The notes beneath the pieces are model-generated. The model saw only the letters and a list, made by a program, of their open reading frames with translations. It searched no databases and had not been told where the DNA came from. Of a DNA stretch of 31,961 bases, positions 1 to 31,961 are shown in pieces. The stretch is from NCBI GenBank assembly GCA_036339465.1, contig JAYZAY010000096.1:1-31961 (forward strand), read 5' to 3'. The stretch comes from Myxococcota bacterium. Lineage in GTDB: Bacteria > Myxococcota > XYA12-FULL-58-9 > JABJBS01. Made by a program: the position numbers and the translations under genes. Positions within the stretch are counted from its first letter, which is position 1; each line of letters opens with the position of its first letter.

Positions 1-1
1 T

Positions 2-283
2 CACCAAAAGTTTAATTGTGAGGTTTACGTTCTTAACAAGGACGAAGGCGGCCGACACACCCCATTTTTTAGTAACTATCGACCACAGTTCTACTTTCGA
101 ACCACGGACGTCACCGGCTCCATCAAGCTACCTGAAGGTACTGAGATGGTGATGCCTGGTGATAACGTCTCAATGGAAGTTGAACTCATCTGCCCAATCG
201 CAATGGAAAAAGAAGTGAGATTCGCGATTAGGGAAGGTGGCCGCACCATTGGTGCAGGTGTTGTTACTGACATCATTGAATAG
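2..283 (+). CDS. tuf: Elongation factor Tu, 3' part (5' end outside the window)
   Basis: Not in the ORF track. Frame 2 translated by hand gives [39 protein letters not shown]...MVMPGDN...[21 protein letters not shown], the EF-Tu domain III signature. TAG at 281-283. Confidence 0.99.
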
Positions 284-327
284 GTATTAGGGGGCGTGGA
301 AACGGCTCACCAGCCAACGCTAATTTC

Positions 328-364
328 ACTCGCCCGGAACGGAACAAGCGCGATCCGGGCGAGT
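328..364. repeat. Perfect 11-bp inverted repeat (stem-loop) between tuf and tRNA-Trp
   Basis: ACTCGCCCGGA (328-338) pairs with TCCGGGCGAGT (354-364), 15-nt loop, no U-tract on the + strand. Function not established. Confidence 0.8.
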
Positions 365-373
365 ATACGATGC

Positions 374-449
374 AGGTCAGTAGCTCAATTGGTAGAGTGG
401 CGGTCTCCAAAACCGTTGGTTGGGGGTTCGAGTCCCTCCTGGCCTGCCA
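374..449 (+). tRNA. tRNA-Trp (CCA)
   Basis: 76 nt. Acceptor stem AGGTCAG/CTGGCCT, D arm GCTC-AATTGGTA-GAGT, anticodon arm GCGGT-CTCCAAA-ACCGT, T loop GTTCGAG, encoded 3' CCA. Usual position upstream of secE. Confidence 0.98.
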
Positions 450-464
450 TTAAGGAATGAATAC

Positions 465-857
465 ATGGGGTCACGACATAGATTCGTAGTCGGCGCGATG
501 GCTATACTCTCCATCATCACCGCTCAGGTACTGGCGCGACTTCTTGAGTATGGGTGGGTTGAATTGGGCTTTCGTGATATCTACGTAGTGCCTCAGCAAC
601 TATTGTTACCCACCATGCTTGGGTATTTGATCGCAACCATCGCTGGTCTTGCATGTTATAAACACCCGACGACCCAAGGCCTAGCCACAGAAGTTGTCGA
701 CGAACTATCGAAGGTAACGTGGCCCACGAGAGATGAAACAAATCACGCAACGGTGGTGGTTATTGTCGCAGTAATCATCAGTTCCGGTTTTCTGGGTGTC
801 TTCGATGCATTATGGCTATGGTTGACCGACTGGCTACTTGGAGCCGGGCCCAGCTGA
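465..857 (+). CDS. secE: Preprotein translocase subunit SecE (3-TM type)
   Basis: ELSKVTWPTRDET motif followed by a hydrophobic helix, located between tRNA-Trp and nusG. Start moved to ATG 465 (AAGGA at 452-456) because the track start at 420 lies inside the tRNA. Confidence 0.95.
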   Translation: MGSRHRFVVGAMAILSIITAQVLARLLEYGWVELGFRDIYVVPQQLLLPTMLGYLIATIAGLACYKHPTTQGLATEVVDELSKVTWPTRDETNHATVVVIVAVIISSGFLGVFDALWLWLTDWLLGAGPS

Positions 858-914
858 CCTTAGCGATAACGACACGAATTAATAAGCCAATAACCACTTT
901 TGGGGTGACACGTA

Positions 915-1661
915 ATGTCCGAGGAAATGCTAGAGCAGAACACCGAAACGACCAACGCACCTGCTGTTGAGTCAGCATCGGCCGACCAATCGGAATCAGC
1001 GGCTGCTATTGACGCACATGGCCAATCGACAGACGGTGAAACTGATGGTGACCGCGAAGTCTCCAGTGGCAGTGAAAGCACCTCTGATAATGAGGGTCAC
1101 ACTACTGATCGAATTGAGCCTAAGAACGAGAACTGGAAATGGTACGTGGTCAATGCTCATTCGGGCCATGAGCACAGAGCCAAAGCTTCGCTAGAGGAAC
1201 GTATTCGGCAAAATGACTTAGCCGAATATTTCGGTGAAATTTTGATTCCGACCGAAAATGTAATTGAGCTCACTAAGAACGGGCAAAAGCGGACGAGCAA
1301 GAGGAAATTCTTTCCCGGCTATATGTTAGTGCAGATGGAAATCACCGACCATACCTGGCACTGTATAAACAACACCCCAAAAATCACCGGCTTTGTTGGA
1401 AGGACCACCAATCCCCCACCAATCCCTGATCACGAGGTAGGTCGTCTCACTAAACAGATCGATGAAGGTACACTTAAAGCGAAACCGAAGGTTAACTTTA
1501 GTGTTGGAGAGGACGTTCGAGTAACCGACGGACCGTTCGCTAATTTCAACGGTCTTGTCGATGATGTGAATGAAGATAAGGGTAAATTACGGGTCATGGT
1601 CTCCATTTTCGGACGATCGACCCCAGTCGAACTAGAGTTTGTTCAGGTCGAAAAGGCCTAG
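915..1661 (+). CDS. nusG: Transcription termination/antitermination factor NusG with an acidic N-terminal extension
   Basis: KWYVV...FFPGYMLVQM NGN domain and KOW end DGPFANFNG...VSIFGRSTPVELEFVQVEK. About 70 extra acidic/Ser/Thr residues precede the NGN domain. Confidence 0.98.
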   Translation: MSEEMLEQNTETTNAPAVESASADQSESAAAIDAHGQSTDGETDGDREVSSGSESTSDNEGHTTDRIEPKNENWKWYVVNAHSGHEHRAKASLEERIRQNDLAEYFGEILIPTENVIELTKNGQKRTSKRKFFPGYMLVQMEITDHTWHCINNTPKITGFVGRTTNPPPIPDHEVGRLTKQIDEGTLKAKPKVNFSVGEDVRVTDGPFANFNGLVDDVNEDKGKLRVMVSIFGRSTPVELEFVQVEKA

Positions 1662-1720
1662 ACAAAGAGCAGCGAATTTATTTGAGAAAGCGCTCAAGTA
1701 CCACCCAATGAGGTAATCAA

Positions 1721-2164
1721 ATGGCCAAGAAAATATCAGGCTACATAAAGCTACAAATTCCTGCCGGCAAGGCAAATCCATCTCCGCCCGTAGGCCCGGC
1801 TCTGGGCCAGCATGGTGTGAACATTATGCAGTTTTGCAAAGAGTTTAATGCTCGAACTCAGAAGCAGGGTGAAATGGTCATCCCAGTGGTTATTACCGTA
1901 TTCGCCGACCGCTCCTTTTCTTTCGTTACCAAAACCCCACCAGCTTCGATTCTTATCAAGCAAGCAGTGGGCTTGAAAATCACGAAAAAACCAGGTGCAG
2001 GTTCAAAGGAACCGAACAAAACCAAAGTAGCAAGCATCACGCGTGAGCAAGCTCTGGAGATCGCGACAACTAAGATGCCTGATTTGAACGCAAAGGATCT
2101 CGACGGTGCTACTGAGATGATCATTGGTACAGCTAAGAGCATGGGAATCGAGCTTCAGGACTAG
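1721..2164 (+). CDS. rplK: 50S ribosomal protein L11
   Basis: [52 protein letters not shown] upstream. Confidence 0.99.
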
Positions 2165-2227
2165 ACAATCGACTAGTACCCACCTATAAGGTCGCGCCAC
2201 GAGCGCAGGATAATATTGTGCCTGAGT

Positions 2228-2259
2228 CAGGAGATATCAAAATGATATCGATGGTACTG
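2228..2259 (+). promoter_or_regulatory. Putative L1-binding autoregulatory RNA element upstream of rplA
   Basis: CAG(2228-30)/CTG(2257-59) helix, GA opposite a 7-nt loop GATGGTA, and a closing hairpin GATATCA-AAA-TGATATC. It abuts the rplA RBS GAGGT (2261-65). Same architecture as known L1 mRNA sites. Confidence 0.55.
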
Positions 2260-2269
2260 TGAGGTAGTT

Positions 2270-2965
2270 ATGACAAAATTAAGCAAGCGAAACCATGCTA
2301 ACCGGAACCTCGTCGATCGGTCCAAGAAATACGATGTGCTTGAAGCGATCGATCTTCTTAAAAATGCGCAAGCTGCCAAATTTGATGAGTCCATTGAAGT
2401 GTCGGTAGGCCTAGGGGTTGACCCGAAGAAAAGTGACCAAATGGTCCGTGGTGTTTGCAAATTGCCGCATGGCAGTGGTAAGCCGGTAAGAATACTCGTT
2501 TTCGCCAAAGGCGATAAGGAGGAAGAGGCAAAGGCCGCCGGAGCGGACTTTGTGGGCTCCGAAGATCTCGTTGAAAAGATCAAAGCAGGGTGGTTGGAGT
2601 TTGACAAGGCGATCGCCACACCTGACATGATGCCTAAGGTAGGGCCCATCGCGCGCATTCTCGGACCACGTGGACTCATGCCTAATCCCAAGGTTGGGAC
2701 CGTAACCGTCGACGTGGGAAAAGCCGTAAACGAAGAAAAAGCCGGCAGGGTGGAATTCCGGGTCGACAAAGCAGGGATCGTCCACGCTGCGATCGGCAAA
2801 ATGAGTTTTGGTGCTGAAGATCTGAAGGCGAACTTTGATGCAGTTATGGACGCCATCTTAAAACTAAAGCCCGCAACAGCTAAGGGTACCTACATACAAA
2901 GCCTATCCTTTTCTAGCACGATGGGTCCCGGTGTTAGAGTTGATACCCAAAAAGTGCAAGGTTAA
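2270..2965 (+). CDS. rplA: 50S ribosomal protein L1
   Basis: AKFDESIE...[14 protein letters not shown]...[16 protein letters not shown]...STMGPG motifs. Confidence 0.99.
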
Positions 2966-2991
2966 GACCCCGAAATTGAAGGATGTGAGCA

Positions 2992-3513
2992 ATGAGTCGC
3001 GCCGAAAAGCAAGAAATCGTAACAGAGTTGAGTGAAACTCTGAGGGCCTCCGCAGGCACCATATTTGTTGACTATGCCGGAATTGATGTAAACACGATAA
3101 ATGATATCAGAAGTCAATTCAGAGCAGCGGGTGTTCGTTATCAAGTTGTTAAGAACTCACTAATGAGTCGGGCCCTAGAGCTGGCGGAGCTTGACAGTGA
3201 TGCCGCCTCGCTAAAAGGCAGTCCAACCGCCGTGATCTTTTGCAATGACGATCCAGTCAATGCTGCAAAACTCACGGCCGACCTATCCAAGAAGCACAAG
3301 AAACTAAAAGTTAAAGGCGGCATCCTCGAGTCCGAGATTATTAGCGCGGAGCAAGCAGTAGCTCTCTCCAAGATGCCTAATCGCGAAGAGCTACTCTCCC
3401 AGATTATAGGGCAGGCGCTTAGCCCAGGCCGCAAGATTGCTAGTCAAATTAAGAGTCCTAGCGGCAAGGTATTGGGTGCCATTGACAAATTTATCGAGAA
3501 TCTAGAAGGCTAA
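2992..3513 (+). CDS. rplJ: 50S ribosomal protein L10
   Basis: MSRAEKQEIV...DYAG...VVKNSL...KVKGGIL...LSKMPNREEL, located between rplA and rplL. Confidence 0.97.
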   Translation: MSRAEKQEIVTELSETLRASAGTIFVDYAGIDVNTINDIRSQFRAAGVRYQVVKNSLMSRALELAELDSDAASLKGSPTAVIFCNDDPVNAAKLTADLSKKHKKLKVKGGILESEIISAEQAVALSKMPNREELLSQIIGQALSPGRKIASQIKSPSGKVLGAIDKFIENLEG

Positions 3514-3586
3514 TCAAAAATCGAATCCACTCGAAAGTGGGTCTAAATGGGCTTTATAGAGAGCCCTCAACATAAGGAGTTCAGGA

Positions 3587-3997
3587 ATGGCTGACGCTGC
3601 TCGCACCTGGAATGGTGATATTAAAGACATCGGAGAGAAAATCGTTGGACTTACTCTCCTTCAAGCAAAAGAACTTAGCGACTATCTGAAAGATGAGCAT
3701 GGTTTGGAGGCTGCAGCCGGTGCAGCCGTCATAGCCGCCATGCCGTCGGCTGACGGCGCCGACGCAGCCGCTGCGGCTGAGCCGACAGAGTTCAACGTAG
3801 TACTAAAGTCTGCGGGCGCTAAGAAAATTCAGGTCATCAAGGAAGTCCGTGCGGCAACGGGCCTCGGCTTGAAGGAAGCCAAGGAACTTGTCGATGGTGC
3901 CCCAAAGACAGTTAAAGAAGCACTGCCCAAGGACGAGGCCGAAGAGTTGAAGAAAAAACTCGAGGCCGCTGGTGCTGAGGTTGAGCTGAAAGCTTAG
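3587..3997 (+). CDS. rplL: 50S ribosomal protein L7/L12
   Basis: Ala-rich hinge then EFNVVL...[27 protein letters not shown]...[20 protein letters not shown]. Confidence 0.99.
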
Positions 3998-4021
3998 TTT
4001 TGGTTCACGTTGCGCAGTCCT

Positions 4022-4057
4022 CTTGCCACAATCCCGGAAGATTGTGGCAAGTTTGTT
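4022..4057 (+). terminator. Rho-independent terminator/attenuator between rplL and rpoB
   Basis: 12-bp perfect stem CTTGCCACAATC (4022-33)/GATTGTGGCAAG (4040-51), loop CCGGAA, followed by TTTGTT. Confidence 0.8.
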
Positions 4058-4174
4058 GACTAGAAGTATGTTTTGAGACACTGATTCGAATCGGCCAGCC
4101 CGGTGGTTTGTATTGTCGCAAGCCTTCGTTTTGACGCTAGCCGGAAGCTTTGCCTGCAGGAGCAAGTCAACAGT

Positions 4175-7100
4175 ATGGCGAACTCTAAAATACAAGATAA
4201 TTTTCGCATTCGTAAAAGTTTTGGCCGCCACGAGGCGCTCGTCGAAGTACCCAATCTGATTGATACCCAAAAGAGAAGCTATGAAAAGTTCCTCCAACTG
4301 GATATCGATCCGATGCAGCGAGCAGATGTAGGCTTGCAAGCGGTCTTCAGCCGAGTCTTCCCGATTAAGGACTTTAACGAAACCGCATCGCTCGATTTCG
4401 TCAGATATGATATCGACCCGCCCAAATACGATGTTGAGGAATGTCACCAGAGGGGCATGACCTTTGCTGCTCCGATGAAGGTGTCGATCCAACTCATTAT
4501 TTGGGAGAAAGACGAAGTCACCGGCCAGCAGTCTGTCAGATCCATCAAGGAGCAGGACGTCTATTTCGGGGAAATCCCACTGATGACTGAACATGGTACC
4601 TTCATCATCAATGGCACCGAACGCGTTATTGTGTCCCAGCTGCACCGAAGTCCTGGCGCGTTCTTCTTTGTCAATCAAGACAAAACGAAGAGTGCGTCCA
4701 GCGGAATGCTCTTGCATAGTGCACGTATTATCCCGAATCGGGGTTCCTGGTTGGATTTCGAATTCGACACGAAGGATATCCTTCATGTCCGCATTGACCG
4801 TCGGCGTAAGATGCCGGCTACGATTCTCTTGAAGGGGTTGGGCTATAGTGCACAGGACCTGCTTGATTATTTCTACGCGAAAGAAAGCATTTATCTTCTT
4901 GATGGCGACGAATACGAAAAGTCGGTCAACCTGGAGTTACTTTTAGGGCAACGTGCCACCAAAGACATCATCGATCCTGATAGCAGCGATGTGATTGTTC
5001 GAAAAAATCGAAAATTTACGAGATCCGCGATTAAGAAAATACGTACCAAAGGTATCGAGCGTATCTCGGTCGACGCTGAGGATGTAGTGGGCACCATTGC
5101 TGCTATTGATATCATCGACGATGAAACTGGTGAAGTGCTCCTGCAGTCCAACGAAACAATTTCGGAGGAAAAATTAGCGTTGGTTCGAGAAAAGGGTGTT
5201 AAGCAGATCGAGACCCTGTTTATCGATGGCCTTAATGTTGGCTCCTATCTGCGCGACACTCTGCTGGTTGACAAAGTAGAAACCGAAGAGGACGCCCTGC
5301 TGGAAGTCTATCGGCGTTTGCGACCAGGTGAGCCCCCGACTCCTGATACAGCAAGGACTTTCTTCCATAATCTCTTTTTTAATGCCGAACGCTACGACCT
5401 ATCCAGAGTTGGTAGGTTAAAGCTGAACCACAAGTTTGACAATAACGAGGACATCAACAACACCGTCCTCAGTAAACGAGATATCATGGAAGTTGTCCGA
5501 TATCTCTTGGATCTCAAAAATGGTCGTGGGCAAGTAGACGATATTGACCACCTCGGAAATAGACGGGTTCGTGCCGTTGGTGAATTGCTTGAGAATCAAT
5601 TCCGAGTAGGGTTAGTACGTATGGAACGGGCGATCAGGGAACGCATGAGTTTACAAGAACTTGAAACCCTAATGCCGCATGATTTAATCAATGCGAAACC
5701 CGTGTCGGCTGTCGTTAAGGAATTCTTTGGCTCCTCACAACTGTCGCAGTTTATGGACCAGACTAACCCGCTTTCTGAGGTGACGCACAAACGCCGACTT
5801 TCCGCACTGGGGCCTGGTGGCCTCACGCGCGAAAGAGCGGGCTTCGAAGTCCGCGATGTTCACCCTACCCACTACGGGCGTATTTGTCCGATTGAAACCC
5901 CCGAGGGTCCGAATATCGGGCTGATCTCCTCGCTGAGCACCCACGCTAGGGTGAATGAATATGGCTTTGTCGAGACTCCTTACCGCTCCGTTTCGGAGAG
6001 CAGGGTCAGTGGGGACGTAAAATATTACAGTGCCTTACAGGAAGAAGCTCACGTCATCGCCCAGGCGAATGCCCATGTGAATTCTGATGGCACTTTCGCA
6101 GACGCCTTGGTCGCATGTCGTCGGGGTAGCGACACATTAATGATGCGTCCCGAAGAAGTGACCCTAATGGATGTGTCTCCGAAGCAACTCGTTTCGGTTG
6201 CCTCATCCTTGATCCCCTTTCGAGAAAATGATGATGCTAATCGGGCGCTCATGGGCTCGAACATGCAGCGACAGGCGGTGCCCTTGCTTCGTGCTGAGGC
6301 GCCCCTTGTCGGCACGGGAATGGAGCTCAATGTTGCCAGAGATTCCGGTGTTACCGTGACTGCCGCGCGAAGCGGTGTGGTGGCCGCCGTAGATGCTACC
6401 CGTATTGTTGTCAAAGCCGATGGTGAAGAAGCCCATTCCACAGACGTCGCTCAAGAAGTCGACATCTACAACCTGGTCAAGTATCAGCGTTCGAATCAAA
6501 ACACCTGTATCAATCAAAGGCCGATCATTCAACGAGGTGATCGGGTGCAGGTGGGTGATTGCATAGCCGATGGGCCATCCACGGATAGAGGCGAGTTGGC
6601 ACTTGGCCGCAATCTGGTCGTGGCGTTTATGCCTTGGCAAGGATACAACTTCGAGGATTCGATTCTCCTGAGCGAGAAACTTGTTCACGAGGATTACTAC
6701 ACCTCGGTTCATATCGAAGAGTTTGATTGTGTCTCGCGCGATACCAAATTAGGCAAAGAGGAGGTCACGCGGGATATCCCAAATGTTGGTGAAGAGCCAC
6801 TCGGGGATCTGGATGAGGCAGGTATTATAAGGATAGGCGCCGAAGTTCGCTCTGGGGATATCCTTGTTGGTAAGATCACGCCGAAAGGCGAGACTCAGCT
6901 TTCTCCTGAAGAAAAACTGCTTCGCGCTATCTTTGGTGAGAAGGCAGGCGACGTTAGGGATACCTCGCTACGGGTTCCACCTGGCGTCACTGGTACCGTC
7001 ATTGGCGCGAGGGTCTTTGCTCGCAAGGGCGTCGAAAAAGACGAACGTGCATTGCAGATCGAGGAGCAAGAAGAATCTCGGCTCCTCAAGGACCAGAAAG

Positions 7101-8317
7101 ATGAGGTTAAGATAATCGTTGATAGTGGCCGGCGTAAGATCAACGCTTTGGTGACTGGTAAGGCCACAGTCTCTAGGCTGGTTGATGACCGGGGTGATGT
7201 TATTCTAGAAAAGGATGTGACGCTCGACCCTGAGAATATGGCAGCGATACGCTACAAATACCTCTCGGAAATCAGAATTGGCGATGATGAGGTGGAAGAT
7301 CGCATTGATGCGATTCTTGAATCCGCAGACGAGAGGGTTGCGCTCGTTAAATTAACCTTCAGTGACAAGATCGCGCGTCTCAAAAAAGGCGATGAGCTCG
7401 CTCCTGGCGTAATTAAGATGGTTAAGGTTTATGTGGCGATTAAACGGCGACTGCAGGTTGGCGATAAGATGGCGGGGCGTCACGGAAACAAGGGCGTCAT
7501 TTCCCGGGTTCTGCCTGTGGAAGATATGCCTTATACCGTAGATGGTCGTCCCGTCGATATTTGTTTGAACCCACTAGGCGTACCAAGCCGGATGAATATT
7601 GGCCAAATTCTCGAAACCCACCTTGGATGGGGCGCTAAGCAGGTTGGACGTCGGCTTGAAGATATAATGGAGCAACATTTCTCCAGTGATGTTATCAAAA
7701 CCGAGTTGAAAAAGTTTTTTGATCACGAGAAGGACTCGAGCTTTATTGATTCACTCGATGTGGATGAGGTTAGGAAGCTGGCGGGGAGGCTGCAGCGAGG
7801 TATTCATTTCGCTACGCCCGTTTTTGAGGGCGCTCGAGAGATCGACATCGACAAAGTGCTCGAACAGGCTGGCGTAGCGACTTCGGGTCAAAGTGTCTTG
7901 TTTGATGGTCGTACAGGAGAACCTTTCGACCAACCGGTCACGGTCGGTGTTATGTACATGCTTAAGTTACATCACTTAGTAGATGATAAGATTCATGCGC
8001 GTTCAATTGGACCGTATTCTCTGGTCACCCAGCAGCCACTTGGTGGTAAGGCCCAATTTGGCGGGCAACGATTAGGTGAAATGGAGGTCTGGGCTATGGA
8101 AGCCTATGGTGCGGCTTACGCATTACAAGAGTTTTTAACTGTTAAGTCGGATGACGTTCAGGGCCGGACACGGATGTACGAAGCCATTGTCAAAGGCGAG
8201 AATACGCTTGAATCTGGCATTCCTGAATCGTTCAACGTACTAACGAAGGAACTCCAGGCTTTGTGTCTCGATGTTCAGATGATTCAAACGGATGACGTTT
8301 TAGAAACAGCTTCGTAG
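4175..8317 (+). CDS. rpoB: DNA-directed RNA polymerase subunit beta
   Basis: Rif region [57 protein letters not shown]. Start set at ATG 4175 ([23 protein letters not shown] upstream) rather than 4103. Confidence 0.99.
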
Positions 8318-8380
8318 TTAAGTGATCTGTTTTTAATACGGTCAGCTTGTTCCACCGGCTCAATAAGTGAGGGCGCTATT

Positions 8381-11300
8381 GTGAAAGATATTTTTTCGTT
8401 CTTCGAGAAACCGAAAGACCCAGTTAATTTCGATGCTATCCAGGTATCAATTGCGAGTCCCGAAAAGATCAGGGAGTGGTCTCATGGGGAGGTCAAAAAA
8501 CCGGAGACAATTAATTACCGAACCTTTAAGCCCGAACGCGATGGACTTTTCTGTGCTAAGATTTTCGGGCCGATTAAAGATTACGAGTGCCTATGTGGTA
8601 AGTACAAGCGCATGAAACACCGTGGAATCGTGTGTGAAAAGTGCGGTGTTGAGGTCATCCAGTCCAAGGTTCGTCGTGAGCGGCTTGGGCATATCAACCT
8701 AGCCACGCCCGTAGCACACATCTGGTTTCTGCGGTCGGTTCCATCCCGGATTGGGGCTATCCTGGATATGACGATGCGCGAGTTAGAAAAGGTGCTATAC
8801 TGTGAGGCATTTGTCGTCACCGAGCCAGGTAAACTCGAGTTGAAGTTAGGTGCTATGCTCTCTGAAGAGGAGTATCTAGAAGTCGTCGAGGAACACGGAC
8901 CCGGTGCTTTCACGGCGGAAATGGGCGGCGAGGCCGTACGATCCCTTCTTAGAGAAATCGACCTAGAAGTGTTATCTGCCGAATTGCGTGAGGAAATGCT
9001 GACGACCGCATCTGAGGCGAAGCGGAAGAAGACGGCTAAGAGGTTGAAAATCTGTGAAGCCCTACGAGACTCCGACAATAATCCCGAATGGCTAATGCTT
9101 GAAGTTATCCCCGTATTGCCTCCTGACCTGAGGCCTTTGGTGCCGTTGGATGGTGGCCGTTTTGCGACTTCTGATCTCAACGACCTTTACCGTCGCGTCA
9201 TTAATCGTAACAATCGGTTGAAGCGTCTGCAGGAGCTAAATGCACCTGAAATTATTATCCGCAACGAGAAACGGATGCTTCAGGAAGCTGTCGATGCTCT
9301 ATTTGACAATGGTAGGCGAGGTAAGAGTATTACAGGGCCCTCAAAACGACCTCTCAAGTCATTATCCGATATGATTAAGGGTAAGCAGGGCAGGTTTAGG
9401 CAGAACCTCCTTGGTAAACGGGTCGATTATTCTGCACGGAGTGTCATTGTTGTAGGACCTGAATTAAAACTGCATGAATGTGGTATTCCGAAGGTAATGG
9501 CTTTGGAGTTATTCAAGCCCTTTATTTACAACAAGCTAGAGGAGCGTGGTTACGTTACGACCATCAAAAGTGCTAAGAAGATGGTCGAAAAAGCAATGCC
9601 TGAAGTCTGGGACATTTTGGATGAGGTCATTCGAGAGCACCCGGTAATGTTGAACCGTGCGCCTACGTTGCACCGGCTTGGCATGCAGGCGTTTGAACCG
9701 GTCCTTATTGAGGGCAAAGCCATTCAGCTCCACCCACTGGTATGTACTGCCTTCAACGCGGATTTCGACGGTGACCAGATGGCTGTTCATGTTCCGCTTT
9801 CGGTTGAGGCCCAATTAGAAACCCGCGTGTTGATGATGTCCACCAACAACATCCTGAGTCCTGCGAACGGAAAACCAATCATTGTTCCAACTCAAGATAT
9901 CGTTCTCGGCTGTTATTATATGACCCGGGAGCGGCCCGGCGTGCATGGAGTTGGGATGCGCTTCGCTGGAATCGAGGAGGCAAGTGCCGCATATGATCAT
10001 GGTGCGGTCGACCTACAAGCTGCGATTGAATGTCGGATTGGCGGCGAGATGGTTAAAACCACGGTAGGGCGCGTATTGTTGTATGATATCGTCCCTAAAG
10101 AACTGCCTTTTAAATTGGTAAACAAGGTTATGGACAAAAAGGCCCTCGGTGCGTTGATTGACGCATGTTACCGAAGGTGCGGGCAGAAGGGGACGGTCCT
10201 CCTTGCAGATCAATTAAGAACGCTGGGTTATCAAAATGCAACCAAGGCCGGTATCTCGATTTCTATTAAGGACATGAGTATCCCAGAAAAGAAAACCCTT
10301 TTCATCGATAGGGCGCAGGAGAATGTAGCGGAAATTGAAAATCAGTACAATGAAGGTCTGATCACAGACGGTGAGCGATACAATAAAGTGATCGACATTT
10401 GGTCGCGCGTGGCGGAAGAGCTTGAAGGCGAGTTGATGAGCCATATCGCGACTGAGGACTTTGTTCCCAAATCAGGCGACCCCGTTAAAACAGCCTCCAT
10501 GAATTCGGTTTTTATCATGGCTGATTCAGGTGCTCGTGGCTCGAGACAGCAAATTAAGCAGCTGGCGGGCATGCGTGGGTTGATGGCTAAACCGTCGGGT
10601 GAAATCATCGAAACTCCTATTACTGCGAATTTTCGTGAAGGCCTTTCGGTCTTGCAGTACTTCATCTCCACACACGGTGCGCGAAAAGGTTTGGCGGATA
10701 CTGCTTTGAAGACTGCAAACTCTGGGTATTTAACCAGACGTCTTGTGGATGTCGCGCAGGATACGGTCGTAACAGAATTTGACTGCGGGACTCTTGATGG
10801 TATCGAAATTGAAGCATTGATCGAGGCCGGCGAGGTGATTGAGCCCTTGGGTGACCGAATCCTTGGTCGTGTGGCCCTCGAAGATATTCTTCATCCGCAC
10901 ACCGACGAGCCTATCGCAGCGGCTGGGGAACTCATTGACGAGATTAAGGTCAAGCAGATCAATGATTCACCAATTCGCTTGGTCCGTGTACGTTCGCCTC
11001 TGACGTGTCAGACGAAACGTGGTATCTGCGTGGAATGCTACGGCCGTGATTTATCACGTGGGCACAAGGTTAATATTGGTGAAGCCGTCGGTGTCATCGC
11101 TGCTCAATCCATTGGGGAGCCTGGTACCCAGTTGACGATGAGAACTTTCCATATCGGAGGCATTGCTTCCGGGCGGGCAGCTCAGTCGACGCTTGAAGCT
11201 AGAGGCCCAGGCTCGTTGCGCTATATTAATCTTCACTCGGTACGGAAGGGTGATGGTTCAATCGTTGTTATGAGTCGGAACGGGGAGATCGCAGTTATAG

Positions 11301-12550
11301 ATGAAAGCGGGCGGGAGCGGGAGCGCTACGTCGTCAACTACGGTGCTACCATGAAAGTCGCGGACCAGACTGAAGTAAAGGCTGGCGATGCGCTTTGTGA
11401 ATGGGACCCCTTTGCCGTTCCAATTCTAACCGAGGTTTCTGGCGCGGTTCAGTATGGTGATATCATCGAAGGTGTCACCATGCAGGAGCAGTTGGACGAC
11501 ATCACTGGCCTGTCCCGACGAACCATTATTGAATCTAAAGACAATGATACGCGGCCAAGGCTGATCATCGGGACACACACAGGAGAATCAGAAACAGCCG
11601 GTGTTTCGGAAAATGGAGCGCGCTATTTTCTGCCGATTGGGACGAACATTGCGGTGCATCCCGGTGACGTCATGGAAGCAGGTGACGTTATTGCTCGGAT
11701 TCCTAGAGAAACAACCAAAGACAAGGACATTACAGGCGGCCTTCCTCGCGTCGCGGAGCTATTCGAGGCCCGTAAGCCCAAGGAACACGCTTTGATTTCT
11801 GAAATCGATGGGATTGTTCAATTTGGAAATGACACTAAGGGTAAACGCAAGGTTATTATTCAGCCAGAAATAGGTGAGCCAGCAGAGTATTTGGTCCCCA
11901 AACGGCGGCATCTTACGGTGCAAGAGAATGACCGCGTCCGCGCTGGCGATCCACTCATGGATGGGCCGGCCAACCCGCACGATATTTTGAGGGTCCTTGG
12001 TGAGAAAGCACTTGGCAAGTATCTTGTGGATGAAATTCAGGAAGTCTATAGACTTCAGGGCGTCCGTATCAATGACAAACATATCGAAGCGATTGTTCGT
12101 CAGATGCTTAGAAGAGTTCGGATCAAAAAGGCTGGCGATACTCGCTTCCTGCTCGAGGAGCAGGTAGAGAAAGTTGAGTTTGAAGCGGAGAACGAGCGGG
12201 TAATGCAGTTGGGAGGTAGTCCGGCAATCGGGGAGCCAATGTTACTTGGCATCACGAAGGCATCTTTATCAACCCAATCATTTATATCCGCCTCCTCCTT
12301 TCAAGAAACGACGAAGGTGTTGACTGAAGCCTCCTTGGGAGGGCGAATCGACCGACTATTGGGATTGAAAGAAAATGTTATCATGGGGCGTTTAATCCCA
12401 GCTGGTACTGGTTTGAGCGGTTATAGTAAGTTGTCCTCGGTGGTAGATCCTGAGTTACTGGAAGTTGACGAGGAATACGAGATGACCATCGAAGATCGCG
12501 AAGGACCACTCTTAGCAAATCTGCCAATGGGATTTGCGGTCAACGAATAG
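8381..12550 (+). CDS. rpoC: DNA-directed RNA polymerase subunit beta'
   Basis: GTG start, Zn ribbon CLCGKYK...CEKC, catalytic [12 protein letters not shown], and trigger loop [13 protein letters not shown] followed by a large SI3-type insertion. Confidence 0.99.
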
Positions 12551-12570
12551 TGTGAATTACGCATCGGGTT

Positions 12571-13098
12571 GTGGACATGTTGTTGAGGTGGTCGTCGGGT
12601 TTGGCTAGGGTAATTTTACTCAGCTCGTGTTTGATTGTTACTGGAGCCTCCACTTTAGATCACAGTCGGTTCGTTGGCCCTGAAAAATGTGGATCCTGTC
12701 ACGAGTTTGCGATGAGTAGGTGGTTAGACGGGCCGCACTCGTCGGCACTCAGTTCTTTAAGCGAGAGCGAGCGTAACAATGCAAGATGTACGTCCTGCCA
12801 CAGTCCGGAGGATGGTCTAGAAATCAAGGTAAGCAAGCACCTTTCGAGTGTGACGTGTGAATCGTGTCACGGTGCGGGCCGCTATTACCATCAGGATTAT
12901 GTGATGCGGGATAAGGAGTTATCCAAGGCAGTCGGCCTAGTCCTCGTGGAGAAAGCTCAGTGTCGTCGTTGCCACACTCTTGATTCTCCAAGTATTGAAA
13001 AATTTGACTACGAGGAGTTTTGGCAAAGGATTTCCCACTCCAAACGGGACCGTTTGGCATGGGAAAGAAGTAAAGGTAGAAATCCAGCAGCGGAATAA
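12571..13098 (+). CDS. Secreted tetraheme c-type cytochrome (c554-like family)
   Basis: N-terminal hydrophobic signal-like segment and four CxxCH motifs: CGSCH, CTSCH, CESCH(G), CRRCH. Start may be ATG 12577. Confidence 0.9.
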   Translation: MDMLLRWSSGLARVILLSSCLIVTGASTLDHSRFVGPEKCGSCHEFAMSRWLDGPHSSALSSLSESERNNARCTSCHSPEDGLEIKVSKHLSSVTCESCHGAGRYYHQDYVMRDKELSKAVGLVLVEKAQCRRCHTLDSPSIEKFDYEEFWQRISHSKRDRLAWERSKGRNPAAE

Positions 13099-13156
13099 AC
13101 CGCGAAAATCGTTCTCTTTCCTAACTTGTTGAAATAATTGTGAAAGCTTTATTGGT

Positions 13157-13732
13157 ATGCGTGGCAAATTTATTCTATCTAGCCCTAGCGGAAAAGGGTT
13201 ACCGCAGAAACAAGCCACAGAGATTGCTATTTTCGGTAGGTCGAACGTCGGTAAGAGTTCATTGATTGCGTCGTTAACGACAAATCCGAAAATAGTAAAG
13301 GTTTCTTCTAGGCCGGGTAAAACGCAATGTCTCAATTATTACGCTTTCGGAGACAGTTTCTTCCTCGTTGATTTTCCCGGTTATGGCTATGCGAAGGTGA
13401 GCAAGCAGCTGAGAGCGTCATTCAAAGTAATGATTAACTCCTATCTGATGCTGGACCCTCCAAGAGTAGATTTGATTCTCTTATTGATAGACTCAAGGAG
13501 GGAAAAGGTTAGTCAGCTGGACGTTGAAATGCTTGCTAACATTCGTCGGATAGACGCGGAAATACTCATTGTTGCGACGAAGATTGATACAATCGCAAAG
13601 AATAAGAGAGCCCAACGTTTACGTCTGCTCCGACAACAATTAAAGTGTGAAGTAGATGAAATTATCGGCCACTCCTCGAAACTTAAAGTGGGCAATAAGG
13701 ATATTTACGCGCGAATGAATGAGCGGATATGA
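13157..13732 (+). CDS. engB: Ribosome-biogenesis GTPase EngB/YihA/YsxC
   Basis: G1 GRSNVGKSS, VSSRPGKTQ, G3 DFPGYGYAK, G4 TKID. Confidence 0.96.
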   Translation: MRGKFILSSPSGKGLPQKQATEIAIFGRSNVGKSSLIASLTTNPKIVKVSSRPGKTQCLNYYAFGDSFFLVDFPGYGYAKVSKQLRASFKVMINSYLMLDPPRVDLILLLIDSRREKVSQLDVEMLANIRRIDAEILIVATKIDTIAKNKRAQRLRLLRQQLKCEVDEIIGHSSKLKVGNKDIYARMNERI

Positions 13733-13755
13733 TTCTGTAGCCAGAGTACGACACT

Positions 13756-14361
13756 ATGACACCCTGTCCCGGAATGACTTATCTCAGCTTAAGTATCCTC
13801 TTGTTTGTCCTCGGTTTGTGTTTGGAGGTGTTCGGGGCATCATACGGAGTGGAAATTGACGGTGTTGTGGCCGTGGTGGGTGAGCAAGTATTGACGCGCA
13901 CGGAGCTCCATGAAGAGATGCGGGTATTGTTAATATTGAGGGGGGGGGAACGTGCGGGTGCGGGTCACTTCTCCATCGAGCTCGAAAGAACGTTTTTAGA
14001 TTACGTTCTCTACCAGTTGATTGTATCTGTACATTCACTAAGGGCCGGGTTTCAAGAACCGCCGAATTTTGAACTTGACCAAATGAAGCAGCGGTTTCTC
14101 GATAAGTTTTTTTCATTGGAGTCCTATCATTCCTTCAAGCGCCGCTTTGGTCTTTCGGAATCGAGAATTCGAAATCTTCTTCGTCGTGAACTTAAGAATG
14201 AGCTTTTCCTGCGCGATCGTCTCAATGCCAGAGTTCGTAACGGCGCTCTGCCTGGAAAACCAAAGACGGAAGATGAACTACCACTTCTTAAGGAGATTTT
14301 GAACGAGATGCGTCGAACGGTGAGTGTGACGGTTATGTCCCGATGGTCGAAACCACCATGA
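13756..14361 (+). CDS. Exported protein with SurA N-terminal-domain-like sequence (no PPIase domain)
   Basis: Signal/TM segment then IDGVVAVVGEQVLTRTEL, which resembles the SurA 'DRIVAVVN..VIT.SEL' start. The remainder is helical. Confidence 0.6.
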   Translation: MTPCPGMTYLSLSILLFVLGLCLEVFGASYGVEIDGVVAVVGEQVLTRTELHEEMRVLLILRGGERAGAGHFSIELERTFLDYVLYQLIVSVHSLRAGFQEPPNFELDQMKQRFLDKFFSLESYHSFKRRFGLSESRIRNLLRRELKNELFLRDRLNARVRNGALPGKPKTEDELPLLKEILNEMRRTVSVTVMSRWSKPP

Positions 14362-14362
14362 G

Positions 14363-14785
14363 TTATGCTAGGTTTTCTTTGCCATTTGGACCGTTGCTCG
14401 CGGCGGTCTCGCTAGCCGGTTTGGTTTCGATTGGGGCATCGCCTAGCGGCTGGAAAAAAGCGGAGCTATCAAAATAGTCGAATTGGATGTATCTCTCGTT
14501 CTTTTGTTGGACTGTGATGCTTCCTGTGGACTGTGCGGTTCGCTGGTTTTCCGTTATGTTCCAAAGGTAATCCAATTGCAGCGTCTCGTTATTATCGCTG
14601 GATTCTGCGGAAAGCCATAGAGAAGCTTTCTTTGCGATATACGCGACGTTGGCAGAGCAAGAGTCGTACTCTCTTAGCCAGTAACAATGTCGCTCCGCTA
14701 TGACGTGAGGGGTCTACCGGTTTTGTGTGAGTGGGTGTCCGATCTAGGTGTTACGATGGCAAAATAGATGCTCATCTTTGTACAT
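14363..14785 (-). pseudogene. Disrupted gene, probably SnoaL/NTF2-like
   Basis: The frame of track ORF 14363-14575 stays open upstream to 14713 and reaches ATG 14785 only through two TAGs (14714-16, 14744-46). IGHPLT..TPHVIAER and DYFDSSAFFQPLG resemble the two ends of SnoaL-like proteins. Confidence 0.45.
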
Positions 14786-14866
14786 CTTTATAGACGAACC
14801 CTTGTCAAGTCTTGTGATTCGTAGAATATCCATTTTAACTGGTTCGAAACAGAGATTCTAAGGCAT

Positions 14867-15961
14867 ATGTATTCTATCGTTAAACCTGTTTTGTTTTCGC
14901 TTGACCCGGAAACGGCTCATAACCTGACATTTAAGGTGTGTGGTATTTCTCAAAATAGCTTGATTCCGCTATTCAAGACCATCGTGGGTAATACAGATCC
15001 ACGGTTGGAGCTAAAGGTTGGCGGTATTGAGTTTCAAGCGCCGGTTGGACTTGCTGCAGGCTTAGACAAAAACGGCATGTTGGTACGTCTATGGGATAGT
15101 CTAGGTTTCGGTGCAGTTGAGCTTGGGACTGTCACAGCTATTGCGCAGTCAGGGAACCCGCGTCCACGGTTGTTTCGTATTCCTGAACACGAGGCCTTAA
15201 TTAATAGAATGGGCTTCAATAATAATGGCTCAGACCACCTAATGGGAGAATTAAGGAAGTTGAATTCGATGGGGTGGACTACGAAAGTTCCGATTGGTGT
15301 GAATTTAGGTAAATCAAAGGGCACACCGCTAGAAAGCGCAGTGGCAGACTATAGGCAAAGCGCGGAGCGAGTCACGGGTTTGTGCGATTACCTGGTCGTT
15401 AACGTGAGCTCCCCTAATACTCCCGGACTACGCAAACTCCAACAAACTCACTTCCTAAGAGATATTTTGTTGGCGGTCATTGAAGTGAGTGAAAAAACGC
15501 CGGTGTTCCTGAAATTATCGCCGGACTTGAGTCGTGAAGCGTTACTCGAGGCTGTACTAGTGGCCAAGACGAGCAATGCAGCTGGAATTATTGCGTCCAA
15601 CACTTCCATTGACCATCGGTCCCTAGCTGACGTCGGAAATGGTGGCCTTTCTGGTAAACCAGTTTTTCAGAAAACCCTGGAAACCGTGTCATGGCTCTCG
15701 GAGGAAACTGATCTTCCGATTATTGGGGTGGGCGGTGTGAGTTCGGCTCGGGAAGTACTTGAGTTGCTGGCAGTAGGTGCGGCGGCTACCCAGCTCTATA
15801 CAGCCCTAATTTATCGTGGTCCGTTCTTGATACGTAGAATTCATTCAAAGCTGAGTGGCCTTATTAGGCGAGAGGGATTTGCAGATTTGTCGACCCTAAT
15901 CAATGATATGCGGTCGATGTCCCAATTTAACAGAGAAAAGCTTTTCCAATTGGTTGAATAG
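14867..15961 (+). CDS. pyrD: Quinone-dependent dihydroorotate dehydrogenase (class 2)
   Basis: GLAAGLDKNG, NRMGFNN, VNVSSPNTPGLR (catalytic Ser), LKLSPD, GGLSG, IGVGGV, QLYTALIYRGP. Confidence 0.97.
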   Translation: MYSIVKPVLFSLDPETAHNLTFKVCGISQNSLIPLFKTIVGNTDPRLELKVGGIEFQAPVGLAAGLDKNGMLVRLWDSLGFGAVELGTVTAIAQSGNPRPRLFRIPEHEALINRMGFNNNGSDHLMGELRKLNSMGWTTKVPIGVNLGKSKGTPLESAVADYRQSAERVTGLCDYLVVNVSSPNTPGLRKLQQTHFLRDILLAVIEVSEKTPVFLKLSPDLSREALLEAVLVAKTSNAAGIIASNTSIDHRSLADVGNGGLSGKPVFQKTLETVSWLSEETDLPIIGVGGVSSAREVLELLAVGAAATQLYTALIYRGPFLIRRIHSKLSGLIRREGFADLSTLINDMRSMSQFNREKLFQLVE

Positions 15962-15966
15962 TCGCG

Positions 15967-16770
15967 ATGTGTTTATGTGCTTCCTACCCCAAGAGAATCA
16001 TTTACCTCATTGCAGAAACCACGGAAGTTCTTTATCAATTGGGAGGCTAGGACCGGATTGTGGTGATTTTAGGCTTTACCGCCCGACCGGTTTGGGCCCC
16101 CAAAGAGAAACCGAAAGTTAGTGTATTCGCCGAATCCAGGAGCGATGACATTGAAGGTTTAGAGCCTGATCTTGTAGTGGATTTCTCAGATATTTAAGTT
16201 TCAACCACCGAGCAATTTATTCGGCGAGGATATGCCGTTTACTGTTTCAACCAACGCACAACAAGTGCGATTCTTGGTGAGATTCTGCAGATTGGTGCGT
16301 TAGTGGGTGAGTAGCTGGAAGCAGAGCCTTATGTGGCAAGCCAGGAAAAGCGTCTCAAGCAAGTAAAGCAGACAACGGACCGGTTTTCCGCCAAGCCCAG
16401 GGTCTATTTTGAAGAATGACCGGTTCCGATGCTCCACTCAACCCTGTGGGTTTCTGAGCTCATAGAGCTTTTGGGTGAAATCGATATTTTTTCCAATCGT
16501 TTGAATACCGGCTTGGCGGAAAATGGAATCATCGAAAATCTTCGATGGTGGAGCATCCCAATTCAGAAATCACTATTGCGTCCTGGTGCGGAAAAAAGTC
16601 TCTAACGATCAATTTAAAGGCCGCATCGGGTGGCGAGGGATAAGGTAATCAGGAATAACCGAATATTTATGAGAGAAGGAGCGGTTTAATATGACAACAA
16701 GGTCCGGCTTGTTTGACCGATGGACTTGACCCGTTTGATGGAAATTATAGGCAGCTATAACAATGAATAT
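15967..16770 (+). pseudogene. Pseudogene of a cobalamin/Fe-siderophore-type (BtuF-like) substrate-binding protein
   Basis: Hand translation: YPKRIIYLIAETTEVLYQLGG*DRIV...KEKPKVS...LEPDLVVDFSDI*...FNQRT...KPRVYFEE*PVPM...WVSELIE, then in shifted frames IASWCGKK, GRIGW and QGPACLTDGLD. Stops at 16048, 16195, 16312 and 16417, plus several 3' frameshifts. End coordinate approximate. Confidence 0.9.
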
Positions 16771-16787
16771 GGCCCTTTTTGTAACGA

Positions 16788-19397
16788 TTAAAGGAACTGA
16801 CCTACGGATTCGCACAAAGATTTGAGTGCCTCGGCCGAATAGTTTGGTGACAACGAAACCGTTTTTTTTCTGCCTTCTTCTTTAAGCACGATCACATTGG
16901 TTTTAGCCAACCAATTAATGCAAGATTCCACCAAGGTTTGGTTGGCTGCTTCGGGTCGAGATATGAGACCTTCGAGATAGAAGCGTTTACAATGTTCCAT
17001 GCAACGAGCTTTTAGCTCCTTATCCCAGAGAGGGAATTCTTGAAGTATGTCGAGGGATTTAATTGTAGCCCAGTAAGCTTCTACAAAGACATCGAGAAAA
17101 GATGCAAGCATCTCGAGGGTTTCACGTTCTTTTATAACGATCATGGGAGATTCATTTGGACCAGACAAATCGATGAAACTGCGAATGGAAAATGCGGCGA
17201 CAGTTTCTTCGAAAGCCACTTCTAGTGTGGTGGTCGTAGAATATACAAATTCATTCCTAAAGAGTTTATTCAGAACTTTGGAATGTTCCATTACTCGTTC
17301 GAGGGATACTTCCGGTTCTGACTCATGCAGTATAGCGCGGGCAAGTATGGAGCCAGGGATAAAATGGTTGATTGTTGTGTTTTTGTGGAAGGCCATGGGA
17401 ACGCGCTGTTCCTCGAGAATATAATAGATCGGTTCTGAACGGGATTTTTCTATGTCATCTACTTTTAGTATCCCGTCATCGGATAGCTTTTTCGCGGCTT
17501 CTAGAATCGCTGCATCTCGTGTGGATTCTTGTGCTAGGGGTGTTGAGAATCGTGCCCCACAACCATCCAGGTAATGCAGAAGAATACGTGCTTGGGCCAA
17601 TAAACGGCCTTCTGCTATGCTGCGGCCACGGTGGTTAAGTATAACTGTGGCAACGATAGTTGTCGGGGTGACCGTTGATACCTTAGATACACCGTAGAGT
17701 ATTTCGTATCCGAGCTGTTGTGTGAACCTTCTTTGCCTATCTGCATTGCCTCTCAAGCTGTCTTGGTCGACCTTTTTGTGCGTCGCATAATGCTTCAAGG
17801 AGATGGGTGTGCCAAACTGTAAGTGAAGCCTTCCAAATTTCGATTGTAGGACACTCGTGGTTCGGATCAGTCCGCTTAGGTTTTCTTTCTGTTTCGATTT
17901 TCCTTTTAACTCTTTGTCATAAGACTTTGATTCTATTATTTTTTCGTAATCGATTGATACGGGAACGAATGTGAGATCCTCTTGAACGCCGTCAGTCCAG
18001 GCTTCCAGCAACATGGATAGGATTCCAAACTTTGGCGGCAATAGTTTTCCTGTACGAGTTCGTGTACCTTCAAGGAAGAACTCGATGGAAACACCAGTTC
18101 GAACCAGCTCGGCGATATAGGCTTTAAATACCGTGCTGTAGAGTACATTGTTCCGAAAAGAGCGGCGCAGAAAGAAAGCGCCGCTTCCTCTAAATACGGT
18201 TCCCAACGGAAAAAATGATAAATTGATTCCGGCGGCGATATGCGGCGGTACCATGCCATATCGCCATAGAAGGTGAGAAAGAGCGAGATAATCAACATGA
18301 CTTCTATGGCTGGGGCAGAAGATCAAGGGGCCATCCCTCCCCGCGTCCAAGAGTTTCCGGAACCCCTGGTAGTCGAAATAAACCCCACTGTAAATTCGGT
18401 TGAGGATTAGAGATACTGCCGAATCAACGAATCGAAGCATGTTGACGTGGTAGCGCGCGGCTATTTCACGAATGTATTGGCCAGCGAGATGTTCAACTTG
18501 CTGAATGGATTGTTTTTTGGCTTCCGCCTGCTGCTGGATGACTTCTCGTAGACTTGGCGTTCGTAATACGTGCCGAGCTGTTATTTGGTGATTGGGAAGT
18601 TCTGGTCCCGCTACAACTCTTTCTTCGGAGGTTAGTCTCCGATTAAGACTATGGGAGATCTTTCTTGCCAATTTGGAGAATTCATGACCGGGGTTCTCCC
18701 TAAGCACTTCCATGAGATTCATGGGCTCAGCCACTCTGACGAACGCGGTTTTCGGACTGGTTACGCGTAATGCCAAGGCTCTGAGTGCCCCGGGTCGACG
18801 ACGGGAACCGAAGATTCTATCTGTGAGGCTCCATTCGATCATGCCGCTATGGGCTCTGTCAGTTAGCACGTGAGGCAAGATGTAGATTGGTTTATCGAGT
18901 TGATTTTGTAGGGTGAGTAATACGCGAAGATAATCGTTGGGCGATCGCTTTCTTTTTTTACGAGGCCCACTTCTTGGGTGGAGCATTAGAAAGGAGGTTG
19001 CTCCATTACTCACAGCGGAGGCGTAGGCAACTTCTTCGGGATTATAGGCCGCATCCATGGATACGCCAGGCGGCAGCGCGGGTACTTTTTGCTTGCTAAG
19101 AATGACTTCCCACAATTTCCGAAATGGTCGCCAGAGAATCAAACTTAGGCCGGCTAGGACATCGACCTGTGGAAGGCTCAATTCACGGATGGCATATCGA
19201 AGATATAGGTATAACCAAACAGAAGGAGCGCGTGCGACATAAACGAGAATACCTTGCTGTGAGAGCTTCTTAATATCCCTTGTCGCGGCCTCAGGATAGT
19301 CGATGTGTTCAAAGATCCTGCGAAAAAACCAGTGCTCGACTTTGTGGAGGAACTTGGTTCGCGCTGGAAGCTTGGTTATATAGGGGGGCATTTCCAT
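16788..19397 (-). CDS. plsB: Glycerol-3-phosphate 1-O-acyltransferase PlsB-type
   Basis: PSHRSHVDY (HxxxxD), PHIAAGINL, GAFFLRRSF, FFLEGTRTRTGK, VPVSIDYEKIIE; 869 aa. Confidence 0.92.
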   Translation of the reverse strand: MEMPPYITKLPARTKFLHKVEHWFFRRIFEHIDYPEAATRDIKKLSQQGILVYVARAPSVWLYLYLRYAIRELSLPQVDVLAGLSLILWRPFRKLWEVILSKQKVPALPPGVSMDAAYNPEEVAYASAVSNGATSFLMLHPRSGPRKKRKRSPNDYLRVLLTLQNQLDKPIYILPHVLTDRAHSGMIEWSLTDRIFGSRRRPGALRALALRVTSPKTAFVRVAEPMNLMEVLRENPGHEFSKLARKISHSLNRRLTSEERVVAGPELPNHQITARHVLRTPSLREVIQQQAEAKKQSIQQVEHLAGQYIREIAARYHVNMLRFVDSAVSLILNRIYSGVYFDYQGFRKLLDAGRDGPLIFCPSHRSHVDYLALSHLLWRYGMVPPHIAAGINLSFFPLGTVFRGSGAFFLRRSFRNNVLYSTVFKAYIAELVRTGVSIEFFLEGTRTRTGKLLPPKFGILSMLLEAWTDGVQEDLTFVPVSIDYEKIIESKSYDKELKGKSKQKENLSGLIRTTSVLQSKFGRLHLQFGTPISLKHYATHKKVDQDSLRGNADRQRRFTQQLGYEILYGVSKVSTVTPTTIVATVILNHRGRSIAEGRLLAQARILLHYLDGCGARFSTPLAQESTRDAAILEAAKKLSDDGILKVDDIEKSRSEPIYYILEEQRVPMAFHKNTTINHFIPGSILARAILHESEPEVSLERVMEHSKVLNKLFRNEFVYSTTTTLEVAFEETVAAFSIRSFIDLSGPNESPMIVIKERETLEMLASFLDVFVEAYWATIKSLDILQEFPLWDKELKARCMEHCKRFYLEGLISRPEAANQTLVESCINWLAKTNVIVLKEEGRKKTVSLSPNYSAEALKSLCESVGQFL

Positions 19398-19429
19398 TTC
19401 TCTTTTAACTACCCGTGACTGGTGGGAGG

Positions 19430-19903
19430 CTAAGATGCGACTTTGTGATTTGAGGCTGAATCAGGTGCAACGCTAGCTTTACTGAGGCTTTCTCGGTTGG
19501 CGTCTCTTAGACGGCGAGTCAAAACCTTAATGATGCCTTGGGCAATTTCAGGTTTTTCGGACAATATTTCTGAAAAATCATTTTGTTGGATTCTTAGTGC
19601 GGTGACCTGAGTCAGTGCTGTGACCGATGCAGATCTTGGTTCGGAGTCGAGAATAGCCATTTCGCCGAAAAATTGTTGGCTTCCCAGGGTGGTAATCTGG
19701 TGGTTTCCAACATGAACTTTGACTTCACCGTTGATAAGCAGGTACATCGAGTCCCCTGCCTCGCCTTCACTTACGATGGATTGGGTGGGGGAGACATCAA
19801 TTTCCTCAGTGATTCTAGCGACATGTGACAGGTCTTCACTCGGGATATTTCCAAAAAGTGCCACGCTCTTTAGGAACAAAATCTTCTCTACGGTGCTAAT
19901 CAC
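19430..19903 (-). CDS. Stand-alone cyclic-nucleotide-binding domain protein
   Basis: EGEAGDSMYLLINGEVKV...FFGEMAILDSEPRSASV phosphate-binding cassette, no HTH. Start likely GTG at 19903 (GAGGT upstream) rather than 19918. Confidence 0.92.
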   Translation of the reverse strand: MISTVEKILFLKSVALFGNIPSEDLSHVARITEEIDVSPTQSIVSEGEAGDSMYLLINGEVKVHVGNHQITTLGSQQFFGEMAILDSEPRSASVTALTQVTALRIQQNDFSEILSEKPEIAQGIIKVLTRRLRDANRESLSKASVAPDSASNHKVAS

Positions 19904-19956
19904 GTTCCAATACCTCACTGAGACTCGTGAAAACTTCTATATCATTGTAGGAGAGG

Positions 19957-20613
19957 GTGAAAGCATCAATTTCGTTGACTTTAACGGACCGAATTGAGGT
20001 TAGAATAAGCCAGATGGGTTTCACTACAACAACTGACACACTGATTTTCGATGATCTTCTGGAGAAATATTCGCTGCTTTTCGAGCTTCGACTTGAGAGA
20101 GAATCGCTCGAAAATGAGGGCACTTATCGCTTGGAGGGTGAGGCGGCTGAGGCTCGGCGATTCAAGATGCAGAACGCAGCGAATAAATACCCAGGTAGCT
20201 TAAGAGAGCTCGAATCTCGAAATGTGTCAAACTTAAGAAAATTATTGGAGTTCCTAATTGAGGGGGAAAAGGAGGGGCTATACCCTGAAGATTGTAGACT
20301 CTGGGGCTACCAGGTTTGGTGGTTTCATATGGTGTTGAAGCTTGTGAAGTGTTGGCGGCGTTTGAATAGAGAGGGCCGGTGTGGGCAGGCAATGCGAGTG
20401 GAGTCCTACGTTCGAGTAGTGGCTCTTCAAACTATCGAGATTCAGTATTTGTTAGAATGCTTAGAAGCGTATTCTTCGGATTCAAGAGTCCGGATTTTTT
20501 CCGCAGTCGAACTTGCGATGGAGCTGGCTGGGAGGGTATTGGAAGTAAAAGCCGAGACTATCGGAGCAGCACTCCAAGGTCTCCCTAACAGTTTGAGAGA
20601 AGAGAGTTCATAG
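19957..20613 (+). CDS. Hypothetical helical protein
   Basis: 218-codon ORF whose TAG overlaps the GTG of the next gene at 20613. No recognised motif. Start could be ATG 20014. Confidence 0.65.
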   Translation: MKASISLTLTDRIEVRISQMGFTTTTDTLIFDDLLEKYSLLFELRLERESLENEGTYRLEGEAAEARRFKMQNAANKYPGSLRELESRNVSNLRKLLEFLIEGEKEGLYPEDCRLWGYQVWWFHMVLKLVKCWRRLNREGRCGQAMRVESYVRVVALQTIEIQYLLECLEAYSSDSRVRIFSAVELAMELAGRVLEVKAETIGAALQGLPNSLREESS

Positions 20614-21446
20614 TGGCTAGTGAAGCGATGGTGGAAGAGGTGATAAAGAGTCTTCGGTTTCAAGACGAACTTGGTTTGAATGGAGAATTTCAGACTCCAA
20701 ACTTAATTTCCAGGTATTTACAAACTTCACCAAGAACAGAGTCGATGGCGAGGCCTAAATGTGGCGGTACGAGCAAAGCCGCGAAGGAATTTTCGAGCGT
20801 GGAGGTGCCGCCGAGCTCCACGAAAGTTTCCAATGAAGGGTTGGCTTCGATAGAGCTTCGCGATCGTTGTGGTGAACTTCATGGGGCGAAGGCTTTGAGT
20901 GAAGTTAAGAATCTTCTTGGAGATTGCCGTCGTTGTAAATTGTCGGCACATCGTACACATCTAGTTTTTGGGGTTGGGAGCCCCACAGCCGATCTTATGT
21001 TCGTAGGGGAAGGCCCCGGGCGAGACGAGGACCTTCAGGGCGAGCCTTTTGTTGGCAAGGCAGGTAAGCTCTTAGATCGGATGATTGGCGCCATGGGGTT
21101 AAAGAGATTGGATGTTTATATTGCGAACGTTGTCAAATGTCGACCGCCTAGAAATCGTGATCCCGAACCAGAGGAAGTATTGTCTTGCCAACCTTATTTG
21201 AAGGCCCAGATTCAGGCTGTACAGCCAAAAGTAGTGGTTGTGATGGGAAGGTATGCAGCCCAAACTCTTCTGCAGACAAGTACGCCTATTTCACGGTTAA
21301 GAGGACGATGGGCGGAGTATGAGGGAATTGCTTTAATGCCCACCTTTCATCCTGCCTATTTGCTGCGCAACCCGGCCGAGAAGAAGCCTGTTTGGACGGA
21401 CTTACAGGCGGTTATGGCCAAGCTTAATTTACCTATTCCAAGTTAG
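20613..21446 (+). CDS. Uracil-DNA glycosylase, family 4 (Fe-S)
   Basis: CRRCKL, VFGVG, VGEGPG, PFVGKAG, NVVKCRPPRNRDP, TFHPAYLLRNP, with a low-complexity N-terminal extension. Confidence 0.95.
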   Translation: MASEAMVEEVIKSLRFQDELGLNGEFQTPNLISRYLQTSPRTESMARPKCGGTSKAAKEFSSVEVPPSSTKVSNEGLASIELRDRCGELHGAKALSEVKNLLGDCRRCKLSAHRTHLVFGVGSPTADLMFVGEGPGRDEDLQGEPFVGKAGKLLDRMIGAMGLKRLDVYIANVVKCRPPRNRDPEPEEVLSCQPYLKAQIQAVQPKVVVVMGRYAAQTLLQTSTPISRLRGRWAEYEGIALMPTFHPAYLLRNPAEKKPVWTDLQAVMAKLNLPIPS

Positions 21447-21507
21447 TTAGCTCGCCTTTTCATCCTAGAAGCTTGTGGTACCTTAGGTAGCCCGGTAGTT
21501 TCAATGC

Positions 21508-22644
21508 GTGGCAAATCGATTTGGAACACGAATTGTATTCTTTTGGGGATTAGGGCTCTATATTGGTTGCGCTTCCAACGTGGCCTCAACTTCAAAAACC
21601 GTTTCCAAAGTTGAGGTCGAGCCAACAATGATTAAGGCTGTACCGGATGCAGATCTTGGTTTGAAGACCTATGATCCGGAACTCCTTTTCCATTTGGCGG
21701 GAGAACAAGAGCGCCAGAAGAAGAAATCCAGTGCGGAAAAGTTGTACCTTAAGCTCTTGAAAGAGTTCCCGACCAGTCGATTTGTTGAGGCTGCTAGGTA
21801 TAATTTGGGATTACTGCTCGAAGACAAGAAATTATTTAGGAGGGCGAGTGAAGAGTATGAAGAGATCCTTCAAGGCTATAAGGGGTTAGGAAGCGACGAA
21901 CTACCTCAAATTTGGGTTGATACGCGTCTTCGACTTGGAGTTTGTTACTACAAGTTGGGGGCTTTTGGAGCCTCTGCTACCAGTTTTAGTATTTTAGCAG
22001 AGCAGACGTGGGTTGATTTAGAAGAGCGCGTGGAAGCCTATATGGGTTTAGGAATCGCCTTACAAAAGACGGATAGGGAAGAAGAGACTGAGGCTGCCTT
22101 GACCCGGGCTTTATCTTTGGCTCGCAGACTTATGAGGCGGGGACAACGCGACGAAAGACGATTTGGGGCTGAAGCCGCATTTCGTTTGGGATTGATATCG
22201 GCAAAACGTTTCAGGGACACAAGCCTGGAATTTCCCATGGCTCTATTGCGAAAACGCTTGGAGGAAAAATGTCGTTTTTTACTTGAGGCGCAGAGTCGGT
22301 ACCTTCGGGCCGTTAGGATGGGAGATGTTCAAACAATTTCAGCGGCGGGGTTGAATATTGGAAAGTTGTACGAAGGGCTCTATCGAGAGATTATTCAATT
22401 ACAACCACCGCAAAACCTGACGGAGTTTGAGGTTGAAGTATACAACGAGGAAGTTAAGCGTAAAGTTCTAGTTCTCTTACGTAAAGCGATCAAGGTTTAT
22501 GAAAAGGCAGCGAGAGTTTCTCGTCGCTTAGCGCGAAAAAACCCATGGCTCAAGAAACTTGAACAATCGTTGACAACCATAAGAAAATTGTACCTTAAAG
22601 CTGAAGATGAATTGGCCGCAGCTGATGCGATGATGGATGGTTAA
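21508..22644 (+). CDS. TPR-repeat lipoprotein
   Basis: Lipobox-like LYIG|C after a hydrophobic stretch, and TPR helices (FPTSRFVEAARYNLG, RLRLGVCYYKLG, EAYMGLGIAL, EAAFRLG). Confidence 0.85.
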   Translation: MANRFGTRIVFFWGLGLYIGCASNVASTSKTVSKVEVEPTMIKAVPDADLGLKTYDPELLFHLAGEQERQKKKSSAEKLYLKLLKEFPTSRFVEAARYNLGLLLEDKKLFRRASEEYEEILQGYKGLGSDELPQIWVDTRLRLGVCYYKLGAFGASATSFSILAEQTWVDLEERVEAYMGLGIALQKTDREEETEAALTRALSLARRLMRRGQRDERRFGAEAAFRLGLISAKRFRDTSLEFPMALLRKRLEEKCRFLLEAQSRYLRAVRMGDVQTISAAGLNIGKLYEGLYREIIQLQPPQNLTEFEVEVYNEEVKRKVLVLLRKAIKVYEKAARVSRRLARKNPWLKKLEQSLTTIRKLYLKAEDELAAADAMMDG

Positions 22645-22656
22645 TCTCTCTCGGTC

Positions 22657-22685
22657 TTGACCAAAGTCTTCACCTTCAGTAGAAT
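22657..22685 (+). promoter_or_regulatory. Sigma70-type promoter for the hypothetical-aspartokinase unit
   Basis: TTGACC (22657-62) - 17 nt - TAGAAT (22680-85), 33 nt before ATG 22719. Confidence 0.7.
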
Positions 22686-22718
22686 GCCCTGGAATCGTTT
22701 ACCCTAACCAGTGAACCA

Positions 22719-23249
22719 ATGAATTTTTCAATTGATTACGAATTTAGCTTCTCAGATAAAACTCTCAGGGGAAAAGACTTAGCCTCGGATTACGAATCGC
22801 ATCGTTCGGATCTGGCAGATATTGTCATGCTCTCGGGGAGAATTGCTTTTGAAATTAATGGGCAAGCCCATACGGGTGACTATGAGGAACCAGTGGTTCG
22901 TTTGGTCGGCCAATGGATTCGAAAGCTCCAATGGATCATTAGTGGCGATACCGAAACCATTCCATTTAGAGATAGTGAACAGTGTTTTGGTTTTATGCCC
23001 GCTGGTCAAGGAGTGGAGTTTAGCCAGTTCTATGGCACTGAGCTTGAGGTTGACGAGTATGTTATCGAGCCGGTGACCATTAGATTGGATAAGCTGGTTG
23101 GTGAGAGCCTGATTATGGGCGAGCGGTTACTTGAATTGATCGCCAAGATTGATGAGAGTCTACTTCGTTCGGATGAGTATTGTTCTGAGCTAAAGGGTGA
23201 CCTAGAAGAAGCTCGCCAAGCTTGGCGTGATTATGAGTTGCACCGTTAA
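22719..23249 (+). CDS. Hypothetical acidic cytoplasmic protein
   Basis: 176-aa ATG ORF with protein-like composition, directly after a near-consensus promoter and 29 nt before the aspartokinase gene. Confidence 0.8.
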   Translation: MNFSIDYEFSFSDKTLRGKDLASDYESHRSDLADIVMLSGRIAFEINGQAHTGDYEEPVVRLVGQWIRKLQWIISGDTETIPFRDSEQCFGFMPAGQGVEFSQFYGTELEVDEYVIEPVTIRLDKLVGESLIMGERLLELIAKIDESLLRSDEYCSELKGDLEEARQAWRDYELHR

Positions 23250-23278
23250 AGATTGACCGAAAGCGCTAGAACCTACCG

Positions 23279-24448
23279 ATGCCTGTTATTGTCCAGAAGT
23301 ATGGTGGTAGCTCTCTGGCTACGCCCGACATGATCCGTGATGTTGCCCTACAAATTGTAGAGCGGAGGCGTCAGGGGTATCAGTTGGTTGTAGTCGTAAG
23401 TGCTATGGGAAAGACGACGAATGGTCTATTAGACTTGGCCCATGAGGTTTCTTCTGCTCCCTCCATGCGGGAATTAGATATGTTGGTGACTGCAGGTGAG
23501 CGGATTTCCATGGCGCTCGTAAGCATGTCTATTGGAGCACTCGGAGAAAAAGCAATTTCCTTTACGGGTAGTCAATCAGGAATTGTGACCGAAGATTCTC
23601 ACCAAGGAGCGAGTATTGTTGAGGTTCGCCCGACTCGGATTCGTGCGGCTCTTGATGGTGGTAACATCGTCATCGTTGCTGGTTACCAAGGAGTAAGTCT
23701 TAAACGCGAAGTTACGACATTAGGACGTGGGGGGTCCGATACAACTGCGGTTGCATTAACTGCCGCCCTTAGTGCTGAGGCTTGTGAAATCTATTCGGAC
23801 GTCGATGGAGTATATTCAGCAGATCCAAGGGTTTGTCCCCAGGCACGGCTACTGCGAGAGCTTAACTATGAGGTGATGGAAGAACTTTCTCGAGCGGGTG
23901 CTCGGGTGCTTAATCTAAGCGCTGTCAAGTTTGCTCAACAAGCAGGTATTGTCCTTCACGCTAGGAAAACAGGGGATCGCTCGGGGCGAGAGACGGTCAT
24001 TTCGGGGCGATGGAAATCGCCAAAATCTGTTTTGGCTGTGGTGGGGGCAACAAATTGTTTTTGGAGTCGTGGAGCCTCCCAAGAAGTTGGACGCATTAGG
24101 GAAAACTTTGAGGGTGAACGAGGTCGTTGTGTGTGGTTCGTCGATTCATCCAGCCATACTTCAATGCTTGGTACGACTGAGGATATAACAGCCGAGCGTC
24201 TTCAGGATCTTGCTAGAGACTACTCCAACGAAAAATTAGACAATATTTTTGTTGATTCAGTGAGTTTGATTGGCGAGAACTTGCCGACTTTGGGTGATAT
24301 TAAGGGTTTGTTGAAAAAGTATCATCGAGAGATACTCGGTGTGTATAGCGGAGAAAAAAGCCTTACTCTTCTATTTGAGCTAGGCTCGTCTTCGGAAGTT
24401 GTGCCTCTTTTACACGATGCGTATATTGATTCACGATGCGTGTATTGA
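23279..24448 (+). CDS. lysC: Aspartate kinase
   Basis: [47 protein letters not shown]. The C-terminal regulatory region is divergent. Confidence 0.95.
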
Positions 24449-24460
24449 TTGCGATAATTC

Positions 24461-25393
24461 TCAGATGCATTGAGACACTTGAGAACGAACTTCCTTGTTT
24501 TTTTTCACGTCTGTTTCATACCCAGTTCCTTGAGTTTCTTGAAGCTGCAGCCCAAGTCGGTCGCTGAGCTCATGAAACAATGCGAGGTACCCAAGCGCTC
24601 CTGGACTTTTAGGGGCGTATGCGAAGATGTGTTTGCCTGCGAGGTGTGCCTTATTGACTGCGGAACTCTGTGGAATCTTACTTTTTAGCAGTTTATGTCC
24701 GTAGAGGTCATTCATGCTTTGCTCTATATCTGAATTCATTCTGGTAGCTCGACCGTCTACCCGCGTGGCAACAATGCCACATACTTCCAAAGGTCTACCC
24801 AGCCTGGTTCGAAGGGTGTCCACTGTTACAAGGATATCGCCGACGCCCTCGACGGCTAAGACCGACATGTCAGATGGAATTAAAAGCTTATCTGCAGCAC
24901 AGAGCGCGTTAAGGGTTATCGTTCCTAAGTTGGGGGGACAATCCAAGATAATTATATCGTAGCGACTTCGAGTGACAGCGAGTGCTCCTTCAAGAATGAG
25001 CTCTTTACCTATTTTTGCAGATAGAATCATCTCTGTTTCGGCCAGTGCTTTATCAGATCCGGCCACATGCAGATTTTTATACTGGGATGGTTGTGCTACC
25101 TCGCAAACCTCTCGCGTTTTTCCGAGAAGTACGTCTGACAAGGTGTTTCCATTGGGGCGCTGAATGCGAAGAGATGCAGCTACGTGGGCTTGAGGGTCCA
25201 AGTCAACAAGTAGTGTCTTGAAGCCGCCTTGTGCAAATGACGCTGCCAAGTTTACGGAAGTTGTTGTCTTCCCAACGCCGCCTTTTGAAGATGCCACGGC
25301 AATGGTTACTGCATCTTTGTTACCTTCAGGTAGCGATTCCGCCATCAAATTGCGTAATCTTCCAGCAATTCTATCCCTAATGTTCGCAGCCAT
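24461..25393 (-). CDS. ParA/Soj-family ATPase (orphan)
   Basis: Deviant Walker A KGGVGKTT, DLDPQAH, DCPPNLG. Start ATG 25393 follows GGAGGTG. Confidence 0.93.
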   Translation of the reverse strand: MAANIRDRIAGRLRNLMAESLPEGNKDAVTIAVASSKGGVGKTTTSVNLAASFAQGGFKTLLVDLDPQAHVAASLRIQRPNGNTLSDVLLGKTREVCEVAQPSQYKNLHVAGSDKALAETEMILSAKIGKELILEGALAVTRSRYDIIILDCPPNLGTITLNALCAADKLLIPSDMSVLAVEGVGDILVTVDTLRTRLGRPLEVCGIVATRVDGRATRMNSDIEQSMNDLYGHKLLKSKIPQSSAVNKAHLAGKHIFAYAPKSPGALGYLALFHELSDRLGLQLQETQGTGYETDVKKNKEVRSQVSQCI

Positions 25394-25627
25394 GTTCCAC
25401 CTCCATGCTACGTGTACCAATCAATGCGAATGACACGATGCGCTATTAATAATTAACATGAATAACATAGGCCCGCAATTAGAGTTGAGGGCTATCGTTA
25501 GAAATAAAATGCTTAATCCCTATTTTCGTACAGACTTAATAAATGAGGTTTCAACGAGTCTTCTCGATGTTAACCTCTTAGGCCTTTTGGGACATCTTGA
25601 TATGAAAGGTGCAGTCCATCGATATCT

Positions 25628-26537
25628 CTAAGTATTATCTGTTCGCTGAATGGCGTCAGTAACCATCTCTTGCACGACAGCTTTTTCTTCGGAGTTCAAA
25701 AATGATACGCCAAAGCGAGTCAATTTGCGACTGAGTATCTCTCTAACCATGCCCACCGGACCCTCCAGAGTTTCCCGTAGTTTCGCGTTTGTATCCGTAT
25801 CAATGCCAGAGAGTTGGCCAGGCTTTATCGAAAGCGTTGCAAGATTTTGGAGGATATCTGGGTGTTCGGCGATGCCGGAATACAATGAGCTAAGTACGTC
25901 GATAAATGTTGCGGCTCAGATTAAGGCGACCCAATCGTGGCCGGTGAGTTTCGAGTTTTCGTCCGGTGTTGATAATATCGCCATTGGTTGGGTTTGAGCC
26001 GTGGGCAATTTAGACGGAGCTTTGGGCAAGAAAGCTTTTTTTGTCAGTTTTGTGGTTGGAATTTTGTCAGCGGTGGGGCTCGATGGCATTTGTGCTGGGA
26101 CTGTTGTCTCATGTGCGAATATTTGAGGAAGCACTACCCAAGGGATCTGAACTCCATTTCCGGTGTTTTTTATTCATTGTCATGTTCCAATCCTAAAAAC
26201 GAAATGGTGGTGGTATCTTCTGTGATGGGTTGTAAGGTGTTAGCGCGGCGTTTGATGATGGTGGTATGTGTGATGTCTCTGCAGGCTTGAGTCTGGTTTT
26301 CACTCGCTTTCCGCCTGACGGTGTGTGTCTTTTCCACTGATTTGGGTGAGGTGAGTGGGTGACCCGATTGGCGGGAGCGTTTTACTTTAGCGCCAGAGAC
26401 ACTATCTGAATCTTGGGTTGGTAGCAGCTGTGGTCTTTTGGAGGCTGTTTTGACTCTGTTTTGATTCGGTTCTTTGGGGAAGTCGAGGTTTGGGGGTTGT
26501 TCTTCCCTATGATTTTGAATTTATTCGAAGCCACCAT
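25628..26537 (-). pseudogene. Fragmented hypothetical gene with a Pro/Thr/Lys-rich region
   Basis: Track ORFs 25916-26134 and 25628-25885 share a frame and are separated by a single TGA (25916-18). More open stretches (26520 to about 26170; ATG 26537 directly after the upstream stop) continue 5' with stops and frameshifts. Confidence 0.55.
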
Positions 26538-26822
26538 TCAGAAGGGTTGATAGAGAATCACCGTTTGATGAATTAACAGCCGGTGGTAAGAGTGAATGGA
26601 GGCTATCCCAATGGCGATGTCGAAGGGATGAAGGGCTAATAGGCTCAGGAGACCCAGGAGAATTGCGGTGGATTCTTCGATAAAGCGGAGTTCTTTCCGG
26701 AACTGGGTCAATTTATCGATTAGGTCCAATTCGTGGTTGGACAATCCTGCTAGTTCCGCGAGTGAAATGCTTCCCCTAGCCAATGCATCGGTCAGCCAAT
26801 CGGAGGGGGGGAGGGCAGCCAT
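26538..26822 (-). pseudogene. Short or truncated SycD/LcrH-like (type III secretion chaperone) TPR protein
   Basis: LARGSISLAELAGLSNHELDLI...EESTAILLGLLSLLALHPFD resembles the N-terminus and first TPR of SycD/LcrH-like chaperones. Only 94 aa, and the tail does not look TPR-like. Confidence 0.4.
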
Positions 26823-26931
26823 CCTTCGATTATAAATAGCTTTTTTGGAGGGGGCGACCGCTTTTCAAGGATGGGCCACGACTTCTCCCGGATAAGACGG
26901 TTGCGTTCCTATGGGAAACTAACTTATTTAG

Positions 26932-27294
<363 letters not shown>

Positions 27295-27445
27295 GAGGGG
27301 GCTGGGGGCTCCTAGGGCAATCTTCTTTTTATCCGGCATTCCTGGGTTTACTTGAATGGCGCGATGCGGCGTTTCTTTAGGCAGGAGACAACCCATGTCG
27401 ATCGGTATAGAATCTCCATATAACTTGTGACGTTGGGGAGTTACC

Positions 27446-28552
27446 GTGAGAATTGGTGTACCGAAAGAGGTGAAGGTATACGAGGGCAGGGTTGCACTAA
27501 CTCCAGCAGGGGCTCGAGCACTTGTAGGCGATGGCCATTGTGTATTTGTCGAGGAGACGGCAGGTATTGGAAGTGGTATATCCGACGAGGCATTTAAAGA
27601 AGCGGGCGCGACTATTTTATCGTCCGCAAGCGAGGTGTGGGGTACAGCTGAGCTCGTTTTAAAGGTAAAGGAGCCTGTTGAACAGGAGTATGAGCTTATT
27701 CAGCTGAATCAAATCATCTTTACTTATTTTCATCTAGCAGCGGTGCCATCACTGCTACCGATACTGCTAGAGAAGAATGTGACGGCGATTGCTTACGAGA
27801 CCATCGAAACTCGAGACCATCGATTGCCCTTACTTCATCCAATGAGCGAAATCGCAGGGAAAATGAGTGTGCAGATTGGGGCAAACTTATTGGAGAGCGA
27901 TCGAGGTGGCAAGGGGGTCTTGTTGGGAGGAGTGCCCGGGGTTAGACGAGGAAGAGTTGTTGTTTTGGGAGGAGGCACAGTGGGGACGGCGGCTGCTAAG
28001 ATTGCCATGGGTTTGGGCGCCCATGTTTCGGTCCTCGATGTTTCGTTGCCTCGATTGGCTTATTTGGACGACATCTTTGGCGCTCGAGTTAATCTATTGC
28101 ATTCAAATCCAGACACGATAGCCGAGGAAGTTGAGCGTGCGGATCTTGTGGTGGGAGCAGTTCTGGTTACGGGTAACCGAGCTCCGATCCTAGTGAGTCA
28201 AGAGTTGGTTGCTCGAATGGAATCGGGTTCGGTGATTATGGATGTGGCTGTTGACCAGGGGGGCTGCATTGAAACGATCAGAGGAACGACCCATGAATCT
28301 CCGACCTATTTTGTCCATGAGGTCCTACACTATGGGGTAACGAATATGCCTGGGGCGGTGGCGCATACGTCGACTTACGCTTTGACCAATGCCACCATTC
28401 TCTATGCAATGAGACTGGCTATTGAGGGAATTGAGGAAATCTATTTGGGAGATGCAGGTTTCGCCAAGGGGGTTAATGTACACCGCGGATCGGTGAGACA
28501 TCAGGCGGTTGCCGATGCACTTAAGGTTCCATGGGCGCCTTTAGTGTATTGA
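27446..28552 (+). CDS. ald: Alanine dehydrogenase
   Basis: MRIGVPKEVK..EGRVALTP, KVKEP, FTYFHLA, LPLLHPMSEIAG, GGGTVG, DVAVDQGGC, NMPGAV. Confidence 0.98.
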   Translation: MRIGVPKEVKVYEGRVALTPAGARALVGDGHCVFVEETAGIGSGISDEAFKEAGATILSSASEVWGTAELVLKVKEPVEQEYELIQLNQIIFTYFHLAAVPSLLPILLEKNVTAIAYETIETRDHRLPLLHPMSEIAGKMSVQIGANLLESDRGGKGVLLGGVPGVRRGRVVVLGGGTVGTAAAKIAMGLGAHVSVLDVSLPRLAYLDDIFGARVNLLHSNPDTIAEEVERADLVVGAVLVTGNRAPILVSQELVARMESGSVIMDVAVDQGGCIETIRGTTHESPTYFVHEVLHYGVTNMPGAVAHTSTYALTNATILYAMRLAIEGIEEIYLGDAGFAKGVNVHRGSVRHQAVADALKVPWAPLVY

Positions 28553-28605
28553 TTTCGAATGTTTTTTTGTCTCCAGGATGATGTCGTAAATTAATCGATT
28601 TGTAG

Positions 28606-28633
28606 GGAATAAAATAGGTTATGGGTTGGTTAA
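28606..28633 (+). promoter_or_regulatory. Putative SigH/SigR-type autoregulatory ECF promoter
   Basis: GGAAT (28606-10) - 18 nt - GTTAA (28629-33), 33 nt upstream of the ECF sigma start. Confidence 0.6.
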
Positions 28634-28666
28634 CTAGGGGGAATGATACCAAACGGAGTTTGCTGA

Positions 28667-29326
28667 GTGAGCTGGTTTGAATTAAAAAGTAGGGACAAAT
28701 TGTCATCCAAGGAATTTCGAACGGAGCTCGAGAAAAACCTTCAATCGATGTACGCAACTGCTATGAGGCTTACGGGTGATTGTGGTTTGGCCGAAGATTT
28801 GGTTCAGGAATCGGCGCTTCGAGCCCTTCGGTTCAGGGACAGATATCAACGTGGGACCAATTTTAAGGCCTGGATTTTAACGTTGGAGACGAATCTATTT
28901 AGACAGCGCTATCGCCGGGACAGGCGAAGAAGCGAGATACTTTTGGAAGAGGACAAGCGTTTCTTGTATGACGGTTGTCAGTCTTCTTCTTTAAGGGAAC
29001 GTTCTGAGTCTCCTGAAAATTATTATCTGCGGTCCAATTTAAGTGATGAAGTACTGAGGGCACTCAATGCCGTTTCGGATGACTACCGACTTGTGGTTTG
29101 GCTTTGCGATGTTGAGGGGTTGTCATATCGGGAAATCGCAGAAATTGTCGATCGTCCTGTTGGTACTGTCATGAGTCGCCTTCACCGTGGAAGAAAGCTT
29201 TTAAAGGATAAACTGAGTATTAACATTAAGAAAACCAAATCTCCTGATGGAGCTTGGAAATCAGGACAGGTGAATGGGGAGCAGAATATCGAGAAACCTC
29301 ATGTCATTAACGGAGGTCGCTCATGA
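28667..29326 (+). CDS. ECF RNA polymerase sigma factor (SigH/SigR-like)
   Basis: AEDLVQE...GTNFKAW (region 2) and DVEGLSYREIAEIVDRPVGTVMSRLHRGRK (region 4). Confidence 0.95.
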   Translation: MSWFELKSRDKLSSKEFRTELEKNLQSMYATAMRLTGDCGLAEDLVQESALRALRFRDRYQRGTNFKAWILTLETNLFRQRYRRDRRRSEILLEEDKRFLYDGCQSSSLRERSESPENYYLRSNLSDEVLRALNAVSDDYRLVVWLCDVEGLSYREIAEIVDRPVGTVMSRLHRGRKLLKDKLSINIKKTKSPDGAWKSGQVNGEQNIEKPHVINGGRS

Positions 29327-30069
29327 TTGATTGTGCGACGGTACGAGAGCTTATTTCTTTTTCTTTAGATCGGGAGATTGAAGCTGAGGAACGAATTATC
29401 ATTGAAGATCACGTCGATACTTGCGCGGAGTGTCGTGATTTCTTTGAATCCGAGTTGATTCTTCGAGAGCAGCTTCGTCCTCTGGCTGAGATCGACAAAA
29501 TAACGCCTCGTTTTGAGGATGAGTTTAAGCGTAATATTCGAAATGAAAGTATTCGTTTAGGTATTCGTCGGTGGACACCGGTCGCTATGGCAGCGGTTTT
29601 ATTGGCCGGCTTCTTGGTGCAGAATGGTACCACACCGAATTTTCGTCCTTTGGAACAAGCGACCTTGAGTCATGCTAGAAACTTACCAATGGATATTTGG
29701 TCTCGAGATACGGGAAATGTTCGAACTTACCTGAAGGATAGAATTCCATTTGCTATTCGGATTCCTATTTTTGAGCGCAGGAGGGATTGGAAGTTAGAGG
29801 GGGCGAGGATATTGAGTATTGGAGATCGAGATACCGCCTATATGCGCTATGTGGGTCCGTCAGGGGTTGTTTCGCTTTTTGTCCAGGAGCGCTCTTTAGT
29901 GGGGAATCAATGGCAGCCAGGTGCGGGAGGAAAGGTATCACCGAGATTTCAGAGTTACCGGGGATACCAAACAGTTCGTTGGAGTGACTCTGGACTGGTT
30001 TATTCGGTGGTTAGTGACGTGACAGAGCCAGAATTGAGGGAAGCGATACGTTCGCTCTCATTTAAGTAG
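29323..30069 (+). CDS. Zinc-finger (ZAS) transmembrane anti-sigma factor
   Basis: C4...HVDTCAEC (HxxxCxxC), a TM segment PVAMAAVLLAGFLV and a C-terminal extracytoplasmic domain. ATGA overlap with the sigma gene. Confidence 0.9.
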   Translation: MIDCATVRELISFSLDREIEAEERIIIEDHVDTCAECRDFFESELILREQLRPLAEIDKITPRFEDEFKRNIRNESIRLGIRRWTPVAMAAVLLAGFLVQNGTTPNFRPLEQATLSHARNLPMDIWSRDTGNVRTYLKDRIPFAIRIPIFERRRDWKLEGARILSIGDRDTAYMRYVGPSGVVSLFVQERSLVGNQWQPGAGGKVSPRFQSYRGYQTVRWSDSGLVYSVVSDVTEPELREAIRSLSFK

Positions 30070-31960
30070 GGTTTTGAATTTCTTGTGCCATGTCTTGGCG
30101 CTGTTTTTGACAAGAATGCATGTGAAACCGAACACTCATATCCTGTTCTGCGAGTTCCTTAATGAAACTTCCGTCGAATTCCAGGACCTTACATTCCGAA
30201 GTTGTTATGGCGCTTAGGGGGGCTTGTTCCGCTGACGTGAAAATATTTTCTAAGCCAATATAGTTGAATTGGTCGGATTCTGACAAAGACCCGATTGTTG
30301 TTTCGGAGCTTACCAAGTCAATCGTGCCTCTGATAAGGACATAAAAGTTTTTCTTTTCCGGGGAGAGTGAACCTATTCGATGGTTTTTGGGTAGGGTCTT
30401 GGCTCTGGCTGACTGGGCGATTTTATTGCGAATGGACAGGTCCAACGTCGCGAATACCTCGGATTGGTCCAGCAAAACTCGGTTTTTTGAAATCATTTTG
30501 ATTTTGGAACTGAGGTCGTATTGCTCTAGGTATTGTTGGAATAGTTCACTATCGATATCGAAAAGCTCCATCGGTGTTATGGCGGTGATTGTCGCCCGGG
30601 AGTAGCCGCCATCGGTAACAAGTTCAAATAGCCCAAAGAACTCACCTGGTCGAATCAGCGGCAATGGATTTCGACTTGTATTGTTCTTTAGGCGAATAGA
30701 GGCTGACCCACTTACAATAACTGTAATCGTATTTGGTGCTCGTTGGCCTGCTTTCGCCAGTCGTTCTCCAGGCGCAGCGTGTCTCGTTTGTCCGCGAAAT
30801 AGGATTGTGGATAGCCAAGCCGGGTCTTTGATGTCCAAGAAGCGTAGTGCGTGGAGAACCTTTGTTGGGATTGATGGGTGCATTTTTCGAGGCTCTACGA
30901 TTGAACGAGTGTACCCAGGGACTGCAATTTCTTTCCCGAAGGAGCGCGTAAATGAATTGTCTGCGCAATGATAGTAGACCACTTCGTTTGGGTTTTCAGC
31001 CCAGTCCTTGGGGTGTCCATGGATAATCGATTCTCCAACATCGCAGTAGAATAGCGAATTGTCTATCTTCTTATTGGGGACAAGATACCGCATGTGACGA
31101 TAGATCTCGTCGGAAATCAGCCCATTGTTTCTCAGGTGGTCTAAACCTTCGCGATGTAAGCTGTCTCCTGAAATTGAAAATTGATGAACGGTTCGAGTTT
31201 CGTCTCTAAAGGTGATATTCATTCCGATGGTTGGAATCGCATGAACGCTGTAGAAGAAATCAAATGTGGCCCCTAATGCTTCGATTGGTACTCCAGGGGT
31301 GACTCGATGGTAATTGAGGTATTGGCTAACCTCTTCGGGACTCATGTTAAAATAAGTGGAGAGTTTAATGAGGGCCGACCGGTAGATGGGTTCGGTAGTG
31401 AATACTTTCGGGCGATGTCCGGAGAGAACCAGCTCGATGAATGCTCCCATATGGTCTTCGTGGCAATGACTTAGGATAACGATGTCAATGTCTTCACAAG
31501 ATATTCCTTGGTGTTCTAAGAGATACCTTGTTCCCACGGGGCCATCGTAAATAACGGCTCTTCCGTTGAGCCAGATAACAAAACCGGTACTGGGACCTGT
31601 TAGGTCAAAGCCATTTCGTGTGCCCAAATGCTTGATGCCGAAGCTAACGGGGCGTTGTGGGATTGATGGTACAGGTAGACCAGAGAAAGGTACAATCTGC
31701 TTATTTACTTGTAGATTGACCACTTCTTTTCGTCGCTTTTGACGAATGATGAATCCTTGAGATCCGTTTCGAGTAATAGTCACCGAGTCATCAAGAATCG
31801 TTACCTGTCCCGATTCATCGAATGTGATTGGTTGAACCATTTCGAGAATACTTAGCTTTTTACCGTCTTGCTTGATTGCCATATAGTCAGAAACTGCGCT
31901 CAAGAAATCGATTGTTGAATCCTCCATGAGTTGGTGCCCTTGAGCATCGCAATAGGAGGC
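30062..31960 (-). CDS. MBL-fold metallohydrolase with two cNMP-binding-like domains (putative cyclic-nucleotide phosphodiesterase); 5' end outside the window
   Basis: ILSHCHEDH (HxHxDH), HAIPT, SGDS, IHGHP, YHC, then VIVSG...PGEFFG...SRATI and FYVLIRG...YIG. The frame is open upstream of ATG 31927 to the window edge. Confidence 0.85.
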   Translation of the reverse strand, partial: ASYCDAQGHQLMEDSTIDFLSAVSDYMAIKQDGKKLSILEMVQPITFDESGQVTILDDSVTITRNGSQGFIIRQKRRKEVVNLQVNKQIVPFSGLPVPSIPQRPVSFGIKHLGTRNGFDLTGPSTGFVIWLNGRAVIYDGPVGTRYLLEHQGISCEDIDIVILSHCHEDHMGAFIELVLSGHRPKVFTTEPIYRSALIKLSTYFNMSPEEVSQYLNYHRVTPGVPIEALGATFDFFYSVHAIPTIGMNITFRDETRTVHQFSISGDSLHREGLDHLRNNGLISDEIYRHMRYLVPNKKIDNSLFYCDVGESIIHGHPKDWAENPNEVVYYHCADNSFTRSFGKEIAVPGYTRSIVEPRKMHPSIPTKVLHALRFLDIKDPAWLSTILFRGQTRHAAPGERLAKAGQRAPNTITVIVSGSASIRLKNNTSRNPLPLIRPGEFFGLFELVTDGGYSRATITAITPMELFDIDSELFQQYLEQYDLSSKIKMISKNRVLLDQSEVFATLDLSIRNKIAQSARAKTLPKNHRIGSLSPEKKNFYVLIRGTIDLVSSETTIGSLSESDQFNYIGLENIFTSAEQAPLSAITTSECKVLEFDGSFIKELAEQDMSVRFHMHSCQKQRQDMAQEIQNPT

Positions 31961-31961
31961 C

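Follow-up and report, generated by a model that had tools for sequence, protein, structure and literature searches.

The window, by which we mean the whole 31,961-nucleotide stretch that was analysed, comes from an order of uncultured marine Myxococcota-like bacteria; this is referred to below as the window's order, and the phylum containing it as the host phylum. The first 12.5 kb of the window hold an ordinary nusG-rplKAJL-rpoBC cluster with all genes on the + strand (Table 1). The L12 start and the L10 tail to which the initial annotation drew attention were found exactly where it had placed them within this cluster, as indicated by the open reading frames and by Pfam, and coordinate 3376 corresponds to codon 129 of rplJ. 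The L10 is a uL10 by its PF00466 match over residues 1-98 (E 3.7e-24) and by the rplL gene directly downstream, and the L12 is a bL12 by both of its domains (PF16320, E 1.4e-10, 41.2 bits against a cut-off of 25; PF00542, E 1.4e-31). The first ~70 residues of NusG form an acidic extension that is unmatched in most relatives.

Table 1. Features of the nusG-rplKAJL-rpoBC region of the window, with the segments of rplJ and rplL that are compared in the text (NTD, N-terminal domain; types I and II are defined in the text).
Feature	Coordinates	Strand	Description
tuf, 3' end only	upstream of tRNA	+	
tRNA	374-446	+	Rfam
ORF	420-857	+	
nusG	915-1661	+	248 aa; Pfam NusG (E 4.8e-27) and KOW
rplK (L11)	1721-2164	+	Pfam L11; host-like
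rplA (L1)	2270-2965	+	Pfam L1; host-like
rplJ (L10)	2992-3513	+	173 aa; Pfam Ribosomal_L10 (E 3.7e-24)
rplJ, L10 residues 1-135, rRNA-binding N-domain	2992-3396	+	weakly host-like
rplJ 3' end, L10 residues 136-173 and stop, C-terminal helix	3397-3513	+	type II-like
rplJ-rplL spacer, 73 nt	3514-3586	+	inside the candidate replaced patch
rplL (L12)	3587-3997	+	136 aa; Pfam Ribosomal_L12_N and Ribosomal_L12 C-terminal domain
rplL 5' part, L12 residues 1-45, dimerisation/L10-binding domain (NTD)	3587-3721	+	type II
rplL hinge and C-terminal factor-binding domain, residues 46-136 and stop	3722-3997	+	
rpoB	4175-8317	+	host-like; ATG where the alignment of relatives starts; ORF opens with GTG at 4103
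rpoC	8381-12550	+	ORF

The bacterial stalk is composed of uL10-(bL12)4-8, with the N-terminal dimers of L12 carried on helix alpha-8 of L10; this binding of L12 dimers by the L10 C-terminal helix is seen in the Thermotoga L10-L12 structure. A survey is said to have compared L12 copy number with the length of the L10 helix. The two proteins encoded in the window resemble other bacterial stalk proteins in their Pfam membership, length, domain order and gene order. The known variation of the stalk lies in the number of dimers on L10, whereas the variation reported here lies in the sequence class of the interface, and no change in tail length is visible in the L10 of the window's order.

At the DNA level the GC content is flat across the region (0.48-0.52) and a composition scan of the region showed no anomaly, an absence of trace that would be expected for an old event. 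A search of positions 1-13000 against Rfam returned no L10 leader and no element other than the tRNA. The window genome, which is 92.8% complete, contains a single rplJ match and a single rplL match; their position is native and the synteny is common to relatives.

Contigs from sequencing runs of four studies match the window with 0-1 differences. They bridge positions 2900-3578, 3227-3747, 3020-3409 and 3573-3983, and contigs of three runs cross or enter the rplJ-rplL spacer with zero differences, although one of the bridging runs may be the source of the window itself. With the window taken from a 102-contig assembly, it might be suspected that assembly or binning had merged a piece of planctomycete DNA with a Myxococcota-like contig. 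Against such an artefact stand the contigs of four separate studies that span the candidate junctions, the unbroken reading frames, the same arrangement in 16 further members of the order, drawn from nine families, and the fact that the N-terminal domains of Planctomycetota L12 are at most 71% identical to that of the window, which is far from near-identity. We regard its probability as negligible, and the concern over a chimera attached to the original observation is removed by these contigs and by the relatives.

Of the 21 genomes sampled from the window's family or order, 16 gave a match to L12. Fifteen of these are full-length (68-80% identity); in the sixteenth a contig ends within the gene, leaving an N-terminal fragment of residues 1-46 (80%). 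Completeness is 65-94% for the five genomes that lack a match. All of the matches bear an N-terminal extension of ~8 residues together with the distinctive L12 NTD, and since the 16 genomes span nine families, all of those sampled, the feature predates these families. Relatives do therefore share the pattern, and the feature, in the native position as the initial annotation has it, is common to the whole order. Nine genomes from other families of the host phylum carry an ordinary L12, the alignment of which to the window begins only at residue 10-23.

The same distinction was obtained when 201 host-phylum genomes were drawn evenly, a sample that for both queries includes the unpublished genome G195, whose results resemble those of the remaining non-members of the order. 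With the whole of L12 as the query, the genomes of the order gave E <= 5e-52, with the exception of the fragment (G015, E 1.2e-18), and all 170 matches outside the order had E values of at least 5.7e-37 and started near residue 10. With the NTD alone (residues 1-48), strong matches (E <= 1.7e-15, 63-100% identity) were confined to 17 of the 201 genomes, namely that of the window (G000) and 16 others of its order, with none from elsewhere in the phylum. The next matches, in six of the 201 genomes, were borderline (E 3.5e-4 to 9.5e-4) and 178 genomes gave nothing, leaving a gap of 11 orders of magnitude between the order and the remainder of its phylum.

The initial annotation described the L12 N-terminus as unlike that of the host phylum and like that of Planctomycetota, and the identities agree. 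Over L12 residues 1-45 the median identity to the window is 80% within the order and 29% for the host phylum otherwise (maximum 38%, 23 genomes), against 56% (maximum 71%) for 31 Planctomycetota and a range of 51-62% for Fibrobacterota, the loci from these two phyla having been chosen by likeness to the query so that their identities are flattered; Rhodobacterales show 47-51%. For L10 residues 129-173 the medians are 44% within the order, 24% for the host phylum (maximum 33%, n = 29) and 36% for Planctomycetota likewise picked for likeness (maximum 47%, n = 29). This tail evolves fast, with medians of 44-45% within the order and 33-36% to Planctomycetota (maximum 47-56%). The corresponding medians for the host phylum versus Planctomycetota are 68% and 65% for L12 residues 66-136, 32% (maximum 40%) and 27% (maximum 32%) for L10 residues 1-128, 55% and 48% for L1, 63% and 51% for L11, and 59% and 39% for the NusG core, while RpoB is 59-71% identical to the host phylum and 42-47% to Planctomycetota.

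Evenly sampled Planctomycetota numbered 151, and in 22 of them L12 is nearer to that of the window than in any host-phylum genome outside the order; the best whole-L12 match (E 7e-49, 68% over residues 3-135) compares with 5.7e-37 for the best host-phylum genome outside the order. The NTD-only query reached E 7e-17 in this phylum, with only 30 of the 151 genomes matching this NTD type, and ten low-scoring Planctomycetota that were fetched have an NTD that is of type I, as defined below, or otherwise divergent. Five of 61 sampled Fibrobacterota have an L12 at 64-70% identity, as close as the best Planctomycetota. A pattern scan with one genome per species gave, among the matches listed, one genome of the window's order, Planctomycetota metagenome-assembled genomes (MAGs), a Fibrobacteria MAG, Rhodobacterales and Bacteroidota. 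The phyla sampled here are those among the matches listed, and the 80 loci used do not amount to a global ranking; groups such as Verrucomicrobiota, Chlamydiota, Acidobacteriota, Desulfobacterota and Bdellovibrionota lie outside the sample, so a closer donor phylum may exist. In a protein-cluster atlas queried with L12 residues 1-50, Planctomycetota were the commonest taxon of the nearest clusters, which we note as a lead only.

A tree of the combined module (L10 residues 125-173 and L12 residues 1-48), calculated by a careful maximum-likelihood (ML) search on 66 rows and 90 columns, divides the sequences into two classes with a split support of 100/99. We name these classes type I and type II. 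Type I comprises the host phylum, most Pseudomonadota, Bacillota, Actinomycetota and Ignavibacteriota, and type II comprises Planctomycetota as sampled in the tree, Fibrobacterota, most Bacteroidota, Rhodothermota, Rhodobacterales and the window's order, whose L12 NTD thus falls on the type II side. The order is monophyletic (98/94) within a set of 14 Planctomycetota, three Fibrobacterota and ten rows of its own (98/84). The same picture came from quick trees of 102 and 77 rows; across the three trees, the branch between the types is long (about 0.5-0.8) with a support of 99-100, and across the module trees the clade of the order has a support of 96-98. Both types are present within Planctomycetota, Fibrobacterota, Bacteroidota (taken together with Ignavibacteriota) and Alphaproteobacteria, and from these trees the interface appears to exist in two discrete types distributed patchily over at least five phyla.

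Compared with the type II loci of Planctomycetota (such as L035, L121, L123 and L114) and of a Fibrobacterota subclade (L040 and L154-L157), the locus in the window has the same N-terminal extension, the same core motif of helices 1-2 and, in common with them, turns of the Gly-Pro-Gly type in the L10 tail; the NTD identity is 55-60% at the median and up to 78%. It differs from them in its distant flanks, RpoB being 42-49% identical to theirs as against 59-71% within the host phylum, and in that the order forms a clade separate from these loci (support 96-98). Pairwise NTD medians are 55% between the order and type II Planctomycetota and 56% within type II Planctomycetota, and to the host phylum they are 27% for the order and 25% for Planctomycetota. 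The window's order has the extension (~6-10 residues before the first helix), as do five Fibrobacterota and most type II Planctomycetota in the alignment; it is absent from the nine aligned host-phylum rows and from Rhodobacterales, Fibrobacteraceae and Bacteroidota. The label 'Planctomycetota-type' given to the interface at the outset is only partly apt: the resemblance is real, but only 30 of the 151 Planctomycetota match and a subclade of Fibrobacterota is equally close. In approximately unbiased (AU) tests neither a position of the order outside the Planctomycetota/Fibrobacterota crown (p 0.33) nor one outside all other type II sequences (p 0.27) was rejected. With this nesting not significant, with five of 61 Fibrobacterota equally close and with most of the sampled Planctomycetota lacking the type, the proposal that Planctomycetota were the source is not supported as it was put.

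Grouping the order with its host phylum was rejected for the module by the AU test (dlnL 70.1, p 5.7e-5; dlnL 94.9, p 7.4e-6 under LG+G4+F) and for the L12 NTD alone (dlnL 50.6, p 0.012). In the flanks it was the opposite grouping that failed, as had been anticipated from their host-like appearance. RpoB rejects a group of the order with Planctomycetota and Fibrobacterota (dlnL 847, p 6e-69), and NusG+L11+L1 reject the order with Planctomycetota (p 0.036) and with Fibrobacterota added (p 0.0017). The NusG+L11+L1 tree nests the order in 14 host-phylum rows (SH-aLRT 97). A further set, L11+L1+L10 N-domain+L12 C-terminal domain (CTD), under C20 did not reject the order with Planctomycetota and Fibrobacterota (dlnL 6.9, p 0.36), but it is weakly informative and the tree of the flank alignment came from a quick search; RpoB and NusG+L11+L1 were tested separately for this reason. 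On these trees the module is in significant conflict with its flanks (RpoB and NusG+L11+L1, the C20 flank set giving p 0.36), as a putative in situ displacement would leave it.

The separate segments are short (41-95 columns) and their individual tests were less decisive than that of the module. No constraint is rejected by the L10 N-domain or by the L12 CTD; in the tree of the former the order is sister to three host-phylum genomes (SH-aLRT 84), and in that of the latter the order is never a single clade in the bipartitions examined. The breakpoints are therefore not fixed by these tests, and the transferred unit could be as little as the L12 NTD or as much as all of rplL or of rplJL.

The distribution of individual sites places the conflict more closely. 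We counted positions at which the consensus of the order matches Planctomycetota and not the host phylum, and the reverse. L12 residues 1-45 have 16 Planctomycetota-type and two host-type sites, and L10 residues 129-173 have three (residues 131, 143 and 146) and none, giving 19 foreign sites against two for the module. The counts are three and nine for L10 residues 1-128, one and four for L12 residues 46-136, four and 37 for L1, and one and 26 for L11, or nine against 76 when these four are pooled. Site log likelihoods, compared between two constrained trees of which the host-side one also forces monophyly of the phylum, with some cost in L1, favour Planctomycetota/Fibrobacterota by -76.7 over L12 residues 1-45 and -14.2 over L10 residues 136-173 and are near zero elsewhere in the two proteins (about +5.6 for the L10 N-domain and -6.8 for L12 residues 46-136). 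The foreign-leaning segments are contiguous on the DNA (~3397-3721), and the site scans suggest edges near L10 residue 136 and L12 residue 45. Two earlier claims are narrowed by these results. That of a xenologous L12 is supported for the NTD rather than for the whole gene, the CTD rejecting nothing and appearing, if anything, host-like. That of a mosaic L10 finds agreement in the ML placement, the site patterns and the site likelihoods of the tail, all of which lean foreign, but not in the AU test of the tail alone.

The conflict between the trees, the spread of the feature among genomes and the soundness of the assembly are observations; from them we infer a transfer together with its direction, its extent and its arrival as a single patch. 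The explanation that we favour, at about an even chance of being correct, is an old in situ xenologous replacement of a patch of ~0.3 kb (about 3397-3721) from a Planctomycetota- or Fibrobacterota-like donor. An ancestor of the order would have exchanged, at the native rplKAJL-rpoBC position, the part by which L12 docks on L10. The replaced part would include at a minimum the short N-terminal extension of L12 and the dimerisation/L10-binding domain that follows it, and probably the adjoining L10 C-terminal helix as well. What came in would be a type II interface, as carried by some Planctomycetota and some Fibrobacterota; other members of the host phylum have type I. The parts that contact the rest of the host machinery, namely the L10 N-domain (23S rRNA and L11) and the L12 CTD (translation GTPases), would be native or indistinguishable from native. 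Since the rplJ 3' end, the spacer and the rplL 5' end are contiguous, one recombination patch of ~0.3 kb would carry both interacting surfaces.

The L10 half of this replacement is where a narrower event has to be weighed, in which only L12 (its NTD or the whole gene) was acquired and the native L10 helix adapted later, converging on the residues that were needed. For the L10 tail alone the grouping with the host phylum is not rejected (dlnL 6.4, p 0.35), with no more than the three foreign-type sites noted above; L10 tails are fast, and the likeness to Planctomycetota may sit at constrained interface positions. In Rhodobacterales, moreover, the L12 NTD is of type II and the L10 tail falls on the other side of the split, among type I sequences, a mixed pair indicating that the two halves need not travel together. 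Set against this are the ML placement of the tail on the type II side (SH-aLRT 93), the foreign lean of the site likelihoods over L10 residues 136-173, the position of the tail next to the L12 NTD on the DNA, and the pairwise identities, in which tails of the order are 27% identical to those of the host phylum, the same as type II Planctomycetota tails, while host-phylum tails are 40.5% alike. In our view the acquisition of L12 alone is unlikely, though it is the strongest of the rival accounts.

It is also conceivable that there was no transfer, and that the order's own substitutions, by drift or under selection, turned a type I interface into one resembling type II, two co-evolving surfaces having converged. 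Given so small an interface, with contacts made by almost every NTD residue, few states may be allowed; the nesting within the donor phyla is not significant; and two host-phylum genomes (family f12) have a somewhat intermediate NTD (46% identity over residues 10-46). Convergence would, however, have had to produce the Planctomycetota-type residue at 16 of 45 NTD positions, with two of host type, and the N-terminal extension that the order and type II have in common as well. It would also have had to bring the NTDs of the order to as much as 71-78% identity with single Planctomycetota, their median with respect to the host phylum being 27%, across a long and fully supported branch (100/99) with an AU p of 6e-5. 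We consider this account improbable.

The presence of both types within Planctomycetota, Fibrobacterota, Bacteroidota (with Ignavibacteriota) and Alphaproteobacteria could instead reflect a different vertical history, in which both are ancient and type II persisted in a deep-branching order, type I having been kept or fixed elsewhere in the phylum. The order possibly lies outside the crown of the other type II sequences, as noted above, and same-class relatives outside the order are absent from the sample, which leaves the order as perhaps the sole member of its class. Retention of this kind agrees poorly with the NusG+L11+L1 and L10 N-domain trees, which nest the order among host-phylum families and not at the base (SH-aLRT 92-97), and with the NTDs of the order, which fall inside the spread of type II Planctomycetota and Fibrobacterota, where a split older than the phyla predicts otherwise. 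Many parallel losses would also be required, and we hold vertical retention to be just as doubtful as convergence.

Ribosomal proteins serve as vertical markers and are thought to be resistant to transfer because many partners must fit. S14 and the Zn-ribbon ribosomal proteins, along with S4, are cases of ribosomal protein gene transfer, and mosaic operons were reportedly described by Omelchenko et al. in 2003. In situ xenologous displacement, of S4 for example, resembles the replacement favoured here in that a core translation gene lies in place as a single copy while its phylogeny conflicts with the flanks and the classification. In those cases a gene is displaced, whereas here the conflict is confined to a portion of a gene, probably together with a portion of its neighbour, the two encoding mutually binding surfaces. 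Transfer and in situ displacement of other ribosomal proteins are known; PMC3087516 deals with the horizontal transfer of S4, in zinc and non-zinc forms. The freely accessible literature that was covered yielded no account of a transfer of L10/L12 or of a pair of interface classes, and neither did the passages on the subject in PMC8046335, PMC3353972 and PMC3444138.

A broader reading, which we offer tentatively and regard as somewhat unlikely, is that the two interface classes have been exchanged repeatedly between phyla as a small cassette at the rplJ-rplL junction, the rRNA-binding and factor-binding parts remaining native. The window's order, Rhodobacterales and the splits within Planctomycetota, Fibrobacterota and Bacteroidota would be separate instances of such exchange. 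If this reading is true, the co-transfer of both binding surfaces would be an escape from the usual barrier to transfer for a component of a complex. The conflicting signal in the window's order is limited to two surfaces that bind each other and, if the transfer is true, a self-contained interaction module would have moved where whole components cannot. At least in this order and in Rhodobacterales, L12, and perhaps L10, would bring a non-vertical signal into concatenated marker sets. Partner specificity in the ribosomal stalk could also be tested in a simple way with the two classes.

Both sequence classes of the L12 N-domain occur among the Planctomycetota, as a contrast of loci L162–L171 with L035, L114–L133 and L172–L173 indicates. 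The type II query, type II being the class found in the window's own order, was matched by only 30 of the 151 planctomycetotal genomes sampled. Those low-scoring Planctomycetota that were retrieved are type I-like in both N-domain and L10 tail, and in the tree of the module (L10 residues 125–173 with L12 residues 1–48) they cluster with Bacillota and Actinomycetota.

In the Fibrobacterota, three states of the L12 N-domain were found when loci L040 and L154–L157 were contrasted with L061, L062, L159, L160 and L161. An N-extended type II form sharing 64–70% identity with the window's L12 is present in five of the 61 genomes sampled, the Fibrobacteraceae have type II with the extension absent, and at least one genome (L161) is type I. 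Loci L045, L050, L055 and L058 were likewise set against the remaining Bacteroidota loci. Type I modules are carried by three Bacteroidota MAGs and one Ignavibacteriales MAG, while the rest of the Bacteroidota and the Rhodothermota in the compared set are type II.

The features of the window outside the module are collected in the table below. The NusG extension is unmatched in most relatives, with alignments beginning near residue 70. A search of window positions 1–13000 against Rfam (E ≤ 0.1) returned neither an L10 leader nor any other ribosomal-protein leader. With its four CxxCH motifs, the 175-residue ORF resembles a small multihaem cytochrome of the c type.

Other features of the window
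Feature	Position	Remark
tRNA	374–446	Sole Rfam match in 1–13000; overlaps start of ORF 420–857
NusG N-terminal extension	915–1125	Acidic, low-complexity, ~70 residues
rplA–rplJ gap	2966–2991	Just 26 nt
ORF, 175 aa	12571–13098	Four CxxCH motifs; immediately 3' of rpoC

Within the host phylum, the L10 tail is longer in two genomes of family f12, G111 (L134) and G033 (L138), and includes three repeats that contain Pro-Gly, which may point to a third L12 dimer site. The L12 N-domain is somewhat intermediate in both; that of G111 is 46% identical to the window's over residues 10–46.

The L12 N-domain of the Rhodobacterales (loci L036–L043, L046, L051, L068, L072 and L099; genomes G204 and G508) is of type II, lacks the extension and is 47–51% identical to the window's; the remaining Alphaproteobacteria of the compared set are type I. 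Strong matches were obtained in just two of 151 Alphaproteobacteria in an evenly drawn sample. The rhodobacteral L10 tail is placed on the type I side of the split, and the flanking genes are alphaproteobacterial. The Rhodobacterales may represent a second, independent case, in which the change is limited to the L12 half.
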